Shown here: positions 1-64,000 of the stretch, one piece after another | How the letters are laid out: each line of letters opens with the position of its first letter | How positions within the stretch are numbered: position 1 is the first letter of the stretch | Assembly: GCF_055900595.2 (NCBI RefSeq) | Contig: NZ_CM148325.1 | Length of the DNA: 64,000 bases | Direction: 5' to 3' (one strand) | Program-made: the position numbers and the translations under genes | The notes under the pieces: generated by a model | The model's input: the letters and a program-made list of their open reading frames with translations, nothing else | What the model was told of the DNA's origin: nothing | Database searches by the model: none

Positions 1-882
1 GAGGATTTTTTGAAGAGAAATAATATTCCCCCCATTCATCATAAAATGGGTGGCAAATGTATGCCTCAATACATGAACCGCTTGACCGTCCGGCAAATTA
101 GGCTTAGCCACCTTCAGTTTCAGCCTAAACCATTTATAACTCACCCGAAATAAACGCCCCTCCTTGCGATGTTTTACAAGCCTAACAACATCATCAGAAA
201 CAGGAACAACCCGACGCTTATTATTTTTTGTGAAATTAAATACAACCTTATTACCGATAATATGTTCCCCCATTAGCTGATATGCTTCATTCCAGCGACA
301 GCCTGTAGACAACAAAAGGACAGCCATTCGGTAATAATCTCCCGAACCCTTGCAGATAGAAAGAAACGCACCAATCTCTTCATGATTAAGATAAGCCATC
401 TCTGGGGTTTTTTCCTTGAGGCGAGGAAGCGACAATACAGGGTTACTACCGTGATATTCACCAATCTCTGCCATAGCCTTTAACGCAGCGCTAAACGCAA
501 AAAGATCATGGTTGATTGTAGATGCCTTAACCCCTTGATCGAGACGGCGCGATCTATATTCAGCAACCATGCGTTCATCAATCTCGTACATCATAGGGTC
601 ACCCATATCAAGACAAATACACTGGAGGTTATTCAGTCTACGATTCGCGTAATCCTTGTGACGACCTATCAGTAACCACCACGTCGCAATGAAATCGCTT
701 AAATATCGCTTGTCCAGAAGATTACCGAAAACATCAACAGAAGGGCGATCAGCAAGAACTTCGCGTTCAAATGCTACAGCCAGATTTTTTTTCTCAAACT
801 TCCGACGAATGCGCCTTCCCTTACTTCCGTCGGGTCGAATGTCCACAAAATAGCGACCATCTTCGAGCTTCTTAATTGACAT
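1..882 (-). CDS. int: Tyrosine integrase, P2 Int family (partial; C-terminus beyond window edge)
   Basis: Minus-strand translation from ATG at 880-882 gives MSIKKLEDGRYFVDIRPDGSKGRRIRRKFEKK... and near the edge ...VLRHTFATHFMMNGGNIISLQKIL, which matches the recalled P2 Int sequence. Absent from the ORF track because it has no stop within the window. Confidence 0.85.
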   Translation of the reverse strand, partial: MSIKKLEDGRYFVDIRPDGSKGRRIRRKFEKKNLAVAFEREVLADRPSVDVFGNLLDKRYLSDFIATWWLLIGRHKDYANRRLNNLQCICLDMGDPMMYEIDERMVAEYRSRRLDQGVKASTINHDLFAFSAALKAMAEIGEYHGSNPVLSLPRLKEKTPEMAYLNHEEIGAFLSICKGSGDYYRMAVLLLSTGCRWNEAYQLMGEHIIGNKVVFNFTKNNKRRVVPVSDDVVRLVKHRKEGRLFRVSYKWFRLKLKVAKPNLPDGQAVHVLRHTFATHFMMNGGNIISLQKIL

Positions 883-951
883 AAGAAGACCCTCCAACAG
901 TCCATTCTCCATCTTGAAAACAGATAGAGAAAACGTATTCCTTATAAAGAG

Positions 952-1251
952 TTAACCAGTCTGTTTCCCTGATTGGGGTGACGTTGTTTCGACGTGCCCA
1001 CAGTGTGCGAGAGCCGGGGCTATTTGCCCGTGTTCTGGGTCGATGCGGTCATACATAAACCAATTCTGATACTTATGAAAACGGGGGTGACCAAATATCT
1101 TAATTGCAGATTCCAATGTCATCTTAGATTTGTCACGCTCATAGCCGTGATAGGTTGTGTAATTAAGCCCTACTAAATCAACAAATTGCTGTTTTGTTAG
1201 CCTTTCCGAATCTCGCATGATCGCTAACTTTTCACCTTGAGTATTTGACAT
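952..1251 (-). CDS. C: Immunity repressor, P2 C-like
   Basis: 99 aa, MSNTQGEKLAIMRDSERLTKQQFVDLVG...QIAPALAHCGHVETTSPQSGKQTG; resembles recalled P2 C repressor; sits between int and the early operon as in P2. Confidence 0.8.
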   Translation of the reverse strand: MSNTQGEKLAIMRDSERLTKQQFVDLVGLNYTTYHGYERDKSKMTLESAIKIFGHPRFHKYQNWFMYDRIDPEHGQIAPALAHCGHVETTSPQSGKQTG

Positions 1252-1345
1252 ATTTACGAGTACTCCATATAGTTACGCAAAAACAACATTCCTAGCCTAA
1301 AACGGCAAAACACCGTCAAAGGCCGATTAGGCTAAGCAAGCCTCA
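1252..1345. promoter_or_regulatory. Divergent immunity/early promoter-operator region
   Basis: Intergenic between C (minus) and the early operon (plus); inverted repeat TAGCCTAA ... TTAGGCTA about 22 bp apart, at roughly 1303-1337. Confidence 0.45.
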
Positions 1346-1501
1346 ATGAATGGCAACCTTGGAGTGTATCAAAAAATGGCAAAACAACGAGATTTTGAAC
1401 AAATCACGACACATCAGCATTGCCGTCTCTATCCATTAGACGGCTACATCACGATGAACGTGTGCAAAATGAGTTCAACGCAGGCTGGACGCATACGTGA
1501 T

Positions 1502-1993
1502 ATGAGTCTGAGCGACTTACAACAACAGGAGTTTGTTAGCCCAGAGGAGTTTGCATACATCACGGGGCGCACCTACAAAGCAGCCAAAAACATCATGGAC
1601 CGAAACGAAAGCCTGCTTATTAAGGAATACGCCACGCCAGACGCAACACGACCTAAGCGATTTATCAGACTCCAGCACTACTGGGCCGCAATTATCAACA
1701 ACAAAGCATCGCTGACACCACGCGAGCATCTATTTATCAATGAGATTCGAAACAACAAAACGCTTTACCGCGAGATGATGAAAATCAATCTCAAGATTCG
1801 CGAAGGGCGAGAAGTCTCGAAAAAAAACCAAGATACTCCCATCAATCGCAATCAGCGGCATAACACCAAAAGGAGTTTTCCCATGTGCGACCTGAGCAAA
1901 GCAGAGCTAATTGCAATCATATTGTTTGCCATAGATTTTGGTTTTCTTTTGAGCGGCGCAATTCTCCTTCCTGCAATTAACAGGAAAAATTAA
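1502..1993 (+). CDS. Cox/Apl-like excisionase-regulator with an unusual AT-rich hydrophobic C-terminal extension (start uncertain; ORF track starts at 1346)
   Basis: Segment MSLSDLQQQEFVSPEEFAYITGRTYKAAKNIMDRNE resembles P2 Cox (QEFAKLIGKSTGAVRRMIDKG). The ORF continues in frame through an A8 run (about 1823-1830) into an AT-rich tail encoding a TM-like segment, AELIAIILFAIDFGFLLSGAILLPAI. Confidence 0.4.
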   Translation: MSLSDLQQQEFVSPEEFAYITGRTYKAAKNIMDRNESLLIKEYATPDATRPKRFIRLQHYWAAIINNKASLTPREHLFINEIRNNKTLYREMMKINLKIREGREVSKKNQDTPINRNQRHNTKRSFPMCDLSKAELIAIILFAIDFGFLLSGAILLPAINRKN

Positions 1994-2023
1994 TCACCAC
2001 TGCAAATAACAAGAGCCAACAAC

Positions 2024-2239
2024 ATGACCCCAAGACAAGTATTAATCTCCAAAAATGATGACATATTGCACTTTCAAGTAAAATACATAATAGCCACAAC
2101 AAAGGTAGGAACATCAATCTATATACACTATCAGAATTTCTATCTGGAGAGAGTCTTCGAAACGGAAGGAGAAGCCCAGAAGTTTTTGATACACATAAAA
2201 GATTGCATAGAAGGAAAAATAAGACCAGGGGATCAATAA
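2024..2239 (+). CDS. Hypothetical protein in an AT-rich insert (71 aa)
   Basis: ORF in a stretch of markedly lower GC (by eye) than the flanking phage DNA; no recognised family. Confidence 0.35.
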   Translation: MTPRQVLISKNDDILHFQVKYIIATTKVGTSIYIHYQNFYLERVFETEGEAQKFLIHIKDCIEGKIRPGDQ

Positions 2240-2547
2240 TGCGAAAACATTATTCACAACCATATATCCGTAACAGTGCGCCACGCAGCAATAACCGCTG
2301 GAGCCTGCGCGAAACACACGCAACACCAGGCGGTCACGTTGTAAAACAAACTGGGGAACACACCTGGCTGATTGAGCAGGCTGGACTCGTGATCCACAGA
2401 TGCAACCGCAATCCGTTTACCGGAAACCGCATCTTTGCACTGAGCAGCGGCGACAACCAGTTCGGGCAGGATTTCACGCTACACGAAGCCCTGCGAACTG
2501 CCGACCGCTTAATCGCGGGGCGCAGCTTTCAGCACCCGGATTACTAA
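2239..2547 (+). CDS. Hypothetical early-operon protein (about 102 aa)
   Basis: ORF track 2203..2547 uses a TTG start; an in-frame ATG at 2239 is a more likely start. No recognised family. Confidence 0.4.
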   Translation: MRKHYSQPYIRNSAPRSNNRWSLRETHATPGGHVVKQTGEHTWLIEQAGLVIHRCNRNPFTGNRIFALSSGDNQFGQDFTLHEALRTADRLIAGRSFQHPDY

Positions 2548-2590
2548 AGAAAAGTCGGCTTAATAAGCCCTGAGCCAGTCTTAATAAGAC

Positions 2591-2848
2591 ATGAGAGGCG
2601 ATAAGATGAAAAGAGCCTACAAAGAAATCGCTAACGACATACTTCAGAATTATCACCTAACCCTTGCAAACGAGGGTGTCGCCTATGATGAGCAATCGTT
2701 CCGCGCAATGCAGGGTGGGATTCTTGGGCTGTATATCGCCGCCACAGCCAGCGGCGACCTCGAAGCGCTGGCAGAATTAAAGGTTATCTATCCGAAAGAA
2801 CTTGGCGAAGACCTGATTAAACCCTATCTCATTGAGGAGCTGGCATGA
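2591..2848 (+). CDS. Hypothetical early-operon protein (85 aa; alternative start at 2606)
   Basis: ORF track; GAGAGG Shine-Dalgarno before the ATG at 2606. Confidence 0.45.
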   Translation: MRGDKMKRAYKEIANDILQNYHLTLANEGVAYDEQSFRAMQGGILGLYIAATASGDLEALAELKVIYPKELGEDLIKPYLIEELA

Positions 2849-2970
2849 ATATTCTTATCTCGTGGTTAATTCTCATCCTCGCCATTATTTGCGCGGTGGG
2901 AATCATGCGAATTATTAACGGCATTAAAACCATCGAATCATTATTTACTGGCGACAAGCGCCATAAATAA
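2845..2970 (+). CDS. Small single-pass membrane peptide (41 aa)
   Basis: ATGA start/stop overlap with the upstream ORF; GAGGAG Shine-Dalgarno 5 nt upstream; MNILISWLILILAIICAVGIMRII... is strongly hydrophobic. Below the ORF track size cutoff. Confidence 0.45.
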   Translation: MNILISWLILILAIICAVGIMRIINGIKTIESLFTGDKRHK

Positions 2971-3050
2971 ATAACCGGAAATTACCAGAAAGCAAGAAAA
3001 CATCCGCAACGGCGGAGGGATTCCCTTACGCCTGAAATAAGGAGCAGCGA

Positions 3051-3266
3051 ATGAGTAAACCACTAACCAGCATTGAGCGAAAAATTGTTTTTATGAATGT
3101 GGCAGGCGTGCAGTTCGAAGTGGATAAGCAGGTCATCGTCTCCGAAACGAGATGCCCGGCAGCAGGTGAGCAATGCACCTACCTGACACTGGCAGACGGC
3201 ACGCAAATAACCGCCGTCACCGACACCATTCGCGAGCTTGTGATTATCAGAGGGGTTAAACGATGA
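3051..3266 (+). CDS. Hypothetical protein (71 aa)
   Basis: ORF track; AGGAG Shine-Dalgarno upstream (aaggagcagcgaATG). Confidence 0.5.
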   Translation: MSKPLTSIERKIVFMNVAGVQFEVDKQVIVSETRCPAAGEQCTYLTLADGTQITAVTDTIRELVIIRGVKR

Positions 3267-3475
3267 CCAGCAAATACACCACCAACGCACGCAAGCCAGG
3301 CAAGGAGGCACGTCATCACATTGCCGTTCTGCGCAATCTCATCATGTGCGAAATCGACGACTTTGTGGCGGGACTGGGCCAGCCGGGCGAGCCAGCAACA
3401 CCGGGCGAAATACACAAAGAACTACGCCGCCGCATAGAAAGCGCGGTGGATTACGTCATGAACCCGAACGACTGA
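3263..3475 (+). CDS. Hypothetical protein (70 aa)
   Basis: ORF track; ATGA overlap with the upstream ORF. Confidence 0.45.
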   Translation: MTSKYTTNARKPGKEARHHIAVLRNLIMCEIDDFVAGLGQPGEPATPGEIHKELRRRIESAVDYVMNPND

Positions 3476-3515
3476 CCAGAACGCGAGCGCGCGCCGGATG
3501 ACGCACGCATAACGC

Positions 3516-4001
3516 TTAGCGGGAAGCGCCAACCGTAAGGCTGGCAATGATTTTTTCGGAGAGTGAGAGAGATTCGCGATGATTAAGACCAAGAGCAGCA
3601 CAAGCTTTATTGCGCGCCGGGTTGTCCATGCATTCAAGCACCGGAGAGTCCTGCTTCTCAATTTCCACCAGTCGCGCCAGCAACACCTCCGTGCTGAGAC
3701 CGTCGCTTTCAGTAATCAGGACGTTATAGCGATGAGCCTGTTCTTTTGCAGCCTGAGCGCGTCGCCCAAATTTCCAGGCGATATTGCAGCCACTAAGCAC
3801 AGCCACGATACCACCCAGCAACCAACTGAAATTGCTGTCTGCAAACACAGTAGCCCCAGACGTAAGGATGACAGCATTAATCACCGTATCCATACGGCGG
3901 TTAAACACCTCCGAAATATGTTCAAGCCAGTAACTGTTCCAGAGACGAAACATGACCTCGTGTCGCCGTTCGGCATGATTTTCAGTTGGTTGTCTGTTCA
4001 T
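3516..4001 (-). CDS. Two-transmembrane protein (161 aa), opposite strand to the early operon; candidate superinfection-exclusion or abortive-infection effector
   Basis: ATG at 3999-4001 with GAGGAGGG Shine-Dalgarno upstream; two hydrophobic segments (VINAVILTSGATVFA and FSWLLGGIVAVLSGCNIAW) followed by a charged, helix-prone C-terminus. No confident family match. Confidence 0.55.
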   Translation of the reverse strand: MNRQPTENHAERRHEVMFRLWNSYWLEHISEVFNRRMDTVINAVILTSGATVFADSNFSWLLGGIVAVLSGCNIAWKFGRRAQAAKEQAHRYNVLITESDGLSTEVLLARLVEIEKQDSPVLECMDNPARNKACAALGLNHRESLSLSEKIIASLTVGASR

Positions 4002-4244
4002 TGCGGTTTAACCCTCCTCATCATCTCGCCCCTGCCCTTTTTCAGGCGCGGGAGCCGGTTGCCGTGGCACATGAAATTTATCGCTATCAGACATTTATTT
4101 TTTCCCGTGTGTTGTTGAACAAACTGCCCGCACAGTTTTGACGGAACGGCGGGCGCTTCAAGCGTAACACACCCTTCTTTTCCGGTTGAAGGCGAAAAAA
4201 ACCGGACAGCTACCCGACACAAACCAGACCAGCGGAGAACTGCC

Positions 4245-4799
4245 ATGTACGCACTTAAACCTATGGGGATACCAGGCAAAGCCCCGGCGCATGTGAAAGC
4301 CTGGACACAGCAGGAAGATGATTTGCTGATCACCCTGTACCCGCAGCACACAGCACGAGATATCGCCGGACGTCTGGGGCGCAGCTACGAAGGAGTTCGC
4401 GGCCGCATTTCTCGTCTGCGTGAACAGGGCAGGATTGGCATCAAGCAGCAAAGACTAAGCGATGAGATGATCGCCACGCTCATCAGGAACCGCCACACCA
4501 GGTCCCTCAAGGAACTGGCACACATGGCGAAAGTTTCGACACGCACGGTAACCAACCGATTGAGGGCGCTGGGCTACAGCCTGATCAAATGCGGAGAACT
4601 GCATAAAAACGCCGTCTACAGCGACTGCATCGTTGAGATTATCAACCAGTTACGCGACGAGCAGGGCCTGACGTTCAGGGAAATCGCGCAGCGCCTTAGC
4701 CACGAACTACAGCCGAACCCCACCCCGGCACTTGCTCGCCATCTCTACTGGCGCCGCACAGCAGCCGACGCCGTACTCCGCGAACTGTTACCAGATTGA
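4245..4799 (+). CDS. DNA-binding protein with repeated helix-turn-helix-like segments (184 aa), early/replication operon
   Basis: ORF track; three HTH-like segments (TARDIAGRLGRSYEGVRGRISRLR, SLKELAHMAKVSTRTVTNRLRALG, TFREIAQRLSHE). Confidence 0.5.
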   Translation: MYALKPMGIPGKAPAHVKAWTQQEDDLLITLYPQHTARDIAGRLGRSYEGVRGRISRLREQGRIGIKQQRLSDEMIATLIRNRHTRSLKELAHMAKVSTRTVTNRLRALGYSLIKCGELHKNAVYSDCIVEIINQLRDEQGLTFREIAQRLSHELQPNPTPALARHLYWRRTAADAVLRELLPD

Positions 4800-5119
4800 G
4801 CAATCACCATGTACACACAAAAAAACCGCTTGCAACAACAAACCGGAACAGGGTACGCTTCCCCCGCACCTCATAAAACGGGTGTCGGGTTTCGCAGCCT
4901 GCTGACTAGCAAAGCGCACAACCGCGCCAGCGGTTTTTTTGTGCGTACTGTATTGCCACGTCTTTTTCGCACACGAATTATGGCGGGGCGTACGGGGCCG
5001 ACTTCGGTCGGGCCGGGTTCTTTGCTAGCCGGTACTGCGAACCTCGTACGTCTCGCCACCCACAGTTTCGCAGCTCTGGATGGTGAGTTTTTAAAACTTA
5101 CTAGCAAAGAGGCCACACC
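4800..5119 (+). promoter_or_regulatory. Structured intergenic region with repeats and hairpins
   Basis: CTAGCAAAG occurs three times: direct at about 4905 and 5100, inverted (CTTTGCTAG) at about 5022. Also a CCGAC-TTCG-GTCGG hairpin with a UUCG-type loop at about 5008-5021 and a terminator-like CCGCGCCAGCGG plus T7 at about 4922-4940. Confidence 0.4.
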
Positions 5120-5338
5120 ATGGCAAACCGCAAACAGCGCCGCGCTACTGCGGAGCATCACCACGTCCGCGCCCAAATCGACAAACGCCTTTTCCGCGCA
5201 TCACGCGTTGCACGCATCATGCACATCAACATGCTGCATGAACGCAGAGGGGCACTACCGAACACCTATATCGCCTCCGTTTTCAGCTATCTGGCGGACG
5301 ATCTCGCCGAGCTGCAACACCTCATTAACCAGCACTGA
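5120..5338 (+). CDS. Hypothetical protein (72 aa)
   Basis: ORF track; AAAGAGG Shine-Dalgarno 8 nt upstream of the ATG. Confidence 0.5.
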   Translation: MANRKQRRATAEHHHVRAQIDKRLFRASRVARIMHINMLHERRGALPNTYIASVFSYLADDLAELQHLINQH

Positions 5339-5410
5339 TAAACATCCCGAAGCCATCCTGCGCCCGTTCGCGGGAGGCTTCCACACATCTGTAGTCGGGA
5401 GGATTGCGCC

Positions 5411-5779
5411 ATGATTCTGGCTGACGATTTTCTGGAGTACCTGAACAACACCGAGCGCGACCTGTACGCGCGCGTTCTCACCCGTTACGAGAAATACAAA
5501 CTTTCACTGCCAGAGCATCAACTCCGCGAAGGCGATATCGACATTGAAGGGCGCTACATCGTCAGGCGCCGCATAGCGGGCTACGGCATCTGGCGTGTCA
5601 CCGGACTTGAGCATTCATTGCTGACCATCTGCCAGAGTCCGTCCGGCGTGATAACGGAGATCGTCGCCGATAGTCTGCGACTCACCCATCACAGCGCCAC
5701 CCCGGAAGAAACGCTGGCAGAAACCCAGCGTCTGTGTCGCGTCATTGCCAACGCCGCCCTCCGCGCAGACAGGAGGTAA
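5411..5779 (+). CDS. Hypothetical protein (122 aa), immediately upstream of A
   Basis: ORF track; GGGAGG Shine-Dalgarno upstream. Confidence 0.5.
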   Translation: MILADDFLEYLNNTERDLYARVLTRYEKYKLSLPEHQLREGDIDIEGRYIVRRRIAGYGIWRVTGLEHSLLTICQSPSGVITEIVADSLRLTHHSATPEETLAETQRLCRVIANAALRADRR

Positions 5780-5782
5780 GCG

Positions 5783-8272
5783 ATGGAGTTCGTCAGAGAC
5801 TGGCAAAAACCGCGCCCCGCTATCGGGCGCGAAGGCTTACCCGTACCTGAAACCGCACTGGATACCATCCTGAAGTGTTACCGCGCAGACGAAGAGCGCG
5901 CACTGCACGCTGAAGAGCAGGGTCATCCGCTTGCGGGCACAACCATCGGTAACGCGATCGACAAGTGGGAAGGCGCACAGGAGCGCCAGGAAGAGGCCAT
6001 CACGCTCACACAGGAAGCGAGAAGACACCCGCCCACCCTTATTGAGGAAACCCTCAAAGAGCTGGACACCCTGCCCAAGTGGTTGAGGCTGCCGCTGATT
6101 AAGCACCTGAACTTTTTAAGGCGCAAACAGGAGGACGAACAACAGAAAGGCAAGCGCGGCAAGGACACCCGCAAATATGAGCGCTTCCTGAAAAACGGCA
6201 TCCCCGCACGTCTTCGCCGTATTCGTGAGATTAACGCTCGCTTTGCACCGTTAAGTTTTCAGGCCGCTGCCATGCGCGAGAGTCTGGAAGAACTGATCAC
6301 ACTGCCGAACCTGAGCCGTGAACGCATCCAGAAAATAGCCGTACTGCTTGCCAGCGCCGTTAAAATGCATCTTGCCGACGCAATGGACAAGGCCCGCGAA
6401 ATAACAGGGAACGACAAAGACGACAACCTGAACAACTGGCTGATTGCCTACCAGTATATTGGTCGCCGTGTCCTGAAGCTGGGGATCACCCCACCATACT
6501 GGAGCGCCCTTGAACTCCGCCCCGACCGCAGAAGCCCCCCGGACGTGACACTGGTTCCGGGCGCTGTTTTGCGCCTGAACGACGCCGAATGGTGGAATAA
6601 AAAACTTCGCCAGATGCACGACGTCTGGCGTGAGGAACTTTTACGTGCAGCGGGCCTTGTATCCCGCCAGACCTCCGTTTATGTGAGCCGTGAAGCGCTG
6701 GCAGACTTCCGCGAAAAACAGGCCCGTACCCGCGATTTTCTCAAAGCGCACGACGTGGAGAACGAAGACGGCGAACGCATCAGTCTGGAAGATATCTACT
6801 ACGCCAGTACATCCAACCCGCATAACCGCCGCAACGAGATGATGGCGTGCGTTAAGGGAATGGAGCTTATCGCACAGGAACGCGGCGACGTGGCCTTCTT
6901 CGTCACGGTCACAGCCCCGTCTCGTTTTCACAGCGTCACCGACGCAGGCACGCTGAACCCGAAATACAAAGGCGCAACCGTAAAGGACGCCAGCGACTAT
7001 CTGGTTTATAACTTCTTCGCCTCCGCCCGCAAACTCATCAAAAAAGAGAAGCGGGGCTGGTACGGCATTCGCACCGTGGAGCCTCACCACGACGGCACGC
7101 CCCACTGGCACATGCTGGTATTCACAAGCCCTGAGAACGAAGAGCGCATCACGGAAATCATGTGCAATGCCGCCATTCGCGAAGACCGGGCAGAGCTGGG
7201 CGACGACATCACCCCGCGCTTCAAGTGCGAGAAGATAGATCCCGAAAAAGGCACGCCAACCAGCTACATCGCCACCTACATAGGCAAAGGCATTGACGCC
7301 GCTGCATTCGGCGACACGGATCCAAAAACAGGTAAACCGCCCGTTGACCACGAAAGCGGAAAACCTATGGCGGACACCGTGGAAAACGCCGTCGCCTGGG
7401 CGCGCCTGCATCGCATTCGCCAGTTCCAGTTCTTTGGCCTCCCTTCCCGTCAGGTGTGGCGTGAGTTCCGCCGCCTTGCCGGACAAATGGCACGCAACCC
7501 GAAGGGGCCGCAGGCACTGACCAACCCCAAAGCCGACGCCCTCCTTGTTGCAGCCGATACGGGGTGTTTTGCCAGCTACATCATGCATCAGGGCGGTGTG
7601 CTCATTCCCCGTAGTGAATATCTGGCCCGCACAGCCTACGTCACCGCAGAAGAGCCGAACAATTACAGCGAATTCCCCGAGCGCATTTACGGTATCCGCA
7701 TGCCGGAACTGGGGGAGGACTTCACGTTATGCACCCACCCGGAAGAGTGGAAAATCGTCAGAAAGGAACCGGAACCAGACAACCGCACGGGCGAGGGTTT
7801 TGACCTTCAGGGCGGCCCCGCCGCCCCTTGGACTCGTGGCAATAACTGTCACCCTGACGAAAAAACAACCAACAACAGCACACAAACAGAACAGTCAGAG
7901 TGGGCAAAACTGCCCCCCTTACCCCCATCGTCGGACGGTTTTGTGAGCTGGTTTAAGTCGCTTAAGAGGCCGGACAGGAAAAAACTACAAAGATTGCTCA
8001 AAAAACGCACCGAAGAGAGTCGCCAGAACGCCAGCGGCGGCACCGACACACCCACCGACACCATTAACCTGGGCGTTGTGCTGCCGGAACTGCCGGAAAT
8101 CGTGCAAGTCCGCCGCGATCTGGAAGCGCTGGGCGCGGACTTCCCCGAAGCAATGGCCCATTCCGTCTTTATGGGTGCCCGCGTTCGTCTGGGTGACGGT
8201 CGCACCGTTCACCGCGACGAGCAGACCGGGCGCATCACCGTCACCAGTCTGCAACCGGAGGCGAAACCATGA
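5783..8272 (+). CDS. A: Replication initiation endonuclease, P2 gpA family
   Basis: 829-aa ORF at the position of P2 gene A (between the early genes and the portal); large rolling-circle-type replication protein. Confidence 0.75.
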   Translation: MEFVRDWQKPRPAIGREGLPVPETALDTILKCYRADEERALHAEEQGHPLAGTTIGNAIDKWEGAQERQEEAITLTQEARRHPPTLIEETLKELDTLPKWLRLPLIKHLNFLRRKQEDEQQKGKRGKDTRKYERFLKNGIPARLRRIREINARFAPLSFQAAAMRESLEELITLPNLSRERIQKIAVLLASAVKMHLADAMDKAREITGNDKDDNLNNWLIAYQYIGRRVLKLGITPPYWSALELRPDRRSPPDVTLVPGAVLRLNDAEWWNKKLRQMHDVWREELLRAAGLVSRQTSVYVSREALADFREKQARTRDFLKAHDVENEDGERISLEDIYYASTSNPHNRRNEMMACVKGMELIAQERGDVAFFVTVTAPSRFHSVTDAGTLNPKYKGATVKDASDYLVYNFFASARKLIKKEKRGWYGIRTVEPHHDGTPHWHMLVFTSPENEERITEIMCNAAIREDRAELGDDITPRFKCEKIDPEKGTPTSYIATYIGKGIDAAAFGDTDPKTGKPPVDHESGKPMADTVENAVAWARLHRIRQFQFFGLPSRQVWREFRRLAGQMARNPKGPQALTNPKADALLVAADTGCFASYIMHQGGVLIPRSEYLARTAYVTAEEPNNYSEFPERIYGIRMPELGEDFTLCTHPEEWKIVRKEPEPDNRTGEGFDLQGGPAAPWTRGNNCHPDEKTTNNSTQTEQSEWAKLPPLPPSSDGFVSWFKSLKRPDRKKLQRLLKKRTEESRQNASGGTDTPTDTINLGVVLPELPEIVQVRRDLEALGADFPEAMAHSVFMGARVRLGDGRTVHRDEQTGRITVTSLQPEAKP

Positions 8273-8679
8273 ACCGTTATCATTGTGTACTGCCGCGCCA
8301 CTACTTCGGTCAGATTATGCGCTCGCGTATTCCGGCGGTCACGCTGCGAAACCTGAGCACGGTACCGCAGCCGGGCGATGAGCTGGAAATCGCCGTAGCA
8401 GGCCCTGACCGTTCAGCCAGCTGCGTGACCGCCGACGTGCTGAACGCCGTGCCCGTAGGTGGTGACTGGCTGGTTGCCATCCGCTTCCGCCAAGACCCGT
8501 TCGCACCTGAACCGCTCACCCCCGCAGGCCGCATCATGCAGAACTGGCGGGATGAACGCGCGAAGGCGAACTGCGAAAAACTGATTAACAGGATTGCCAC
8601 GACAAACCGACATGCCGCGCTGGCGCGCCGGATATACCCCGCAAAATCAACACAACCAACAGGAGTAAAAGGCCCATGA
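8269..8679 (+). CDS. Hypothetical protein (136 aa), translationally coupled to A
   Basis: ATGA overlap with the A stop; no recognised family. Confidence 0.5.
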   Translation: MNRYHCVLPRHYFGQIMRSRIPAVTLRNLSTVPQPGDELEIAVAGPDRSASCVTADVLNAVPVGGDWLVAIRFRQDPFAPEPLTPAGRIMQNWRDERAKANCEKLINRIATTNRHAALARRIYPAKSTQPTGVKGP

Positions 8680-8804
8680 AAAGAATCGCCGGAACTGACT
8701 ACCAGGAGCTGCTTAAAGCGGTGGAAAACTACCGTTCAGCGCTGGTGTGGTGTGAGATTAAGCCCTGTGACCCGGGAGCAGTTAAGGATTGCAACCGGCG
8801 CGTG
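8676..8804 (+). CDS. Small hypothetical protein (about 42 aa), translationally coupled
   Basis: ATGA overlap with the upstream ORF stop; AGGAG Shine-Dalgarno. Below ORF track cutoff; low confidence. Confidence 0.3.
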
Positions 8805-8937
8805 AGGACATTCAGCGCGTAATTGGCTACCGCTATGTAGCAGCCATTATTGACCTTGTGAATGAACTGGAGGAAGCAAAAGAGCGCATCGCAGAACTGG
8901 AAACCCAGAATAACCCCAACCAGCAGGAGCAGAAGCC

Positions 8938-9519
8938 ATGAAAAAAAGAGACCTTAAAAAACACCTCCGTAGTCAGATTGAATATTTTGAAGATAAGGCT
9001 GCAAAAACAGGGCTTTCCGGTAAAGAGAACATGAACTTCAGGGCACACCTCCTGACGTGGAGAATACTTAATATCACGAGAGATGGACTTGAGCCGCTAG
9101 CCTACCTGATGGAAGATGGCGAGACCCTCATACAGGATCCCAATGTGGAAATGGAGAAGAAAGAGATGGACCTGCCGATAATCGGGCTGTTTGAGATCCC
9201 TGAACTAATAGGACGTTATGAACACGAAAACCGCCAGCTTGCCGCCTTTTTATCCGTGACAATCGAACGACTGGAAACCGTGAAACACGATATTCCGTTC
9301 GGTTTTGATGAGCGCACCGAGGGTGATTTGCTCAGCTTTCAGATTGCCCTGAACGTGCTCACCGCAGAGCCTTCTGCGTGGCTACGCCCGGAACGGCACC
9401 ACAACACGTTCGCATTTACCGTAATTCCCTACGATGCCGCACAGGAAGAGGATAACTTCGAGACCAGGCTTGTTCCCCTGTATCAGATTGCGGATTTCTA
9501 TACGTTGATTCGCTGGTAA
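8938..9519 (+). CDS. Uncharacterised cargo protein (193 aa)
   Basis: ORF track; AGGAG Shine-Dalgarno; acidic, no TM, no motif I can assign; followed by an intrinsic terminator. Confidence 0.55.
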   Translation: MKKRDLKKHLRSQIEYFEDKAAKTGLSGKENMNFRAHLLTWRILNITRDGLEPLAYLMEDGETLIQDPNVEMEKKEMDLPIIGLFEIPELIGRYEHENRQLAAFLSVTIERLETVKHDIPFGFDERTEGDLLSFQIALNVLTAEPSAWLRPERHHNTFAFTVIPYDAAQEEDNFETRLVPLYQIADFYTLIRW

Positions 9520-9532
9520 TCCCCCACAGTAA

Positions 9533-9558
9533 AACAGCCCGACCGGGCTGTTTTTTTA
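9533..9558 (+). terminator. Intrinsic terminator
   Basis: ACAGCCCGACCGGGCTG hairpin followed by T7. Confidence 0.6.
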
Positions 9559-9614
9559 TCTGATATTTTTGATAACGTTGACCGGCTCATTAGCAAAAAA
9601 GCAAAGAGGAAAAC

Positions 9615-10001
9615 ATGAAAGCCCGTATCGGGATCATCCCGGAAAAAGCCCTGCGCCAGCACCTGATTGATATTGCCAGAGGGAAGCGAAAACCACAGCC
9701 CGACGAGCCAAAGGTATGGTTTTCATCCATCAATGCGGCAGGCCAGACGCTGAGCAATGAAAATATCGCCCTTCTGCGTCTTATGAATGAGGAGAAGCCG
9801 CAGACCATGACCGCACTTGCGGAGTTATCCGGCAGAAAACTGAGCAACCTGTCTGTAACCCTGAAAATGCTGAGCAGCTACGGTTTTGTCAGTCTGGAAA
9901 AGAAAGGGAATACTGTACACCCGAAAGCACTTTTTACCGATTTTGAAATCATCGTTGATCCGTCCGTGGGTTCAGTACATCGCGCCACCGCCCGGCCCTG
10001 A
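9615..10001 (+). CDS. Small winged-HTH-like DNA-binding protein (128 aa)
   Basis: ORF track; AAGAGGA Shine-Dalgarno; central segment MTALAELSGRKLSNLSVTLKMLSSYGFVSL resembles a wHTH recognition region. Confidence 0.5.
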   Translation: MKARIGIIPEKALRQHLIDIARGKRKPQPDEPKVWFSSINAAGQTLSNENIALLRLMNEEKPQTMTALAELSGRKLSNLSVTLKMLSSYGFVSLEKKGNTVHPKALFTDFEIIVDPSVGSVHRATARP

Positions 10002-10013
10002 AGTGCGCAATAA

Positions 10014-10040
10014 ACAGCCCCGTTCGGGGCTGTTATTTAT
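10014..10040. terminator. Bidirectional intrinsic terminator
   Basis: CAGCCCCGTTCGGGGCTG hairpin flanked by T-rich sequence on both strands, between convergent genes. Confidence 0.55.
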
Positions 10041-10411
10041 TCCAGAATCAGCTGTTCAGGTGTGCAGCCGTACAGTCTGGCAAGGCGCTCAATATTTGCC
10101 CTGCGCGGGCGTTCTGTTCTTTCGAATTCGGACACGGTAGCCTGCCTGATACCCAGCGCATCCGCCACCTGCTTTTGCGTCATTCCGCGATAGATTCGCC
10201 ACGCCGCCTGCATGGTGCAGCCACGTTCCGAGAGGATGTTGACCACCTCGTTGGGATACAGCGTATCAGGCGATGCACTCGGTTCGTTCTGGACGTCCTC
10301 GTAGAGTTCGTCAAGGTCGCTGTCTCCTGCCAGTTTTTCAAACAACGCCACTGGCAGAATGACGGATACCCTGTTACCCGCACCGTCAGTAATAAACTGA
10401 ATCTGACTCAT
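10037..10411 (-). CDS. HigA-like antitoxin, XRE-family HTH (124 aa)
   Basis: C-terminal HTH (MTQKQVADALGIRQATVSEFERTERPRRANIERLARLYGCTPEQL); immediately downstream of a RelE/ParE-like gene. Confidence 0.65.
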   Translation of the reverse strand: MSQIQFITDGAGNRVSVILPVALFEKLAGDSDLDELYEDVQNEPSASPDTLYPNEVVNILSERGCTMQAAWRIYRGMTQKQVADALGIRQATVSEFERTERPRRANIERLARLYGCTPEQLILE

Positions 10412-10459
10412 TTGCCCCTCCTGCTAAACATCGGTTTATTTTTTAATTTGCTGCCGGTG

Positions 10460-10484
10460 ATAAAAAACGGCGGGTCGCCCCGCC
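10460..10484 (-). terminator. Intrinsic terminator-like hairpin between toxin and antitoxin genes
   Basis: On the minus-strand transcript: GGCGGG-GCGA-CCCGCC followed by GUUUUUUAU, starting directly after the toxin stop codon. Confidence 0.45.
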
Positions 10485-10757
10485 TTAGTATGTTGTCGAG
10501 GTTCTCCGCTGAATACGGAGGATCCTGATAACCACTATCTGCCCTCCCTCAATCGTGAACCTGACACGGTAATGATTTACCCTGAGTCTGTACTCCCCGC
10601 CCGAGTCAGTGAGCTTTTTAATATCCAGATTCTGGAACTTCGGATAGCCATAAAGCGCGTTAACTTTCTCGCGTAAGGATTTCTGATCCCTCGCTGGCAA
10701 AACCCGTAAATCTTTGATTGCCCGAGGGGTCCACATGATTTCAGTCGTCATAAACAC
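10485..10757 (-). CDS. RelE/ParE-superfamily toxin, HigB-like position (90 aa; start uncertain)
   Basis: MWTPRAIKDLRVLPARDQKSLREKVNAL...YRLRVNHYRVRFTIEGGQIVVIRILRIQRR fits the RelE/ParE pattern; toxin-first gene order is HigBA-like. Confidence 0.65.
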   Translation of the reverse strand: MFMTTEIMWTPRAIKDLRVLPARDQKSLREKVNALYGYPKFQNLDIKKLTDSGGEYRLRVNHYRVRFTIEGGQIVVIRILRIQRRTSTTY

Positions 10758-10860
10758 ACCGGAAGCAAATTATTAAAGAGCCGTGCCCGCTGGCACACCT
10801 TAAATATAGGTTTTAACCCCTATATTGTCAAACAAAATCCCTATATCATGAAGTAAAAAA
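10758..10860. promoter_or_regulatory. Putative operator/promoter of the HigBA-like module
   Basis: ATATAGG-N8-CCTATAT palindrome plus a second CCCTATAT direct repeat, directly upstream of the toxin gene. Confidence 0.4.
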
Positions 10861-10879
10861 GCACCTCCCGCGACCTCCC

Positions 10880-11130
10880 TTTCCGGTGCACGAAAGTGCA
10901 CAAATTTGCACAATTTTTTTGAACGACTTTTTGCCCTTCCGGCCCGTGTGGCGTCTGGATCCGTCGGGGATCCGTGCGTGCACGAAAAAAGGCCTTTTTC
11001 TGCGCGCAGGTGACGGGGGAACAGCCCGCGTTTCAGGGGGTAAATAGCATTCCCTGAACGATGTTGCAGTGACACAACAGAATGGCTGTATTTCTCACGC
11101 TGAGCGTGAAAAAGACGTAAGGGCTTTTGA
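10880..11130. other. Palindrome-dense non-coding stretch (candidate structured RNA or protein-binding array)
   Basis: Consecutive perfect palindromes/hairpins: GTGCAC-GAAA-GTGCAC (10886-10901), GGATCC-GTCGG-GGATCC (10957-10973), CGTGCACG, AAAAAGGCCTTTTT (10986-10999), CTGCGCGCAG (10999-11008), CACGC-TGA-GCGTG (about 11096-11108). Confidence 0.4.
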
Positions 11131-11340
11131 TTTGATGGGGTGAAAGATAAGGCCGTCAAAATCGCACTGAGGCAGCGAGAATATGTCGTCAGAGTTGCGG
11201 GGTTGCGTAAGCATCCGCCCGGCGATGATGGCTACAGGGCTGGAGATGTTGTGAAATTATCTGAAGGAATAACCAGCTTGCAGGAGAACCCGGGCAAAGT
11301 CAGAATAGCGGCAGGCATCAACTCAAAAGAGGATAATGTC

Positions 11341-11844
11341 ATGAGCCACTTTAATGATTTATGCCAGATCAATCGTGAAGCTGAAGAAAAACGCGCTGAG
11401 GCAGCTCAAATTTTGCGGGATGAAGCGGCAAGGCTGATTGATTTCTATGAAGAATGGCTGGGGCTTCCATCCATGTACTGGGAAGACGATGATGGCGACC
11501 TGCACCGCTACGTGGAGACAGGCTTGCCATGTAAGACAGCGGCGGATTTTAGTCCTCTTTCAGTCCACAATATCGCATCTGCACCAGACAATATTTTCCG
11601 CATGGCCGTACGAACCTGGGTTAAGTCATCTGACAGCAGCTACCCGGTAAGCGTGGTTATTGCACTTGAATTATATTCAGTAGATGCGGAACGGGTGTCT
11701 CTGAGAGTCCGGGTGGAAGACGATATTTCTGTTCGCGTATTTATCAATAAACCCAGCGAAGAAGCCTGGGGCGATGTTGTTATGCACATGAAAAAGCACA
11801 TCGCTAATCACCTGAAAAAGCGAGCGCCATCAGCACTTCGTTAA
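11341..11844 (+). CDS. Uncharacterised cargo protein (167 aa from ATG 11341; ORF track gives a 234-aa version from GTG 11140)
   Basis: Strong AAGAGGA Shine-Dalgarno before ATG 11341; sits in the position P2 uses for old, next to the portal gene; followed by the palindrome GGGGCATAAATTTTTTATGCCCC. Confidence 0.5.
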   Translation: MSHFNDLCQINREAEEKRAEAAQILRDEAARLIDFYEEWLGLPSMYWEDDDGDLHRYVETGLPCKTAADFSPLSVHNIASAPDNIFRMAVRTWVKSSDSSYPVSVVIALELYSVDAERVSLRVRVEDDISVRVFINKPSEEAWGDVVMHMKKHIANHLKKRAPSALR

Positions 11845-11910
11845 GCAGAGCTGGAGAGTCGGGGCATAAATTTTTTATGCCCCGGCGAAGCAGCAGACAA
11901 GCGAAGCGCG

Positions 11911-12966
11911 TCAGGATATGGGCCGGGTGTCTAACAGTGCGTAAGGGTTAAAACGGATCACCTCTTCGCCCAGCCAGTCGTTGACGTGTTTCATTGCTTC
12001 CATGACGGGCATCAGTTCGTTAATGGCAAACACACGGGCTGCCTTCTCCACATCCCCGAATGACCCCTTCTCACCCGGCATGGCCCCCATCAGCTGAGGT
12101 GGCACGCGGTGCACAGCCAGCACGTCATCACGCGATGCGGCCTTGACGTTCATGAACTCATCCTTTGCGGTGATTTGCTGAAACGGCAAAATCTGTACGC
12201 CATCCTTACCACCTCCCGCCGCGTGGATGAGCAGATTTTTAAACGCCCCGCCACCACGCGCGCTTTGCAGTGTTTCCCGCAGTTTTTCCATGCTTTCACG
12301 GTCAACCTGCGCCGCACCGATGTAGACAATACAGCCCGCGTGTGAGCCGTTATCGTAGTAGAGCTTGCGGAAGATATCGGCGGAATGTGACAGGCTGGCA
12401 GACAGCAGGCCGCCCAGGTAATCCGGCATCCCGTAAATCTCCTGGTTGATATCAGGATTCATCAGGTGGCATATCGTCCCCTCACGAAAGCGGTACTCTT
12501 CCTGTCCTTCCTGTATATACCACCATGATTTCATATCGCTGCCACGTCGCATGTATTTCGCCAGCGCCCGGCGCAGGGCCAGCGGTTCGCCAAGCATGTT
12601 GCGCCGCAGCTCAAGACAGGCATTACCGAACACAAACCAGTCCATCGCCACCCCGGCGAACTCCTGGCGGGACAGCAGAGGATGTGGAATATAGCAGCCC
12701 AGCAGCACATTACGTTTGAAGCTGAGCGCCGACTGGTGCCAGGACGTCTGGCGGGCAGCCCGTGCCAGTCCGTACCAGTCAACGGGCGTTTCAAACCACC
12801 GCCCGTTGTCGGCGCAGTACATGCTGTCCAGCAGGTCGGCCCCTGACAGCCGGTAAGGTCCTTCAAACGTGAAGGCACTCAGTGTCGGGTCGCTTCGCAG
12901 GGAATCCGCAAGGCTGCCCTGCGCTGCGCGGGCGTTCGTACGTCGTTGTTTATTTTTTCTGCTCAT
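11911..12966 (-). CDS. Q: Portal protein, P2 gpQ family
   Basis: 351-aa ORF divergent from the capsid operon and adjacent to the terminase large subunit, as in P2. Confidence 0.8.
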   Translation of the reverse strand: MSRKNKQRRTNARAAQGSLADSLRSDPTLSAFTFEGPYRLSGADLLDSMYCADNGRWFETPVDWYGLARAARQTSWHQSALSFKRNVLLGCYIPHPLLSRQEFAGVAMDWFVFGNACLELRRNMLGEPLALRRALAKYMRRGSDMKSWWYIQEGQEEYRFREGTICHLMNPDINQEIYGMPDYLGGLLSASLSHSADIFRKLYYDNGSHAGCIVYIGAAQVDRESMEKLRETLQSARGGGAFKNLLIHAAGGGKDGVQILPFQQITAKDEFMNVKAASRDDVLAVHRVPPQLMGAMPGEKGSFGDVEKAARVFAINELMPVMEAMKHVNDWLGEEVIRFNPYALLDTRPIS

Positions 12967-14717
12967 CAGAACTCCGTAACACTGAAGGGGGCGGCATCAT
13001 GTTCACCGCCGACAGGTTCGTTGATAACGGCCAGCATGGTGGCCCATGCAAGATCGCCATGGCTTACGCCTCTTGCGCGATCTGTTTCGTAGGTGATAAA
13101 TCCGGCCTGCGTTTTTGTTTTGCGTACCGCGTTAAAGGCGCTCACCAGTTCGCGCTCGCTGCGGTCGTACTCCCACCGCCCGGCGCGCATGAGCTGCAGC
13201 ATCTTCAGAACCAGCGTGCGCTTTGATGACAGGGTGAAGGTGTAGGGAATGGCTGCCGGAAAAAAGCGCTTCACAATCTGATACACCGCATCCCCGTGAC
13301 CGCCGGTTACGTCAATACCGATATGCTCAACGTTATAGCGAAAGGTGAACTCTTCAATCACCTTCGCCTGCGCCTCAAACTCCAGCCCCTGCACCCGCCG
13401 CGTCTCCACGGTGCGAAAACGCCCGCCCGGTACGGCTGGCGGCACCACCACGACAACCGCCCCGCTGTCACCGTTCCCGCTACTGCCGTTGGCGTCGTAC
13501 CCAATCCACACAGGGCGGTTCCCCATCGGACGCGGTGCAAACGGCTTCCAGTCCGGCCACTCGTCGTATCCGTCAACACCGCAGCCAATCAGGATATTCA
13601 GGTTAAATGCCGATTCCCCTTCGCGAGCAAATTCACACATGTAGAGATTGCGGAACTCGTCTTCAGTGTTATTGCGCCGGATTTTGTCAATGTTGGTTAA
13701 CGTCCATCCCTGACTGACCACATCTTCCAGCGTCACAATTTGCCGCCAGATATAGTCAGGACAGATAAGGCCGTTATGAAGCGCATTCCAGCTCACATCA
13801 AAATGCTGACGTTTATGAGTACGAAGCCCTTCATTCCAGTGATCGCCGTTCCAGTATGCATACGCCTCATGTGTTTCACTTGATGGCGTGGAAAAATAGG
13901 TACACCGCAAACCATCCAGCGTTGCCATAGCAGCAGCCACCTTGCGCAGCTCTGCGAAACGCCCCGTCCAGAAAAACTCATCAAAATACAGATTCCCTGT
14001 GTACGCTTGCGCGGTGGCCGCAGAAGTGCCGAGAAAATGCAGCTCTGCACCGTTGGAGAGGATGACTTTATCGCCCCCTTTCAGTTCCACATCAACTTCA
14101 GATGCAGCCTTCTGAATAATGCTTTTAAACTGGAGCGCCTGACGACGAGACGCAGACAAAAAAATCTGGTTACGCTGGTAAGGTTGTGCCACATCGTCAC
14201 GCAGCGCCATCAGCAGCGCTTCCTGCGCAAAATACCAGGTCGCCCCAATCTGGCGGGATTTCAGGATCATCCTGTCAGTAATTCCGGCACGCTCACAGGC
14301 ACCGATAGCATCAAGCCATTTGCGCTGGTGTCCGGCCAGCCTGTCGGTAATTTTTTCCCGCAGCGCCGCGATCTGTTCCGGCGTGAAATGATTTTTGTGT
14401 TTTTTCGCCCGGCCTTTCTTTCCTGTTGCCGTCTCATCCGGCAGACCGTCATGCAGCTTTTTAAGCTGACGGGTCAGCAAATCAATTTCCTTAAAGTCCC
14501 CGCCTGTTTTATTCTGTTTTTCCGTGAGCTGAATGAGTCGCGCATCCATGGACTGCGTGACACGCTGAACCGGGGGCGTCTCATCCCACTGGTCGCGTTT
14601 TTTCCACGAATGGATCGTGTTCTGGTTGATACCCATAAGGCGGGAAATTTCCGCAACAGGGTAACCCTGCCAGTACAGCTGGCGTGCCCGCTGGCGAACA
14701 AATGTATCCTGAATCAT
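12966..14717 (-). CDS. P: Terminase large (ATPase) subunit, P2 gpP family
   Basis: 583 aa with an N-terminal HTH (YWQGYPVAEISRLMGINQNTIHSW); position matches P2 P. Confidence 0.85.
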   Translation of the reverse strand: MIQDTFVRQRARQLYWQGYPVAEISRLMGINQNTIHSWKKRDQWDETPPVQRVTQSMDARLIQLTEKQNKTGGDFKEIDLLTRQLKKLHDGLPDETATGKKGRAKKHKNHFTPEQIAALREKITDRLAGHQRKWLDAIGACERAGITDRMILKSRQIGATWYFAQEALLMALRDDVAQPYQRNQIFLSASRRQALQFKSIIQKAASEVDVELKGGDKVILSNGAELHFLGTSAATAQAYTGNLYFDEFFWTGRFAELRKVAAAMATLDGLRCTYFSTPSSETHEAYAYWNGDHWNEGLRTHKRQHFDVSWNALHNGLICPDYIWRQIVTLEDVVSQGWTLTNIDKIRRNNTEDEFRNLYMCEFAREGESAFNLNILIGCGVDGYDEWPDWKPFAPRPMGNRPVWIGYDANGSSGNGDSGAVVVVVPPAVPGGRFRTVETRRVQGLEFEAQAKVIEEFTFRYNVEHIGIDVTGGHGDAVYQIVKRFFPAAIPYTFTLSSKRTLVLKMLQLMRAGRWEYDRSERELVSAFNAVRKTKTQAGFITYETDRARGVSHGDLAWATMLAVINEPVGGEHDAAPFSVTEF

Positions 14718-14871
14718 TTCTCCCCCTCATGTGATTCAGGCAGTTTACTCACCCCTTACAGGCCTCCTGCCATGCCCGGTGTTGTCGGCATTCGCTTACA
14801 ACAAACGCACTTTGTCTGTCCCTGCCCCGTTTTGCCATCATGAGACAAACGATCATCACGAGGGCCCGACA

Positions 14872-15708
14872 ATGCCTGAACAGAAAAAAACATCCCGTAA
14901 AACATTCCGCGTGGCCGTTTCCGGTCCCACCGCAGACGGTCGCGAAATCAGTGCCGCAGATTTGCGCGCGGCGGCCAGTAACTTCAACCCTGAGATTTAC
15001 GGCGCACGCGTGAACGTGGAGCACTGGCTTTCACCGGTTCCGTCCAGTGAATTTTCCGCCATGGGTGATGTGACGGCACTGAGCACAGAAGAAATCACCG
15101 AAGGTCCGCTGGTCGGTCGTACTGCGCTGTATGCGGAAATCGAACCCACCGACCGCATGAAAAATCTGGTCTCCCGGGGTAAGAAAATTTACTCCAGTAT
15201 TGAGCTGGCACGAAATTTCACCCCTACGGGCACCCCGTATCTTATTGGCCTTGCCATGACAGACACCCCGGCAAGCATCGGCACGGAGCGTCTTCAGTTC
15301 GCCCTGCAGCAGCGCCGTTCGGTCATGACCTTCAATAATCAGCAGACGGAAGCACCGATGTTCTCTGACGCCATTGAGGCTGAAGTGATCGAACTGACGG
15401 AGCGCCGCAGCGAGGAAGGTGCGCAGTGGTTTAACCGCGTGATGAACATGATTGGGCGAGGACGCAGGGCTGACGACACCCGGTTCTCCCGCATTCATGA
15501 CGCCGTTGAGGGGATAGCCTCATCGCATGCCGACCTTCTCGACCGCTTCAGTGCACTGGAATCGCGCCATCAGGCAGACAGACAGAAAGTCGCCACCCTG
15601 TCCACTGAGCTGGCAGAGCTGAAAAACAGACTGCGCGGACTGGACGCTGATCAGCAAAGTCGTTTTACGGCAACCGGCGGGCAGTCCAGACAACTGGCTG
15701 ACTACTGA
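14872..15708 (+). CDS. O: Capsid scaffolding protein, P2 gpO family
   Basis: From ATG 14872 (MPEQKKTSRKTFRVAVSGPTADGREISAADL...); matches recalled gpO N-terminus; the ORF track version starts earlier at a GTG. Confidence 0.8.
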   Translation: MPEQKKTSRKTFRVAVSGPTADGREISAADLRAAASNFNPEIYGARVNVEHWLSPVPSSEFSAMGDVTALSTEEITEGPLVGRTALYAEIEPTDRMKNLVSRGKKIYSSIELARNFTPTGTPYLIGLAMTDTPASIGTERLQFALQQRRSVMTFNNQQTEAPMFSDAIEAEVIELTERRSEEGAQWFNRVMNMIGRGRRADDTRFSRIHDAVEGIASSHADLLDRFSALESRHQADRQKVATLSTELAELKNRLRGLDADQQSRFTATGGQSRQLADY

Positions 15709-15736
15709 CAGAAATAACCACAAGAGGTGATAACCG

Positions 15737-16876
15737 ATGAATCTGATCATGAGCGATGCCGCGCGGGCCGAGCTTTTTGCTTACCAGGCACAACAGGCAG
15801 AGATGAATAACATCACGATATCTGCGCTCTCCTCCCGCTTTTCGGTACAACCGGCAGTGCAGCAGAGATTTGAAAACGCATCAAAGGAAAGCCATGATTT
15901 TCTTCAGAAAGTCAACAGCATTGGTGTGACAGAGCAGAAAGGTGAAAAGGTACTCCTGGACACCACCGGGCCGGTTGCGCGCACGAACAGCAGTTATGAC
16001 GGCACAAATCGTCGTAACCCGCTGAATGTGGTGGACATGAAAGCGCGACGCTATGAGTGCGAGCAGGTGAACTACGACACCTTCATCTCCTACCCTCAGC
16101 TTGACATGTGGGCCGGACACCCTGACTTCCAGCTGCGTGTGAGTCGCCAGATTGCCAGACAGGTGGCACTTGATCGCATCATGACAGGTTTTAACGGTAC
16201 GCACCATGCGGAAGTCTCGGATATAAAAAAACACCCGCGACTTGAGGACGTCAATAAGGGGTGGCTGCAGGATATCAGGGACCAGGCCCCGCAACGCGTC
16301 ATGAAAGACGTGATGCTGACTGCGCGCAATATGGACAATTCGGTGGCATACACCGGCAGATACGCCAATCCCGATGCACTGATCCAGGATGCACGCTCAT
16401 CCCTGCTTGACGAATGGCACAAGGACGCAGACGACCTCGTTGTCATCATGGGGCGAAACCTCTTTAACTCCCTGCGCCTGCCGGTCCTGAACAGTATCAG
16501 CATGCAGAATCCGAATGCCGAACTGCTTGCCGGACAGCTCATTGTGTCAACGCGGACCATTGGCGGCCTTGATGTGTACCTTGCGCCATTTTTCCCGGCT
16601 CAGTCAATACTCATCACCTCATTCAGCAACCTGTCGGTTTACTGGCAGAAGGGGTCCATGCGTCGTCTCATGAAGGATGAGCCCGAATACAACCGTATCG
16701 CCATCTATCAGTCCGTTAACGACTGCTATGTGGTTGAGGACCATGGTAAGTGCGCACTGATTGAGAATATCAGCTTTGCCGAATATGACCATGACGCGCC
16801 GGACTGGTACCGGGACGCCACAAAAGCACTGTCAGCGCAGGCTGAAGACAGGGATGCAGGGGAAGAGGAGGATTAA
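15737..16876 (+). CDS. N: Major capsid protein, P2 gpN family
   Basis: 379 aa; several segments match the recalled P2 N sequence (for example KYECDQ...DFQLR...MAGFNG and the C-terminal DYVVED). Confidence 0.85.
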   Translation: MNLIMSDAARAELFAYQAQQAEMNNITISALSSRFSVQPAVQQRFENASKESHDFLQKVNSIGVTEQKGEKVLLDTTGPVARTNSSYDGTNRRNPLNVVDMKARRYECEQVNYDTFISYPQLDMWAGHPDFQLRVSRQIARQVALDRIMTGFNGTHHAEVSDIKKHPRLEDVNKGWLQDIRDQAPQRVMKDVMLTARNMDNSVAYTGRYANPDALIQDARSSLLDEWHKDADDLVVIMGRNLFNSLRLPVLNSISMQNPNAELLAGQLIVSTRTIGGLDVYLAPFFPAQSILITSFSNLSVYWQKGSMRRLMKDEPEYNRIAIYQSVNDCYVVEDHGKCALIENISFAEYDHDAPDWYRDATKALSAQAEDRDAGEEED

Positions 16877-16878
16877 CC

Positions 16879-17661
16879 ATGCTGACACCGGCACAGGCTC
16901 ATTTCCAGCGCGTGATGGCTTTACGGGCAGGAACGGCAGCAGAAAACGAGGATATCGTGGCCCGCACGGCTCATGAGCAGGTCCTTCACCGTCTGCGCCT
17001 GGCACAGCAACGCATAAAGGGCGTCCAGGCAAAAGCGGCAAAGGCCGCGCTCAAGCGTGAAATGCTGCCGGGTTTTGCAGGCTGGATAGACGGCACGCTG
17101 GAAGCCGACGGCGGACAGCAGGATGAGGTGATAGCCACACTCATGGTGTGGGCCGTGGACTGTGGCGACCTGGCGCTTGCACTGCGCATCGGGGATTATG
17201 TGGTTCGCCACAACCTCACGATGCCTGACAACTTCGGGCGTACGGCAGCCACGGTACTGACCGAGGAAATCTGCAACCCTGTTCTGACACAGGCCGGAAC
17301 GGATGCACACGCCGATTTGTCCGGCTACATCGAACCGCTGGACACCCTCTGGCAAATTGTCGCGAACCGGGACATGCCCGATGAGGTCCGCGCCAAGCTG
17401 TGCAAGGCATGCGCCTTTGCCCGTCGTGGCCTGACCGATGCCGACAGCATGGCGGTGAGTCTGAAGCTGTTCCGTGAGGCAATGCACCTTAACCCGAATG
17501 CGGGGGTAAAACGTGAGATTGCCACGCTTTCACGGGCCCTGAAAAAGGCCGGACAGGATGAAGCCGCTGCCGCACAGGAGCCTGCGGCACAGAAAGATAC
17601 AACCAGAGAACAGACCACGACGCCGAAGGCGAAAGCGAAAGCGAAGGCGAAACGTGGTTAA
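16879..17661 (+). CDS. M: Terminase small (endonuclease) subunit, P2 gpM family
   Basis: 260 aa at the M position; lysine/alanine-rich C-terminal tail. Confidence 0.75.
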   Translation: MLTPAQAHFQRVMALRAGTAAENEDIVARTAHEQVLHRLRLAQQRIKGVQAKAAKAALKREMLPGFAGWIDGTLEADGGQQDEVIATLMVWAVDCGDLALALRIGDYVVRHNLTMPDNFGRTAATVLTEEICNPVLTQAGTDAHADLSGYIEPLDTLWQIVANRDMPDEVRAKLCKACAFARRGLTDADSMAVSLKLFREAMHLNPNAGVKREIATLSRALKKAGQDEAAAAQEPAAQKDTTREQTTTPKAKAKAKAKRG

Positions 17662-17763
17662 CGGCTGACCCCGTCAGAAGGCGGCGTGCCGGGCGTTCCG
17701 GTTACGGTTTTCCGTTCCCCTTACACCCGGCACCCACCGCTTTTTTTTCTGAAGGAGCGATTT

Positions 17764-18258
17764 ATGAGCATGGTCGCAAGACCGGAAGCCGCCCCTGCGC
17801 GGGACGACATCACCGACACCGACGACGGCGACGCCACCATCACCGCCGGGGCATTCTGGCCGGAGATTGTGCTGCGGGAGCTGCGCCTTGCAGTACGCCT
17901 GCCGGGCCGCATCACCTCCACACGTCTGGCGCACGTTGCCACGGGAGCCGTGGCTCACGTCACGCGGGAGCTGGAAGAGTGGCAGCAGGCGCAAATCGCC
18001 GCAGGATTCAGCACGCTGACAGACGTACCTGCCGCCACCATCAACGGTGAGAGCGTCAACGCCTGGCATTACCGGCACGCCGTCTACAGCGCCACCCGTG
18101 CCCTGATTCTGGAGCGCTGGCGGGATGTGGACACCACCGACAAGGGGGACCGCAGGGCTGACGCACTGGATGAGCAGGTGGAGGACCTGTGGCGCGACGT
18201 GCGCTGGGCGATTTCCGATATTCTCGGCTTTCCCCGTCTTTTTGTGGAGCTTGTGTGA
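17764..18258 (+). CDS. L: Head completion/stabilisation protein, P2 gpL family
   Basis: ATG 17764 with GGAG upstream; position after M. Confidence 0.7.
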   Translation: MSMVARPEAAPARDDITDTDDGDATITAGAFWPEIVLRELRLAVRLPGRITSTRLAHVATGAVAHVTRELEEWQQAQIAAGFSTLTDVPAATINGESVNAWHYRHAVYSATRALILERWRDVDTTDKGDRRADALDEQVEDLWRDVRWAISDILGFPRLFVELV

Positions 18259-18455
18259 TGAAAGTGAGGGCACTTCAGGGGGACACCGTGGATTTACTCT
18301 GTTTCCGGCACTACGGCACCACGCAGGGGGTGACCGCACAGGTACTTGATGCCAATCCCGGGCTCTGCCGCCAGGTAATTCTGGAAGCGGGACAGGAGGT
18401 GGAGATGCCGGAGCCGGAAAGGAAACAGCAACGCGAAAAGGTAAAGCTATGGTGA
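18258..18455 (+). CDS. X: Tail protein X, LysM-like (65 aa)
   Basis: ATG overlapping the L stop; small protein at the P2 X position. Confidence 0.65.
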   Translation: MKVRALQGDTVDLLCFRHYGTTQGVTAQVLDANPGLCRQVILEAGQEVEMPEPERKQQREKVKLW

Positions 18456-18739
18456 CGGGATTTTTTCAGCGCGTCAGTGACTGGATCACCTTCTGGGCGT
18501 CAGTGACGGCAACAACCATTGGTGTTATGACCATCAGCGAAAAAATTGCGCTGGCCGGGCTGCTTCTGGGGTCACTTTCCGCCATCCATGCCTGGCGCCA
18601 CCGCAGGCGTACGGAGCAGGCAATGAAGCGCCGCAATGACCTTATCGCCCGCATCCTGGCACGTTCAGAAAACCGCGAGCTTCACGACGGTGAGAGACGG
18701 GCACTGGACAGCGTGAGACAGGACGGAGAAGAGCGGTGA
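18449..18739 (+). CDS. Holin-like membrane protein (96 aa)
   Basis: Two hydrophobic segments; immediately upstream of the endolysin. Confidence 0.6.
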   Translation: MVTGFFQRVSDWITFWASVTATTIGVMTISEKIALAGLLLGSLSAIHAWRHRRRTEQAMKRRNDLIARILARSENRELHDGERRALDSVRQDGEER

Positions 18740-19281
18740 AGCTGCCGGTAAAACGTTATGCGGTGGCGGCCATTGTGGCGCTGGGCGTCTCCATGGCACC
18801 CGGTGAACTGAGAACCTCACGGGAAGCACAGATAAAAATCGCCACCCGGGAAGAGTGCCGGGCGACACCGTACCGTGATATTGCAGGAGTAATGACCGTG
18901 GGATGTGGTTCAACAGGGGGCGTGGAGAACCGGGTTTACGGAGAAAAGGAGGTGGCCCGCCGCTGGGTGAATGACCTGCGGCACGCGGAAAACTGTATCA
19001 ACCAGAACTTCAGCGGTGCCGCCATGCCCCAGTCCGCCTTTGAGGCGATGACCGACGCGGCGTTCAACGTCGGCTGTACCGGCCTGATGTGGTACCGGGA
19101 CAGGAGCGGCAACCGGCAGCGCACCACCATCTGGAAGCACGCACAGGCGCACCGCTGGGTGGCGATGTGCGGGAGACTGACCGATTTTGTCAACAGTGGC
19201 GGACGCCGCTCACAGGGGCTGGTTAACCGCCGGGAGGAGTTCAGACAGTGGTGTCTTCGCGACACGGGAGGCAGCACATGA
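18736..19281 (+). CDS. Endolysin with an N-terminal signal-anchor (SAR-type lysozyme)
   Basis: N-terminal TM (YAVAAIVALGVSMAPG) followed by a lysozyme-like motif (ECRATPYRDIAGVMTVGCGSTGG). Confidence 0.75.
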   Translation: MKLPVKRYAVAAIVALGVSMAPGELRTSREAQIKIATREECRATPYRDIAGVMTVGCGSTGGVENRVYGEKEVARRWVNDLRHAENCINQNFSGAAMPQSAFEAMTDAAFNVGCTGLMWYRDRSGNRQRTTIWKHAQAHRWVAMCGRLTDFVNSGGRRSQGLVNRREEFRQWCLRDTGGST

Positions 19282-19685
19282 GACCGGTTTACGCCGTGAT
19301 TGTTGCCCTCATGGTGACCGCCCTGACGGCAGTGGCCATGTGGCAGTCATACCGGCTGGGGCGTGCCGGTGAGGCACGTGACGCCGCAGAGCAGCAGCTG
19401 GGCGAATACAGCCGTGCGCTGCGTGAATCCTCCGCCGTTATCAGCGATGCCTCCGCCGTACTGCATGAGGTGATGACGCAGCGACAGCAAAGGGCACAGG
19501 AAGGAGAAGCCAGACGTGAACAGCTTCGCGAAATTACTGCGACGGATGAGTGCGCCCGCGCTCTTCCTGACCACCGTTTTACTGACCGGCTGCGCGAACA
19601 CACGGAACGCGCCACTGCCCGCGCCCTCCTTCCGGTTCATTCCGGCGGGACTGACGACGGGAACACGGCCCCCGCCCTTCCCTGA
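19278..19685 (+). CDS. i-spanin (Rz / LysB-like)
   Basis: ATG overlapping the endolysin stop; N-terminal TM plus a coiled-coil-like periplasmic region. Confidence 0.65.
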   Translation: MRPVYAVIVALMVTALTAVAMWQSYRLGRAGEARDAAEQQLGEYSRALRESSAVISDASAVLHEVMTQRQQRAQEGEARREQLREITATDECARALPDHRFTDRLREHTERATARALLPVHSGGTDDGNTAPALP

Positions 19686-19830
19686 ACACCCCACCTGGGG
19701 AAATATCGGGATATGGAGCGACAGCCTCCTGGATGCACTGGAAACCTGCAACGCAGACAAACAGGCCATTGAGGCGCTGGAGCGCCGGAGACTCAACCGA
19801 CAGAACGGAGGGGGACATGCTGAAAAGTAA
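19516..19830 (+). CDS. o-spanin lipoprotein (Rz1 / LysC-like), overlapping the i-spanin gene in another frame
   Basis: Lipobox LLTGC in the N-terminal region; proline-rich; overlaps the 3' end of the i-spanin gene. Confidence 0.6.
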   Translation: MNSFAKLLRRMSAPALFLTTVLLTGCANTRNAPLPAPSFRFIPAGLTTGTRPPPFPEHPTWGNIGIWSDSLLDALETCNADKQAIEALERRRLNRQNGGGHAEK

Positions 19831-20281
19831 ATCCCTGAGCACACACATGAGTACAGCGTGCCGGTGGTGCAGGGCCAACCCGGAAAAGTTCACCGTGTTC
19901 ATTGAACGTGGCGGGATAGAGACCACCGGCGAGACGCCGACGTTCGTGTACAACTACCGGCTCGTGATGTTCGTCATGGACTACACGGGCGACCTGGACG
20001 ACCTGACGCTGCCGCTGATTGTCTGGCTGGCAGAGAACCAGCCGCAGTTGCTGCTTAATCCTGAGCGCAACGGCGATATTCAGTTCACGGCGGCCATTAA
20101 CGACGACGACAGTGCGGACGTGCTTTTTGAGGTGCCGCTGCGCGAGCGCGTGCGCGTCACCCGCAGGGATGACGGCACCCTCACAACGGAACATCTGCCG
20201 GAGCCGAAATCGCGCATCCCGCAGGACGGCGACTGGTCGCACATTCTGGAGGATGTGACGTGGGAGGTGACCGGTGACTGA
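19817..20281 (+). CDS. R: Tail completion protein, P2 gpR family
   Basis: ATG 19817 with GGAGGGGG Shine-Dalgarno; position after the lysis cassette. Confidence 0.7.
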   Translation: MLKSKSLSTHMSTACRWCRANPEKFTVFIERGGIETTGETPTFVYNYRLVMFVMDYTGDLDDLTLPLIVWLAENQPQLLLNPERNGDIQFTAAINDDDSADVLFEVPLRERVRVTRRDDGTLTTEHLPEPKSRIPQDGDWSHILEDVTWEVTGD

Positions 20282-20915
20282 CAGGGCTTTCACTGAACTG
20301 GACCGCACAATGCGGACCATCAGTAGCGGACTTTCCCCGCAGGCACTGAGCCGGATTGCCGGGCAGCTTGCCAGAGAGCTTCGCCGCAGCCAGCAACAGC
20401 GCATGCGTGCACAGAAAGCGCCGGACGGTACACAGTGGGAGCCGCGCAGACGGCGCATCAGCCGCCTGCAGCAGCGTATCCGCTTCATCCGGAACAACGA
20501 AACCCGCACGCTGAAAAACTGGCATCACGACGTGAGCAGACACGGACGCACCATCACCGGCTGGGATGAGGATAAGGGAGGCCTGCGCACCTTCTACCGG
20601 GAGGATATCACCCGTTATATTGAAATCAGCACCCGCCGCATCAGCCGCAACGCCACAAAGACCGTACCGATGTTTGCGAAGCTGCGCACGGCACGCTACC
20701 TGAAAGCCAGAGGCGATGCGGGCGGTCTGACCGTCGGTTATGACGGCGTGGCGGCACGCATTGCCCGCGTTCACCAGTTCGGGGAGCGCGACCGGGTGGC
20801 CGCAGGGGTGTATACGGATTATCCGGCCCGTGAACTTCTTGGAATAACACCGGCAGATGAACGGCTGATTGCCGACAGGTTACTGAACCGCATTGCGGGA
20901 GAAATATCATCATGA
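20274..20915 (+). CDS. S: Virion morphogenesis / tail completion protein, P2 gpS family
   Basis: 213 aa at the position between R and V. Confidence 0.7.
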   Translation: MTDRAFTELDRTMRTISSGLSPQALSRIAGQLARELRRSQQQRMRAQKAPDGTQWEPRRRRISRLQQRIRFIRNNETRTLKNWHHDVSRHGRTITGWDEDKGGLRTFYREDITRYIEISTRRISRNATKTVPMFAKLRTARYLKARGDAGGLTVGYDGVAARIARVHQFGERDRVAAGVYTDYPARELLGITPADERLIADRLLNRIAGEISS

Positions 20916-21493
20916 ACGCGGAGCTTATGCGCCTTATCAGCAACATTATCAGAACCGGCGTGATTTTCGACGTGAACCCGCAGACCTGGGAGGTCCGGGT
21001 GCGCAGTGGCGGACTGGAGACAGGCTGGCTTCGCTGGAGCACCGCGCGGGCGGGCGCGTTCAGTGTCTGGGTGCCGCCAGCCACCGGTGAACAGGTGGCG
21101 TTCGTCTGTATCGGTGGTAATCCCGAAACCGCGATAATCATCGGCAGCCTCTGGAGCGATGATATCCCGGCACCGGGCAGCACACTGAAGGAAATCATCA
21201 TGACAGCACCGGACGGTGCGGTATTCCGCTACGATGCAGACGCCGGTGCACTGGAGGTTAAGGGGATTAAAACAGCCAGCATTCAGGCCGACACGCGCAT
21301 CACCCTGGACACGCCGGAGGTGGTGTGTACCCGCAAACTTATCACCGCCACCCTGGAGGTGCAGAACGGCGGCGAGATGCGCGGCAGCATATCCCACAGC
21401 GGCGGCAGCCTGACATCCAACGGTATCACCGTTCATACGCACACCCACGGTGGCGTCAGGACGGGCCCGGGCACCACGGGAGGCCCGCAATGA
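20912..21493 (+). CDS. V: Baseplate central spike, P2 gpV family
   Basis: 193 aa with a glycine-rich C-terminus (HTHTHGGVRTGPGTTGGP). Confidence 0.8.
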   Translation: MNAELMRLISNIIRTGVIFDVNPQTWEVRVRSGGLETGWLRWSTARAGAFSVWVPPATGEQVAFVCIGGNPETAIIIGSLWSDDIPAPGSTLKEIIMTAPDGAVFRYDADAGALEVKGIKTASIQADTRITLDTPEVVCTRKLITATLEVQNGGEMRGSISHSGGSLTSNGITVHTHTHGGVRTGPGTTGGPQ

Positions 21494-21840
21494 CCGCTGT
21501 TTACAGGGGGATGAACCCGCAGGGAACCGGCACGCTGAGCGACAGCGAACACCTGAAAAACAGCGTGCGGGATATCCTGACCACACCGCCAGGCAGCCGG
21601 GTGATGCGCCGCGAATACGGCAGCCTGTTACCGGACCTCATCGACGAGCCCATGAACGACACCACGCGTTTACAGTGCATGAGCGCCACGGTGACTGCGC
21701 TGGCGCGCCATGAACCCCGTATAGCACTGCAGAACGTCGATGTGAACTGGCGGGCTGGCGGACGCGCCGTGGTGACGTTATCCGGCATCATCACCGAAAC
21801 CATGCAGAACATCACATTCAGTATCACCATAAGGGAGTAA
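21490..21840 (+). CDS. W: Baseplate protein, P2 gpW family
   Basis: ATG 21490 overlapping the V stop; about 116 aa. Confidence 0.75.
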   Translation: MTAVYRGMNPQGTGTLSDSEHLKNSVRDILTTPPGSRVMRREYGSLLPDLIDEPMNDTTRLQCMSATVTALARHEPRIALQNVDVNWRAGGRAVVTLSGIITETMQNITFSITIRE

Positions 21841-21843
21841 ATC

Positions 21844-22740
21844 ATGCCTTCCGTTGACCTGTCACAGTTACCGGAACCGGCCATCATCGCGCAGCCGGAT
21901 TTTGAGTCCATCCTGGCAGACATTAAAACCATGATGGTGAGCTCCTTCCCGGAAGAATACCGCGCCGCCGTCACCCGTGCCCTTACTCTGGAATCCGAGC
22001 CATTGAACATCATTTCCCAGGCCATGGCCTTTCGTGAAATGCTGCTTCGCCAGCGCATCAATGAAGCCGCCCGCGCCTGCATGCTCAGCCACAGCCGGGG
22101 CAGTGACCTGGACAATCTGGCTGCCAACAACAACACCCGCCGCCTGGTCATTCATCCGGCCACTGATACCACGGAAGCAGTGATGGAAAGCGACACATCG
22201 CTGCGTCTGCGTGCCCAGTCAGCCTGGGACGGCCTGAGTGTGGCCGGACCGTCCGGCGCGTATGAGTATTTTGCCCGGAGCGCAAGCGGTCTTGTCCGTG
22301 ATGCGCGCGCCATCAGCCCGTCACCGGCCACAGTCACCGTCTCCATCCTGTCAGCAGACGGTGACGGCACCGCCGGTGAGGCGTTACTGAACACGGTGCG
22401 CACCGCCCTGAATGCCGAGAACGTGCGCCCGGTTGCCGACCGCCTGACTGTGCAGAGTGCTACCATCGTGAACTGGGAAATGGAAGCGAAGCTGTATTTT
22501 TATCCAGGGCCGGAGTCTGAACCCATGCTTGCGGCCGCTGACGCCGCTTTCCGTGCATGGCTGGCAGACCAGGGCCGTATCGGTCAGGATGTGGCCCTGT
22601 CAGCCATCACTGCAGCGCTGCATGTTCACGGTGTCCAGCGCGTTGAGGTCATAAAACCCACGCAGAACATCACCATCAGTGACACTCAGGCAGCCAGATG
22701 TACCACATTCAGCATCAGCGAAGGAGGACGCAATGAGTGA
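21844..22740 (+). CDS. J: Baseplate wedge protein, P2 gpJ family
   Basis: 298 aa following W. Confidence 0.8.
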   Translation: MPSVDLSQLPEPAIIAQPDFESILADIKTMMVSSFPEEYRAAVTRALTLESEPLNIISQAMAFREMLLRQRINEAARACMLSHSRGSDLDNLAANNNTRRLVIHPATDTTEAVMESDTSLRLRAQSAWDGLSVAGPSGAYEYFARSASGLVRDARAISPSPATVTVSILSADGDGTAGEALLNTVRTALNAENVRPVADRLTVQSATIVNWEMEAKLYFYPGPESEPMLAAADAAFRAWLADQGRIGQDVALSAITAALHVHGVQRVEVIKPTQNITISDTQAARCTTFSISEGGRNE

Positions 22741-23461
22741 CAGGAAAAAAACAGACAGCGCACAGCACAGTACATCACTGCTTCCACCGTCCGCAGGGCC
22801 ATTCATGCGCGCCACAGAGGCGACAGGAGTACGCATCAGTACCATACCGGTGGACGCCGACACCCTGTGGTCGCCGGACCGCTGCCCTGCTCACCTCCTG
22901 CCCTACCTTGCATGGGCATGTTCCGTTGACCGCTGGGACCGCAACTGGCCGGAAGAGACCAGACGACAGGTGATTGGCCAGTCCTGGAAGGTACACCGCC
23001 AGAAAGGAACGGTCAGCGCACTGAGGGAAACAGCCGCAGCATTCGGTTATGAGATGACCATCAGTGAATGGTGGGAGCATGGAGGGCAGCCGGGCACCTT
23101 TACTGTGACCATCGGGGCAGACACTCAGGGCATCGGCCCTGAAACATGGCTGGAGATGGAGGATCTGCTCAATGATGCACGTCCGGTTTCACGTCATATG
23201 ACGGGGCTTTATGCCGCCCTGCGTTCTGGCGTGACGGTTTACTGCGCTGCGGGAGCAGGCTGTGATGAGCTTGTAACCATTCACCAGAAAGCTCGCGCCT
23301 CCCTGGCGGGCCAGGTGACCATCATCGCAGCAGGAGACACACACACAACCGACAGTGTGACCGTACTGCCGGGGGTTCCGTCAGGTATGTACGGGGAGAT
23401 CTGTATCCGTACCGGCGCAGGTATATTCGTGAGTGAGATTGTGGAGGTTATCACCTTATGA
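22733..23461 (+). CDS. I: Baseplate protein, P2 gpI family
   Basis: ATG 22733 with AAGGAGG Shine-Dalgarno; overlaps the J stop. Confidence 0.75.
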   Translation: MSDRKKTDSAQHSTSLLPPSAGPFMRATEATGVRISTIPVDADTLWSPDRCPAHLLPYLAWACSVDRWDRNWPEETRRQVIGQSWKVHRQKGTVSALRETAAAFGYEMTISEWWEHGGQPGTFTVTIGADTQGIGPETWLEMEDLLNDARPVSRHMTGLYAALRSGVTVYCAAGAGCDELVTIHQKARASLAGQVTIIAAGDTHTTDSVTVLPGVPSGMYGEICIRTGAGIFVSEIVEVITL

Positions 23462-24573
23462 ACACCGATTTTTATTCCGTTCTGACGGATGCCGGGCTGA
23501 AAAAACTGGCGGCAGCCGCAGCATCAGGGAATCAGATGAAAATCACCCATATGGCTGTAGGCGACGGAAACGGAAAAGCCGTAACACCCGGCAGGGCCGA
23601 CACCAGGCTTGTCAGGGAAAAATACCGTGCGCCACTGAACAGTCTGGAAGAAGACACAGAGAGACCGGGGCATGTTATCGCAGAAATGGTGATACCTGAA
23701 AAACAGGGAGGGTGGTGGATCAGAGAATTCGGATTATTCGACGAAGACGGCGGAATGATTGTTACAGGCAAATTTCCTGACACATGGAAGCCTGCACCTG
23801 GTCAGGGTGGAGCACGACTGATATCAGTGAAAGTGGTTGTGGCAGTATCACATACAGAAAACATTGTGCTGAAAGTGGATCCTTCTGTTGTCATGGCAAC
23901 CCGGGAATGGGTGAACACAAAAGCAGAGCAGTTAAAGAAAGAGCTCAGACAACCTGATGCAACCACCAAAACAAAAGGCATTGTTCAGCTTAGCAGTGAC
24001 ATCAACAGCACCTCTGAAACGCAGGCTGCCACCCCCGGAGCGGTAAAAGCCGTGAATGATCGTGTGGACGGAAAACAGGACGCGGATCCCACGCTCACAT
24101 CTCTGTCCGGGAAAAATGCACAGCAACTGAGGCAGCTTCTGGGGCTGGGCACGCTTGCCACCCTGAACAGGGGCACCGGTTCAGGGAATGTGCCGGACAT
24201 GAGTCACTTTGCGAGTAAAAAAGCAGACTACGGTTACCAGTGTTTTCCTGGCGGCATAATGATCCAGTGGCTGCGGATCCCCTCAGACCACACAGAAAGA
24301 GCTGTCAGTCAGGAAGCCCGGGTGGCACTAAGCGGCGTGCGACTGTTTTCAGTGGAGGGTAACTGGAACGGTAATAACATGATTAAGACCCTGGCAAACT
24401 ACCAGTGGCCGAGAGTTTTCGGGGCAATTTATGCGACCGTTGCAACCAGGAATCACGGATCTGCATGGCGAGTATATCCGGTGTCCGCGAACAAGGATGT
24501 GCGTGTCGTATCCATTGCCTGGGCGGGAGAAGGTACAGATGACACTTATGTGGTTGGGGTGGGAAGAGTATGA
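23458..24573 (+). CDS. H: Tail fibre protein, gpH-like (371 aa)
   Basis: N-terminus typical of P2-family tail fibres (MNTDFYSVLTDAGLKKLAAA...); host-range-variable C-terminus. Confidence 0.8.
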   Translation: MNTDFYSVLTDAGLKKLAAAAASGNQMKITHMAVGDGNGKAVTPGRADTRLVREKYRAPLNSLEEDTERPGHVIAEMVIPEKQGGWWIREFGLFDEDGGMIVTGKFPDTWKPAPGQGGARLISVKVVVAVSHTENIVLKVDPSVVMATREWVNTKAEQLKKELRQPDATTKTKGIVQLSSDINSTSETQAATPGAVKAVNDRVDGKQDADPTLTSLSGKNAQQLRQLLGLGTLATLNRGTGSGNVPDMSHFASKKADYGYQCFPGGIMIQWLRIPSDHTERAVSQEARVALSGVRLFSVEGNWNGNNMIKTLANYQWPRVFGAIYATVATRNHGSAWRVYPVSANKDVRVVSIAWAGEGTDDTYVVGVGRV

Positions 24574-25016
24574 AAATGATGTGGTCGCCGTCTGTGGGCG
24601 GTTTTTTTGGTGAAGACAGCAGCCATATACCGGAAGATGCGGTGGAGGTTGATGAATCGATGTGGAGCAGGATGATGGAGGGACAACTTGAGGGAAAAAT
24701 TATCGTTAACGGCCCTGACGACCTGCCTGTTCTGGAAGAGCGTCCGGGACCGGGGCCAGAAGAATACCGGCATCAGGCTCGCCTTGAGCTTGCTGACCTT
24801 CGCCGACAGGGGCTGGAACACATAGAGTCGATGCGCTGGCGTGACAAAGCGGTCATGAACAGGCTGGGAGAAGAGGAGAAGCAGGAGTATAACGCCTGGC
24901 TTGACTGGCTCGACGCGCTTGACAGTACGGACATATCAGGGGCACCGGATGTGGTGTGGCCGGTGATGCCCGTCACGGTGGTTCCTGAACATCCTCAGAA
25001 AAAATTGCCGGAGTGA
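24570..25016 (+). CDS. G: Tail fibre assembly chaperone, gpG-like
   Basis: 148 aa; overlaps the H stop. Confidence 0.75.
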   Translation: MKMMWSPSVGGFFGEDSSHIPEDAVEVDESMWSRMMEGQLEGKIIVNGPDDLPVLEERPGPGPEEYRHQARLELADLRRQGLEHIESMRWRDKAVMNRLGEEEKQEYNAWLDWLDALDSTDISGAPDVVWPVMPVTVVPEHPQKKLPE

Positions 25017-25023
25017 ACAGCCT

Positions 25024-25049
25024 CCGGCCTGAGACTGCACTCAGGCCGG
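25024..25049. terminator. Strong hairpin between convergent G and U genes
   Basis: CCGGCCTGAG-ACTGCA-CTCAGGCCGG, a perfect 10-bp stem; no clear T-tract on either side. Confidence 0.45.
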
Positions 25050-25057
25050 AAATTCTG

Positions 25058-25504
25058 TTATCTGCCAGCATTGCGGATGATACCCGAAAGCATATCAGAC
25101 ACCGACGGCATCATTCGCTCCCGCAAATCCTCATCACAGCGTTCCATACTGACAGTGAACTCAATTTTTTTGGCCTTACCGTGGCGGTCAAGTTCGCTTC
25201 GCGTTGTGCGGACAGCCGTTATCACATACATGCCGTATATCTGCCCCACACCGTCAATCAGCGGCCATGGGCGGCCAGTGTAAGCCTGCGTCGTTAAAAG
25301 GCTGAGGGAAACCTCACCGCCGGTAATTTCGGGATAAAGCACACCGGACAACGTGATCTGGTCGTCACCCGCCCCGATATACTGCCAGCTGGCCGAACGA
25401 TTGATGCGTTCATTTTTAACGTGGCGCCAGGTTTTATTATGTTGCAGTTGTTGATGAGGCAGCGTGCGCAACTCAAAAACAAACATGCCGTAAATCATCA
25501 TCAT
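25058..25504 (-). CDS. U: Tail protein, P2 gpU family
   Basis: 148 aa, MMMIYGMFVFELRTLP...WQYIGAGDDQITLSGVLYPEITGG matches recalled gpU (MMM... start, LSGVLYPEITGG). Confidence 0.8.
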   Translation of the reverse strand: MMMIYGMFVFELRTLPHQQLQHNKTWRHVKNERINRSASWQYIGAGDDQITLSGVLYPEITGGEVSLSLLTTQAYTGRPWPLIDGVGQIYGMYVITAVRTTRSELDRHGKAKKIEFTVSMERCDEDLRERMMPSVSDMLSGIIRNAGR

Positions 25505-25515
25505 GCGAGGTACTC

Positions 25516-28500
25516 CTAATCTCTGTCACGGAAACTACCGACTGTCTGGCGGATACGGCGTTCCATTTCCGCACGGACGGCATCACCCACCATTTTTGCC
25601 AGTTCGCGCGGGTTTTGCGTGTGAACATCATGCAGGTGAATATGCAGTTCGCCAGTTAATCCCCATGGTGCCGGATCACTCTGACGCGGTCGGGGCGATG
25701 CGGGGGATATGGGCTGGCGCACAGCCTCAACCACCGGACGGGATGTTGCCGTTACGACGGGTGTCATTACCGGCGCAATATTGCCGGACACTACCGGTTT
25801 AATTACCGGGGAGAGCGTCGGTATAACATCGCCAGCCATAACCGGTTTGATCGCTGGCGAAATAACCGGAGCAACAGACTCAGCCATGACGGAACTGACA
25901 GGCTGAGGCGCTCTCACTATGCCAGCATCGATAACCAGCATGAGCTCGCGTACTGCCTCAAGGACAGGACGGGATATTGCCGCCATCACTGGTGTCATTA
26001 GCGGGGAGAACGTCGGCATGACATCGTGAGTCATAACCGGTTTGATCACCGGCGAAACCACCGGCGTAATATTACCGGACAGTACCGGACGGACGACCGG
26101 AGGAATAACCGGCACATTATTCACGGACACCACCGGCTTCACGACCGGCGACACGTTCGCCGTGGTGGATATCAGCGGCGAAACACTGACAGGCGGTGGC
26201 GCTGGCAGCGGTGGCAACGAAGGCACACTGACCGACGGCACCTGCGGCAGTCTGACAGGTGGCTCACTGACACTACCCGGTAACAGGGAAGCTGCGCGGT
26301 TAAAGCGTTCCTCCTTCCACTCACCACGAACGGCCAGCGCTTCCGGCAGGTTTTTAAAGATAATATCGCCGGGACCAGTGCGTTTTTTCGCCTGTTTCGC
26401 CTCATCCAGCAGGCCACCGGTGTTATCGACGATTTTATTCAGGCGACGCATGGTGCCGGTATTCTCCCCCGTCAGCGGAGCAGTTGCTGCAGGTGCAGGT
26501 ACTGGCGGCTTTTTGTCTTTGTCATTTTGCGGCGGATTAATGACATTAACATCCGCCAGGAGCATGGCGGCTTTCTCGTTCAGCAGCTCCTTCTGCTTCA
26601 GCTCTTCCGCCTTTTTCCGGGCGCGCTCAACCGCCGACGGAATCAGCCCGAGTTTTTCCAGCACCCGGGTTAATGAGTCAATCAGCAGCGTAACCGGACC
26701 GGTCACCAGATTGCTGATAAACTCCCCGACCTTCTGCCCGAACGTCCGCCCGGCTTCCGTGCACTTGTCCAGCTCATCCTTTGTTGTGCTTACCGGCGCG
26801 AACAAATCCACGAACCACTGCCACACACGCCCGATTGTCTGCCCGACATACTCAAACAATGGTCCCAGTGGTGCCACAGCCTCGCGCAGTGGCGTAAGCC
26901 CCTGCCACAGGCCGGACAAGAACCCGCCCACGACAGCCTTCAGCTGGTCCCAGTGCCGCCAGATAAGCACTGCCGCACCGACCAGTGTCGCCACCACAAG
27001 GCCCACCGGACTTAACAGAAAACCCAGCGCCCCGCCAAGTGCGCCCACCGCACCACTCACCATCCCCCACAGTGCGGGCAGACCTGACAGTCTGAGCGCC
27101 AGTATTCCGATACCGCGCCCCAGTGAAATCAGTGCGCCGCCAGGTGAAGTGAACGCAGCCAGCAGACCACCACGCAGCGCGCCAAGTCCCGCCTGCACAC
27201 CACGAAGCCGCCCCGCAACTACGCCCAGCAGTGCAGCAAACCGTCCGGCACCGGAGGTGATACCGACAAACAGCACGCGCCAGCCACCGATACCGCCCAG
27301 CGGACCACCGAGTACGCCGCGCAGCTGCGTCAGTAACGGCAGCGCACGACCGAGGCCGGATGTGCCGGTCAGCAGGGCAAACCCAAGACGCAGTTTTGCC
27401 AGCGGCCCCATCAACACACCAGTGGCAAGTGACAGCGCCCCCATGGCCGCAACCGCAGCCAGCAGTGCACCACCGGCAATCAGCAGTTGTTTTGTCAGTT
27501 CAGGGTGCGCCTGGGCCAGCGCGGTGACTTTCGCAATAACCCGGGTGAACGACTGCGTGACAGAACGCAGCGGCCCGTCAACGAGGTCAGCGACACGGAT
27601 ACGCAGCCCTTCCCATGCGCTGTTCAGTGATTTCAGGTCGCCGTCCAGGTTGTCCGCCATGATTCTGGCGTTTTCTTCCAGTTCGCCGTTCGCTGCCTGA
27701 ATCTCACGCGTCAGGCGCGGCAGGTTTTTTTCGCCTGCCTGTTCAACCAGGCTCATCAGGGAGACATACGCCTCCTGCCCGGCAATATCTGAAAAGAACG
27801 AGACTTTTGCCGCGTTACCGTATTTACGGGTGGCCTGATACAGCTCATACAGGATATCTTCCATCGGGCGCATGTTCCCGTAAGCATCCTGCGTTTCCAC
27901 GCCCAGCTGTTTCAGCGCCTTTGCTGCCGCTTTAGGCGGGTTCACAAGGCGGGACAGACTGGAGCGCAGCGCCGTACCAGCATCACTGCCACGTATCCCC
28001 ATCGACCCAAGCAACCCGGTCATGGCTGCGGTCTGTTCAAGAGACAGACCGAGTGAGGCGGCGACCGGTCCCGTATATTTCATCGTCTCACCAAGCCCGC
28101 GCAGGTCGGTATTGGTGCGGGTGAACGTTGCGGCCAGCGTGTCACCCACGCGGTTCATCTGGTCGGCAGACAACCCGAACTGCGTAAGGATATTTGAGCT
28201 GATATCGGCCGTCTGACCGAGGTCCATGCCGCTGGCCGTTGCCAGATTCAGCACGCCGGGAAGAGCCGCCTGTATCGCCTGCGGCGTGAACCCCGCCATG
28301 GCAAGGAACGCCTGACCGCTGGCAGCATCACCTGCGGTAAACTGCGTTTCGGAGCCGAGTTTAAGCGCCTGTTCGCGCAGCGCCTTAAACTGCGGACTGT
28401 TTTTGTCAATACGGGTCAGCGCCTGGACGCGCGACATCTCCTTACCAAAACTGACCGCCGGTTGCAGGAAACGCCCGGCCGCATAGCCACCTGCCGCTGC

Positions 28501-29058
28501 CGTGCCGACTGCCGTAAATCCACCCGCTTTCAGTTTTCCCGCCATCTCCTGAGCGCGGAAATATTGCTGGCGTGCCTGCGTGACGCGTGCCAGAGTCTGC
28601 CGTTCACGTTCCAGCTGTTCGTTGTATTGCTGTGTTCGCCGTATGGCCTGTTGAATGGTGTTGTCACTGCCGGAAAGCGCAATACCGTGACGCCGCAGCT
28701 CACCACCCAGTTCGCGCATTCGCTGAACTTCACGCGCACGGACCTCATTGAGACGCTCAAGTTTGAGGCTCAAATCGTTCATCAGCTTTTTCTGTTTGTC
28801 AGACAGCACGGTTCCGGCGCGCTGAATTTGCTGAAGTGCGCTTAACTGGCGTTGTGCCCGGGCAATGCCGTTTCCGGCCTTGTTTGCAGCCTCGCGGGCG
28901 CGATCAAATGAACGGGCGTGGCGTTCCAGGTTTTTGATCGCACCCTGCGTTCTCTGTATGGAGTCGCCAAGCTGGCCCATCATGCGACGGGCGTTTTCGG
29001 TGGGACGGGTCAGCCTGTCAACAGCGCTGAAGGCGACCCGTATATCAAGCGTTTTCAT
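25516..29058 (-). CDS. T: Tail tape measure protein, gpT-like (about 1180 aa from ATG 29056-29058; ORF track starts at GTG 29094)
   Basis: Very long helical protein with glycine-rich TM-like middle; an unusual Pro/Val-rich internally duplicated region near the C-terminus (DNA about 25700-26300). Confidence 0.85.
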   Translation of the reverse strand: MKTLDIRVAFSAVDRLTRPTENARRMMGQLGDSIQRTQGAIKNLERHARSFDRAREAANKAGNGIARAQRQLSALQQIQRAGTVLSDKQKKLMNDLSLKLERLNEVRAREVQRMRELGGELRRHGIALSGSDNTIQQAIRRTQQYNEQLERERQTLARVTQARQQYFRAQEMAGKLKAGGFTAVGTAAAGGYAAGRFLQPAVSFGKEMSRVQALTRIDKNSPQFKALREQALKLGSETQFTAGDAASGQAFLAMAGFTPQAIQAALPGVLNLATASGMDLGQTADISSNILTQFGLSADQMNRVGDTLAATFTRTNTDLRGLGETMKYTGPVAASLGLSLEQTAAMTGLLGSMGIRGSDAGTALRSSLSRLVNPPKAAAKALKQLGVETQDAYGNMRPMEDILYELYQATRKYGNAAKVSFFSDIAGQEAYVSLMSLVEQAGEKNLPRLTREIQAANGELEENARIMADNLDGDLKSLNSAWEGLRIRVADLVDGPLRSVTQSFTRVIAKVTALAQAHPELTKQLLIAGGALLAAVAAMGALSLATGVLMGPLAKLRLGFALLTGTSGLGRALPLLTQLRGVLGGPLGGIGGWRVLFVGITSGAGRFAALLGVVAGRLRGVQAGLGALRGGLLAAFTSPGGALISLGRGIGILALRLSGLPALWGMVSGAVGALGGALGFLLSPVGLVVATLVGAAVLIWRHWDQLKAVVGGFLSGLWQGLTPLREAVAPLGPLFEYVGQTIGRVWQWFVDLFAPVSTTKDELDKCTEAGRTFGQKVGEFISNLVTGPVTLLIDSLTRVLEKLGLIPSAVERARKKAEELKQKELLNEKAAMLLADVNVINPPQNDKDKKPPVPAPAATAPLTGENTGTMRRLNKIVDNTGGLLDEAKQAKKRTGPGDIIFKNLPEALAVRGEWKEERFNRAASLLPGSVSEPPVRLPQVPSVSVPSLPPLPAPPPVSVSPLISTTANVSPVVKPVVSVNNVPVIPPVVRPVLSGNITPVVSPVIKPVMTHDVMPTFSPLMTPVMAAISRPVLEAVRELMLVIDAGIVRAPQPVSSVMAESVAPVISPAIKPVMAGDVIPTLSPVIKPVVSGNIAPVMTPVVTATSRPVVEAVRQPISPASPRPRQSDPAPWGLTGELHIHLHDVHTQNPRELAKMVGDAVRAEMERRIRQTVGSFRDRD

Positions 29059-29571
29059 GCTCTGCGTTCCCGCTGCGAAGGGCCGCCCGCTCACGCCAGG
29101 CGACCACCTCGCCGGGATCCATCAGGAAGATTTCAGCGGGAGACCAGTTGAAAATAACGGCGATATCCGCCACAAAGTCTTCAATATGCTCAAAGGGCAC
29201 GACGGTTATCAGCCTGCCGTCGCCGCCACGCTCTTCCCGCCAGAGTCCTGACCGGCCAAAAAATTAACCGCCACCCCGCACAGCTGAATAAAATCAGCGG
29301 ACCCCATGCGCTTAAGCAGAACCTCGTCCAGTCGCGGCGAAGTGACGCGCGGGAGTAACTCAAACATCGCGTCCGTTTTCATGTTCAGCACGTCAAGCAG
29401 TGACAGCCCGCGCAGTGAACCGGCCTGCTGTACAGCAGGCGTGATTTCCACATACGTGATTTTTTTGTTACCGAGCACAAGGGGCGTTTTCAGCGTCACG
29501 CCGCGCTCACTGGTCACGTCCGCCGCATCAGCACCGTCAGTAACAGGGGCAACAACCGGATTTTCTTTCAT
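29045..29571 (-). CDS. E: Tail assembly chaperone gpE, with predicted -1 frameshift extension E+E'
   Basis: E ORF 29209..29571. Slippery T TTT TTG on the minus strand at 29257-29263 inside codons N-F-L; the -1 frame stays open to a TGA at 29045-29047, overlapping the start of T, as in P2 E/E'. Confidence 0.7.
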
Positions 29572-29621
29572 GAATAAAACCTCAAATCAGGGGGCGACGC
29601 CACGCGCCGCCGTGGAAAACA

Positions 29622-30140
29622 TTAACCACCAAGACCAATCGCCGAGCGCACGCGGTCCGGGAAGACGCTTTTGCCGTCCTTGCGTTCGATGTGGTTCAGT
29701 AAATCAATCTCCAGCACCGGACGGTCGTTAATGCTGAGTTTGTAGTAGGTACTTTTGACCGCATAGGTGTGAGACGTGACCTCACCCTGTTTGGCCTCCC
29801 CGGTATCAATTTCCGTCACGCGACCGCGAAGCTCAATCTCGTACAGGTCACTCTGTTCTTCATCGTTGTAGTACTCACCGACAAAGCGCAGCAGCGTACC
29901 GTCAATCGTTCCGCCGTACTTGAGGAACAGTTCGCGGGTCGGCCCGCCCATGGTGAAACTCGCATCCAGCGCGCCGTCATCCAGGCCAAGGTCGATATTT
30001 ACTGCACCGGCCATACCACCACCGCGATAGGCTTCCGTTTTACGGGTCAGTTTGGGGGCCGTGAAGCCGGTCACTCTGCCAATCTGGTTCACCCCGTCAG
30101 TAAACAGCGTGAACACCCTGAGATTTTTTGGTACGGCCAT
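29622..30140 (-). CDS. FII: Major tail tube protein, P2 gpFII family
   Basis: 172 aa between sheath and E. Confidence 0.8.
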   Translation of the reverse strand: MAVPKNLRVFTLFTDGVNQIGRVTGFTAPKLTRKTEAYRGGGMAGAVNIDLGLDDGALDASFTMGGPTRELFLKYGGTIDGTLLRFVGEYYNDEEQSDLYEIELRGRVTEIDTGEAKQGEVTSHTYAVKSTYYKLSINDRPVLEIDLLNHIERKDGKSVFPDRVRSAIGLGG

Positions 30141-31423
30141 TAAGCACCTCCAAGCGTCGCAAATGCAGGACCAAAGAATTCATCAGTAAACGTCTGGTAA
30201 AGTTCCATATCCTCAAGCGGCGGAACGGGCGTGTACTTGTAGCGGATACGCACGCGTCCCTGACGAAGTTCCGTGGTGCTGTTATCCACCACGTCATACC
30301 AGCACTCCGCACCAACGAGACGTCCTGACGTAACCAGCGCATCCAGTTTTGCGCGAATTGCGCTTAACACGTCTTTCACATTAGCAGGGGTCAGCGGGGC
30401 ATCAATCGTTTCAAACTGCGCTTCCGCAACAGAATCAGCCAGCACCTGAGCGGTTCGCGTGTACACCTCAAAGATATACGCCTTCGTTTCCGGCGTACGG
30501 TTGCCCCAGAAGCGGAAACCGTTACGGCGAATGATGGTGGTGATTTCCTTGTTGTTGAGATTGTTGGCATCGCTGTCTTCGGACTGAAGGGACCAGAACA
30601 CCGGGCTGGAAATACCCAGCACATTTCTTACCGGCACGTTGGACAGCGATTTATGCCAGCCCTGTTCGTGGTCAATACGTGCACGTAAACCGCAGGCGTA
30701 CGCCGCAGCCGGGAAGACCTCATTAGCGCCGGATTTCGGGTTATGGGCGATGAAGTCAGGCCAGAGCAGCATAAGTTCGCGCTCGTTAAATCTGGCGCGG
30801 TAGCTGATTGCATCAGCGGGCTTCTTGCAGTTGTGACAGCCCGCGTAGACAAATGCGCGAAGTTTTTCTGCAATTACACACAGGGATTTTGTGACAGCTT
30901 CAGTATCCAGTCCGGGCGCTGCGATGATGCGCGGACGGTAACCGATGGCATCATCCTGTTCAGCTATCAGAAGTGCATACATACCGGTATAATTACCGTC
31001 GTCATCCGTGCCACCAATGACATACTGGTCCTGCGTTTTGTGTGGGTATACAGGATGTGCATCTTCAGACTCATCAATACCAAAAAATGCCCTGTCTTCA
31101 GGATCCAGATGACCGAATGATGTAACTCCTGTATCCGGGGCGCCCTGAGAACTGGCATCAGGAACGCGCACCACAATCACCTTCGTGCTCACCTGGTCGG
31201 CGACAGCCTTAAGTGAACGGTACAGCGTGCCCTTTGTGCCGGTCTTACCCAGCACATCACTGACGCGGGTCAGCAGTATGGGTTTGTTCAGCGGGAACAG
31301 AGTTTCATCCGCGTCATCTGCCGTAGCCACAATACCAATAACACTGGAATCCACATCATTAATGGCGGTGGTAAGGCCGGTACTTTCCCTTACGCGCGCA
31401 CCATGAAAGCGTGTTTCACTCAT
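30140..31423 (-). CDS. FI: Tail sheath protein, P2 gpFI family
   Basis: From ATG 31421-31423 (MSETRFHGARV...); multiple segments match recalled P2 FI (FPLNKP, GTKGTL, QEQGWHKTLSNV, GFRFWGNRT, YTRTAQV, YTPVPPLE). Confidence 0.85.
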   Translation of the reverse strand: MSETRFHGARVRESTGLTTAINDVDSSVIGIVATADDADETLFPLNKPILLTRVSDVLGKTGTKGTLYRSLKAVADQVSTKVIVVRVPDASSQGAPDTGVTSFGHLDPEDRAFFGIDESEDAHPVYPHKTQDQYVIGGTDDDGNYTGMYALLIAEQDDAIGYRPRIIAAPGLDTEAVTKSLCVIAEKLRAFVYAGCHNCKKPADAISYRARFNERELMLLWPDFIAHNPKSGANEVFPAAAYACGLRARIDHEQGWHKSLSNVPVRNVLGISSPVFWSLQSEDSDANNLNNKEITTIIRRNGFRFWGNRTPETKAYIFEVYTRTAQVLADSVAEAQFETIDAPLTPANVKDVLSAIRAKLDALVTSGRLVGAECWYDVVDNSTTELRQGRVRIRYKYTPVPPLEDMELYQTFTDEFFGPAFATLGGA

Positions 31424-31583
31424 ATGTTTCACCCTTGTCTGGCTGGTTGATTTTGCGTAATCATTACCCACGATGCCGCCGGTATCATCTCCTGCCCGTT
31501 CTCACCGTTCGCTTACAACAAACAGCCGTTCACCACGGTCGCACGCCGTGAAAACATGACGGGACACACCACGAGGGCAGACC

Positions 31584-32675
31584 ATGACCGACCTGTTAAT
31601 CAACGTTCCGTCACCGGATATCGAAATCACCATCAACAACAACAGACTCCGTAACGTCACGGAGCGGCTCATGACGCTGTCACTGACCGACAACCGGGGC
31701 TTTGAGGCGGACCGCGTCACCCTGACCATTGACGACGCGGACGGGCAGCTTCAGCTGGCACAGCGCGGCGCACGCCTGAACGTGATGATTGGCTGGCGCG
31801 GGGAGGCGCTGGTTAACAAGGGTGTCTACATCGTTGATGAAGTGACGTGGGAAGGCCCGCCGGACAAACTGACCATCACCGCCAGCAGCGCCGATTTTCG
31901 CGAAGAGTTCAACGTGAAGCGTGAAGTCTCCTGGCACGACGTGACGGTAAAACAGGTTGTGTCAGCCATCGCGCACCGCTACGGCCTGAAAGCACAGATA
32001 AGCGATATCCTCATGGATATCGAAATTGACCACGCAGACCAGACCGAAGAGAGCGATATATCCTTCCTGACCCGCATGGCTGAAATGCTGGGTGCGATTG
32101 CCACCGTAAAAAACGGCAGCCTGTTATTCATTCTGCCGGGTGGCGGAACCGGGCCGGACGGAAGAGCCCTGCCTTCGTTCGCCATTACCCGCAGCAGCGG
32201 CGACAGTCACCGCTTTCGCATTGCTGACCGTGATGCGTATACGGGGGTCCGGGCGCACTGGCTCGATCTGAAGTTCGGGCAAAAGAAAAAAGTGAACGTG
32301 AAGCGACGCAGGGAAGCCGGGAAACAGAAACAGGAGAAGAGCAGCAGCCGGGAAGGTGATTACATGGAGGGCGCGGAAGGGAACGTCTACGTTCTGCGCA
32401 GGACTTACCAGAATGAAGAAACCGCACGACGTGCAGCAGCTGCAAAGTGGCAGGAACTACAGCGGGGCGCGGCATCATTCTCCATCACGCTGGCGCGCGG
32501 TCGTGCCGACCTGTACCCTGAAATGCACGGCAGGGTAACAGGTTTTAAAAGCGAGGTGGACAATCAGGACTGGATTATTGCCAGGGTGGAGCACAGCATA
32601 GATGAAAGCGGCTTCACCACACAACTGGAGCTGGAAGCGAAAATCCCCGAATGGATAGCAGATTCAGGCGGATAA
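31584..32675 (+). CDS. D: Late control / tail protein, P2 gpD family
   Basis: 363 aa at the D position, upstream of ogr. Confidence 0.8.
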   Translation: MTDLLINVPSPDIEITINNNRLRNVTERLMTLSLTDNRGFEADRVTLTIDDADGQLQLAQRGARLNVMIGWRGEALVNKGVYIVDEVTWEGPPDKLTITASSADFREEFNVKREVSWHDVTVKQVVSAIAHRYGLKAQISDILMDIEIDHADQTEESDISFLTRMAEMLGAIATVKNGSLLFILPGGGTGPDGRALPSFAITRSSGDSHRFRIADRDAYTGVRAHWLDLKFGQKKKVNVKRRREAGKQKQEKSSSREGDYMEGAEGNVYVLRRTYQNEETARRAAAAKWQELQRGAASFSITLARGRADLYPEMHGRVTGFKSEVDNQDWIIARVEHSIDESGFTTQLELEAKIPEWIADSGG

Positions 32676-32718
32676 AATTAAAATGAGCCATCTCCACTCA
32701 GCCAGATAAGGAGAAGCC

Positions 32719-32970
32719 ATGTTCCGTTGTCCCCTGTGCGGTGCATCCGCACGTATCCGCACCAGTCGCAATGAAAATGATTCAGGCACAGTTCGCCTGA
32801 AGTACTACCAGTGCAATAACCTCGAATGCGGGATCGGCTTTACCACACTGGAGGGTTTTAACAAATTCACATCAAAACGCGCCCCGTCGCCGCAGGGTAC
32901 AGAGCGGATACCGTGGGAAGATTTTCCGGGATCTCACAGGGGGAATGCTCAGATGAATCTTGATATTTAA
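32719..32970 (+). CDS. ogr: Late-gene transcriptional activator, Ogr/Delta zinc-finger family
   Basis: MFRCPLCGASARIRTSR...YYQCNNLECGIGFTTLE, a C2C2 zinc finger matching recalled P2 Ogr (MFHCPLC...HQCQNVNC). Confidence 0.85.
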   Translation: MFRCPLCGASARIRTSRNENDSGTVRLKYYQCNNLECGIGFTTLEGFNKFTSKRAPSPQGTERIPWEDFPGSHRGNAQMNLDI

Positions 32971-32974
32971 GAAC

Positions 32975-33990
32975 AATAATCAGGTTGAGAGGACATCATA
33001 AGGCAAGTAGATTAACGGCAGATACTTTCCCGCAACCACGGGCAAGTATTTAATTATCCATGATGAAATATGACCTAAATTGTTTTTTGCCCGCCGGAAA
33101 GCGGGCATTTTTTTATTCTTTTGTGGTTATGGGGTCATCAGGAACCACGTGCAGATTATATTTTTGTTTTTTTGGCGTTCCTCCGGCAGCAACGAGTTCA
33201 TCAATAAGACACTGACACGCCTGAACATCCCGGGCATGTCTTAGTTTCACCTTTATTGATTTAACCTTATCCTCACCGGAGGAGAAATGCAGTTCAATCT
33301 CAATATCGTTTCTTCGGAACAATCTCATACGCCCCCCTGAACATATCAGAAATGCTAGTATCGAAAAATGAGAAAACAGTTAGACAGGAGAAACATATTA
33401 ACACAAATCATTTATACCTATAGATGAAATTATAATTTCATTCATGAATATGATAGATAACTATATTGTGAACAAAATGAAAAATGGCTAAATTAAAAAT
33501 GGGCATGGAGGAATGCCTCGTAATCAGTAATACATGATCCATACTTCCTTGTTTTGCCCGCCGGAAAGCGGGCATTTTTTTGGCGGTTACCATCGCCTCA
33601 CCTTCCTGGTTCACACAAAGCAACCCTGATTTTCCATGAAAACTTCAGGGTTGAGCCAAAAGCACAAAGACAGTAGATTAACCAAGGGTACCCGCCACCT
33701 GCCAACAGGAACGGTATCCAGTACGTATTAATGACTGACAATTCACATTGCTGTTTTGCCCGCCAGAAGGTGGGCATTTTTTTGGCAGTTATCATGGACG
33801 CACCTTCATGACACATATTAAGCAGACCTGATTTTTCCATGAAAAATTCATGGTTGAGACAAAAGCACAAAAACAGTAGATTAACCACGGGTGCCTGCCA
33901 CCTGACAACAGGAAGGGGTGTCCATTATCCATGATATACAAACGAAAAGTCTTGTCTTTTGCCCGCCGTTGCGCGGGCTTTTTTTTTGCC
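32975..33990. repeat. Array of diverged att-like repeat units, each ending in a GC hairpin plus T-tract
   Basis: Hairpin GCCCGCC-loop-GCGGGC plus T-run at 33089-33115, 33556-33582, 33768-33792 and 33961-33987. Units share GGTTGAG...AGTAGATTAACC...CCACGGG...TTATCCATGAT; the first unit directly follows ogr. Confidence 0.6.
33113..33328 (-). CDS. Hypothetical small protein (71 aa)
   Basis: ORF track; G-rich Shine-Dalgarno-like sequence upstream; AT-rich promoter-like region with palindrome ATGAAATTATAATTTCAT upstream on the minus strand. Confidence 0.35.
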   Translation of the reverse strand: MRLFRRNDIEIELHFSSGEDKVKSIKVKLRHARDVQACQCLIDELVAAGGTPKKQKYNLHVVPDDPITTKE

Positions 33991-34016
33991 ACCCTCACCA
34001 GTGAGGGTACCATCAT

Positions 34017-34238
34017 TCAGAGGCGCGTAAGCCACCCGGCGTTAACATCCTGCCCGTCAACCCTGACCGCAGAGTCTGAACGGCAGGCACCGGAAGCAGT
34101 ACCAAAAACACCTCTGACAAGTTCCGCCACCTTCCCGATATCATCAGGCGCCACATTCCTCACCTCGACAGCGATCCGTGGCGTACCATCATCGTTAACA
34201 AGCGTGGCTTTAAGGCTGGTACGACGGGCAAATAACAT
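34017..34238 (-). CDS. Hypothetical small protein (73 aa from ATG 34236-34238; ORF track gives 95 aa)
   Basis: GGGAGGGGG Shine-Dalgarno 6 nt before the ATG; MLFARRTSLKATLVNDDGTPRIAVEVRNVAPDDIGKVAELVRGVFG...; no recognised family. Confidence 0.4.
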   Translation of the reverse strand: MLFARRTSLKATLVNDDGTPRIAVEVRNVAPDDIGKVAELVRGVFGTASGACRSDSAVRVDGQDVNAGWLTRL

Positions 34239-34395
34239 CAACACCCCCTCCCTTCGGTTCGTTGCACTGGCAGCACGATACCACCAGGAAAAAGAAAAGC
34301 CCACAACGTCAGGATTGCGGGCTTTTTTTCTTCAAAAATGGACACTACGTGGACACTGATTAAATAATCCTTTCTTAATCAGACTGTTAAAATGC

Positions 34396-34426
34396 TTGAC
34401 CTTCCCCTTGCTGGAAGGTTTAACCT
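34396..34426 (+). promoter_or_regulatory. copA promoter with CueR operator
   Basis: TTGACC -35, then the dyad CCTTCC-N7-GGAAGG (34400-34418) inside a long spacer, typical of a MerR-family (CueR) promoter. Confidence 0.7.
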
Positions 34427-34465
34427 TTAACACAGTCAGTCAACACTGTCTTAAAGGAGTACGTT

Positions 34466-36970
34466 ATGTCACAAACTATCGACCTGACCCTGGACGGCCT
34501 GTCCTGCGGTCACTGCGTTAAACGCGTGAAAGAAAGTCTCGAACAGCGCCCGGATGTTGAGCAGGCGGATGTGTCTATCACTGAAGCGCACGTTACCGGT
34601 ACTGCCAGTGCAGAACAGCTGATCGAAACCATCAAACAAGCGGGTTATGACGCATCTGTAAGCCACCCAAAGGCTAAACCGCTGGCGGAGTCATCAATCC
34701 CGTCGGAAGCACTGACAGCGGTTTCTGAGGCGCTTCCGGCAGCAAACGCCGATGACGATGACAGTCAGCAGTTGCTGCTGAGCGGCATGAGCTGCGCCAG
34801 CTGTGTTACCCGCGTACAAAATGCGCTGCAAAGCGTACCGGGCGTCACTCAGGCACGGGTAAACCTGGCGGAGCGTACTGCGCTGGTGATGGGCAGTGCC
34901 TCCCCACAAGATTTAGTGCAGGCAGTGGAAAAAGCGGGCTACGGCGCGGAAGCGATTGAAGATGACGCTAAACGCCGCGAGCGCCAGCAGGAAACCGCCG
35001 TCGCTACCATGAAGCGCTTCCGCTGGCAGGCAATTGTCGCTCTGGCGGTAGGTATCCCGGTGATGGTCTGGGGGATGATCGGCGATAACATGATGGTCAC
35101 CGCCGACAACCGCAGTCTGTGGTTAGTTATCGGCCTGATAACGCTGGCGGTAATGGTTTTCGCCGGCGGGCATTTTTACCGTAGCGCATGGAAAAGCCTG
35201 CTGAACGGTGCGGCGACAATGGATACGCTGGTGGCGCTGGGTACTGGCGTGGCGTGGCTCTATTCAATGAGCGTCAACCTGTGGCCGCAGTGGTTCCCGA
35301 TGGAAGCGCGACATCTTTATTACGAAGCCAGTGCGATGATTATCGGTCTGATTAATCTCGGTCATATGCTGGAAGCGCGCGCACGTCAGCGTTCTTCAAA
35401 GGCGCTGGAGAAATTACTCGATTTAACCCCGCCGACGGCGCGCCTGGTCACTGACGAAGGTGAAAAAAGCGTGCCGCTGGCAGATGTTCAGCCTGGTATG
35501 TTACTACGCCTGACGACCGGCGATCGCGTACCGGTAGATGGTGAAATTACCCAGGGCGAAGCGTGGCTGGATGAAGCAATGCTGACGGGCGAACCTATTC
35601 CGCAGCAAAAAGGCGAAGGCGATAGCGTTCATGCAGGTACCGTGGTGCAGGACGGTAGCGTGCTGTTTCGTGCCAGTGCGGTTGGCAGCCATACTACGCT
35701 GTCACGGATCATTCGTATGGTGCGCCAGGCCCAGAGCAGTAAACCGGAAATCGGCCAGTTGGCGGATAAAATCTCTGCCGTATTTGTGCCGGTAGTGGTG
35801 GTGATTGCGCTGGTCAGTGCGGCAATCTGGTACTTCTTTGGTCCGGCACCGCAAATTGTTTATACCCTGGTGATTGCCACTACGGTACTGATTATCGCCT
35901 GCCCGTGTGCGCTGGGGCTGGCAACGCCAATGTCGATTATTTCCGGCGTCGGGCGTGCGGCTGAATTTGGCGTGCTGGTGCGGGACGCCGACGCGCTGCA
36001 GCGCGCCAGTACGCTCGACACCGTAGTGTTCGATAAAACCGGGACGCTGACCGAAGGGAAGCCGCAGGTTGTCGCAGTAAAAACATTTGCTGATGTTGAT
36101 GAAGCGCAAGCATTGCGTCTGGCGGCGGCACTGGAACAAGGTTCCAGCCATCCGCTGGCACGGGCGATCCTCGATAAAGCAGGCGATATGCAGCTGCCGC
36201 AGGTCAACAGCTTCCGTACATTGCGTGGGCTGGGCGTGAGCGGTGAAGCAGAAGGTCATGCGTTATTGCTGGGTAATCAGGCGTTGTTAAATGACCAGCA
36301 AGTCGATACTAAAGCGATTGAAGCAGATATTTCAGCCCAGGCATCGCAAGGGGCAACGCCTGTGCTGCTGGCGGTTGACGGGAAAGCGGTGGCCTTGCTG
36401 GCGGTGCGCGATCCGTTGCGTAACGATAGTGTGGCGGCACTGCAACGTCTGCATAAAGCGGGATATCGTCTGGTGATGCTAACCGGGGATAACCCGACCA
36501 CCGCCAATGCGATCGCCAAAGAAGCAGGGATTGATGAGGTGATAGCCGGCGTGCTGCCAGACGGTAAAGCCGAAGCGATCAAACGTCTGCAAAGTGAAGG
36601 ACGTCAGGTGGCAATGGTGGGCGACGGCATTAACGACGCGCCAGCGCTGGCTCAGGCGGATGTCGGTATTGCTATGGGTGGCGGCAGCGATGTTGCCATT
36701 GAAACCGCGGCGATTACCCTGATGCGCCATAGCCTGATGGGTGTTGCGGATGCGCTCGCAATTTCCCGCGCAACGCTGCGCAACATGAAGCAGAACCTGC
36801 TCGGTGCGTTTATCTACAACAGCATTGGTATTCCGGTCGCCGCCGGTATTTTGTGGCCGTTCACGGGAACACTGCTTAACCCGGTGGTTGCCGGAGCGGC
36901 AATGGCGCTCTCGTCGATTACCGTAGTGAGTAACGCCAACCGGTTGCTGCGGTTTAAACCGAAGGAATAA
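34466..36970 (+). CDS. copA: Cu(I)-translocating P-type ATPase
   Basis: 834 aa; two N-terminal GLSCGHC / GMSCASC metal-binding motifs, CPC in the TM domain, DKTGTLT phosphorylation motif. Confidence 0.95.
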
Positions 36971-37165
36971 GTATGTCATTGCGGATGCGCTGCTTTAGGG
37001 TGGCGCATCTGGCATCGACGCATGCCTGCCGGATGCGGCGATGTTTTGGCCTTACGCGACCTTTTTGCACGTTTTCCCCGGCGTGCCAAATATTTAATCC
37101 GTCCCAACTCCATTTGCGCCATCCCTCACCGCGCGCTAGCATGATATTTCACAAAGGGAGGTCGT

Positions 37166-37960
37166 ATGGATCTGTTGTACCGGGTAAAAACGCTTTGGGC
37201 CGCGCTGTGCGGTAATCATTACACCTGGCCTGCTATCGATATCTCTCTTCCCGACCATCGCCATTTTCATCTAATCGGCAGTATTCATATGGGTAGCCAC
37301 GATATGGCTCCCCTGCCCACCCGTTTGCTCAAAAAGCTCAAAAACGCCGATGCGCTGATCGTCGAGGCGGATGTTTCTACCAGCGATACGCCTTTTGCCA
37401 ATTTGCCTGCCTGCGAGGCGCTGGAAGAGCGCATTAGCGAGGAGCAACTCCAAAACCTGCAGCACATTAGCCAGGAGATGGGCATTTCTCCGTCGCTCTT
37501 TTCTACCCAACCGCTGTGGCAAATCGCGATGGTTCTTCAGGCAACGCAAGCGCAAAAACTGGGGCTGCGGGCAGAATATGGTATCGATTACCAGCTATTG
37601 CAGGTGGCGAAGCAACAACATAAACCCGTGATTGAACTGGAAGGGGCAGAAAACCAGATTGCCATGTTGCTCCAGCTCCCTGACAAAGGACTGGCGCTGC
37701 TGGACGATACGCTGACCCACTGGCACACCAACGCTCGTTTGCTGCAACAAATGATGAGTTGGTGGCTGAATGCACCACCGCAAAATAATGAAATAACGCT
37801 GCCCAATACGTTCAGTCAGTCGCTGTACGATGTGTTGATGCATCAGCGAAATCTCGCCTGGCGGGACAAATTACGCGCTATGCCGCCGGGGCGCTATGTG
37901 GTCGCGGTCGGTGCACTACACCTGTATGGAGAAGGGAATTTGCCACAAATGTTGCGCTAA
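37166..37960 (+). CDS. ybaP: TraB-family protein YbaP
   Basis: 264 aa; conserved position next to copA and ybaK. Confidence 0.8.
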   Translation: MDLLYRVKTLWAALCGNHYTWPAIDISLPDHRHFHLIGSIHMGSHDMAPLPTRLLKKLKNADALIVEADVSTSDTPFANLPACEALEERISEEQLQNLQHISQEMGISPSLFSTQPLWQIAMVLQATQAQKLGLRAEYGIDYQLLQVAKQQHKPVIELEGAENQIAMLLQLPDKGLALLDDTLTHWHTNARLLQQMMSWWLNAPPQNNEITLPNTFSQSLYDVLMHQRNLAWRDKLRAMPPGRYVVAVGALHLYGEGNLPQMLR

Positions 37961-38163
37961 AAAAATGGCCAATATCGCTATTGGCCCGTCAAAGAGGAAT
38001 TTCATTTTTTTATTATTATGCCGTCACTTTAAGCGACGGTGTAACTCGATTGTCGCTCAATCTCACCATCCTGCCAATACTCTTAGGCAAGATGACTCTT
38101 TTTTTTGGACCGCCATCAGGCGTATGCTTGCTTCGTTTTTTTGTTTAAGGCAGGAAAATTACC

Positions 38164-38643
38164 ATGACACCCGCAGTTAAATTACTCGAAAAAAACAAGA
38201 TTTCGTTTCAAATCCATACCTACGAGCACGATCCAGCTGAAACCAATTTTGGCGATGAAGTCGTCAAAAAATTAGGTTTGAATCCGGATCAGGTCTACAA
38301 AACGCTGCTGGTCGCAGTGAACGGTGATATGAAACATCTGGCAGTGGCCGTTACGCCGGTCGCCGGTCAACTGGATCTTAAAAAAGTAGCAAAGGCGTTG
38401 GGTGCCAAGAAAGTTGAGATGGCCGATCCGATGGTCGCGCAGCGTTCGACGGGATATCTGGTTGGGGGGATTAGCCCACTGGGGCAGAAAAAACGCCTGC
38501 CGACGATTATCGACGCCCCCGCGCAAGAGTTTGCCACTATTTTTGTTTCTGGCGGCAAGCGCGGGCTGGACATCGAACTGGCGGCAAGCGACCTGGCGAA
38601 GATCCTCGATGCCAAATTTGCTGATATCGCTCGTCGCGATTAA
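38164..38643 (+). CDS. ybaK: Cys-tRNA(Pro)/Cys-tRNA(Cys) deacylase
   Basis: 159 aa; conserved neighbourhood. Confidence 0.85.
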
Positions 38644-38679
38644 GCATTGTGCCGGATGCGAACATCCGGCACTTTCGGA

Positions 38680-40332
38680 TTACTGCCAGCTCACCTCACC
38701 TTTCGGTTCATAGACACTCACATCCAGCGGCGAGTTTTTCTGGATATACGCTTTCAGCACTTCAGCATCAATAAAGCCGGTATTCACATAGCCCGGTTTG
38801 TTATCCAGACGCGGATAGCCATCACCGCCAGTGGCATTGAAGTTTAATGTCGCCATACGGTAAGTTTTCGCCGGATCGACCGGTTCGCCTTTGATTTTCA
38901 GGTCGTTCAGTTTGCCGTCTTTCGCCACAAAGCTAACGTTGGCAAATTGCGGATAGGCACCAGAATCAGGCTTCATTTGTGCGACGGCGGTCAGGTAATC
39001 AATCACCTCTTTACCGGTCATGTCGGCATACACCACCACATTGCCGAATGGCTGCACTTTCAGCACATTTTTATAGCTGATATCACCTGTTTCGATAGAA
39101 TCACGAATTCCGCCTCCGCTCATCACCGCAAAGTCGGCACCAGTGCGATCCATTTGTGCTGCCAGAATCAACCGCCCCATATTGGTCTGTACAAAACGCA
39201 CTTTGCTGCGGTCGCCTTCCAGACGACCATTGGTTTCGCCTATTTTCACTTCCAGCTGCGCTTTGCCTTTGTTCTGGAACGGTGATAACAGCGAAATCAT
39301 TTGCTGGTTTTCGGCGATTTCAGGGGTGTAAAGCACACGCTCGCTTTTCCCGTCTTCCCAGGTCACTTTCTTCTTCAGGTTTACCGGAATCAACTGGTAG
39401 TTGACCATTTTCATTTCGCCGTTGCGAAACTCAAAGTCGGCCCGACCAACGTACTTGCCCCACTCATGCGCTTGTACAATCCAGATGCCATTTTGTTGAT
39501 CCGGTTTGCATGGCGTACCAGGAACGTAATCGACCTGTTTTTTATTTTCTGCCGCCATACAGACTGGATCTTGCGAGTGACCTCCGACGATCATCGCCAG
39601 CGATCCGGCAGGCAGCGCGCGTGCCATCTCCACATCGCCCGCTGCATTAGAGCCGTGCTCACCATTGTCGTAATGCCCCATATGGGTTGCCGCGATAATA
39701 ATGTCTGGCTTTTCTGTCTGTTGCAGCTCCTGAATCACCAGCTTCGCTTTATCAGCGGGCTTACGAAATTCGATATCAGTGAAGTATTCCGGGTTACCAA
39801 TTTTGGCTGTGTCATCGGTTGTCAGCCCAATAACGGCAATTTTCAGATCCTGACGCTTAAACAGCGCCCATGGTTTAAACAGGCGCTCACCAGTGCTTTT
39901 TTGGTAGATATTGGCGGAAAGCAACGGGAACTTAGCCCACTTTTCCTGCTGGCGTAATACGGTGAGCGGGTTATCAAATTCATGATTACCGATCGCCATT
40001 GCATCATAGCCCACCAGATTCATACCTCGAAAATCAGGTTCGGCATCCTGTAAGTCGGACTCGGGCACGCCAGTATTAATGTCGCCACCGGAAAGTAGCA
40101 GCACGCTACCACCTTCAGCCGCAACCTCTTTGCGAATACCGTCCACCAGCGTTTTTTGCGCCGCCAGACCATATTCGCCATATTCATTACGCCAGAAATG
40201 ACCATGATGATCATTGGTATGCAGAACTGTAATTTTGTAGGTTTTATCCTGCTCATAAGCCAGAGCAGTTTCACTCGCCAGTGTAAATGTGGTTAACAGT
40301 GCTAACGCCACGCCCCGCTGCAATAATTTCAT
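38680..40332 (-). CDS. ushA: Periplasmic UDP-sugar hydrolase / 5'-nucleotidase
   Basis: 550 aa with signal peptide and metallophosphatase motifs (GNHEFD). Confidence 0.9.
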   Translation of the reverse strand: MKLLQRGVALALLTTFTLASETALAYEQDKTYKITVLHTNDHHGHFWRNEYGEYGLAAQKTLVDGIRKEVAAEGGSVLLLSGGDINTGVPESDLQDAEPDFRGMNLVGYDAMAIGNHEFDNPLTVLRQQEKWAKFPLLSANIYQKSTGERLFKPWALFKRQDLKIAVIGLTTDDTAKIGNPEYFTDIEFRKPADKAKLVIQELQQTEKPDIIIAATHMGHYDNGEHGSNAAGDVEMARALPAGSLAMIVGGHSQDPVCMAAENKKQVDYVPGTPCKPDQQNGIWIVQAHEWGKYVGRADFEFRNGEMKMVNYQLIPVNLKKKVTWEDGKSERVLYTPEIAENQQMISLLSPFQNKGKAQLEVKIGETNGRLEGDRSKVRFVQTNMGRLILAAQMDRTGADFAVMSGGGIRDSIETGDISYKNVLKVQPFGNVVVYADMTGKEVIDYLTAVAQMKPDSGAYPQFANVSFVAKDGKLNDLKIKGEPVDPAKTYRMATLNFNATGGDGYPRLDNKPGYVNTGFIDAEVLKAYIQKNSPLDVSVYEPKGEVSWQ

Positions 40333-40549
40333 ACTTCTCTCCCTGATCAGATTTCAACGTGTTGAAAAATAGTATGACGCGACATCATAGACAAGTCTGC
40401 GTCCGGTGAAGATAAATCTGCATCCAGATTAGAAATTCTGTATTCAGCGTTGAGACTTCCTTCAGGCGGCGCATACAGGTATGTTAGTCGGGTAATAATC
40501 ACAAATAAGATCATTCTTTACATCGCAACCCTGAAAAAGTGACTTTCCT

Positions 40550-41770
40550 ATGGCAATGAGTGAACAAACCCAGCCAGTGGCTGGCGCTGCTGCGTCAACG
40601 ACCAAGGCCCGAACATCGTTTGGTATTTTAGGTGCTATCAGCCTCTCACATCTGCTGAACGACATGATCCAATCGCTGATTCTGGCGATTTATCCCCTGC
40701 TTCAGTCAGAATTTTCTCTGACATTTATGCAAATTGGCATGATAACCCTCACCTTCCAGCTCGCCTCTTCACTATTGCAACCGGTGGTCGGCTACTGGAC
40801 GGATAAATATCCGATGCCGTGGTCGTTGCCGATTGGCATGTGCTTTACCTTAAGCGGTCTGGTGCTGCTGGCGCTGGCGGGCAGTTTTGGCGCAGTTCTG
40901 CTGGCGGCGGCGTTGGTCGGCACTGGTTCGTCGGTCTTTCACCCGGAATCCTCACGCGTGGCCCGAATGGCGTCTGGTGGCCGTCATGGTCTGGCGCAAT
41001 CTATCTTCCAGGTCGGCGGAAACTTTGGCAGTTCACTTGGTCCCTTGCTGGCGGCGGTAATTATCGCGCCTTATGGCAAAGGTAACGTGGCGTGGTTTGT
41101 ACTGGCTGCTCTGTTAGCTATCGTGGTGCTGGCGCAAATCAGCCGTTGGTACTCTGCACAGCACCGAATGAATAAGGGCAAACCCAAAGCAACGATTATC
41201 AATCCACTGCCGCGCAACAAAGTGGTACTGGCGGTCAGCATTCTGTTAATCCTGATTTTCTCGAAATATTTCTATATGGCGAGCATCAGCAGCTATTACA
41301 CCTTTTATCTGATGCAAAAATTCGGATTATCTATCCAGAATGCCCAGCTTCATCTATTTGCATTCCTGTTTGCCGTTGCGGCAGGTACGGTGATCGGCGG
41401 GCCTGTAGGGGATAAAATTGGACGGAAATATGTGATTTGGGGCTCTATCCTCGGCGTTGCGCCGTTTACGCTGATTTTACCCTACGCCAGCCTGCACTGG
41501 ACGGGGGTTTTAACGGTGATTATTGGATTTATCCTCGCTTCGGCGTTCTCTGCCATTCTGGTCTACGCTCAGGAGCTACTTCCAGGACGTATCGGTATGG
41601 TTTCTGGACTCTTTTTCGGTTTTGCTTTCGGCATGGGGGGTCTGGGAGCGGCAGTTCTGGGGCTTATCGCCGACCACACCAGCATCGAGTTAGTCTATAA
41701 AATCTGTGCTTTCCTGCCACTATTGGGGATGTTGACCATATTCCTACCTGATAACCGGCATAAAGACTGA
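40550..41770 (+). CDS. fsr: Fosmidomycin resistance MFS transporter
   Basis: 406 aa, multi-TM MFS; conserved neighbourhood. Confidence 0.85.
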   Translation: MAMSEQTQPVAGAAASTTKARTSFGILGAISLSHLLNDMIQSLILAIYPLLQSEFSLTFMQIGMITLTFQLASSLLQPVVGYWTDKYPMPWSLPIGMCFTLSGLVLLALAGSFGAVLLAAALVGTGSSVFHPESSRVARMASGGRHGLAQSIFQVGGNFGSSLGPLLAAVIIAPYGKGNVAWFVLAALLAIVVLAQISRWYSAQHRMNKGKPKATIINPLPRNKVVLAVSILLILIFSKYFYMASISSYYTFYLMQKFGLSIQNAQLHLFAFLFAVAAGTVIGGPVGDKIGRKYVIWGSILGVAPFTLILPYASLHWTGVLTVIIGFILASAFSAILVYAQELLPGRIGMVSGLFFGFAFGMGGLGAAVLGLIADHTSIELVYKICAFLPLLGMLTIFLPDNRHKD

Positions 41771-42007
41771 TTTCATTGCAGCCAAAGGCAAACTTTGGCT
41801 GCATCGTTTTACAGTCGCCATAAGCCTTTCCTCTGTTAAACCGCCTTCTGTTTTCCGATCCGTGCTTTTTTTGCCGCTAATTCCATTTTTCTGCAAAATT
41901 CAACAATTATTCATAAACATCATCAATGAAATTGTCATAAACTATTACCTGTAATTTTGGTTTTCCCGGCCAAAAATGGACAATAACCACCAGGAAAAGG
42001 AGACGGA

Positions 42008-43684
42008 ATGCATCACGCCACCCCGCTTATCACCACCATTGTTGGCGGCCTTGTGCTCGCCTTTATCCTCGGCATGCTGGCCAATAAACTACGCATTTCT
42101 CCTCTGGTGGGATACCTGTTAGCAGGTGTGCTGGCGGGACCATTCACTCCTGGCTTTGTTGCCGATACCAAGCTCGCGCCGGAACTGGCGGAGCTGGGCG
42201 TTATTCTGCTGATGTTCGGCGTCGGTTTGCACTTTTCGCTGAAGGATTTGATGGCGGTAAAGGCCATCGCCATTCCCGGCGCGATCGCCCAGATAGCCGT
42301 GGCGACGCTGCTGGGTATGGCGCTCTCCGCCGTGCTGGGCTGGTCGTTAATGACCGGTATCGTGTTCGGTTTATGTCTTTCCACCGCCAGTACCGTGGTG
42401 TTACTGCGCGCACTTGAAGAACGGCAATTAATAGACAGCCAGCGTGGGCAAATCGCCATCGGTTGGTTGATTGTGGAAGACCTGGTCATGGTTCTGACGC
42501 TGGTATTGCTGCCCGCAGTAGCAGGAATGATGGAACAGGGCGATGTGGGCTTTGCCACTCTTGCAGTCGATATGGGGATCACCATCGGCAAGGTGATCGC
42601 ATTTATCGCCATTATGATGCTGGTAGGTCGCCGTCTGGTGCCGTGGATTATGGCACGCAGCGCAGCAACCGGTTCCCGCGAGCTGTTTACCCTGTCGGTG
42701 CTGGCGCTGGCGTTAGGGATTGCCTTTGGTGCGGTGGAGCTGTTTGATGTCTCCTTTGCACTCGGTGCGTTCTTTGCCGGGATGGTACTGAACGAGTCTG
42801 AACTGAGTCACCGTGCTGCCCACGATACGCTGCCATTACGCGACGCGTTTGCGGTGCTGTTTTTTGTCTCCGTCGGAATGCTGTTTGATCCGTTAATTCT
42901 GATTCAGCAACCACTGGCGGTGCTAGCGACGCTGGCGATTATTCTGTTTGGTAAGTCATTAGCCGCGTTTTTCCTGGTGCGACTGTTTGGTCACTCTCAA
43001 CGTACGGCATTAACTATCGCCGCCAGCCTGGCGCAAATTGGTGAGTTCGCTTTTATCCTGGCGGGGCTGGGGATGGCGCTGGATCTGTTGCCGCAGGCCG
43101 GACAAAACCTGGTGCTGGCAGGGGCAATCCTGTCGATTATGCTTAACCCGGTGCTGTTCGCGCTGCTGGAGAAATATCTGGCGAAGACCGAAACGCTGGA
43201 AGAGCAGACGCTGGAAGAAGCTATCGAAGAGGAGAAGCAGATTCCGGTGGATATCTGCAACCATGCGCTGCTGGTAGGTTATGGTCGTGTGGGCAGCCTG
43301 CTGGGGGAGAAGTTGCTCGCATCTGATATTCCTTTAGTGGTGATTGAGACGTCACGTACTCGCGTCGATGAACTGCGCGAGCGCGGGGTCCGGGCGGTAT
43401 TAGGCAACGCGGCGAATGAAGAAATTATGCAACTAGCGCATCTGGAATGCGCAAAATGGCTGATCCTGACGATTCCCAATGGTTACGAAGCAGGCGAGAT
43501 TGTGGCGTCTGCTCGCGCGAAAAACCCGGATATTGAGATTATCGCCCGCGCCCATTATGACGACGAGGTAGCATATATTACCGAGCGCGGGGCGAATCAG
43601 GTGGTAATGGGCGAGCGTGAAATCGCCCGTACTATGCTGGAACTGCTGGAAACGCCACCGGCGGGTGAAGTGGTGACGGGGTAA
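42008..43684 (+). CDS. ybaL: CPA2-family K+/H+ antiporter with C-terminal TrkA-N domain
   Basis: 558 aa, multi-TM plus a Rossmann-like C-terminus (LLVGYGRVGS). Confidence 0.85.
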   Translation: MHHATPLITTIVGGLVLAFILGMLANKLRISPLVGYLLAGVLAGPFTPGFVADTKLAPELAELGVILLMFGVGLHFSLKDLMAVKAIAIPGAIAQIAVATLLGMALSAVLGWSLMTGIVFGLCLSTASTVVLLRALEERQLIDSQRGQIAIGWLIVEDLVMVLTLVLLPAVAGMMEQGDVGFATLAVDMGITIGKVIAFIAIMMLVGRRLVPWIMARSAATGSRELFTLSVLALALGIAFGAVELFDVSFALGAFFAGMVLNESELSHRAAHDTLPLRDAFAVLFFVSVGMLFDPLILIQQPLAVLATLAIILFGKSLAAFFLVRLFGHSQRTALTIAASLAQIGEFAFILAGLGMALDLLPQAGQNLVLAGAILSIMLNPVLFALLEKYLAKTETLEEQTLEEAIEEEKQIPVDICNHALLVGYGRVGSLLGEKLLASDIPLVVIETSRTRVDELRERGVRAVLGNAANEEIMQLAHLECAKWLILTIPNGYEAGEIVASARAKNPDIEIIARAHYDDEVAYITERGANQVVMGEREIARTMLELLETPPAGEVVTG

Positions 43685-43694
43685 GACATTGATT

Positions 43695-43885
43695 CCATTG
43701 CCGGATGCGATGCTGGCGCATCTTATCCGGCCTACAGGTGCCACCTTCCAAAGGTCGGATAAGGCGTTTATGTCGCATCCGACTGTCATTGCCGGATGCG
43801 ATGTTGACACATCTTATCCAGCCTACAGGTGCCATCTTTCGTAGGTCGGATAAGGCGTTTATGCCGCATCCGACTGTCATCAGTC
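43695..43885. repeat. REP / BIME elements
   Basis: Two copies of GCCGGATGCG...CTTATCCGGCCTACAGGTGCC-type REP sequence. Confidence 0.75.
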
Positions 43886-43892
43886 CGATAAC

Positions 43893-45197
43893 TTAACGAT
43901 CCCAGTAAGACTCTTCCAGACTGTCTTCACGCTCCGGTAAGCCGCGCGTTAAACGAGGTGAATGCTGGTTCAGTACCTGATAGCTCACACGGTTAGCATA
44001 TTTACACACCTGCGCTAATGACGAATACGTTAACCAGGTGAATTTATGTTTGCTGGAGTTTGGTACGTTGCTACGGTGGTAGCTGTTGGCGGTAATGTCA
44101 TGCAGCAATGCTGCCAGTGCGCCATCCCCGGCACCGTTGGTGTTCATGATCTTTTCCGGCCCGCCCATGTACGGCGCAATGTGAGAATAGACGCGCAGCG
44201 GGTTCTGGCAATCTTTATGGCGCATGGCGCGGCTAAACTCATACTGGTTAAATTCCGCTATAGCGCCCGGCAGCAGCGGATGCTGGGTTTTACGTTTCGC
44301 TTCGTCTTCAGTAAAGCCCGCCATATACAAGCCGATTGGCCCGGCGGTGCACAGCACCAGATCAACCCAGTCCAGCGCCTTGTCAGATGCCAACAACGGA
44401 TCGCTTTCTCCGGTCAACGCTTCGGCCTCATCTTCGTTCATCGCAAGGATAGAGACGTGATCTTTGAGGAATTGCTGCCACCACTGCGGATTCTCGGCAA
44501 TGACAAACTTGGTGCCCAGCGTCAGCACCACCGGTACGTTATATTTCTTCGCGTACTCAATGGCTTTCATGGTTGCTTCCGGCATGGGTTCACCCGGCTT
44601 ACAACGCACCAGATAAGAAGTGAGAACCAGTGCCGAGGCTCCGGCAATCACATCTTCCGGAATACTTTCAGCCCGCAGCTGGTTCATGTGGCCAGGGCTG
44701 ATAGCAAAGGTACGTTCCCCGGACTCGCCAATCAGGGTAAAGCAGCGACCAATCGGGCCGTCCACGCCTTGCAGATAGTTAAGATCGGTACGGCTGGAGG
44801 TGTTACACAGGTAACGATAGGCATAGCTGCCAATTTCAATATTGCTGCACATGACGCCCAGCAGCACCGAACGGTCGTCCGCGAGCACCGAGTAGTTGTG
44901 CATGGTGTTACCAATGGTGCCACCCGCAAACTGGTGAGTAATCAGGTTTTTCTGTTTCAGCTCCTGATAAAGTGCTTCGGCAACATCATCCTCAATCACC
45001 AGTGAATGCCCGGCGCTTAATCCATAACGCTCAATGAACTCATCATCCACTTTCGCTTCAATATCGACCAGCGTTTGATCGATACCCACTACCCAGGCAG
45101 CGCTGGTTTCGTTTTCTGGCTGGAATTGCTGAAGCAGCGGATCGCGTGCGTTTACGGGAAAATAATGTTTGGATTTACGTTTGCCGGGAAATTTCAT
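43893..45197 (-). CDS. gsk: Inosine-guanosine kinase
   Basis: 434 aa; conserved neighbourhood. Confidence 0.9.
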   Translation of the reverse strand: MKFPGKRKSKHYFPVNARDPLLQQFQPENETSAAWVVGIDQTLVDIEAKVDDEFIERYGLSAGHSLVIEDDVAEALYQELKQKNLITHQFAGGTIGNTMHNYSVLADDRSVLLGVMCSNIEIGSYAYRYLCNTSSRTDLNYLQGVDGPIGRCFTLIGESGERTFAISPGHMNQLRAESIPEDVIAGASALVLTSYLVRCKPGEPMPEATMKAIEYAKKYNVPVVLTLGTKFVIAENPQWWQQFLKDHVSILAMNEDEAEALTGESDPLLASDKALDWVDLVLCTAGPIGLYMAGFTEDEAKRKTQHPLLPGAIAEFNQYEFSRAMRHKDCQNPLRVYSHIAPYMGGPEKIMNTNGAGDGALAALLHDITANSYHRSNVPNSSKHKFTWLTYSSLAQVCKYANRVSYQVLNQHSPRLTRGLPEREDSLEESYWDR

Positions 45198-45348
45198 GGT
45201 TGTTTTTACGGGTGGTTAACTGAGCGGCGAATGTTAACACAATCAGACGGGAGCGCGCGAGACGCAGCCAGTTTCAATATCAGCAGGCGGGATCGCATTT
45301 TCATGGCAGTGGTTCCTTACAATGACGTAATTTGAAAGGAGTTTTTGC

Positions 45349-46308
45349 ATGAAGCCGGAAAACAAATTACCCGTTCTGGACCTTATTTCTGCTGAAATGA
45401 AGACCGTTGTGAATACTCTTCAGCCGGATTTACCGCCCTGGCCCGCAACGGGAACGATTGCTGAGCAACGACAGTATTACACACTTGAGCGCCGATTCTG
45501 GAATGCGGGCGCTCCAGAAATGGCAACCAGCGCTTACATGGTTCCCACACCTTATGGTCAGGTCGAGACTCGCCTCTACTCACCCAAAAGTCACAGCCCG
45601 GCGACACTATTTTATCTGCATGGTGGTGGTTTTATTCTCGGCAATCTTGATACCCACGATCGGATTATGCGACTGCTGGCAAATTACACCCAATGTACAG
45701 TGATTGGTATTGCTTACACTCTTTCGCCGGAAGCACGTTTTCCGCAGGCAATAGAGGAAATTGTGGCTGCCTGTTGCCACTTCCACCAGCAGGCAGAGGA
45801 TTATCAAATCAATATGTCACGCATTGGTTTTGCTGGTGATTCTGCAGGCGCAATGCTGGCGCTCGCCGGTGCGTTGTGGTTACGTGATAAACAGATAGAT
45901 TGCGGTGAAGTTGCGGGCGTTTTGCTGTGGTATGGGCTTTACGGATTACGGGATTCCGTGACTCGTCGTCTGTTGGGCGGTGTTTGGGATGGCTTAACGC
46001 AAGAGGATTTACAGATGTATGAAGAGGCGTATTTAAGCAACGACGCTGACCGCGAGTCGCCGTATTACTGCCTGTTTAATAATGATCTCACTCGTGAGGT
46101 TCCGCCCTGTTTTATTGCCGGAGCGGAGTTCGATCCGCTGCTGGATGACAGCCGTCTGCTTTACCAGACGTTAGCGGCGCATCAGCAGCCCTGTGAGTTC
46201 AAACTCTACCCAGGCACGCTGCACGCCTTTTTGCATTATTCACGGATGATGAAAGCCGCCGACGAGGCTCTTCGCGACGGCGCTCAGTTCTTTACCGCTC
46301 AGCTTTAG
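45349..46308 (+). CDS. aes: Acetyl esterase
   Basis: 319 aa; HGGGF and GDSAG esterase motifs. Confidence 0.9.
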
Positions 46309-47267
46309 CGATACGCGGCAACAAGATTAGCCATCATTTCGATATGTTCCGGTGTGGCATTAAGCGCCGGAATATATTCGTATTTTTTCCCGCCCGCACC
46401 GAGGAAGACCTCACGGTTTTGCTCGGCAATCTCTTCCAGCGTCTCCAGACAATCTGCAGCAAAGCCCGGGCACATCACCTGAATATGACCTACGCCTTTT
46501 TCTCCGAGCATTTTCAGCGTTTCATCGGTATAAGGCATTAGCCAGGGTTCCCGACCAAAACGCGACTGAAAGGTCATCATCACTTTTTCCGGAGCCATTC
46601 CCAGTGCGGAAGCCAGTTCACGTGTAGTTGTGCGACAACGTTGCGGGTAATCATCGCCTTCATCGGCATAACGCTGGGGAATGCCATGATAAGAGAGCAG
46701 CAGCAGATCCGGTTCGCCATGTTTGGCAAAAGAAGCACGTACGCTGTTCGCCAGTGCATTAATGTAATCGTGGTTATCGGCGTAATCACGAATAAACGAT
46801 ATCCCCGGAATGCTACGTTTGCGCGCCAGAATGCGTGCCAGTTCATCCCATACCGCACCGACCGTTGAACAGGAGTATTGCGGATAAAGCGGAAGCACCA
46901 CAATATGATCTACATGCTCTGCCAGGAGTTCATCTACGGCGCTTTCCAGTGATGGCGAGCCGTAGCTCATTCCCAGCGCTACGGGCGTCTCCGGTAAACG
47001 TTGTGCCAGCGCCTGCTGTTGCTGGCGGCTGTAAACCATCAGTGGCGAGCCGCCCTCCATCCAGACAGAGGCATACAACTTCGCCACACGCGGCGAGCGC
47101 AGCGGCAAAATCACGCCGTGCAGCAACGGCCACCACAACAGCCGTGAGGTATCAACCACGCGTCTGTCGCTTAAAAATTGTTTCAGGTAGCGTTTTACCG
47201 CTTCAGGAGTGGGGGCATCGGGTGTACCCAGGTTTGCCAGCAGAATACCGGTTTTAGTTTGACGCAT
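46305..47267 (-). CDS. hemH: Ferrochelatase
   Basis: 320 aa; conserved neighbourhood with adk. Confidence 0.9.
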
Positions 47268-47398
47268 TACCGCCTCTTATCGATTCAACTTGTTGATAAT
47301 TGTAGCGGAAAAGTGAAGAAGAAGAACTAATTGCTGTGAGAGGTTTTGCCTGAGGAGGATGAGCAGACCTGCCCGAAAGCAGATCTGCTGCGGCTTAA

Positions 47399-48115
<717 letters not shown>

Positions 48116-48223
48116 TCAAGAAAGGCACCTGAGGCTGAAACGGTTAATGGCGAGATAATTTGCGGAAAGGACAGATGATGAAAAGAAAAATGCCGGATGA
48201 CACGAGGGTCATCCGGCATTACA

Positions 48224-50098
48224 TCAGGAAACCAGCAGCTGGTTCATACGACGAATAAACAGGTTCGGATCTTCCAGCGTACCGCGCTCTGCCAGCAGCG
48301 CCTGATCCAACAGTAATTCTACCCACTCGCTGAACTTCGCTTCATCTTCAGTATCTGCCGCACGTTTCACCAGTACGTGATCCGGGTTCAGTTCGAAGAT
48401 GTATTTCACTTCTGGTACTTTCTGGCCCGCCGCAGCGAACAGTTTCGCCATCTGGGTGCTCATTTCGTCCGCGTCGGTCGAAACGATCGCTGGCGTATCG
48501 GTCAGACGGTGGGTCAGACGGACATCTTTCACGCGCTCGCCGAGCAGGGCTTTCACACGGTCGATGAACGGAGTCAGTGCTTTCTCCGCTTCTTTCGCGT
48601 TCTCATCAACTTCGTCAGCCAGTTTTTCCAGCGACTCGTCAACTTTAGACACAGACTGGAACGGTTTACCGTCGAACTCAGTCAGATAGTTCATCATCCA
48701 CTCATCGATGCGGTCGGAAAGCAGCAGAACTTCGATGCCTTTCTTACGCAGCAGTTCCAGGTGCGGGCTGCTCTTCGCTGCCGCATAGCTGTCTGCGGTG
48801 ATGTAGTAGATTTTCTCCTGCCCTTCTTTCATGCGGGAAACGTAGTCTTCCAGAGACACGGTCTGCGCAGAAGAGTCGGTATGGGTAGAAGCAAAACGCA
48901 GCAGTTTGGCGATCGCTTCCTGGTTAGCGAAATCTTCCGCCGGACCTTCTTTCAGTACCAGGCCAAACTGTTGCCAGAAGGTCTGGTATTTTTCCGCGTC
49001 GTCTTTCGCCAGTTTTTCCAGCATTTGCAGCACACGCTTGGTCAGCGCATTGCGCAGGTTGCGGGTTACGGTGCTGTCCTGGAGGATTTCACGGGAAACG
49101 TTCAGCGGCAGATCGCTGGAGTCAATCAGACCACGCACGAAGCGCAGATAGTTCGGCATGAACTGTTCTGCGTCGTCCATGATGAACACACGCTGGACGT
49201 ACAGTTTCAGGCCGTGCTTATGATCGCGGTTCCACATATCCCACGGTGCCTGCGACGGAATATACAGCAGGCTGGTGTACTCCTGCTTACCTTCGACACG
49301 GTTGTGGCTCCAGGTCAGCGGATCGTTAAAGTCGTGAGCGATGTGTTTGTAGAACTCTTTGTACTCTTCATCGGTGATTTCCGACTTGTTACGAGTCCAC
49401 AGCGCCTGCGCTTTGTTGATTTTCTCCCAGGAGATAACGGTTTCGCCGTCTTTCTCTTCGCGTTTTTCGATCTCTACCGGCAGCGCGATATGGTCGGAGT
49501 ATTTGCTGATGATGGAACGCACGCGCCAGTCATCGAGGAACTCGTCTTCGCCTTCACGCAGATGCAGGGTGATTTCAGTACCACGATCTTCTTTGGTGAT
49601 GTCGGCAACGGTATATTCACCTTCGCCAGCCGATTCCCAGAAGACGCCGTTTTCTGGTTTTTCGCCTGCCGCGCGAGTACGCACGGTCACTTTGTCGGCC
49701 ACGATAAACGCAGAGTAGAAACCAACACCAAACTGACCGATCAGTTGGCTGTCTTTCGCCTGGTCAGAACCCAGGGATTCGAGGAATGATTTGGTGCCGG
49801 ATTTAGCGATAGTCCCCAGATGGTCAATCACTTCGTCGCGGGTCATCCCCACGCCGTTATCGGAGATGGTAAGCGTGCGCTTGTCTTTATCGAAAGAGAC
49901 ACGAACGCGCAGTTCGCCATCACCTTCGTACAGGTCCGGGTTGGAGAGCGCGCGGAAACGCAGCTTGTCCGCCGCATCGGAGGCGTTAGAGATAAGCTCA
50001 CGCAGGAAGATTTCTTTATTGGAATAGAGAGAATGGATCATCAGGTGCAGAAGTTGTTTCACTTCTGACTGAAAACCACGAGTTTCTTGTCCTTTCAT
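48224..50098 (-). CDS. htpG: Chaperone HtpG (Hsp90)
   Basis: 624 aa; N-terminal GHKL ATPase motifs. Confidence 0.95.
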
Positions 50099-50207
50099 GT
50101 AGGTCTACCTCAATAATGCCATTTTAAGGTTAAAAACAGGATGAGGGAGAGATGGGGACAAGGGAGAATAATTTCAAGCGAGAGCAGGTGATCCTGCTCT
50201 CGTTTGC

Positions 50208-50812
50208 TTAAAAACGAATCTTATGACGCCCGGCAAGGGAGTGTGACAGCGTGGTGCCATCGACCATTTCCAGCTCGCCGCCAACCGGTACGCCATGAGC
50301 GATTCGGCTGGCTTCCACGTCATATTGCGCGCAAAGCTCGGCAATGTAGTTAGCGGTAGCTTCACCTTCAACCGTGGGGTTGGTGGCTAGGATCACTTCA
50401 GTGATTTTTTCCTCTGCCAGACGCTGTTCCAGACGATCAAGGCCGATATCATCCGGACCGATGCCGTCCAGCGGTGACAGATGTCCCATCAACACAAAAT
50501 AACGACCTGAAAACTGCCCCGTCTGCTCAATGGCATAAATGTCCGCCGGACTCTCCACCACGCAGATTTGACCGTTTTCCTGACGACGCGGATTCGAACA
50601 GATGTTACAGACTTCCTGTTCGGTGAAAGTGCGGCAATCGGCGCAGTGGCCGATTTCCGACATCGCCCGGGTGAGCGCCTGCGCCAGACGCATCCCGCCG
50701 CTACGATCGCGCTGAAGCAGCGTGAACGCCATACGCTGCGCCGACTTCGGGCCAACGCCCGGCAGACAGCGCAGTGCTTCCATAAGCTGTGTTAACAGCG
50801 GGCTGGTTTGCA

Positions 50813-50813
<1 letters not shown>
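50208..50813 (-). CDS. recR: Recombination protein RecR
   Basis: 201 aa; C4 zinc finger ([16 protein letters not shown]) and Toprim region. Confidence 0.95.
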
Positions 50814-51157
<344 letters not shown>

Positions 51158-51194
51158 TCACGTTAAGGATGACGAACGTAAGCTGTGCTTACGA

Positions 51195-53126
51195 TCAAAT
51201 GGGGCGGATACTTTCTTCATCCAGCTCCGCATCGAAGAATCGACGCAGGGTCTGAATATTATTATCCGCAATAATGGACTCGCGCGCCTGCGCAAGTTTT
51301 TCTTCGTATATCGCCTGACGCCATTCCAGCGGCGTGCGCACCGCGGGATTATCATCTTCAACGATAGTCAGTTCAACCGTTGAACCTTTTAACGTGCTCA
51401 ACGCTTCAGCCAGTTTTTGCTGTGCACCGCGGTTGTTTAAATGCCGCTGAGAGGAGCGCAAATGCAGACATACTGCGTTGTCGCTCTCCTCTTTCCAAGC
51501 ATTTAACGCCACCTGTTCGACCAGTTTTGGTAGCGAAAGTTGGCTCACCTGTGCCGCCCAAGGATCGCGGTCAATGGCTTCTGCCGCCAGCTTTGCCGCC
51601 AGTTCCGGCGTTTTTTCATGTTCCAGCGCTTTTTTCAGCGCCTTCGGCGTGGCGACCACCTCTTTTTGCTGCATCACTGGAGTGGTAGCCTTCCAGCGAT
51701 ACGCTTCTTTTTTGGCTGGTGCTTTTTCCAGCGCCGATGGCCCCGGACGCGCCTGAACGCGATCGGTGACCGAAGCCAGTCTTTCCAGCGCAGCGTTATT
51801 CACCGGCCGCGCGCGGGTAGCGGCTGCCGGTTCACTCTTTTTTGCTTTGGTTGCTCCCTGTGCGCGCTGCAGTTGTTGGCGCGCTGCCAGCACCTGGCTG
51901 GTGGTTTCTGAGAGCGGTACAGTCGGTGCCTGCTGCGGTGCTGATTGCGGTTGCGGCGGCACCTGGGTTGGCGTCATTACTGCCGTTGGCGCGACGGGCG
52001 CAAAAGACTGGCGTGGCACTTCTGGCTCAGGCAGCGGCATACGCGGATGAAACGCCAGTGCGCGCAACAGTGTCATCTCAACGCCCATGCGGCGGTCCGG
52101 CGCATACGGTAATTCTTTGCGACCAATCAACAGCGTTTGATAGTAAAGCTGAATATCCGTCGGCGGTATGGTGCGCGCCAGTTCACGCATCCGCAGCTCG
52201 ATGGCGGCCATGTCGTTGCCCAGCGCAGCAGGGGAAAGTTGCACCATTGCAATGCGGTGCAACAGGCCGAGCATTTCTACCAGCAACGCTTCCCACTCAA
52301 TACCACGAGCGGCGGCTTCATTAATCAGCGACATTACACGCTCGCCGTTGGCTTCAACCATCGCTTCAACCAGCGACAGCGCCTGATCGTCGTCAAGCGT
52401 ACCCAGCATCGCACTGACCGCCTGGGTTGAAACCTGGCCGTCACCGCTGGCAATTGCCTGGTCGGTTAAACTTAGGGCATCTCGCAAGCTGCCTTCAGCG
52501 GCGCGCGCCAGCAGTTGCAGCGCCCGCGGCTCGTGAGCGATATGTTCTTCGTTGAGGATGTGCTCAAGCTGATGGCGAATTTGCTCGACATCCAGCGCCT
52601 TGAGATGAAATTGCAGGCAGCGTGACAAAATCGTCACCGGCAATTTCTGCGGATCGGTCGTCGCCAGCAGAAACTTGACGTGCTCCGGCGGTTCTTCAAG
52701 GGTTTTTAACAGTGCGTTAAAGCTGTGGCGCGACAGCATATGCACTTCGTCGATCAGATAAACTTTAAAACGACCACGCGCTGGCGCGTACTGGACGTTA
52801 TCCAGCAGGTCGCGGGTATCTTCGACTTTGGTGCGCGAGGCGGCGTCGATTTCAATCAGATCGACAAAGCGCCCCTGCTCAATTTCACGACAGTTATCGC
52901 ACACGCCGCACGGCGTCGCGGTAATGCCGGTTTCGCAGTTTAGCCCCTTCGCCAGCAGTCGGGCGATAGAGGTTTTTCCGACGCCACGGGTGCCGGAAAA
53001 AAGATAAGCATGATGAATACGCCCTAACGACAAGCCGTTCGCCAGTGCGGTCAGCACATGTTCCTGGCCGACGACGTCAGCAAAGGTTTGTGGGCGCCAT
53101 TTTCGGGCTAAGACCTGATAACTCAT
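51195..53126 (-). CDS. dnaX: DNA polymerase III tau/gamma subunits
   Basis: 643 aa; AAA+ motifs (GTRGVGKTS). Confidence 0.95.
   Translation of the reverse strand: MSYQVLARKWRPQTFADVVGQEHVLTALANGLSLGRIHHAYLFSGTRGVGKTSIARLLAKGLNCETGITATPCGVCDNCREIEQGRFVDLIEIDAASRTKVEDTRDLLDNVQYAPARGRFKVYLIDEVHMLSRHSFNALLKTLEEPPEHVKFLLATTDPQKLPVTILSRCLQFHLKALDVEQIRHQLEHILNEEHIAHEPRALQLLARAAEGSLRDALSLTDQAIASGDGQVSTQAVSAMLGTLDDDQALSLVEAMVEANGERVMSLINEAAARGIEWEALLVEMLGLLHRIAMVQLSPAALGNDMAAIELRMRELARTIPPTDIQLYYQTLLIGRKELPYAPDRRMGVEMTLLRALAFHPRMPLPEPEVPRQSFAPVAPTAVMTPTQVPPQPQSAPQQAPTVPLSETTSQVLAARQQLQRAQGATKAKKSEPAAATRARPVNNAALERLASVTDRVQARPGPSALEKAPAKKEAYRWKATTPVMQQKEVVATPKALKKALEHEKTPELAAKLAAEAIDRDPWAAQVSQLSLPKLVEQVALNAWKEESDNAVCLHLRSSQRHLNNRGAQQKLAEALSTLKGSTVELTIVEDDNPAVRTPLEWRQAIYEEKLAQARESIIADNNIQTLRRFFDAELDEESIRPI
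51837..51843 (-). other. dnaX: dnaX programmed -1 frameshift slippery site (A AAA AAG)
   Basis: Minus-strand mRNA reads GCA AAA AAG AGU GAA, followed by a GC-rich stem-loop, as in the known dnaX gamma-subunit recoding site. Confidence 0.8.
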
Positions 53127-53254
53127 TGGCAGGCTCTGAAACGCTGGAAGGTGGATTCACGAAGGGGTAATGCTAACACAGCCCCGTCAGAACGGCGAGG
53201 CTGAATGCACATCTTGTGCTGTCCGTAGCGTGGGCAGCACAAGACTGGCAATAA

Positions 53255-53806
53255 TTAATGGCCCGGGAACGGGACAAGGCTGTAGCTGGTAATGCCCTGT
53301 TTTTCCAGACGCTGTTCGCCGCCGAGATCGAACAGGTTGATAATGAACGCAGCATCAGCCACTTCACCACCCAGACGACGGATCAGTTTAACGGTCGCTT
53401 CGATAGTGCCGCCGGTTGCCAGCAGATCGTCCACCACCAGAACTTTGTCGCCCGGTTTGATGGCATCAACGTGGATTTCCAGCTGATCGGTGCCGTATTC
53501 CAGGTCGTAAGTTTCACTGATGGTTTCACGCGGCAGTTTGCCCGGTTTACGGACCGGTACAAAGCCAACGCCCAGACCCAGAGCTACCGGAGCGCCAAAC
53601 AAGAAGCCACGCGCTTCGGTGCCGACAACTTTGGTAATGCCCGCATTTTTGTAACGCTCAACCAGTAAATCGATGCTGAGAGCGTAAGCTTTCGGGTCTT
53701 CCAGTAAGCTGGTGACATCGCGGAAAAGAATGCCGGGTTTTGGGTAGTCCTGAATGCTTTTGATGCTATTTTTGAGATACTCAAGCTGCTGTGCAGTCGC
53801 GGTCAT
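53255..53806 (-). CDS. apt: Adenine phosphoribosyltransferase
   Basis: 183 aa from [16 protein letters not shown]; PRPP-binding motif [13 protein letters not shown]. Confidence 0.95.
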
Positions 53807-53958
53807 AAGTGTATGCCTGCTTGTTACGGTGGTACTCACGGCGCGTTTTAAACGAGTCAAAAGTAACAGTTGTTTAACCTTTGACCGCCTGCGCCTGTGC
53901 TCGAAAACGCCAGAATGTACTGGCTGTGGGCGATAATTGCAACAGCGATTGTTGTGCT

Positions 53959-54336
53959 TCAGTGCTTTTCTTGCTTTTCATCAATCACCGGAATTCGCCA
54001 CATATAAAAAAGCAAACAGGCGAGAATTACCAGCAACATGATGCGCCCCCATGGCATCTGGACGAACCACAGAGAAATGGCAAACGTGAGTAAAATAAGC
54101 AAAATCGCCCGCGGTTTGACGCCGCGCGGCATCGCATGATGTTTCTGCCAGAAACGTAGATAGCTGCCAAACCATGAGCGGTAGAGCAACCAGGCGTGAA
54201 AGCGCGGGGAAGAACGGGCAAAGCACCAGGCCGCCAGCAGGATAAACGGCGTCGTCGGTAATACCGGTAATACCACGCCCAGCGTACCCAGCACTACCGC
54301 CAGCCAGCCAATGATGATTAAAATGATTCGTTGCAT
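53959..54336 (-). CDS. ybaN: Inner membrane protein YbaN (DUF454)
   Basis: 125 aa, multi-TM; conserved neighbourhood. Confidence 0.85.
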
Positions 54337-54405
54337 ATTGAGTGTTGTCAGCTTACAGAGTGGCTACTTTAGCATAACAATTATCATTTTCATTGAGGTC
54401 TTATC

Positions 54406-54933
54406 GTGAAAACCGCCCTGCTGCTGGAAAAACTGGAAGGACAGCTCGCCACGCTGCGTCAGCGTTGTGCCCCGGTAGCGCAATTTGCCACGCTAAGTGC
54501 CCGTTTTGACAGGCACCTTTTTCAGACCCGTGCGACAACACTACAGGCTTGTCTCGATGAGGCGGGCGATAATCTGGCTGCGCTTCGTCATGCGGTTGAG
54601 CAGCAACAGATGCCGCAAGTGGCCTGGCTGGCGGAACATCTGGCTGCACAACTGGAAGCCATCGCGCGTGAAGCCTCCGCCTGGTCATTGCGCGAGTGGG
54701 ACAGTGCGCCACCGAAAATTGCCCGCTGGCAGCGTAAACGTATTCAGCATCAGGATTTTGAGCGGCGACTTCGTGAGATGGTTGCCGAACGTAAAGCCCG
54801 CCTGGCGCGGGTGACCGATCTCGTGGAACAGCAAACGCTGCATCGTGAAGTAGAAGCCTATGAAGCACGCCTGGCACGCTGCCGTCATGCGCTGGAAAAA
54901 ATCGAAAACAGGATAGCGCGTTTAACTCGCTAG
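54406..54933 (+). CDS. priC: Primosomal replication protein N''
   Basis: 175 aa; conserved neighbourhood. Confidence 0.85.
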
Positions 54934-54946
54934 CAATGGAGAGAGT

Positions 54947-55108
54947 ATGTCACTGGAAAATGCCCCTGACGATGTCAAACTGGCCGTCGATTTGATTGTG
55001 CTGCTGGAAGAAAATCAGATCCCAGCCCGCACCGTACTGCGCGCGCTGGATATTGTAAAACGCGATTATGAAAAGAAATTAACGCGCGATGATGAGGCGG
55101 AAAAGTGA
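54947..55108 (+). CDS. ybaM: Small protein YbaM (DUF2496), 53 aa
   Basis: [53 protein letters not shown]; GGAGAGAG upstream. Below the ORF track size cutoff. Confidence 0.75.
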
Positions 55109-55159
55109 GAAATAAATGGGGCCGCTAAATGTCCCCTAAGATTGCGGGTAAACGCAAAA

Positions 55160-55262
55160 CTGCCTGATGCGCTACGCTTATCAGGCCTACACCGCTCCTG
55201 CAATATATTGAATTCTTGCGGTTTCGTAGGCCGGATAAGGCGGTCACGCCGCATCCGGCATG
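55160..55262. repeat. REP elements
   Basis: GCCTGATGCGCTACGCTTATCAGGCCTAC and GTAGGCCGGATAAGGCG...GCCGCATCCGGCA. Confidence 0.7.
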
Positions 55263-55319
55263 AACAACGCGCACTTTGTCAGTAATCTCGGGGCAACTAA
55301 ATGTCGCCCCCTTTGGTTA

Positions 55320-58300
55320 TTACCCTACCGCTGGTGTCGGATCGTCGCCTTTGTAGTCGCGTTTTACTTCCGTCACCTCATCGCCCTTCTCGTTGTGCAG
55401 ATGCACTTCAAGCTGGTTAAAGGCAATGTTGATGTCGTTTTCACGGCACAGCTGATCGATAGTACGGTTCAGCTCATCGACAGTACGGCTACGGTCACGC
55501 AGTTCACGCACATACAGACGCAGCTCATGATCCAACGTGCTGGCACCAAACGCCGTAAAGAAGACTTCCGGCATTGGTTCGTGCATCACCCTTGGGTGCT
55601 CAGTCGCCGCCTTCAGTAACACTTTACGCACTTTTTCCAGATCGGAGCCATAGGCCACACCGAGACGGATCACCAGACGCGTAGTAGTGTCAGTCAACGA
55701 CCAGTTGATCAGACGCTCGGTAACAAACGCTTTGTTCGGGATGATCACTTCTTTGCGATCGAAATCGGTAATCGTTGTCGCACGAATACGAATCTTACTT
55801 ACCGTCCCCGAGAAGCTACCAATGGTTACCGTATCGCCAATGCGTACCGGACGTTCGAACAGAATGATCAAACCGGAGACAAAGTTACCGAAGATCTCTT
55901 GTAAACCAAAACCAAGACCTACGGATAATGCTGCCGCCAGCCACTGGAGTTTATCCCACGAGACGCCCAGCGATCCGAACACCGTCATCGCACCAACGGC
56001 AATAATGATGTAGTTAAGGATGGTAGTAATGGCATACGACGCGCCCTGGCGCATATTCAGGCGCGAGAGCACCAACACTTCCAGCAAACCAGGCAGGTTG
56101 CGAATCAACGCCCAGGCTACCATTGAGGCGATAATCGCAAACAACAGACTGCCCATGGTGACGTTTTTCACCACCGCAGCGCCAGCTTCAGTGCCGTTGT
56201 AATGCCAGAGCGTGATGCTGTCGAGATAGCTGAACACGGTGATCAAATCTGACCAAATTGCCCAGAACATGACACCGAACAGCGCAAACATCAGCAACAT
56301 AGTAATACGCAGCGTCTGTTGGTTAACCTGCTCCAGTGCAATGGTTGGTTCTTCCGGCGGTTCGGCACCTTCTGCGCCCTCTTTCACCAGATTCTGTCGA
56401 CGCGCTAGCGCACGACGCCAGGCGATACGCCGCGCCGCTACGCTTAAGCCGCGCAATACCGTCTGGTACAGCAGGTTCCAGATAATCACCAGATACACGG
56501 TTTCAATCCAACGTCCGGAGAGGCGCAGTGTGGTGTAGAAATAACCCGTGGCGGTCAGCACCATCAACGCAATCGGGATTATCGACAGTATGGTAATGGT
56601 GACAAGTCGCATGGTGTGCGACTCTTTATCACGCCAGCTTTCGCGGCACATTGGCCATACCAGGAAGGCAATCAGCAGCAGGTTGAAGAAAATCATCGCC
56701 TGCCCCAGCACATCATCCATCAGATGCAGCGGGGAAAGTTCTGCCACCACAGACCAGAAATGGATAGGCAGCAACGCGAGACTGATGCGGACAATTTGCC
56801 GACGCCAGTGGCTGGTCTGCTGTTCCGGCATGCCGAAGTGACGCACGGCAACACCGTTTTTCTCCAGTACCTTCCAGCACAGGCCAAACACCAGCCAGAA
56901 AATCGCCAGTTTTTTACTGAACGACCATAGCAGTTCGCTGATGTTGAGCTGCATGGTCAACAGAATCAGGCCAACCGCGAGAATAATCAGGCACACCGGC
57001 AGCGCACGGATCAGGTCGATAAGGATCGCTTTTGGTGTGTTGAGCTGGCTGTCGTTACGCAGGGAACCCACAGCGGAAGCCAGTTTTTGTTGATACGCTT
57101 TCAGCCAGCCCAGACGCCAGTGGATCAGCCCGGCAATTAATAGCAGTGGCAAACCAGCGAGGAAAGCGATAAAGACGGCAGGCCAGGCTTTTTCCCAGTT
57201 TACCGTGATCTTCATCGACTTAAATTCATCTTTCAGCGTTTGTGGGAACGCTTTGATCCAGTCCCAGTCCATTGGACGGTTACTGTTCACCCAAAAGATT
57301 TGCTGAGTCAGGATCGATTTCAGGTTTTTCGACACGCTCATTAACTGCTGCTGGTTGATTTGCAGGTTAATGGCCATCATCAGCTGGTTACCCAACTGTT
57401 TGTTAAGCTGATCCAGCAATTCGCGACGCATATCAACTACTTGCAATAACGCATCGTGAACTTCGCTGTTGACTTCGTTGGTGTGACCTTCTTCCAGTTT
57501 GTTGACGAACGCATCGCTCTGGAAGAGTGCATCACGCTGCTGGTTAACTTCAAACTGTTCGAGACGCAAATCCGCGATGCGGTTGGTCATGTTTTCCAGT
57601 TCATCCGCCGAGGGCAGCGTTTGTTGTTGCTGGTAAAGGATACGAGACAACAGCAGACTGCCCTTCAGGACGGCAATCTGCTCCTTAATATTTCGTTCCG
57701 ATTGCAGCGCCCGCTCAAGCCAGTTTTTGACTTTAATGTTTTGCTGCATTAGCTGATTACCGTTTTCAGTCGCGGTAATCAGACGCTGACTCAACTGCTG
57801 GTTAATTTCCAGTTCCTGTTTCACCAGAGGATTAGCCTGAATACGTGCAGCTTCATCCGGGGAGACGGCTTCCTGCGCCGTTTTTTCGGTTAAGGTCAGG
57901 CGCTTACTGTTTACCGCTTCTTGCAACAGTTGCAACTGGTGTTCCAGACGAGCACTGTTCGCCGTCACGTAATCACGCTGCTTTTGCAAGGTATCCTGTA
58001 AGACGGTGTTCCCTTCCAGGCTTTTTCGCTGCTGGTCAATCTCAGCATTCAGCAAAACCTGCTGGGCCTGCATCAACACTTTCTGGCTGGGACGTAAGGC
58101 AGTATCGCCAACATCAGTGCCATCCAGGCGGCTGCGAATTTGTTGCAGCTGCTGCGAAGCGTTATACATCGCATTTTGCACGCGTTCGGGCTGCGTCTGT
58201 AACGAAACCAGCTGGCTGTTATAAGACGCCAGATCGTTTTGTGCGTTTTGCAAATCGTCCAGCGCCTGGGCAACGCGAGTTTCCAGCTGGCGCAACGAAA

Positions 58301-58682
58301 GCGTGCTCAGAATTTTGCGCGTTTCTTCGTCGTTATCGACATCGCTAAGTGCTGTTAACGCCGCGGTCGCCTGACGCATTTTTTCCGGCGCTTCAGCGAC
58401 TTTTTGCCGTAGCTGAACTGTCTCTTCTTTTATGCGATCGATTTTATCGAGGGTGGCTAATGTATCTGTCAGATCCTGCTGCACCAGTTTGTCCTGAGCA
58501 GAAAGATCTTTTTGTTTATTCAGTGAGTCAAGTTGTGCCTGCAGGTCCGCTTTTGTTGGCAGATCACCATTCGATGGCGCCCGCGCAAACGCCGTGTTCT
58601 GGCATAACAAGACAAAAACAAAAGCAATAAATGCTGAAAAAACAAAATGCCGTGATCGTTTGTAATACTGGAACATAGTCAT
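55320..58682 (-). CDS. mscK: Mechanosensitive K+-regulated channel MscK (KefA)
   Basis: 1120 aa; long coiled-coil periplasmic region, multi-TM, C-terminal MscS-like domain. Confidence 0.95.
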   Translation of the reverse strand: MTMFQYYKRSRHFVFSAFIAFVFVLLCQNTAFARAPSNGDLPTKADLQAQLDSLNKQKDLSAQDKLVQQDLTDTLATLDKIDRIKEETVQLRQKVAEAPEKMRQATAALTALSDVDNDEETRKILSTLSLRQLETRVAQALDDLQNAQNDLASYNSQLVSLQTQPERVQNAMYNASQQLQQIRSRLDGTDVGDTALRPSQKVLMQAQQVLLNAEIDQQRKSLEGNTVLQDTLQKQRDYVTANSARLEHQLQLLQEAVNSKRLTLTEKTAQEAVSPDEAARIQANPLVKQELEINQQLSQRLITATENGNQLMQQNIKVKNWLERALQSERNIKEQIAVLKGSLLLSRILYQQQQTLPSADELENMTNRIADLRLEQFEVNQQRDALFQSDAFVNKLEEGHTNEVNSEVHDALLQVVDMRRELLDQLNKQLGNQLMMAINLQINQQQLMSVSKNLKSILTQQIFWVNSNRPMDWDWIKAFPQTLKDEFKSMKITVNWEKAWPAVFIAFLAGLPLLLIAGLIHWRLGWLKAYQQKLASAVGSLRNDSQLNTPKAILIDLIRALPVCLIILAVGLILLTMQLNISELLWSFSKKLAIFWLVFGLCWKVLEKNGVAVRHFGMPEQQTSHWRRQIVRISLALLPIHFWSVVAELSPLHLMDDVLGQAMIFFNLLLIAFLVWPMCRESWRDKESHTMRLVTITILSIIPIALMVLTATGYFYTTLRLSGRWIETVYLVIIWNLLYQTVLRGLSVAARRIAWRRALARRQNLVKEGAEGAEPPEEPTIALEQVNQQTLRITMLLMFALFGVMFWAIWSDLITVFSYLDSITLWHYNGTEAGAAVVKNVTMGSLLFAIIASMVAWALIRNLPGLLEVLVLSRLNMRQGASYAITTILNYIIIAVGAMTVFGSLGVSWDKLQWLAAALSVGLGFGLQEIFGNFVSGLIILFERPVRIGDTVTIGSFSGTVSKIRIRATTITDFDRKEVIIPNKAFVTERLINWSLTDTTTRLVIRLGVAYGSDLEKVRKVLLKAATEHPRVMHEPMPEVFFTAFGASTLDHELRLYVRELRDRSRTVDELNRTIDQLCRENDINIAFNQLEVHLHNEKGDEVTEVKRDYKGDDPTPAVG

Positions 58683-58809
58683 GATGAATGAAGGTTTCTG
58701 AACCTGAAGAACGACCTGAAAAAGTCAAACCGCAAGAATATCACGACGCAGTGAACCAGAATAGCAACGACGAAAATGTCCAGGAAAAATCCTGGAGTCA
58801 GATTCAGGG

Positions 58810-59457
58810 TTATTCGTTAGTGGCAGGATTACGAAGCGTGGGGCACAGGAGATACATCTCCAGTAAGATGGCGACGTAATCGCGGGCTTCTTTTTTAAGA
58901 TCAAAAGATTGCGGGGCAAAGAGCCAGTTTTCCATCAGGCCGGAAATATAGCCGCGCATAATAATTGCTGCGCGACGCGTCATTAAATCCGCAGGCAACA
59001 TTTTCGCTTCAATACAATGTTTTAACGTTTGTTCTATACGGTCATAACTTTCCAGACAGAGATTACGTTGTGCCTGTTGCACAACAGCCATTTCTCCGAC
59101 AAATTCGCATTTGTGGAATATAATCTCCATCAATAATCGACGCCGTTCTTCTGTCACCGTGGATTCAAGAACATGAATTAATATCTCTCTTAATACTGAG
59201 AGTGGATCGCCAGGGAATTTTGCCTGATACTCAAGCTCTAGTTCACCAATATTGGATTCTGACAGTTCCCAGATCTCACTGAACAAATCCGACTTGTCTT
59301 TAAAATGCCAGTAGATTGCACCGCGCGTAACGCCAGCTGCTTTTGCAATCTCACCCAGCGAGGTGGATGATACCCCCTGCTGTGAGAAAAGACGTAGAGC
59401 CACATCGAGGATGTGTTGGCGCGTTTCCTGCGCTTCTTGTTTGGTTTTTCGTGCCAT
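58810..59457 (-). CDS. acrR: TetR-family repressor AcrR
   Basis: 215 aa with N-terminal TetR HTH; divergent from acrA. Confidence 0.95.
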
Positions 59458-59485
59458 ATGTTCGTGAATTTACAGGCGTTAGATT

Positions 59486-59509
59486 TACATACATTTATGA
59501 ATGTATGTA
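59486..59509. promoter_or_regulatory. AcrR operator in the acrR-acrAB divergent promoter region
   Basis: Perfect 24-bp palindrome TACATACATTTATGAATGTATGTA. Confidence 0.8.
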
Positions 59510-59598
59510 CCATAGCACGACGATAATATAAACGCAGCAATGGGTTTATTAACTTTTGACCATTGACCAATTTGAAATCGGACACTCGAGGTTTACAT

Positions 59599-60792
59599 AT
59601 GAACAAAAACAGAGGGTTTACGCCTCTGGCGGTCGTTCTGATGCTCTCAGGCAGCTTAGCCCTAACAGGATGTGACGACAAACAGGCCCAACAAGGTGGC
59701 CAGCAGATGCCCGCCGTTGGCGTAGTTACAGTCAAAACTGAACCTCTGCAGATCACAACCGAGCTTCCGGGTCGCACCAGTGCCTACCGGATCGCAGAAG
59801 TTCGTCCTCAAGTTAGCGGGATTATCCTGAAGCGTAATTTCAAAGAAGGTAGCGACATCGAAGCAGGTGTCTCTCTCTATCAGATTGATCCTGCGACCTA
59901 TCAGGCGACATACGACAGTGCGAAAGGCGATTTAGCGAAAGCCCAGGCTGCAGCCAATATCGCGCAATTGACGGTGAATCGTTATCAGAAACTGCTGGGT
60001 ACGCAGTACATCAGTAAGCAAGAGTACGATCAGGCTCTGGCTGATGCGCAACAGGCGAATGCCGCGGTAACTGCGGCGAAAGCTGCCGTTGAAACTGCGC
60101 GTATCAATCTGGCTTACACCAAAGTCACCTCTCCAATTAGCGGCCGCATTGGTAAGTCAAACGTGACGGAAGGTGCCCTGGTGCAAAACGGTCAGGCGAC
60201 TGCGCTGGCAACCGTGCAGCAACTTGATCCGATCTACGTTGATGTGACTCAGTCCAGCAACGATTTCCTGCGCCTGAAACAGGAACTGGCAAATGGCACG
60301 CTGAAACAAGAGAACGGCAAAGCCAAAGTGTCGCTGATCACCAGTGACGGCATTAAGTTCCCACAGGACGGTACGCTGGAGTTCTCTGACGTTACTGTCG
60401 ATCAGACCACCGGGTCTATCACCCTACGCGCTATCTTCCCGAACCCGGATCACACTCTGCTGCCGGGTATGTTCGTGCGCGCACGTCTGGAAGAAGGGCT
60501 TAATCCAAACGCCATTTTAGTCCCGCAACAGGGTGTAACCCGTACGCCGCGTGGCGATGCTACCGTACTGGTGGTTGGCGCGGATGACAAAGTGGAAACC
60601 CGTCCGATCGTTGCAAGCCAGGCTATTGGCGATAAGTGGCTGGTGACAGAAGGTCTGAAAGCAGGCGATCGCGTAGTAATAAGTGGGCTGCAGAAAGTGC
60701 GTCCTGGTGTCCAGGTAAAAGCACAAGAAGTTACCGCTGATAATAACCAGCAAGCCGCAAGCGGTACTCAGCCTGAACAGTCCAAGTCTTAA
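59599..60792 (+). CDS. acrA: Multidrug efflux periplasmic adaptor AcrA
   Basis: From MNKNRGFTPLAVVLMLSGSLALTGC (lipobox); the ORF track version has a 12-aa upstream extension. Confidence 0.95.
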   Translation: MNKNRGFTPLAVVLMLSGSLALTGCDDKQAQQGGQQMPAVGVVTVKTEPLQITTELPGRTSAYRIAEVRPQVSGIILKRNFKEGSDIEAGVSLYQIDPATYQATYDSAKGDLAKAQAAANIAQLTVNRYQKLLGTQYISKQEYDQALADAQQANAAVTAAKAAVETARINLAYTKVTSPISGRIGKSNVTEGALVQNGQATALATVQQLDPIYVDVTQSSNDFLRLKQELANGTLKQENGKAKVSLITSDGIKFPQDGTLEFSDVTVDQTTGSITLRAIFPNPDHTLLPGMFVRARLEEGLNPNAILVPQQGVTRTPRGDATVLVVGADDKVETRPIVASQAIGDKWLVTEGLKAGDRVVISGLQKVRPGVQVKAQEVTADNNQQAASGTQPEQSKS

Positions 60793-60811
60793 CTTAAACA
60801 GGAGCCGTTAA

Positions 60812-63964
<3,153 letters not shown>

Positions 63965-64000
63965 TACAACGTGTAATCACTAAGGCCGCGCAAGCGGCCT

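Follow-up and report, generated by a model that had tools for sequence, protein, structure and literature searches.

Probable one-base contraction of an adenine run that joins a Cox-type regulator gene to a membrane-peptide gene in a P2-like prophage of Escherichia coli

The prophage and its early operon

The window, which here means the whole 64-kb stretch of DNA analysed, includes the left end, with int, C and the early operon, of a P2-like (Peduoviridae-type) prophage that is integrated between glsA/ybaT and copA in Escherichia coli and spans window position 1 to ~34,400. Near-identical prophages in complete E. coli genomes occupy the same glsA/ybaT-copA site and have the usual P2 late genes. 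The features that concern us are as follows.

Window start to 882, (-) strand: integrase gene, cut by the window start
952..1251, (-) strand: P2 C-type immunity repressor gene, 99 aa, divergent from the early operon; PHROG 147, transcriptional regulator, E 3.6e-32
1245..1273, (+) strand: putative Pe-like early promoter from a consensus scan, TTGACA-17-TATAGT, 11/12 matches
1376..1819, (+) strand: Cox-position gene, conserved part (42-aa N-terminal extension, winged helix-turn-helix, C-terminal helices)
1820..1827, (+) strand: A8 homopolymer, site of the one-base deletion; A9 in ~99% of copies, A10 in a few
1828..1882, (+) strand: linker, read in the wrong frame in the A8 allele, NQDTPINRNQRHNTKRSFP; contains the A9 stop TAA 1861-1863 (out of frame) and the ribosome-binding site AAGGAG 1870-1875
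1883..1993, (+) strand: single-pass membrane peptide gene, 36 aa; normally separate, here the C-terminus of the fusion
2024..2239, (+) strand: 71-aa AT-rich ORF, 34.7% GC; its stop overlaps the DUF4761 start (TAATG 2237-2241)
2239..2547, (+) strand: DUF4761 gene, Pfam PF15958, E 2.6e-46; first conserved-backbone gene to the right of the slot
5783-8272: gpA-like replication endonuclease gene, which closes the rightward early operon

The order of int (-), C (-) and the Cox-position gene (+), with the Pe-like promoter at 1245-1273, is the layout of annotated P2. In P2 the -35 element of Pe lies inside the start of C, and likewise the Pe-like promoter overlaps the start of the repressor gene here. 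Near-identical E. coli prophages carry a counterpart of the C-type repressor, annotated there as a helix-turn-helix protein.

In its host flank the window agrees at 99.9% with ten complete E. coli genomes; most others match at 95-99%, and strain CS5L at 95%. The matches at 99.9% show that the host belongs to a less common lineage of E. coli; a non-E. coli Escherichia host was considered and is ruled out by the same ten genomes. Megablast of 900-2600 against the phage collection gave no match, and tblastn of the open reading frame described below gave a sole match in phages, to Yersinia phage vB_YenM_42.18 at 33% identity. No RNA family was found by an Rfam scan of 1200-2600.

An open reading frame that crosses an adenine run

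As read in the window, a single open reading frame extends from ATG 1346 to TAA 1991-1993, with ATG 1376 and ATG 1502 in the same frame. Inside it lies an A8 homopolymer at 1820-1827, the only A run of at least eight in the 64-kb window, where A and T runs of this length together number five. A preliminary description had rightly noticed the run, and placed it about 1823-1830; the true coordinates are three bases further left. It had also described an in-frame crossing of the A8 run, a hydrophobic, transmembrane-like end and an AAGGAG-ATG proper to that end, and all of these are found in the sequence. AAGGAG at 1870-1875 is followed, with a spacing of 7 nt, by ATG 1883-1885, and the final 36 codons of the open reading frame read MCDLSKAELIAIILFAIDFGFLLSGAILLPAINRKN. 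The best 19-residue Kyte-Doolittle mean of this segment is 2.44, which is typical of a membrane-spanning segment.

Extent of the Cox-position gene

Homologues of the Cox-position protein, at 59-64% identity, begin MT(K/E)(R/Q)RD, which aligns to MAKQRD at ATG 1376. Their upstream sequence has the same GAGGAG...ATG context, they have no ATG at 1346, and among them synonymous changes are as many in residues 1-42 as in the core. The conserved start taken from the homologues is therefore ATG 1376, and not the start at 1502 that had been assumed at first. In the A9 form, described below, the gene extends from 1376 to TAA 1861-1863, encodes 162 aa and is the first of the early operon.

Conservation among homologues ends near ...KINLKIREGRE, just before the A run. 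Beyond this point the homologue tails are unrelated and vary in length, with totals of 157-175 aa. In an AF2 model, built on a shallow alignment of six sequences (mean pLDDT 72.9), the last helix covers residues 128-150, and residues 151-162, directly past it, have pLDDT below 50. The last 11 codons thus form an unconserved, predicted-disordered, lysine-rich tail that holds the A9 run. Given where the last helix ends in the model, a frameshift at the run would replace only this predicted disordered tail. From the unrelated tails of the homologues and the low AF2 pLDDT, the tail of the Cox-position protein appears dispensable.

The family is tiny. An exhaustive profile search of 1.84 billion proteins at E <= 1e-3 found 14 representatives, too few for a deeper alignment or a better model. 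Its conserved 42-aa N-terminal extension bears an HxHC...C motif.

Relationship to Cox

The gene had been called Cox-like in the preliminary description. This designation holds only in the sense of remote homology and of gene position. The Pfam model PF10743 Phage_Cox does not match either form of the protein, the fused one of 215 aa or the one of 162 aa, even at E <= 1-5. Nothing significant came from PHROG or NCBIfam, and a match to an 'FtsZ inhibitor' at E 0.1 was dismissed as noise. Among distant members of the family, P0043 has a weak match to the Pfam model (E 0.021) and P0049 passes it at E 2.8e-9, and the latter links both families transitively.

Alignment by hhalign with P2 Cox and the Cox of strain TUM1886 gave a probability of 59.5% and a pairwise E of 9e-5, with residues 52-89 placed against Cox 10-47. 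An hmmsearch against PDB sequences listed 4LHF (P2 Cox) at E 1.7, which is below noise matches to ribosomal L36; its register, query 53-91 against Cox 11-48, is nearly that of hhalign. P2 Cox is a winged helix-turn-helix protein of b1-a1-T-a2-b2-L-b3-a3-a4 topology (PMC3936717), and the strand-helix-turn-helix-strand-loop-strand-helices order in the AF2 model is the published P2 Cox order (PMC3936717). The best structural matches of the model are excisionases and Cox.

Compared with P2 Cox (PDB 4LHF) and the winged-helix recombination directionality factors lambda Xis, Pukovnik Xis, Tn916 Xis and RdfS, the protein has its helix-turn-helix placed in the same register by the tentative profile alignments, and like P2 Cox it is encoded by the first early-operon gene, divergent from the C repressor beside int. 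It differs in length, 162 aa against the 91 aa of P2 Cox, in the 42-aa N-terminal extension and longer C-terminal helices and, in the A8 allele, in a C-terminal transmembrane extension that P2 Cox does not have. A closer parallel in architecture is WP_001206784.1, a 173-aa 'Cox family DNA-binding protein' of TUM1886 and ECCNB12-2. It has the same gene position and a similar length, it likewise extends a Cox core at both termini, and it too is followed by a small membrane-protein gene. Unlike the protein described here, it matches Phage_Cox (E 1.5e-8) and belongs with a different immunity module; the gene after it encodes a 68-aa two-TM protein and not the 36-aa peptide, and it was missed by the ORF-wide tblastn.

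The protein can be classified, with moderate confidence, as a divergent long-form regulator of the Cox/Xis winged-helix type. In the rest of the early operon no further excisionase-like gene came to light. By its position, the protein would repress the lysogenic promoter and direct excision as P2 Cox does. A search for cox-box-like repeats compared the intergenic region between C and cox with the att region beside int: the two have no 8-mer in common, and neither contains a 7-mer at least three times; the family's own recognition sequence may differ.

The membrane peptide and the variable slot

The 36-aa peptide at the end of the open reading frame has stand-alone relatives. Homologues of 35 aa were found by tblastn in the cultured P2-like phages P88_4B11 (gp42) and PhiR44_2 at 46-49% identity, with the sequence MCGMDKLDLMLIVILSINFGYLLSGAILMCGGKRK. 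In both phages the order is cox (95 aa), a 68-aa two-TM gene, the 35-aa gene and then DUF4761. The two proteins, YP_009877431.1 of Escherichia virus P88_4B11 and XSB42690.1 of PhiR44_2, align over 35 residues to 1883-1990, and they share with the 36-aa peptide the MC...FG.LLSGAIL...RK pattern, the size, the location between cox and DUF4761 and a low GC content. In contrast to the A8 allele, they stand alone after the 68-aa TM gene and are not fused to cox. The 36-aa peptide is thus, on the evidence of these homologues, an independent and conserved gene of P2-like phages. It is not detectably related to the 68-aa TM protein, with which BLASTP gave no alignment.

The peptide gene and the 71-aa ORF behind it fill a stretch of deviant composition, as the preliminary description had held. 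When measured, 1864-2238 has 37.3% GC, where the prophage as a whole averages 55.2% (z = -3.0, within the lowest 0.8% of equal-sized windows) and is among the two lowest-GC places of the 64 kb; the peptide gene (1883-1993) alone has 38.7%. The equivalent small genes in P88_4B11 and PhiR44_2 are similarly low, at 39-42% GC.

DUF4761 follows the slot in all related prophages examined, and the contents of the slot differ. In related prophages at the same attachment site, the interval from cox to DUF4761 is 0 nt at locus L008 and 214-996 nt with different genes at L014, L011, L002 and L012. The 68-aa TM gene fills it at L011, L014 and L002; two unrelated genes, of 117 aa and 155 aa, are found at L012, and at L016 the 71-aa ORF is the sole occupant, behind a 93-aa Cox-position gene. 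The 71-aa ORF itself is truncated in TUM1886 and absent at L008. The exact 71-aa protein occurs on 77 contigs, and strain 23CRST011 (L016), whose immunity module is different, has at this position a homologue that is 45% identical over the full length. Otherwise the homologue search found only near-identical proteins, and tblastn in phages gave a best E of 0.09.

The 71-aa ORF had been labelled a moron. In its classical sense this label does not hold: a scan of 1864-2240 for promoter-like and terminator-like sites on the + strand gave none within the slot, the stop of the ORF overlaps the DUF4761 start, and its homologue spans immunity modules. Phage morons and cargo slots share with this stretch small AT-rich genes at a position that is empty or otherwise filled in related phages; unlike morons, the genes here have no promoter or terminator of their own detected and lie inside the early operon with a stop-start overlap. 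Since it has no such signals of its own, 1864-2238 counts as accessory cargo, carried in a variable early-operon slot, and not as a classical moron. The slot genes (the peptide and the 71-aa ORF) would be transcribed from Pe.

Alleles of the adenine run

The same DNA is found at 99.8-99.9% identity in five complete E. coli genomes, all of chicken or chicken-meat isolates. In all five the run is A9 and there are two separate genes, the first of which ends 19 nt before the ATG of the peptide. Its product ends ...EVSKKKPRYSHQSQSAA, with the TAA at window 1861-1863, and the 36-codon open reading frame stands alone; the C-terminus of the A9 translation is ...SKKKPRYSHQSQSAA, followed by the stop. 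An alignment with CS5L over 961 bases has one difference, A9 versus A8 here, and across window 1-4123 the run length is the sole difference from CS5L of any kind.

Allele frequencies were obtained by exact-protein look-ups in ~15 billion proteins and counted as contigs.

A9, 172-aa call: 348 contigs
A9, 162-aa call: 541 contigs
A9, other calls: a few smaller sets of contigs
(A9) separate 36-aa peptide: 345 contigs, plus variant alleles
A8, 215-aa fusion: 5 contigs
A10, product ...SKKKTKILPSIAISGITPKGVFPCAT: 3 contigs

A9 products together account for ~900 contigs, and the genes are separate in ~99% of sequenced copies. A fusion set against so many separate copies is either an ordinary rare variant or an assembly error. 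The read-through appears, from comparison of these sequences, to be a rare one-base-deletion allele of a two-gene arrangement.

The allele frequencies also bear on the first reading of the locus, by which a recently acquired AT-rich insert, consisting of the peptide and a moron, had been joined stably to the excisionase gene, giving a new long protein. The low GC of 1864-2238, the polymorphism of the slot among related prophages and the continuous reading frame in the window are what such an insertion would give. Against it are the two-gene form in nearly all copies, the peptide and 68-aa TM genes as long-standing, separately annotated residents of cultured P2-like phages, the slot without promoter or terminator of its own, and the 71-aa ORF with its DUF4761 overlap and its conservation across immunity types. 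Relatives that encode the same long Cox-like protein with a conserved C-terminus, which the preliminary description had said would speak against such an acquired insert, were not found. What survives of the AT-rich insert is a slot that is compositionally deviant and variable among related prophages; the stable fused architecture does not survive. The reading of an acquired stable insert is largely refuted by the A9 relatives, and hardly any weight can be given to it.

Origin of the fusion

Slippage at the A8 run had been proposed together with the insert, and this part of the proposal is partly borne out: the fusion does arise at the run, and the change from A9 to A8 is the sole change from the two-gene form. 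The explanation that we favour, and consider probable, is that the fusion is a replication-slippage allele in which the Cox-type gene and the membrane-peptide gene, otherwise separate, have become one. Replication slippage makes runs of nine A hypermutable (PMC1088944), and one A would have been lost from A9, most likely via strand slippage in DNA replication. With the A lost, translation would continue in the +1 frame, miss the normal stop, cross the ribosome-binding site of the next gene and read the peptide gene in frame. The predicted product is a Cox-like protein that keeps its folded part intact and continues through a basic linker of 19 residues into a transmembrane helix at the C-terminus. 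The 36-aa peptide would probably still be made separately from its intact AAGGAG-ATG. As far as the sequence allows a judgement, the fusion is probably neutral to mildly harmful.

An assembly or sequencing artefact, by which the genome is truly A9, the A8 is an under-call of the homopolymer and there is no fusion gene, is possible but less likely. The difference is a lone single-base homopolymer difference in 4.1 kb; A8 (5 contigs) and A10 (3 contigs) each make up ~0.3-0.6% of the ~900 contigs, as sporadic error gives; and the fused product is without a conserved counterpart. On the other hand, the comparison with CS5L displays no general pattern of homopolymer error. There are 0 indels in 6.6 kb of host flank, and indels elsewhere are few and mostly within diverged DNA. 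Moreover, A8 recurs in at least three other assemblies, GCA_043978215.1, GCA_053911185.1 and GCA_002546125.1. The A8 assemblies represent two host backgrounds, L005 versus L006 and L007, which are separated by 37 SNPs in the ~1.4 kb ybaT-glsA flank; despite these flank SNPs the left end of the prophage is identical in L005, L006 and L007. Taken together, the balance leans appreciably, not overwhelmingly, to the replication-slippage allele over the assembly artefact.

Programmed slippage or phase variation

A further proposal is that the A9/A8 tract is a functional slippery site, used for programmed transcriptional slippage or phase variation. Some of the cells, or some of the transcripts, would in that case yield a membrane-anchored fusion of Cox and the peptide, e.g. 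as a switch between an excisable and a locked prophage. The dominant allele has exactly nine A, and it is at nine that many bacterial genomes begin to show selection against slippage-prone runs; Thermus dnaX uses a run of this length (PMC1088944). From the run into the peptide gene no stop codon interrupts the +1 frame, isolates differ in run length, with A8, A9 and A10 all present, and A8 is found in two host backgrounds and hence may be transmissible. Thermus dnaX, Shigella mxiE and IS elements (9A/9T; Baranov et al. 2005, PMC1088944) have in common with this locus nine A in a row on the coding strand, close to the 3' end of the gene, and as in those systems a one-base change in length switches the C-terminal frame.

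Unlike the known slippage sites, the run and the trans-frame product here are not conserved, there is no sign of use, and the change is in the DNA. Homologues have A6-A7 runs or none, in unrelated tails, and the A run can be seen as a by-product of codon choice in a KKK tail. The frame offset to the downstream gene varies, being +1 here and at L011 and +2 at L014 and L002. An open stretch of 18 codons in the linker frame has a chance expectation of ~40%, (61/64)^18, and the RNA downstream of the run is without a stimulatory structure (fold z = -0.53). On A runs, slippage by the RNA polymerase of E. coli is poor and needs more than seven (PMC6260861). Both the programmed use of the tract and a switch of this kind are considered very unlikely. 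A -1 ribosomal frameshift on A_AAA_AAA was also tried and rejected; it yields the A10-type frame, ...KKKTKILPSIAISGITPKGVFPCAT and a stop, and not the frame of the peptide, and there is no downstream structure.

Were the slippery-site proposal true, loss of an A, in DNA or in transcripts, would make a soluble excision and switch regulator into a tail-anchored membrane protein. Such a regulator would be taken off the DNA with the prophage locked in, or the lysis-lysogeny switch would be coupled to the membrane peptide, and A8 in two host backgrounds would represent a transmissible alternative state and not noise.

Significance

A one-base contraction of a homopolymer together with a variable cargo slot is ordinary biology and will not surprise a phage specialist. 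The locus does carry a caution for annotation: a 215-aa 'hypothetical protein' of this type represents two genes joined by a one-base change in a homopolymer, and not a new domain architecture. It also brings to light a small, unannotated family of long-form Cox-position proteins with an HxHC...C extension that Pfam, PHROGs and NCBIfam miss. In P2-like prophages of E. coli, tiny membrane proteins (36, 68 and 35 aa) turn up repeatedly in the variable slot that separates cox from DUF4761. If the A8 allele is real, it would provide a natural test of the role of the regulator's C-terminal tail in prophage excision.

The Cox-position gene and its leader

The protein encoded by the first gene of the early operon, probably a divergent long-form Cox/Xis-type regulator, carries a 42-residue N-terminal extension (ITTHQHCR.YPLDG......CKM, encoded at 1376-1501) that is conserved across its family. 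P2 Cox has no counterpart of this extension. A β-hairpin is predicted within it (AF2, low confidence), and the His/Cys pattern might bind metal. The leader of the gene displays an 8 bp perfect inverted repeat, TAGCCTAA (1293-1300) and TTAGGCTA (1327-1334), which is read from the sequence and lies between the Pe-like promoter on one side and the ATG at 1376 on the other. This repeat could act as an operator or form an RNA hairpin.

Comparison with the CS5L prophage

In this part of the prophage, the window aligns with the near-identical prophage of E. coli strain CS5L from 9553 rightward, and the alignment is initially rich in mismatches. In CS5L, two gene pairs are annotated as cargo located after the replication gene, together at locus L004 9812-10526 (window about 9600-10300):

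RelE-family toxin and HTH antitoxin pair
DUF6516/transcriptional-regulator pair

At position 17629 the window has one more GCGAAA hexamer repeat unit than CS5L, and at 29590 it has G5 vs. G4, in the region of the tape-measure gene, which the CS5L annotation treats as an incomplete pseudogene. Close to the right end of the prophage, 33050-33400 has the second lowest GC content in the window (about 36%) and contains a small open reading frame:

33113-33328, minus strand, 71-amino-acid open reading frame

This is probably the hypothetical protein annotated in CS5L immediately after ogr.

A small hydrophobic open reading frame and an antisense immunity module in the early region

Directly 3′ of the DUF4754-like gene is a tiny hydrophobic open reading frame:

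2845-2970, 41 amino acids, MNILISWLILILAIICAVGIMRIINGIK...

Its counterpart is annotated as a hypothetical protein of 37-41 amino acids in every relative examined, and the early operon therefore contains several conserved mini membrane proteins.

Further downstream, the following features are found:

4853-4905, c4 a1/b1 target, weak match
4866-4940, isrK RNA (Rfam, 63.2 bits)
4976-5063, C4 antisense RNA (Rfam, 82.8 bits, E 8.7e-16)
5120-5338, after both RNAs, 72-amino-acid "derepression protein" (Pfam Derepression, PHROG 3688)

The 72-amino-acid protein matches PHROG 3688 with an E-value of 2e-32 and Pfam Derepression with an E-value of 4e-6, slightly under the cut-off. The segment 4853-5338 is a P1/P7-type antisense immunity module within a P2-like early region.

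Follow-up and report, generated by a model that had tools for sequence, protein, structure and literature searches.

A candidate moron cassette pairing a proline-rich micro-ORF with a SLATT-like membrane protein, antisense in the early operon of a P2-like Escherichia coli prophage

The minus-strand interval 3516-4218 of the window (the whole stretch of 64,000 nucleotides analysed, from contig NZ_CM148325.1) is proposed to be a prophage moron cassette encoding a micropeptide and a stand-alone SLATT membrane effector, which would be expressed in the lysogen and act in exclusion or abortive infection, a reading to which we assign about an even chance. In the predicted arrangement, a terminator-like hairpin would be followed by an extended -10 promoter, a 5' stem-loop, a micro-ORF of 28 codons and, translationally adjacent to it, the SLATT-like gene of 161 codons, the whole unit being embedded in, and antisense to, an early (Pe-type) operon that belongs to a P2-like E. 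coli prophage. The proline-rich micro-ORF, the cassette head with its promoter, hairpin and terminator-like elements, and the variable siting in P2-like and lambdoid phages are new here.

The minus-strand gene and its reading frame

As an earlier sequence-only reading of this DNA had described, the SLATT-like gene occupies positions 3516-4001 of the minus strand and encodes 161 aa; it has an ATG start and, 10 nt 5' of this ATG, the Shine-Dalgarno sequence GAGGAGGG (4012-4019, minus strand). It is the sole minus-strand gene of the early operon, in a P2-like prophage setting shown by the integrase, the C repressor and gpA. Repressor/Cox-like genes are found upstream, and on the downstream side come a 184-aa regulator and the replication endonuclease gpA; all neighbours, annotated or plausible, lie on the plus strand, also as that reading had it. 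Its description of the gene as 'lone' has nonetheless to be given up, an unannotated micro-ORF being located directly upstream on the same strand (4008-4094). The Shine-Dalgarno sequence of the SLATT-like gene falls within codons E26, E27 and G28 of this micro-ORF, a layout repeated in homologous loci.

When the window is compared pairwise with two diverged loci homologous to it, the differences by codon position of the minus frame amount to 45/29/88, 61/40/89 and 71/46/101, and by this substitution pattern the minus frame is the one under purifying selection. With a profile of the SLATT-like protein, 207 cluster representatives were recovered (E<=1e-3), which with few exceptions are stand-alone proteins of 150-180 aa. 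Since substitutions gather at the third position and the family comprises this many representatives, 3516-4001 is more than a chance ORF. The protein corresponds to PHROG 6315 (E=5.6e-51), a family of unknown function, and an identical copy is present on 524 contigs. Megablast with this region gave no match in the phage collection, phage homologues being recovered by tblastn only.

A plus-strand ORF of 179 aa (3579-4118) overlaps the gene exactly in register, with its codon position 1 corresponding to position 3 of the SLATT frame. Were this ORF the true early-operon gene, or the region a non-coding spacer, the minus-strand ORF would not be a functional unit. The plus-strand ORF is indeed the longer of the two, stays open in many lineages and, in the record of Yersinia phage vB_YenM_42.18, its equivalent is annotated as a CDS. 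However, most substitutions hit its codon position 1, which is why it is rejected as a gene and regarded as a shadow ORF, the exact register being the classic case of such an artefact. The minus-strand protein has, moreover, a confidently predicted fold and diverse homologues, some of them in lambdoid contexts, and RefSeq places the CDS of this locus on the minus strand. Taken together, a plus-strand gene or a spacer is hardly credible here, and the CDS annotation in the Yersinia phage record is probably wrong.

The upstream micro-ORF, the leader and the cassette head

The micro-ORF MSDSDKFHVPRQPAPAPEKGQGRDDEEG (4008-4094, minus strand) comprises 28 codons and ends 6 nt 5' of the SLATT ATG. 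It lacks annotation in RefSeq, and PHROGs contains no family for the micropeptides. Across loci, the micro-ORFs encode proline-rich peptides of 27-40 aa, with stops 3-16 nt before the SLATT start, and share a core D-x-F-H-[VIQ]-[PL]-[RH]-x-P-[AE]-P, also rendered as F-H-V-P-x-R-x-P-A-P. In 12 P2-like loci the micro-ORF has its own Shine-Dalgarno sequence. Pairwise differences by codon position (208/135/465), with all synonymous Pro and Ala codons in use, indicate a genuine micro-ORF subject to purifying selection. Lambdoid clades and distant members also have related Pro-rich micro-ORFs, the clades being only about 25% identical, and on these comparisons the pair formed by the micro-ORF and the SLATT-like gene is kept across P2-like and lambdoid temperate phages. 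The pairing is not universal, as in the E. coli sub-lineage L002, L016-18 the micro-ORF is disrupted while the SLATT gene stays intact, and in two clades (L026-L040) the micro-ORF is missing. Thus, the micropeptide is not an indispensable antidote.

Diprolyl motifs are present in the micro-ORFs of several clades but are not universal, and a leader acting by EF-P-dependent polyproline stalling was not upheld in general, consecutive prolines being absent from the window peptide and from those of several clades. An RNA switch sequestering the Shine-Dalgarno sequence was likewise unsupported, the leader mRNA showing no significant fold (z=-0.59).

Upstream of the micro-ORF, an extended -10 promoter TGTGTTACGCT (pattern TRTG-n-TAnnnT; 4161-4171, minus strand) is predicted to drive the cassette, with a start near 4154. 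Its columns G-T-G-x-T-A-x-x-x-T are invariant in an alignment of 13 lineages of 56% mean identity, and in these 13 lineages the invariant TGnTAnnnT is located 65-80 nt 5' of the micro-ORF and adjoins a terminator-like hairpin. The extended -10 pattern by itself is not enriched in the window, and a standard two-hexamer scan of 3200-4400 detected no sigma-70 promoter.

At its predicted 5' end, the cassette transcript would form a stem-loop (GCCCGC ... GCGGGC; 4126-4154, minus strand). Most of the 13 lineages present a hairpin of different stem sequence at the equivalent position, as seen by eye and in single-sequence folds; it has been lost by deletion in L019 and L021, and its arms are only roughly placed in L022 and L023. 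RNAalifold on the MAFFT alignment of the leader returned essentially nothing and did not confirm the 5' hairpin, so that the hairpins and compensatory changes here described, being read from single-sequence folds and by eye, constitute the weaker part of the evidence.

Further upstream, the cassette head (4173-4218, minus strand) consists of a terminator-like hairpin with a T-run (4201-4218), a site also picked up by the terminator scan, and a hairpin CCTTC/GAAGG (4173-4192) whose CCGG loop is able to pair with an upstream CCGG. An H-type pseudoknot was considered for this upstream element and dropped; the two stems are rather alternatives to each other, because they have nucleotides in common and no connecting loop would be left. 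The homologous head element, GCCGGG..CCAYG-CCCGGC-G-CRTGG-TTTT, exhibits compensatory changes in other lineages. Rfam gave no match within 3300-4500. The same head also precedes unrelated cargo genes in other phages, as illustrated by two loci (L170 and L178) in which it is followed by a different cargo of 60 aa. A head specific to SLATT cassettes was accordingly rejected, many unrelated small genes also following it.

The cassette is present in 33 of 5426 complete E. coli genomes, 1431 of which have a match to P2-like gpA. Its position within the early operon differs among Peduoviridae, two related loci (L013 and L003) and the window each having it elsewhere, and it also occurs in lambdoid prophages, where it adjoins a cI-type repressor, usually on the strand opposite to the early-left genes. 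Because the insertion position varies, in P2-like as well as in lambdoid phages, and because so few genomes carry it, the cassette is taken as a true moron, with both the patchy distribution and the variable insertion expected of one. In its own sub-lineage the SLATT-like gene is syntenic and always present, as a core gene would be, but it has no known regulatory role. With these qualifications, the comparative evidence supports the SLATT-like gene being a moron in a presumably autonomous minus-strand cassette with a predicted promoter, and the moron status that the sequence-only reading had claimed from strand orientation gains a conserved promoter-like element and a terminator-like hairpin.

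The predicted membrane hairpin and its relation to SLATT proteins

The AlphaFold (AF2) model of the SLATT-like protein (pLDDT 94, pTM 0.87) displays a helical hairpin with cytoplasmic helices; in all, the model has helices at residues 9-52, 59-76 and 78-101 and three more. Hydropathy places two adjoining hydrophobic segments at about residues 39-55 and 58-77, in line with the two adjacent hydrophobic helices proposed earlier, and a helical, cytoplasmic C-terminal region completes the predicted protein. In the window protein itself hydrophobicity is borderline, with a best 19-residue Kyte-Doolittle window of 1.56 and crude Hessa sums of +2.3 to +2.9 kcal/mol. The hydrophilic N-terminus, described before as short, is instead modelled as a helix of roughly 30 residues that runs on into the first transmembrane helix. 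Among 113 family members, K+R averages about 2.0 on each flank and 0.19 in the loop. Since positive charges are abundant on both flanks and almost missing from the loop, the hairpin would adopt an N-in/C-in topology, and model and charge pattern together imply a predicted membrane helical hairpin with both ends cytoplasmic. This is the SLATT architecture of two adjacent transmembrane helices flanked by cytoplasmic ones, in a window protein of borderline hydrophobicity.

At the sequence level, the NCBIfam model SLATT_4 matches the query with E=0.099 and 12.5 bits, for a cut-off of 55. When 31 family members were compared with 18,950 NCBIfam models, SLATT_4 was the best match in 17, always below the cut-off; the highest score reached was 28.9 bits and the best E-values 8.6e-7 and 1.2e-5. 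Neither the query nor these 31 members therefore reached the gathering or curated score of any curated SLATT profile. The SLATT_4 alignments are nonetheless always in register (protein residues about 13-105 on profile positions about 4-105), and the members producing them score E 1e-10 to 1e-12 against the query-family profile, so that recurrent in-register best matches connect the query remotely to SLATT via intermediate sequences. Weak matches to SLATT_1 and SLATT_fungal also appeared among family members. In PADLOC-DB v2 no family matched the query at E<=1, while 10 distant members yielded two weak matches, to an RT-associated SLATT (1.5e-4) and to a CBASS 2TM effector (1.3e-4). Pfam contained no SLATT match for the query and no significant family for the query or its 113 relatives; an ATP-synt_I match (0.003) was judged an effect of transmembrane composition.

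Regarding the fold, Foldseek matches in AFDB50 are mostly named SLATT or DUF4231 (TM 0.84-0.93), but most belong to the same family and were named automatically, one of them being 77% identical to the query. In the viral library BFVD, the three best and four of the five top matches are SLATT-annotated giant-virus proteins with 9-14% identity, E of 4e-3 to 1e-1 and TMq of 0.55-0.67. Similarity to independently annotated SLATT proteins is thus found in both libraries; no solved structure with the fold of the SLATT-like protein was found. A SMODS/CD-NTase, SLOG, TIR or RT partner was found neither in the window nor in Snodgrassella, metagenomic or other prophage contexts, and an RVT_1 gene at one locus (L008) was dismissed as a partner, as it belongs to a DGR 3.5 kb away and is not adjacent.

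The SLATT link accordingly rests on predicted fold and a weak sequence signal, and the assignment of the 161-aa protein as a divergent stand-alone member of the SLATT superfamily is largely right, at the level of superfamily and fold. The resemblance to SLATT-type two-transmembrane effectors noticed in the sequence-only reading is in this way borne out by fold matches and recurrent SLATT_4 best matches, and falls short as regards curated thresholds and a partner of the SMODS or SLOG type.

Proposed function and comparison with known systems

In the proposed mechanism, repression of Pe in the lysogen would leave the cassette to be transcribed from its own predicted promoter, and convergent transcription from Pe would silence it during lytic growth. 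The SLATT-like protein might then permeabilise or depolarise the inner membrane, as predicted for other SLATT effectors, and through such membrane damage other phages could be excluded or their infections aborted. The micropeptide would act either as a labile gate or antidote of the SLATT-like protein or as a translational coupler setting its dose.

In a rival reading of this cassette, its role would lie not in abortive infection but in superinfection exclusion or in the infection cycle of the phage itself; it might, for instance, block DNA entry, as SieA and T4 Imm do, or modulate the membrane state at induction, and the micro-ORF would then be purely a leader acting in cis, by which SLATT translation is coupled and limited. 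Exclusion genes typically sit as this cassette does, beside immunity and early regions and antisense to the lytic operons; the short distance of 3-16 nt from the micro-ORF stop to the SLATT start and the Shine-Dalgarno sequence within the last micro-ORF codons favour translational coupling, and the survival of lineages with no intact micro-ORF is in agreement with a cis leader. On the contrary, the peptide core is kept at the amino-acid level with synonymous change left free, and lies at anything from 0 to 11 residues before the stop, neither being expected for a pure spacer or arrest peptide; nor does the leader RNA show significant structure hiding the Shine-Dalgarno sequence, or Pfam any homology to the SieB or Imm families. 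We consider this reading rather unlikely.

Still more improbable is an addiction module resembling toxin-antitoxin systems, in which a labile antidote (the micropeptide) and a stable membrane toxin (the SLATT protein) would stabilise the prophage and have no direct role against other phages. Type II TA operons have a similar layout, with a small partner upstream and a larger gene tightly coupled to it, and SLATT proteins have been inferred to be toxic in UG17. In a fusion model the peptide core also shows raised confidence (pLDDT about 77, versus about 50 for the linker), but this docking signal consists of per-block pLDDT values with no interface measure. Moreover, several lineages retain the SLATT gene with the micro-ORF disrupted or absent, which argues against an addiction module, and no PADLOC or TA-family match was found. 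The lysogen-expressed moron cassette acting in exclusion or abortive infection is retained here as the preferred reading.

More tentatively, and as a proposal that we rate as rather unlikely, the micropeptide and the stand-alone SLATT-like protein might constitute an undescribed, self-contained two-gene defence module, of abortive-infection or TA-like type, in which a proline-rich peptide of 27-40 residues would gate or dose a membrane pore with no nucleotide-signalling partner. The terminator-promoter head would then be the hallmark of a broader class of antisense moron cassettes that has gone unrecognised, with interchangeable small cargo at several early-operon sites in P2-like and lambdoid phages. 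If true, a stand-alone SLATT protein having a tiny proline-rich peptide as its only conserved companion would be a minimal, genetically tractable system, opening the questions of what SLATT proteins do to the membrane, how they are kept silent and what triggers them. As for annotation, the present observations point to micro-genes missed in well-sequenced E. coli prophages, to a probable strand error in a phage record, and to accessory cassettes that hide antisense within early operons, outside the mapped defence hotspots of P2-like phages.

Lambda RexB, lambda and P22 SieB, P22 SieA and T4 Imm are membrane proteins of exclusion or abortive infection. The SLATT-like protein resembles them in being a small, predicted inner-membrane protein, encoded by a temperate phage beside its repressor or early region; like theirs, its gene is plausibly expressed by the lysogen but silent during the lytic cycle. 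It differs in that no sequence or fold relationship with them was detected, Pfam scans of the query and its 113 relatives containing no SieB or Rex family, and no counterpart of the micropeptide is known from those systems.

Control of membrane or toxin genes by small upstream ORFs or leader peptides is represented by SecM-SecA, MgtL/MgtP, TnaC and toiL-topAI. With these, as with the layout of type II TA operons, the cassette shares a short ORF that ends a few nucleotides before the main gene and contains the Shine-Dalgarno sequence of the latter. The proline-rich composition, with diprolyl motifs in several clades, is a further likeness. Unlike them, the cassette conserves no known arrest motif, the window peptide has no consecutive prolines, the core-to-stop distance varies, and no significant structure sequestering the Shine-Dalgarno sequence was found.

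As a patchy accessory gene of P2-like prophages with a candidate anti-phage function, the SLATT-like gene also recalls the lysogenic-conversion morons of P2 (old, tin, fun/Z) and the P2/P4 defence hotspots mapped by Rousset et al. 2022 (PMC9122126). The cassette differs from these in lying inside the early operon, antisense and off the described hotspot, at a position that varies by lineage (PMC9122126 for the hotspots). Its system type is, in addition, absent from PADLOC.

[quoted passage not shown] SLATT proteins are not known outside a pairing with a sensor or enzyme, such as a CD-NTase, SLOG or reverse transcriptase, for which they are the predicted effectors. The window family shares with them a size of about 150-190 aa, an N-terminal helix, a two-helix hairpin and a next helix in register with SLATT_4, together with fold matches and occurrence in mobile elements. 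Unlike them, it remains below every curated threshold, possesses its own C-terminal region of roughly 55 residues and stands alone, with no nucleotide synthetase, SLOG, RT or TIR neighbour, being paired instead with a Pro-rich micro-ORF and placed in the early or immunity regions of temperate phages.

The coding strand of the SLATT-like gene

The P2-like (Peduoviridae-type) E. coli prophage present in the window is, in this region, 99.9% identical to the prophage adjoining glsA in E. coli CM2. Its C-type repressor of 99 aa (952-1251, minus strand) is followed on the plus strand by the early operon, made up of a Cox-like gene, DUF4761, a number of small ORFs, the D5-like regulator (184 aa) and gpA, the replication endonuclease of 829 aa (5783-8272). 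The SLATT-like gene (3516-4001, minus strand) was found as the sequence-only reading had described it, encoding 161 aa from an ATG with a Shine-Dalgarno sequence, GAGGAGGG, 10 nt upstream. That reading also took the gene to be alone; its neighbours are indeed all on the opposite strand, but a same-strand micro-ORF directly upstream had been overlooked.

An antisense ORF longer than the SLATT-like one (179 aa; 3579-4118, plus strand) overlaps it, and its equivalent is annotated in the record of Yersinia phage vB_YenM_42.18. Comparisons by codon position among the window, a 79%-identical E. coli lineage (L002) and the Yersinia phage (L003) gave 45/29/88, 61/40/89 and 71/46/101 differences at minus-frame positions 1/2/3, position 3 being position 1 of the plus frame. 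Since differences accumulate at minus-frame position 3, the minus-strand gene is the selected one, and the plus-strand ORF is, judged by this pattern, an in-register shadow. For the same reason, the 221-aa CDS deposited over the SLATT-like gene on the early-operon strand of the Yersinia phage (vBYenM4218_008, L003 5812-6477) is probably a strand mis-annotation.

A terminator-like hairpin with a T-run also lies at 3958-3978 on the plus strand, antisense to the 5' region of the gene; if functional, it would stop early-operon transcription ahead of the regulator and gpA genes. Downstream of gpA, the CM2 prophage (L001 10918-12410) carries a DUF6516 gene paired with a regulator and a minus-strand RelE/HTH toxin-antitoxin pair; the window departs from that prophage after ~8695, so both pairs may be missing there.

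Membrane topology and family affiliation

Two adjacent hydrophobic segments, at residues ~39-55 and ~58-77, agree with the two helices proposed from the sequence, their hydrophobicity being borderline in the window protein (maximum Kyte-Doolittle value over 19 residues, 1.56). Among 113 relatives, K+R residues average 2.0 per cytoplasmic flank versus 0.19 in the loop of 5-6 residues, a distribution that implies a predicted N-in/C-in hairpin. The AlphaFold2 model built on the 113-sequence alignment is confident and all-helical (pLDDT 94, pTM 0.87), with a long helix (9-52) running from the cytoplasm into TM1, TM2 at 59-76 and four cytoplasmic helices thereafter.

Regarding its family, the protein matches PHROG 6315, of unknown function, at E=5.6e-51, while PADLOC gave no match, Pfam no significant one, and NCBIfam SLATT_4 only E=0.099 (12.5 bits, cut-off 55 bits). 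A word-indexed search returned only 24 close enterobacterial homologues; an exhaustive profile search yielded 207 cluster representatives, almost all of them proteins of 150-180 aa that stand alone. When 31 of these were scanned against the 18,950 NCBIfam models, SLATT_4 was the top model for 17, with a best E-value of 8.6e-7 and a top score of 28.9 bits against the cut-off of 55; alignments were always in register, placing protein residues ~13-105 on profile positions ~4-105, a stretch spanning the N-helix, the two TMs and the helix after them. Relatives also weakly matched SLATT_1, SLATT_fungal, the PADLOC RT-associated SLATT model and the CBASS 2TM effector model. Many fold matches in AFDB50 bear SLATT or DUF4231 names (TM 0.84-0.93; mostly members of this family named automatically), among them a 77%-identical Salmonella protein, and in the independent BFVD library giant-virus proteins annotated as SLATT were the three best matches and four of the top five (9-14% identity, E 4e-3 to 1e-1, TMq 0.55-0.67); among solved structures only generic helical bundles resembled the model.

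We conclude that the family is a divergent branch of the SLATT superfamily, uncaught by current curated models at their thresholds, its membrane-hairpin architecture and superfamily affinity being supported by these analyses. The SLATT resemblance suggested earlier is thus upheld by the relatives and the fold matches, though not by the window protein's own score. The label itself is not new, since UniProt already auto-names close homologues SLATT; in the literature searched, the stand-alone prophage family, its micropeptide and the cassette head are nowhere described.

The micro-ORF and the predicted regulatory head

The proline-rich micro-ORF (4094-4008, minus strand; 28 codons, MSDSDKFHVPRQPAPAPEKGQGRDDEEG) ends 6 nt ahead of the SLATT ATG, its final codons containing the Shine-Dalgarno of that gene, with which it forms a conserved two-gene cassette. 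Equivalents of 27-40 aa occur in twelve P2-like lineages, mostly with a clear Shine-Dalgarno of their own (AAGGAG/GGAGGA), and share the core D-x-F-H-[VIQ]-[PL]-[RH]-x-P-[AE]-P along with a tail of acidic residues. Pairwise comparison of 11 distinct sequences counts 208/135/465 differences at codon positions 1/2/3, and all synonymous codons are used at the invariant Pro and Ala positions; by this pattern and free codon choice, the micropeptide itself is judged to be under selection. Recognisably related micro-ORFs also precede much more distant SLATT-like genes: L042 (...EKFHRVHKPAPAP...), the P0035 clade (...ERHVPLRQKPPVPPKPP...), the P0101 clade (...QVPYRPAPAPRPP..., 14/14 loci), L173 (...NFHVLPRPAPAPKP...), a Providencia phage (...PIRPTPPPP..., which its record lists as a CDS of 38 aa), L008 (...GVPPKNPPRP...) and a GC-rich member with a decaproline run. 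Amino-acid conservation spans P2-like and lambdoid phages; the micro-ORF is missing from the RefSeq annotation of identical prophages and has no family in PHROGs.

A pure arrest-peptide model is not favoured, because the leader RNA lacks significant structure (z=-0.59) and the window micropeptide lacks diprolyl stall motifs. That some lineages do without the micro-ORF argues against the micropeptide being an indispensable antidote: the ORF is absent in two clades (L026-L040), and a frameshifted remnant in the L002/L016-18 lineage. In an AlphaFold model of a peptide-linker-SLATT fusion, peptide residues 11-20 reach pLDDT ~77 versus ~50 for the linker, a hint that the micropeptide may dock on the SLATT-like protein. 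The remnant (L002 ~4263-4360, E. coli TUM1886 lineage, and L016-L018) reads KFHEPGYPALCAD up to its stop, and upstream a new ORF in another frame runs over the start of the SLATT gene, which is still intact.

Aligning the 135 nt 5' of the micro-ORF from 13 lineages (mean identity 56%) revealed the invariant columns G-T-G-x-T-A-x-x-x-T, which form a predicted TRTG-type extended -10 (4171-4161, minus strand; TGTGTTACGCT), from which transcription is predicted to start near 4154; taken alone, the -10 motif shows no enrichment in the window. Just after it, most lineages have a hairpin with differing stem sequences (4154-4126, minus). Directly 5' lies a terminator-like element, in most lineages GTGCCGGG-N-CCAYG-CCCGGC-G-CRTGG-TTTT, whose short stem varies in a compensatory way (CCATG/CATGG, CCCTG/CAGGG, CCACG/CGTGG, ACGCG/CGCGT, GCCGT/ACGGC; CCTTC/GAAGG in the window, 4192-4173, minus) and whose alternative, more stable GCCGGG/CCCGGC pairing covaries too (GCCGGA/TCCGGC, GCCTG/CAGGC). 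These hairpins and changes were read from single-sequence folds and by inspection; RNAalifold on a MAFFT alignment did not recover them, and Rfam gave no match for the head. A scan found an extra window hairpin with a T-run (4218-4201, minus).

The nested or alternative inverted repeat, GCCGGG..CCAYG-CCCGGC-G-CRTGG-TTTT followed by the invariant TGnTAnnnT (window 4161-4218, minus), recurs at L013 5804-5850, L020, L062/L063, L047 and L004, and is a candidate insulating terminator, attenuator or operator. Between a P2-like and a lambdoid contig the head element is ~95% identical, while their SLATT proteins are ~25% identical. Nor is it SLATT-specific: in IMG/VR it precedes many unrelated small genes, encoding a 73-aa zinc-ribbon protein (CxxC...CxxC) and products of 60, 69, 84 and 170 aa, which points to a wider family of cassettes that place small genes behind a shared head. 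Such loci are L075, L077, L078, L080, L093, L119, L158, L160, L166, L167 and L175, with repeated CCCCAACAG/CCACAGTCAA motifs in their leaders. In P2-like contigs L170 (3864-3889, minus) and L178 (6744-6769, plus), the same head element and the same predicted TTTTGTGGTAT promoter stand ahead of a different cargo, a 60-aa antisense gene between cox and DUF4761, an interval that constitutes a second antisense insertion site within the early operon. Thus, by its shared head, the SLATT pair is seen as one cargo among antisense cassettes.

Distribution and proposed function

The gene is carried by 33 of 5426 complete E. coli genomes, versus 1431 matching the P2-like gpA region; the carriers form two sub-lineages (~99% and ~69% DNA identity), each internally syntenic. 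Its site varies: flanked by a 70-aa ORF and the 184-aa regulator in the window, directly after cox and adjoining the C repressor in IMG/VR P2-like contigs (L013), and ahead of gpB in the Yersinia phage. Distant members (21-33% identity) reside in lambdoid prophages, beside a cI-type repressor or within the early-left operon, usually as the sole gene on their strand (for example in Providencia phage PSTNGR2lys, in a prophage with a DGR and in the P0035 clade); the Snodgrassella prophage member shares its repressor's strand. This distribution and shifting position are the behaviour of a moron, as first proposed; in these temperate phages the gene lies close to immunity or early regions and is mostly oriented against the lytic operons. 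The lambdoid prophage L008, host of distant member P0106, has a DGR (RVT_1 and bAvd) by its integrase (1458-3195), which appears unconnected with the gene.

Enzymatic partners are absent, and of those by which SLATT systems are defined none occurs near the gene, whether SMODS/CD-NTase, SLOG, TIR or reverse transcriptase. In the lysogen, the cassette would be transcribed from its own predicted promoter, and in lytic growth convergent transcription from Pe, the early promoter, would silence it; it may exclude or abort other phages, and the micropeptide may be its gate, its antidote or a coupler of translation. Early operons are seen to conceal micro-genes and antisense cassettes, and the pair offers a minimal SLATT system, whose effector activity would, by analogy, be the membrane permeabilisation proposed, but unproven, for the SLATT proteins of CBASS, UG17/DRT10, AbiA and RADAR.

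Follow-up and report, generated by a model that had tools for sequence, protein, structure and literature searches.

The 320-bp gap between the stop of an HTH gene (4799) and the next ATG (5120) is, with a probability of about 0.82, an IsrK–C4 antisense-RNA immunity cassette of the P1 immI / P4 CI type. The gap was studied within a window of 64 kb, i.e., the whole stretch of DNA that was analysed. The DNA stems from E. coli and belongs to a P88-like (Xuanwuvirus) prophage of the P2 family, in which the cassette is located in the early operon, ahead of replication gene A. The cassette is a further, unannotated copy of the known P1 immI / P4 CI / Gifsy-1 IsrK system. For P4, P1, P7, N15 and lambdoid prophages, Barquist et al. 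(PMC3632133) describe an 'IsrK-C4 immunity system'.

An initial annotation had delimited the same 320-bp gap and had proposed a small RNA gene or riboregulator that controls entry into the replication genes. The first part of this proposal is borne out by an Rfam scan, which places two known RNA genes in the gap, an IsrK-type RNA (RF01394, 63.2 bits, gathering score 50) and a C4 RNA (RF01695, 82.8 bits, gathering score 45), each above its gathering score. The second part is supported by the downstream operon, which ends in gene A. Directly established for the locus are the RNA family identities, the structures, the complementarities with their covariation, the conservation of promoter, terminator and open frame, and the homologies of the genes nearby. 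A tRNA or tmRNA reading of the structured region was dropped, as ARAGORN returned neither within the 64-kb window.

The IsrK-Type RNA, Its Putative Promoter and Its Terminator

The upstream RNA gene encodes an IsrK-type (P4 seqA-type) sRNA on the + strand (4866–4940), and the RF01394 match spans the full length of the model. The RNA is composed of a first hairpin, a second hairpin with element a1 in its loop, a single-stranded b1 element and an intrinsic terminator (4920–4942, +). The latter consists of a stem at 4920–4935 followed by seven T, and it is the terminator-like hairpin that had been recognized earlier. Hairpin 1 displays compensatory changes among relatives. Of 51 related loci, 47 have a hairpin with a T-run in the interval from b1 to C4, and the stem sequences differ. 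The IsrK segment by itself folds no better than shuffled sequences (z = -0.08). The c4-a1b1 model (RF03163) reaches 22.3 bits at 4853–4905, where 46.7 would be needed to pass its gathering score; the isrK model, which overlaps it, is the better fit, and the a1 and b1 elements themselves are present.

A putative sigma-70 promoter is located at 4830–4859 (+), with a -35 hexamer TTGCAA (4830–4835), an 18-nt spacer and a -10 hexamer TACGCT (4854–4859), and the predicted transcription start lies near 4866. The -10 hexamer is weak and the site was missed by a generic promoter scan. Among 57 unique related loci, 50 have the motif TTG-N16-19-TAnnnT 5–9 nt ahead of hairpin 1 of IsrK, compared to 7 of 1140 control places, and the position corresponds to that of P1c4 in P1. 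The sole site reported by the generic scan, TTGCCA-17-AATTAT at 4953–4981, was rejected as a C4 promoter: what would be its -10 is the conserved AAUUAU leader, directly adjoining the 5′ end of mature C4 in P1, and a start 7 nt downstream would cut into the closing stem of the RNA. LexA-type sites (CTGT-N8-ACAG) are absent near the module and their window-wide count is at chance level. SOS control of the module was rejected, given the lack of a nearby LexA-type site.

The C4 Antisense RNA

The C4 gene (4976–5063, +) matches model positions 1–87 of 87 of RF01695. Based on homology with the annotated 77-nt C4 of P1, the mature RNA is predicted at about 4982–5060 (79 nt, +), and its leader, AAUUAU, and 3′ end, GCCACC, are identical to those at the annotated ends of P1 C4. 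The RNA folds into a 17-bp closing stem around two hairpins (-47.6 kcal/mol, z = -4.6), and none of 200 shuffles is as stable. Hairpin 1 (4998–5011, +) is the CCGAC-UUCG-GUCGG hairpin of the initial annotation, which was found back both in the sequence and in the fold. Hairpin 2 (GCCGG/CCGGU; 5012–5033, +) has a 12-nt loop containing b′, CUUUGCUAG, at 5020–5028. The UUCG hairpin and the inverted repeat copy are thus both part of the 17-bp-closed C4 structure.

Conservation of the paired positions, a check that had been put forward with the initial annotation, is illustrated by compensatory changes in 11 of the 20 pairs of C4 among 58 diverse sequences. In hairpin 1, the same 58 sequences have four variable stem pairs, with none broken and 23–29 double changes.

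In the minimum-energy fold of the full read-through RNA (4866–5135), a1/b1 pair with a′/b′ in cis and b2 is left free; this fold is about 18 kcal/mol more stable than the separate modules summed. Depending on which read-through conformer dominates in vivo, the predicted cis fold may count against the immunity-cassette reading.

The a and b Specificity Elements

Within the 64 kb of the window, the sequence CTAGCAAAG is present in exactly three copies, at 4906–4914 (+), 5020–5028 (-) and 5101–5109 (+), i.e., as the two direct copies and one inverted copy described before. The chance expectation is 0.26, and three copies were found in 0 of 100 shuffles. This repeat is the "b" specificity element: b1 belongs to the IsrK-type RNA, b′ to the loop of C4, and b2 coincides with the Shine–Dalgarno region. 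The b1 element (CUAGCAAAG, repeat copy 1; 4906–4914, +) is complementary to the b′ loop of C4, with a duplex energy of -14.3 kcal/mol. The b2 target (CUAGCAAAGA; 5101–5112, +), of which 5101–5110 is repeat copy 3, forms a duplex of -14.6 kcal/mol. It overlaps the Shine–Dalgarno sequence GAGG (5109–5112), 7 nt ahead of ATG 5120.

A second three-copy element, "a", is 7 nt long and consists of TTCGCAG at 4891–4897 and 5067–5073 and the complement CTGCGAA at 5035–5041. The a1 copy (UUCGCAG; 4891–4897, +) is complementary to a′ of C4 (-12.0 kcal/mol). The a′ copy (CUGCGAA; 5035–5041, +) is single-stranded between hairpin 2 and the closing stem, and the a2 target (UUCGCAG; 5067–5073, +) is located in the mRNA leader (-10.5 kcal/mol). 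The initial annotation mentioned neither this element nor the single 17-bp-closed structure. The order of the elements, a1-b1 ... b′-a′ ... a2-b2, is the one needed for antiparallel RNA pairing.

To assess complementarity, a pairing of at least 7 nt to the locus's own b′ or a′ was scored in 70 unique loci, with loops swapped between loci as a control. Upstream, the own b′ and a′ have a complementary site in 73 and 96% of the loci, respectively; downstream, these values are 86 and 96%. With swapped loops, complementarity falls to 6–13%. In the window, the cognate duplex energy is -25.1 kcal/mol, vs. a mean of -15.5 kcal/mol for non-cognate combinations. In a set of about 70 related loci, a and b vary jointly at all three sites. 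The idea that the repeats pair with each other is supported: they are antisense and target elements, with three-way covariation in relatives.

The Epsilon-Like Gene and the Downstream Operon

The first gene behind b2 (5120–5338, +) encodes a protein of 72 aa that is homologous to epsilon of P4, the protein for helper derepression. In a BLASTP comparison, it is 30% identical to P4 epsilon over 66 aa (E = 1e-8). The window protein scores 26.9 bits against Pfam PF25738, 0.1 bit under the cut-off of 27, and all eight aligned relatives match this family with E ≤ 0.01. Differences by codon position in the gene number 4605, 4403, and 8284, i.e., there is a third-position excess. In the relatives, the first ORF begins 138–142 nt past the C4 ATG, just beyond b2. 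A comparison of the epsilon-like family with solved structures yielded noise-level histone matches only.

The next gene of the operon is orf122 (5411–5779, +; PHROG 3237), the start codon of which overlaps the stop of the long ORF discussed below. It is followed by replication gene A (5783–8272, +), encoding a rolling-circle initiator (Pfam Phage_GPA, E = 5e-102) that is 32% identical to P2 A. This is the last known gene under the module. The prophage additionally carries a P2 C-type immunity repressor on the opposite strand (952–1251, -; 52% identical to P2 C, E = 8e-36), which is the presumed target of the epsilon-like protein. P2 itself lacks the IsrK–C4 cassette.

The Pass-Through ORF

A P4 eta-like ORF of 201 codons, annotated as 'Ash family', extends over 4809–5414 (+). 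Its ATG at 4809 lies 21 nt ahead of the putative -35, and the frame reads through IsrK, C4 and the epsilon-like gene, which it overprints in the +1 frame, to end in an ATGA junction on the orf122 start codon. In all 38 unique relatives this frame is open, and in 34 of them the upstream ATG and the ATGA junction are conserved. This wider open-frame test drew on viral contigs, because a one-genome-per-species scan gave only three epsilon-like loci.

Several observations concern the peptide itself. The C4 segment has no codon-position signal in the long frame (entropy 0.83, 0.82, and 0.73), and where the ORF overlaps the epsilon-like gene, constraint tracks the epsilon frame and not the long frame. 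In two relatives, compensated indels shift the reading frame over much of the segment, and the peptide sequence of the long ORF therefore cannot matter. The window ORF scores 21.7 bits against Pfam Phage_ASH (PF10554), under the cut-off of 26; relatives score 27–41 bits and P4 82 bits, and the match is confined to the RNA-encoding stretch. BLASTP detects no similarity between the window ORF and the long ORF of P4.

The initial annotation had regarded two ORFs across the gap as spurious. For 4871–5176 (-) this is upheld: it has no family match, and of the 70 loci just 34 have a minus-strand frame that crosses the module without a stop. For 4809–5414 the label was probably misplaced. Judged from its conservation, this ORF is probably not spurious but translated, though its peptide is unconstrained, like that of P4 eta. 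A more specific view, which we consider slightly less than an even bet, is that 4809–5414 is a 'ribosome conduit', i.e., an out-of-frame, overprinting P4 eta that is kept open through compensated frameshifts and that is selected for its translation alone, whatever the peptide. Ribosomes starting at ATG 4809 would then cross the IsrK terminator, C4, the masked ribosome site and the epsilon-like gene, and would hand over to orf122 at the ATGA junction. In the 1999 work of Forti et al., the P4 eta-type ORF was reportedly found to be translated and to relieve immunity-dependent termination.

Comparison with Known Systems

The resemblance to immI of P1 and P7 concerns the order and spacing of all RNA elements (P1c4/P2c4, a1, b1, c4, a2, b2, icd, ant1/ant2). 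In both P1 and the window, a is 7 nt and b is 8–10 nt long, b1 and C4 are 66 nt apart, b2 ends 9–10 nt ahead of the first ATG, and C4 begins directly after AAUUAU, with GCCACC as its 3′ end. The operon controlled in P1 leads to an antagonist of the main repressor, and the one in the window presumably does so too. Against the C4 model, P1 reaches 68.8 bits and the window 82.8 bits. Unlike in P1, the first gene is a homologue of P4 epsilon instead of icd (neither NCBIfam nor Pfam gives an Icd match), the operon runs on to replication gene A instead of ant, and no C1-type operator is known for the window. The upstream RNA fits the isrK model in full in the window (63 bits), whereas P1 reaches only 35 bits, and P1 lacks the long pass-through ORF that the window has in the C4 ATG frame.

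P4 has an isrK match (60.8 bits) and a C4 match (74.9 bits) in the same order, with epsilon downstream. In P4 as well as in the window, the operon encodes a derepression protein of the epsilon type and has a replication gene at its end, and an ORF of roughly 200 codons runs from upstream of the module promoter through both RNAs. P4 eta, with 197 codons, and kil, with 65 codons, fit the P4 long ORF. In P4, the first controlled gene is kil, in frame with the long ORF, and epsilon comes next; the window has no kil, and its long ORF covers the epsilon-like gene in the +1 frame. For replication, the window encodes a nickase of the P2 A type and P4 the alpha primase-helicase, the carrier is a complete P2-family phage of the helper type and not a satellite, and the a and b sequences of the two differ.

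The third known system is the isrK - orf45 (STnc1160) - anrP region of Gifsy-1, which also has a terminated IsrK, a C4-like RNA of ~80 nt and an anti-repressor-like gene. The RNA of approximately 80 nt is processed from the IsrK read-through transcript, IsrK acts in trans, with Hfq binding and trans-activation of the read-through mRNA, and the frame from the 5′ AUG of C4 (orf45) undergoes translation that is coupled to the gene behind it and is reported to relieve immunity-dependent termination (PMC4825925). Gifsy-1 is lambdoid and its orf45 is short, ending at anrP. Lambdoid relatives have about 70% DNA identity to 4863–5113 of the window; in these relatives, unlike in the window, the C4 AUG and the target gene share one frame. 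Furthermore, the downstream effect in Gifsy-1 proceeds via the AntQ antiterminator, and the published model stresses activation by IsrK over repression by C4.

Proposed Mechanism and Rival Explanations

RNA ends, processing, repression and termination at this locus are modeled on the homologous systems. Transcription from the promoter near 4830–4859 would yield a short terminated RNA (4866–4940) carrying a1 and b1, and read-through transcripts would also contain C4 (about 4982–5060), which is probably excised by RNase P and 3′ trimming, as in P1. C4 would expose b′ in its hairpin loop and the adjoining a′, both of which could pair with a2/b2 in the mRNA leader. As b2 overlaps the Shine–Dalgarno region, pairing of C4 at this site would block translation of the epsilon-like gene. 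The untranslated transcript would then probably be terminated, so that the anti-repressor-like protein, orf122 and replication protein A would not be made from the module promoter in the lysogen. By analogy with these systems, the cassette probably keeps the replication genes silent in lysogens. On the short RNA, a1/b1 could bind the same C4 elements and probably tune or titrate C4, as has been demonstrated for IsrK of Gifsy-1. Transcripts from an upstream early promoter would include ATG 4809, and translation of the long frame over the cassette would probably free lytic expression of gene A from C4, as does P4 eta. We infer both the anti-repressor activity of the epsilon-like protein and the translation of the long frame.

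Two alternatives accept the cassette and assign it a different main role. It could mainly be an induction switch of the Gifsy-1 type instead of an immunity lock, a reading that we consider a serious contender, if somewhat less probable than not. The cis-folded read-through mRNA would then be inactive until a stress-accumulated IsrK-type RNA opens it or titrates C4, after which the epsilon-like anti-repressor would inactivate the P2 C-type repressor and cause prophage induction. The minimum-energy cis fold indeed resembles 'structure A' of the Gifsy-1 transcript, and IsrK of Gifsy-1 activates an anti-repressor-like gene and is itself required for induction (PMC4825925). Moreover, the window repressor has 52% identity to P2 C, which is the known target of P4 epsilon. 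P2 is classically non-inducible. P88, in contrast, was obtained after mitomycin C treatment (PMC5285337). However, the Shine–Dalgarno region with b2 is unpaired in the predicted cis fold, which means that this fold alone would not silence the epsilon-like gene, and neither a LexA box nor another stress-linked signal is found near the module promoter. The switch and the immunity lock are compatible and both may hold. The other alternative, which seems unlikely to us, is that C4 acts as in P4, by pairing with nascent a1/b1 and a2/b2 and thereby directly terminating transcription, with only a minor contribution of the ribosome-site block. P4 has the matching isrK and C4 with the epsilon gene downstream, and its CI RNA is reported to terminate transcription by pairing with seqA and seqC (cited in PMC4825925). 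In addition, the upstream target copy and the terminator, kept in 47 of 51 loci, would be superfluous for a pure translation block. Against this stands the overlap of b2 with the Shine–Dalgarno region in the window. The conserved 5′ part of the b′ loop (UUCU/UUCC) likewise faces AGA/GGA of the ribosome site in almost all relatives, which fits the translational occlusion annotated for P1. The sequence by itself is compatible with both translational occlusion and direct termination.

Two further explanations dispense with an RNA cassette as the main feature. That the region is chiefly protein-coding, with ORF 4809–5414 as a functional 'Ash family' regulator and the RNA features as secondary, is highly improbable. 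The open frame in 38 of 38 unique relatives, the ATG and ATGA junction in 34 of 38, some records that label the ORF as transcriptional regulator or ash family protein and the Phage_ASH scores above cut-off in relatives are in line with a coding function. Nevertheless, the variation tracks RNA pairing, the C4 segment is devoid of a codon-position signal and the constraint in the overlap is that of the epsilon frame. Besides, two relatives have switched frame by compensated indels, BLASTP similarity to the P4 long ORF is missing, and Phage_ASH is restricted to the RNA-encoding stretch. Even less credible is that the repeats are DNA operators for the multi-HTH protein (4245–4799) or another repressor. 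The gene of this protein lies directly upstream and the 9-mer is present in three copies, and binding sites for the HTH protein had been suggested in the initial annotation. This suggestion is unsupported, as the conservation of the module does not extend to the upstream gene: homology begins at 4808, and the gene in this position has a lipoprotein/protease annotation in P88 and encodes a 99-aa protein in P884B11. The strand and order of the copies are, moreover, always those that RNA pairing needs, the sites coincide with a hairpin loop and a ribosome site, and two unrelated elements, a and b, covary in parallel.

Distribution and Significance

The gap with the cassette is present in 1137 of 5426 complete E. 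coli genomes, about one fifth, where RefSeq leaves it blank or lists an 'ash family' pseudogene. The lysogen E. coli CM2 shows 99.8% identity. The linkage of IsrK, C4 and an epsilon-like gene also occurs in Trabulsiella and Edwardsiella genomes. The cassette explains a conserved unannotated gap of about one fifth of the complete E. coli genomes, and for Pfam Phage_ASH it implies that the family signal coincides with RNA genes. In P88-like phages of the P2 family, the RNA immunity logic of P1 and P4 is placed ahead of a homologue of an epsilon-type anti-repressor and gene A, which offers a concrete, testable route for induction. It likewise offers one for cross-talk or hetero-immunity among helper-type prophages, P4-like satellites and lambdoid prophages, according to whether their a and b specificity elements are shared or different. 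If the long frame is indeed kept for being translated, expression of the lytic gene A would be immune to the phage's own antisense RNA.

An IsrK–C4 cassette upstream of the replication genes

The gap between the stop codon of the multi-HTH gene at 4799 and the ATG at 5120 is a further copy of the known IsrK–C4 cassette kind, with the testable defining features of both C4 and IsrK. The Rfam scan proposed in the initial annotation returned two full-length matches over the curated thresholds, i.e., isrK (RF01394) at 4866–4940 (63.2 bits, threshold 50) and C4 antisense RNA (RF01695) at 4976–5063 (82.8 bits, threshold 45); the c4-a1b1 motif scored 22.3 bits in the window, under its threshold of 46.7. 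The triple repeat, terminator-like hairpin and UUCG hairpin described earlier are all found in the sequence. The repeat, CTAGCAAAG, has three copies within the 64 kb, at 4906–4914 (+), 5020–5028 (−) and 5101–5109 (+), compared to 0.26 expected by chance; in 100 shuffles, three copies were never reached. The G+C-rich hairpin of 6 bp (4920–4935) is followed by seven T, and the CCGAC-UUCG-GUCGG hairpin lies at 4998–5011. The early functional guess, a riboregulator or small RNA gene before the replication genes, was right.

Folded alone, C4 forms a closing stem of 17 bp around the UUCG hairpin, as well as a second hairpin (GCCGG/CCGGU) with the inverted repeat copy in its 12-nt loop (−47.6 kcal/mol, z = −4.6; 0 of 200 shuffles as stable). 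Scanning viral contigs for the C4 core pattern, with four stem positions per side left free, yielded 120 loci, among which 70 unique loci have C4 architecture. The covariation check suggested at the outset showed that paired positions are conserved in relatives: when 58 distinct C4 sequences were aligned, compensatory double changes affected 11 of the 20 predicted C4 pairs, and every sequence retained the four free pairs of the UUCG hairpin, each of which has 23–29 double changes.

Specificity elements a and b

The Rfam identities and the inverted copy in the C4 loop identify the repeat as what the classical P1 scheme calls the 'b' element. Its copy b1 (4906–4914) lies in a single-stranded portion of the IsrK-type RNA, b′ (5020–5028) in the loop of C4 hairpin 2, and b2 (5101–5110) on the Shine–Dalgarno sequence GAGG (5109–5112), 7 nt ahead of the ATG at 5120. 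A second three-copy element, a, which was absent from the initial annotation, parallels b: a1 (UUCGCAG, 4891–4897) occupies the hairpin 2 loop of IsrK, a′ (CUGCGAA, 5035–5041) is in a single-stranded stretch of C4, and a2 is at 5067–5073. The resulting order, a1-b1 ... b′-a′ ... a2-b2, is the one required for antiparallel RNA pairing.

Both elements vary widely across loci, with at least 25 different b′ loops and about 20 a′ sequences. In 73% of loci at least 7 nt of the resident b′ can pair with an upstream site, and in 86% with a downstream site; for a′ both values are 96%, whereas complementarity falls to 6–13% in a control with loops swapped between loci. For the window, the cognate duplex reaches −25.1 kcal/mol, whereas non-cognate partners within the P88-like class average −15.5. 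Its b′, CUUUGCUAG, is confined, among the fetched loci, to near-identical prophages. The a and b elements reassort independently (comparison loci L003, L018, L113, L121, L068 and others): one b′ (UUUGGUUG) occurs together with three a′ sequences (CUGCGAA, GUUCCAA and UGUGGAA), and one and the same a′ is found across P88-like, lambdoid and P4-like cassettes. At each swap all three copies change together, and therefore at least two exchanges are needed per swap. This comparison implies that cassettes of different mobile elements recombine frequently.

Promoter, terminator and proposed mechanism

Of 57 unique loci, 50 have a TTG-N16–19-TAnnnT motif 5–9 nt ahead of IsrK hairpin 1, compared to 7 of 1140 control places; the window's version, TTGCAA (4830–4835) with TACGCT (4854–4859), is the putative module promoter. 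The sole promoter-like call of a generic scan is TTGCCA-17-AATTAT (4953–4981), which is conserved among P88-like relatives. This site may be a processing signal instead of a promoter, as its −10 coincides with AAUUAU, the leader directly adjoining the mature 5′ end of P1 C4. A hairpin with a T-run separates b1 from C4 in 47 of 51 loci, with differing stem sequences.

The family identities, structures, complementarity and covariation observed here, together with the overlap between b2 and the ribosome site, the positional conservation of promoter and terminator, the operon-gene homologies and the conserved open frame, can be combined with inferences drawn from P1, P4 and Gifsy-1. In this model, the module promoter would be on in the lysogen. 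Some transcripts would end at 4942, giving an RNA of about 75 nt that bears a1/b1, and read-through transcripts would yield C4 through RNase P cleavage at the AAUUAU-G junction; because the window and P1 share the AAUUAU leader and the GCCACC 3′ end of C4, the mature RNA is predicted at 4982–5060. C4 would bind a2/b2 and block translation of the epsilon-like gene (5120–5338), and termination of the untranslated RNA would keep this gene, orf122 (5411–5779) and A silent. The short RNA would compete for C4, and translation of the long frame (4809–5414) would let early-operon transcripts escape the block.

The whole read-through RNA (4866–5135) has a predicted minimum-energy fold of −106.9 kcal/mol (z = −4.4), in which a1/b1 pair with a′/b′ in cis and the C4 cloverleaf is lost. 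Since this predicted fold resembles the inactive 'structure A' of the published Gifsy-1 transcript, the cassette can be read as an immunity lock or as an induction switch, and on this model the balance may lie either way. P88 was obtained after mitomycin C treatment; no LexA box was found close to the module. A perfect, LexA-box-like CTGT-N8-ACAG core is present in the early region at 3835–3850, within the overlapping ORFs 3516–4001 (−) and 3579–4118 (+), and the window-wide count of such matches equals chance.

Prophage and controlled operon

Around dnaX, the window matches E. coli chromosomes at 100% identity. Host markers outside the prophage are the DnaX frameshift element (51798–51862 (−), 94.6 bits) and the sRNA sroB (37959–38042 (−), 82.1 bits). 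The module region shares about 80% identity with P88-like phages, genus Xuanwuvirus (Peduoviridae), with the gene order int, C, cox, early genes, module, 'derepression protein', hypothetical gene, replication endonuclease and parM. Homology to most of these phages begins at 4808; they differ from one another in the gene preceding the module. The repressor (952–1251 (−)) is 52% identical to P2 C, and a P2 A-type replication initiator is encoded at 5783–8272; no C4 or isrK was found between int and A of P2 itself.

Judged by sequence comparison, ORF 5120–5338 is a real gene. By codon position, relatives show 4605, 4403 and 8284 differences, with the third position in excess, and the protein is 30% identical to P4 epsilon, the annotated helper derepression protein (E = 1e-8). 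It scores 26.9 for Pfam PF25738 (cut-off 27), a family matched by 8 of 8 aligned relatives. Genomes of Trabulsiella and Edwardsiella, as well as divergent viral contigs, share the IsrK–C4–epsilon-like linkage. The viral contig L180 has two cassettes in tandem (3653–3844 and 4332–4523), each preceding an epsilon-like start (matches at 3900 and 4576).

Of 5426 complete E. coli genomes, 1137 carry the module; the exact window variant is found in three chicken isolates, with the prophage adjoining glsA. RefSeq annotation of the RNA region is blank or an incomplete 'ash family protein'. At 9615–10001 and 11911–12966 (−), a small cargo region, which includes an HVO_A0114-type wHTH protein, separates gene A from the portal gene (Pfam Phage_portal); annotation of the near-identical E. 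coli CM2 prophage lists DUF6516, a regulator and a RelE-family toxin pair there. Close to the ends of two P88-like contigs (L194, 2082–4341 (−); L180, 9925–10047), the STnc100 sRNA family occurs in several tandem copies, together with tRNA genes; these probably mark the integration site.

Comparison with known systems

The closest systems are P1/P7 immI, P4 seqA-CI-seqC and Gifsy-1 isrK-orf45-anrP, and the name 'IsrK–C4 immunity system' is already in use for P4, P1, P7, N15 and lambdoid prophages (PMC3632133). The window's copy differs from these in its carrier, a helper-type P2-family phage, in the first gene it controls, an epsilon homologue and not icd or kil, in its out-of-frame pass-through ORF and in its a/b specificity. 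P1 lacks a long pass-through ORF; P4 has a comparable one of 214 codons from the first ATG, through isrK and C4, the 65-codon C-terminal part of which fits kil. This P4 frame, eta, is reportedly translated from the upstream late promoter alone, which is said to render late-promoter transcription immunity-insensitive (Forti et al., 1999). In Gifsy-1, orf45, beginning at the 5′ AUG of C4, is translated and coupled to the following gene (PMC4825925). The controlled gene is in frame with the long ORF in P4-like and lambdoid relatives, but out of frame and overprinted by it in the P88-like class.

A conserved frame without a conserved peptide

ORF 4809–5414 had been dismissed as spurious; the evidence here is divided between an unconstrained peptide and a conserved reading frame. 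The peptide is, on the pattern of variation, not under selection: codon-position variability within C4 is flat (0.83, 0.82 and 0.73), constraint tracks the epsilon frame where the ORF and the epsilon-like gene overlap, and BLASTP found no similarity between the window's long ORF and its P4 counterpart. Phage_ASH (PF10554) matches long ORFs solely over the RNA-encoding stretch (a1/b1, IsrK, C4 and a2/b2), in the window at aa 16–107 (4854–5129). In the P4 ORF (L127) the match, at aa 37–161 (nt 8330–8704; 82 bits, full model length), spans exactly the Rfam matches of P4 (a1b1, isrK and C4). Conserved RNA genes read in translation seem to account for much of the Phage_ASH signal.

The frame itself is open through both RNAs and the entire epsilon-like gene in all 38 unique epsilon-like loci. 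In most of these its ATG lies 302–317 nt 5′ of the epsilon ATG, so that its start precedes the module promoter, and in 34 its stop lies in an ATGA shared with the start codon of the following gene, also where a different gene follows. Stops in the +1 frame occur at 3–14 per 100 codons in neighboring genes, compared to none in the epsilon-like gene. With each protein and its codons taken as given, an open +1 frame has a chance of 0.05–0.65 per sequence; the product over nine clusters (<85% identity) is 1e-7, a value that overstates independence as the clusters are related. Two loci carry indels in the module, L120 with +2 nt in the b′ loop and +1 nt about 50 nt upstream, and L064 with +1, −1, +1 and +2 nt; in each the net indel is three bases and the ORF is still open, with the intervening segment in another frame. 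This conserved, sequence-unconstrained frame over the cassette and the epsilon-like gene is the sole part of the system that might surprise specialists.

Follow-up and report, generated by a model that had tools for sequence, protein, structure and literature searches.

Introduction

The cos-proximal interval between the replication gene gpA and the portal gene gpQ is a hotspot of P2-like phages and has been validated for defence (Rousset 2022, PMC9122126). According to a 2026 preprint, 19% of P2-like elements have only genes of unknown function at the gpA–gpQ locus, 15–32% of such proteins score as antiviral, and six of eight randomly picked unknown P4 loci protected against phages. The P2 genes old (586 aa; OLD-family ABC ATPase plus Toprim nuclease) and tin (253 aa) are expressed in the lysogen; in phage 186, tum and orf97 lie on the plus strand between A and cos, and Orf97, when expressed, stops superinfection. 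Toxins of the TumE family, one of which has probably left a trace in the locus described here, are reported with diverse antitoxin partners (Durairaj et al. 2023, PMC10584680).

The interval analysed here belongs to a P2-like Escherichia coli prophage with a P88-like (Xuanwuvirus) backbone and lies in a window of 64 kb, the whole stretch of DNA that was analysed. It resembles P2 old–tin in its place between A and Q beside cos, in its swapped, low-GC cargo, and in having a minus-strand operon, here relE–HTH, promoted from the cos side. It differs in its backbone, in lacking Old, Tin or any PADLOC system, and in the variable DNA that flanks cos on both sides, as in P88-like phages; unlike old and tin, moreover, its genes orf88 and orf193 belong to the lytic early operon. 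With 186 tum–orf97 it shares plus-strand accessory genes between A and cos, but Tum and Orf97 have no similarity to any island protein. No LexA box beyond chance was found in the island.

Limits and anatomy of the interval

The features of the interval are listed in Table 1. The left anchor shares 32% identity with P2 A across 618 aa (E 6.5e-79) and is named 'replication endonuclease' by RefSeq in identical prophages; the interval runs from this gene to the portal gene, adjoins the conserved cos block, and differs in cargo among otherwise near-identical prophages. The original prediction had placed a swap hotspot of P2-like phages between A and the portal gene, which agrees with the gpA–gpQ cos-proximal definition (PMC9122126); its open reading frames for orf136, orf193, the 128-aa protein, the minus-strand pair and orf167 were all recovered; across the predicted frames there were small coordinate errors. 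GC content falls from 0.58–0.62 to 0.47–0.53 between about 8600 and about 11900. Cargo had been taken to begin at 8269; its start is moved here to about 8696, because orf136 has backbone-like GC (0.62) and is kept behind gpA in related prophages (85% identical in L005, 44% in L013–L016; phrog_14984, E 4e-41).

Table 1 Features of the gpA–gpQ interval, in window coordinates. The strand is left empty for unstranded features.
Feature	Position	Strand	Remarks
gpA-like replication endonuclease, 829 aa	5783..8272	+	left hotspot anchor
orf136, 136 aa, backbone early-operon gene, not cargo	8269..8679	+	ATGA overlap with A
orf88, disrupted; reads as 8676-8822 plus 8789-8941	8676..8941	+	1-nt deletion at ~8796
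orf193, 193 aa, final gene of early-operon chain	8938..9519	+	ATGA-coupled
Intrinsic terminator closing early-operon extension	9531..9554	+	10-bp stem plus T-run
tumE 3' remnant, 21 codons (FLSDIFDNVDRLISKKAKRKT) plus stop	9553..9618	+	stop overlaps tumA start
TumA-type winged-HTH protein, HVO_A0114 family, 128 aa	9615..10001	+	Pfam PF25212, E 3e-16; RefSeq name
Hairpin terminator between convergent tumA and HTH-antitoxin genes	10013..10034		9-bp stem, 6 GC pairs
Xre-type HTH antitoxin, 124 aa, downstream gene	10037..10411	-	phrog_7241, E 1.3e-29
RelE/ParE-superfamily toxin, 88-90 aa, ATG at 10751, upstream gene	10485..10757	-	phrog_1213 'RelE-like toxin', E 1.2e-14
TA-operon promoter, TTGACA-17-TATATT (10831-10803), plus repeats	10803..10856	-	11/12 consensus match
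Conserved non-coding block with putative cos site; core 10999-11028, CTGCGCGCAGGTGACGGGGGAACAGCCC	10887..11264		conservation
orf167, 167 aa, single-gene cargo between cos and portal	11341..11844	+	alpha+beta family, phrog_5091
Hairpin between convergent orf167 and portal genes	11860..11884		-26.4 kcal/mol, z -4.0
Portal protein gpQ	11911..12966	-	right hotspot anchor; RefSeq 'phage portal protein'

Modular composition

The island is best read as a mosaic of at least five independent units in a known cos-proximal hotspot, not as one system; we put the probability of this reading at roughly 70%. Across lineages the genes do not travel as a unit, and the modules recur independently. Backbone-identical sister prophages carry tumE in place of orf88–orf193; in other P2-like prophages an orf193 homologue follows orf136 by itself; P88, PhiR44_2 and L008 instead carry ParM/StbB and other genes. 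Counts in 5426 complete E. coli genomes are 1141 for the cos block, 30 for orf167, 9 for the toxin–antitoxin (TA) block and 3 for orf193. The same genes are not found at this position in most P2-like phages, and the open reading frames are not all conserved replication or morphogenesis accessory proteins; on both points the original prediction held. In E. coli the island is a fixed haplotype, all contexts inspected for this orf193 allele having the same nine genes; on the E. coli data alone, neighbouring genes may therefore act together. As a whole, the locus represents one further cargo arrangement in a well-studied phage hotspot.

Extension of the early operon

The plus-strand genes after gpA had been described as translationally coupled, and stop/start overlaps of the form ATGA are indeed present at 8269, 8676 and 8938. 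The second gene of this series, orf88, had been given as a small open reading frame at 8676–8804; the frame ends at 8822 and is part of a single frameshifted gene of 88 aa, in which one G has been lost in the window relative to three other genomes (CCGGGCG to CCGGCG). The intact gene occurs in L001, L018, L019 and L026–L032, and its product has a weak match to phrog_16519 (E 1.8e-9).

The orf193 product consists of two tandem copies of a novel helical domain of about 95 aa with the motif IAL..LTAEPxAW; its N- and C-terminal halves align to each other with 96.8% probability (hhalign, E 2.8e-10). No match was obtained in Pfam, NCBIfam or PADLOC scans, only 4 relatives were found among 1.84 billion representatives searched, and the AF2 model (helical, pLDDT 65) gave no match in a structural search. 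Homologues lie at the same gpA–portal position in L005 and L013–L016, where TumA and orf88 are absent, and the L005 homologue likewise overlaps orf136. A single-domain relative is found in the early-left region (recombination to xis/int) of a lambdoid prophage.

Transcription and translation from A through the backbone gene orf136 would continue into frameshifted orf88 and then orf193, ending at the terminator. Since the chain is coupled to A–orf136 and closed by that terminator, orf88–orf193 is presumably expressed in lytic growth and not in the lysogen; a crude consensus promoter scan found no promoter of its own for the pair. From this arrangement it could be argued that orf193, perhaps with orf88 and orf167, encodes lytic-cycle accessory or counter-defence proteins that aid replication or immunity escape after induction or infection. 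The ATGA chain to gpA, the overlap kept in L005 and the early-left placement of the lambdoid relative all point this way, and small repeat-domain or alpha+beta folds resemble protein-binding modules more than enzymes. We nevertheless regard such a role as unlikely, though worth keeping in view: none of these proteins has homology to any known anti-defence protein, the frameshift in orf88 is tolerated here, and the argument is one of gene position only.

Probable remnant of a TumE-type system

No family had been recognised for the 128-aa protein downstream of orf193, but it matches the Pfam HVO_A0114 family (Table 1). More generally, the proteins outside the TA pair had been said to match no family; this holds as regards function, orf136, orf167 and the winged-HTH protein all falling in PHROG families that lack an assigned function. 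In six sister genomes the 128-aa HVO_A0114 gene shares 4 nt with a gene that RefSeq names TumE. This 4-nt overlap is seen in sister prophage L002, whose tumA allele is 91% identical to that of the window and whose tumE gene has its own promoters upstream. The name TumE for the 124-aa sister protein comes from RefSeq/UniProt; DUF6516 was not detected in it by Pfam and NCBIfam scans.

What the window retains of tumE aligns in frame with the final codons of the TumE/DUF6516 gene of L002, which encodes 124 aa (tblastn, 65% across 20 aa, E 0.002). An intact DUF6516/TumE toxin gene is absent, no other TumE-like open reading frame is present across the window, and no plus-strand promoter for tumA was found in the window by the crude consensus scan. 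The terminator at 9531–9554 stands directly ahead of the remnant. Between the window and L002, all 40 mismatches fall in 9555–10035 (12 of them in the 61 nt of the tumE remnant) and none in 10036–12100; 9555–10035 is therefore a distinct recombination tract.

Because only 21 tumE codons survive, the winged-HTH protein is read as an orphan, promoterless and putative antitoxin left from a decayed TumE-type TA system. Decay would have removed the promoter and the first ~103 toxin codons and kept the stub and the winged-HTH partner, in the expected order in which the toxin goes first and the antitoxin stays as a harmless orphan; at most, the orphan could neutralise a TumE encoded by another element. 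With its antitoxin gene and toxin stub kept and its promoter lost, the locus illustrates neatly, in a natural setting, how a TumE-type system decays from the toxin onwards. The likeness to TumE–TumA (PMC10584680) lies in the sister prophages, in which a RefSeq-named TumE/DUF6516 gene is paired with this HVO_A0114 gene; the window differs in having neither toxin gene nor promoter. The sister pair is also toxin-first, whereas the validated TumA proteins are different ones, whose genes mostly stand in the reverse order (Durairaj et al. 2023, PMC10584680).

The place of orf193, directly upstream of tumA where tumE would be, could also mean that it is a new toxin which took the place of TumE, with the kept TumA-type protein as its antitoxin. 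TumE family toxins are reported to pair with diverse antitoxins (PMC10584680), and the tumA allele differs from that of L002 at 11 residues, all in the N-terminal half. Such a swap is nonetheless highly improbable: between the two genes lie a strong terminator and the tumE remnant, within a gap of 95 nt, the tumA promoter is lost, the orf193 homologues of L005 and L013–L016 have no TumA partner, and orf193 is co-translated with replication genes, unlike a TA toxin.

Intact predicted toxin–antitoxin pair and putative cos region

Apart from the decayed TumE-type system, the island contains a second TA locus, on the minus strand, which had been predicted as a HigB/HigA-like pair and was found as a toxin-first RelE/ParE plus HTH pair. 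The toxin matches TIGR02385 RelE_StbE below the NCBIfam cutoff (E 1e-4; 22.6 bits against 27.9), carries a precomputed Pfam PF05016 ParE_toxin assignment in other genomes, and has RelE3 (3bpq) as its closest solved structure (E 3.7e-4). The antitoxin has precomputed Pfam HTH_3/HTH_31/HTH_26 assignments, with the HTH at residues 70–122. The two genes are co-oriented, toxin first, 73 nt apart and served by a single promoter; two 21-nt direct repeats (D1) at 10815–10856, in the promoter region, are putative operators. With a RelE/ParE-superfamily toxin beside a co-oriented gene for a DNA-binding antitoxin, the pair is, judged by its sequence, an intact, self-promoted type II TA system of predicted activity. 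The toxin would cleave mRNA in a ribosome-dependent manner, the antitoxin would neutralise it and autorepress at the repeated operators, and the pair would stabilise the prophage and possibly give abortive infection.

Likeness to HigBA-type and other RelE/ParE plus Xre-HTH systems is seen in the toxin-first bicistron, the RelE/ParE toxin of ~88 aa, the C-terminal Xre HTH of the antitoxin, and the promoter repeats, which suit autoregulation. The pair differs from HigBA in that the toxin matches ParE_toxin/RelE_StbE and not the HigB or Gp49 models, and in an extra N-terminal antitoxin region of ~65 aa with no solved relative.

Upstream of the TA operon, a palindrome-dense non-coding stretch of 250 bp had been reported. 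The palindromes are real (10877–10992), but the gap measures 583 bp (10758–11340) and the DNA is the conserved cos region. In all Xuanwuvirus genomes the cos block keeps 85–89% identity and sharply defined limits, regardless of the cargo on either side. Its core does not vary, even in a prophage of Edwardsiella, and weakly resembles the P2 cos 19-mer. The termini of a linear Xuanwuvirus record fall within the block. The palindromic DNA is accordingly assigned, by conservation and position, as the putative cos packaging region, which would form a separate unit of the interval.

orf167 and the question of defence

Beyond cos, orf167 would be single-gene cargo of an uncharacterised family. The family diversifies fast at the same locus, with tandem paralogues; relatives occur alongside ParM/StbB, Gp49/HTH, KAP NTPase or HicAB/Phd-Fic cargo, and structural relatives in many Gammaproteobacteria. 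No promoter for orf167 was found by the crude consensus scan.

The island had been predicted to lack Old and Tin homologues and to be a likely place for an undescribed defence system. The first part was confirmed by tblastn over the whole 64 kb, in which the best E was 6.5 for P2 Old and 0.37 for P2 Tin (25 aa, outside the island). The second stands in part: there is no single system, and by location a defence or anti-defence role of orf193 or orf167 is possible but unsupported. PADLOC-DB v2 gave 0 families for orf136, the orf88 halves, orf193, RelE and orf167; the winged-HTH and Xre proteins matched only the HTH portions of the CasR, CARF, RmrA and CapH models, so that the proposed PADLOC check returned no defence protein model beyond generic HTH domains.

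An undescribed single-protein exclusion factor, comparable to Tin or Old in P2, might be sought in orf193 or in orf167, the latter as a lysogen-expressed gene. The site lies in a validated defence hotspot (PMC9122126), the proportions reported in the 2026 preprint raise the antiviral prior of such a locus, the cargo is low in GC, and both families are confined to the interval and quickly diversifying, orf167 with tandem paralogues. We consider an exclusion factor rather improbable, as neither protein has a PADLOC, Pfam or NCBIfam match or a recognisable enzymatic or sensor fold, orf193 is tied to the lytic early operon without a promoter of its own, and the promoter scan found none for orf167. 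That at least one of the two is a new stand-alone protein swapped at the hotspot, whether antiviral or counter-defence, is a tentative proposition that falls short of being likely. As compact, well-delimited orphan families within the mosaic, orf193 and orf167 are cheap candidates for defence and anti-defence screens; a phenotype for either would mean a new single-protein system, and otherwise ordinary prophage mosaicism would suffice. At the right edge, the hairpin between orf167 and the portal gene is placed like the P2 terminator tQ.

Composition and limits of the island

The interval between the replication gene gpA and the portal gene of this prophage (the island) is a mosaic and not one system. 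Each of its modules occurs without the others across lineages, and the genes do not travel as a unit; in E. coli, the allele of orf193 found here (island ORFs are named by their length in amino acids) always lies within one nine-gene haplotype, because a single prophage lineage circulates. The prophage is P2-like, of the P88 type (Xuanwuvirus), and the phages closest to 5700-13000 are P88, Chuche, 520873 and relatives (77-82% across gpA and portal); gpA has 32% identity to P2 A. The variable cargo island was correctly placed, with GC falling from 0.58-0.62 to 0.47-0.53 between gpA and portal and with different content in sister prophages, and all ORFs described for it are present. The absence of Old and Tin was likewise borne out, neither P2 protein having a tblastn match anywhere in the 64 kb. 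Nor does any island protein resemble Tum or Orf97 of phage 186, and the island has no LexA box beyond chance.

Other parts of the original prediction needed amendment. The second small ORF (the first part of the split orf88) ends at 8822 rather than 8804; the non-coding gap measures 583 bp and not 250 bp; and the first ORF, orf136, counted as cargo, has backbone GC, matches phrog_14984 and occupies the same place after gpA in related prophages (homologues of 85% and 44% identity). The 128-aa winged-HTH protein (TumA), thought to belong to no known family, matches Pfam HVO_A0114 (E 3e-16). The HigB/HigA-like pair stands as to its layout, the toxin itself matching RelE/ParE families. For orf193, orf167, orf88 and orf136, PADLOC, Pfam, NCBIfam and PDB-sequence searches gave only PHROGs without known function. 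The island sits in an already well-described hotspot, and most of its content is of known kinds (type II toxin-antitoxin (TA) pair, decayed TumE-type TA, cos, backbone gene); location is the only evidence for the undescribed defence system that had been proposed.

Features of the island and its borders (PHROG, Pfam and PDB matches with E values where available)
Feature	Position	Strand	Remarks
gpA	5783-8272		intact, 829 aa
Terminator	9531-9554		strong; directly upstream of tumE remnant
tumE 3' remnant	9553-9618	+	last 21 codons in frame, FLSDIFDNVDRLISKKAKRKT and stop; ends on tumA start
tumA	9615-10001	+	128-aa winged-HTH protein
Xre-HTH protein	10037-10411	-	after toxin; phrog_7241, E 1.3e-29
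RelE/ParE-superfamily toxin	10485-10757	-	upstream gene of pair; phrog_1213, E 1.2e-14; PF05016; RelE3 3bpq, E 3.7e-4
TA-pair promoter	10831-10803		11/12 sigma-70 match; overlaps two 21-nt direct repeats
cos block	10887-11264		85-89% identical, sharp ends
Invariant core	10999-11028		30 nt, CTGCGCGCAGGTGACGGGGGAACAGCCC
Portal	11911-12966	-	terminase next, also minus strand

Extension of the early operon

Stop/start overlaps of the ATGA type (at 8269, 8676 and 8938) chain gpA, orf136, orf88 and orf193; the chain closes at the 9531 terminator, and a promoter scan predicted no internal promoter. orf136, orf88 and orf193 are thus laid out to be made, probably, with the replication genes in lytic growth, unlike P2 old and tin, which are lysogenic-conversion genes with their own cos-side promoter. 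A single G is missing from orf88 here at about 8796 (8790-8800, CCGGGCG to CCGGCG), which breaks the gene; all other copies compared, from three complete E. coli genomes and from seven other assemblies, have it as an intact 88-aa gene. The frameshift is a pseudogenisation private to this copy, unless a short G/C run was misread in sequencing. Of the three complete genomes with the exact island, two have a split or truncated gpA: E. coli GF60 (L018 1-673) and Br_112_kylling (L027 346-2834), with products of 724+109 aa and 254+567 aa, respectively. These two prophage copies may be replication-defective.

Remnant of a putative TumE-type module

Among 5426 complete E. coli genomes, three have the full 8600-11910 segment; a further six, with essentially identical backbone, have 74% of it. 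In one of these six (TUM9803, locus L002), homology to the window stops at 8695|8696 and restarts at 9553; there are no mismatches in 10036-12100, all 40 differences lying within 9555-10035. The gap holds a 124-aa gene (L002 4217-4591; protein WP_029490435) with its own extended -10 promoters and a 4-nt overlap with the homologue of tumA. Its identity as TumE/DUF6516 comes from RefSeq ('toxin-antitoxin system TumE family protein' or 'DUF6516 family protein') and UniProt names, and was not reproduced by Pfam-A and NCBIfam scans, which gave no match of any kind even at E 10. TumE-TumA is a TA superfamily acting on translation, described in 2023 (PMC10584680).

Because of the in-frame tumE remnant, the terminator before it, the lack of a predicted tumA promoter in the scan of the island and the pairing in TUM9803, the 128-aa protein is read as the partner left orphaned when a TumE-type module decayed. 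Its antitoxin role is kept as putative, since DUF6516 was not detected in the TUM9803 protein and the TumAs validated by experiment are different proteins in the opposite gene order. TUM9803 keeps the first seven codons of orf88 (MKRIAGT; L002 4077-4145) before the homology break, and the window keeps the tumE stub; therefore each variant has a remnant of the other's gene. This hints that both arrangements could have arisen by deletion from an ancestor in which tumE-tumA stood after orf88-orf193. The other option is import of the tract 8696-10035 by recombination, and it is this option that the 8% divergence, limited to that tract, fits.

The orphan and tumE-linked tumA alleles differ at 11 residues, all in aa 12-67 (9649-9814), with no replacements in the C-terminal 61 residues and 13 synonymous codon changes along the whole gene; possible causes of this N-terminal clustering are the surface that binds the partner, relaxed selection and a recombination boundary.

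Intact TA pair

The TA operon has the same slot and orientation as P2 old-tin and ends at a hairpin common to tumA; in an Edwardsiella prophage the slot is taken by a Gp49/HTH pair. The tumE-variant locus was entered as 'hypothetical + HTH_3 + ParE_toxin', with no test there [Rousset Table S5A]. In one assembly with the same island (L033 4975-5813), the stretch from the HTH antitoxin to orf167 has no called ParE/RelE gene, possibly through a second toxin-first TA loss at the locus.

Putative cos region

The cos block was present in all 18 matching phage records regardless of flanking content, and was matched in 1141 E. coli genomes. Its core has a weak resemblance to the P2 cos 19-mer and does not vary, not even in the Edwardsiella prophage, where the flanks have diverged; the literature on P2-like phages places cos at exactly the same position. 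The non-coding stretch is read as the cos region. Candidate cut sites are 10931|10932, to which the ends of the linear GenBank record of Xuanwuvirus P884B11 map, and the invariant core; the GTGCAC and GGATCC palindromes reported earlier lie at 10877-10992. The right two thirds of the block (11030-11264) are conserved in E. coli P88-like phages, not in the Edwardsiella prophage or in locus L008; P88 has two very short annotated ORFs there (47 and 42 aa). This part may serve as packaging signal, as promoter or as coding sequence. The only Rfam match, a sub-threshold one ('gyrA RNA'), was the orf167/portal terminator hairpin.

orf193 and orf167

What remains novel in the island are two orphan protein families, orf193 and orf167. 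Relatives of orf193 formed two clusters among 5.8 billion proteins (word search) and numbered four among 1.84 billion representatives (full HMMER). Two of them (P0002, 53% identity; P0013, 36%) have the same position in other P2-like prophages, directly after an orf136 homologue and followed by ogr and portal, without orf88 or TumA; a third (P0014), with one domain copy, belongs to a lambdoid prophage and lies in its early-left region. The halves of orf193 are homologous to each other (hhalign 96.8%, E 2.8e-10), with the common motif DIPFGFDE..E..L....IAL..LTAEPSAW; the AF2 model is helical and weak (pLDDT 65), without a Foldseek match. orf193 is, as judged from its homologues, a genuine, very rare phage accessory protein, and it would work without its present neighbours, since relatives occur without orf88 and TumA and one lies in a lambdoid prophage. 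The idea of a toxin neutralised by TumA was rejected because of the terminator, the tumE remnant and the partnerless homologues. Because of the operon position, a lytic-cycle or counter-defence role is tentatively favoured over lysogen-expressed defence.

In a distant P2-like prophage (L005), a 191-aa orf193 homologue has just downstream a 19-aa 3' stub of the HTH antitoxin (8618-8674, 95% identical); a TA block like that of the window was therefore formerly present there and has since been deleted.

orf167 was found in 30 genomes in a dedicated search. A cryptic TumE-like toxin, considered for its two helices on a seven-strand sheet, was rejected: neither sequence searches nor AFDB gave a DUF6516 match, and orf167 is widespread without TumA. 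That at least one of orf193 and orf167 has an antiviral or counter-defence phenotype is possible but rather unlikely, given the success rates published for hotspot genes of unknown function. Beside orf167 or in its place between cos and portal, three loci have 175-aa ORFs (L008 6648-7175, L009 890-1417, L004 6467-6991). These are diverged orf167 paralogues (tblastn E 4e-6, hhalign 96%), so that the gap from cos to portal forms a second variable site, a small one, which a single protein family fills.
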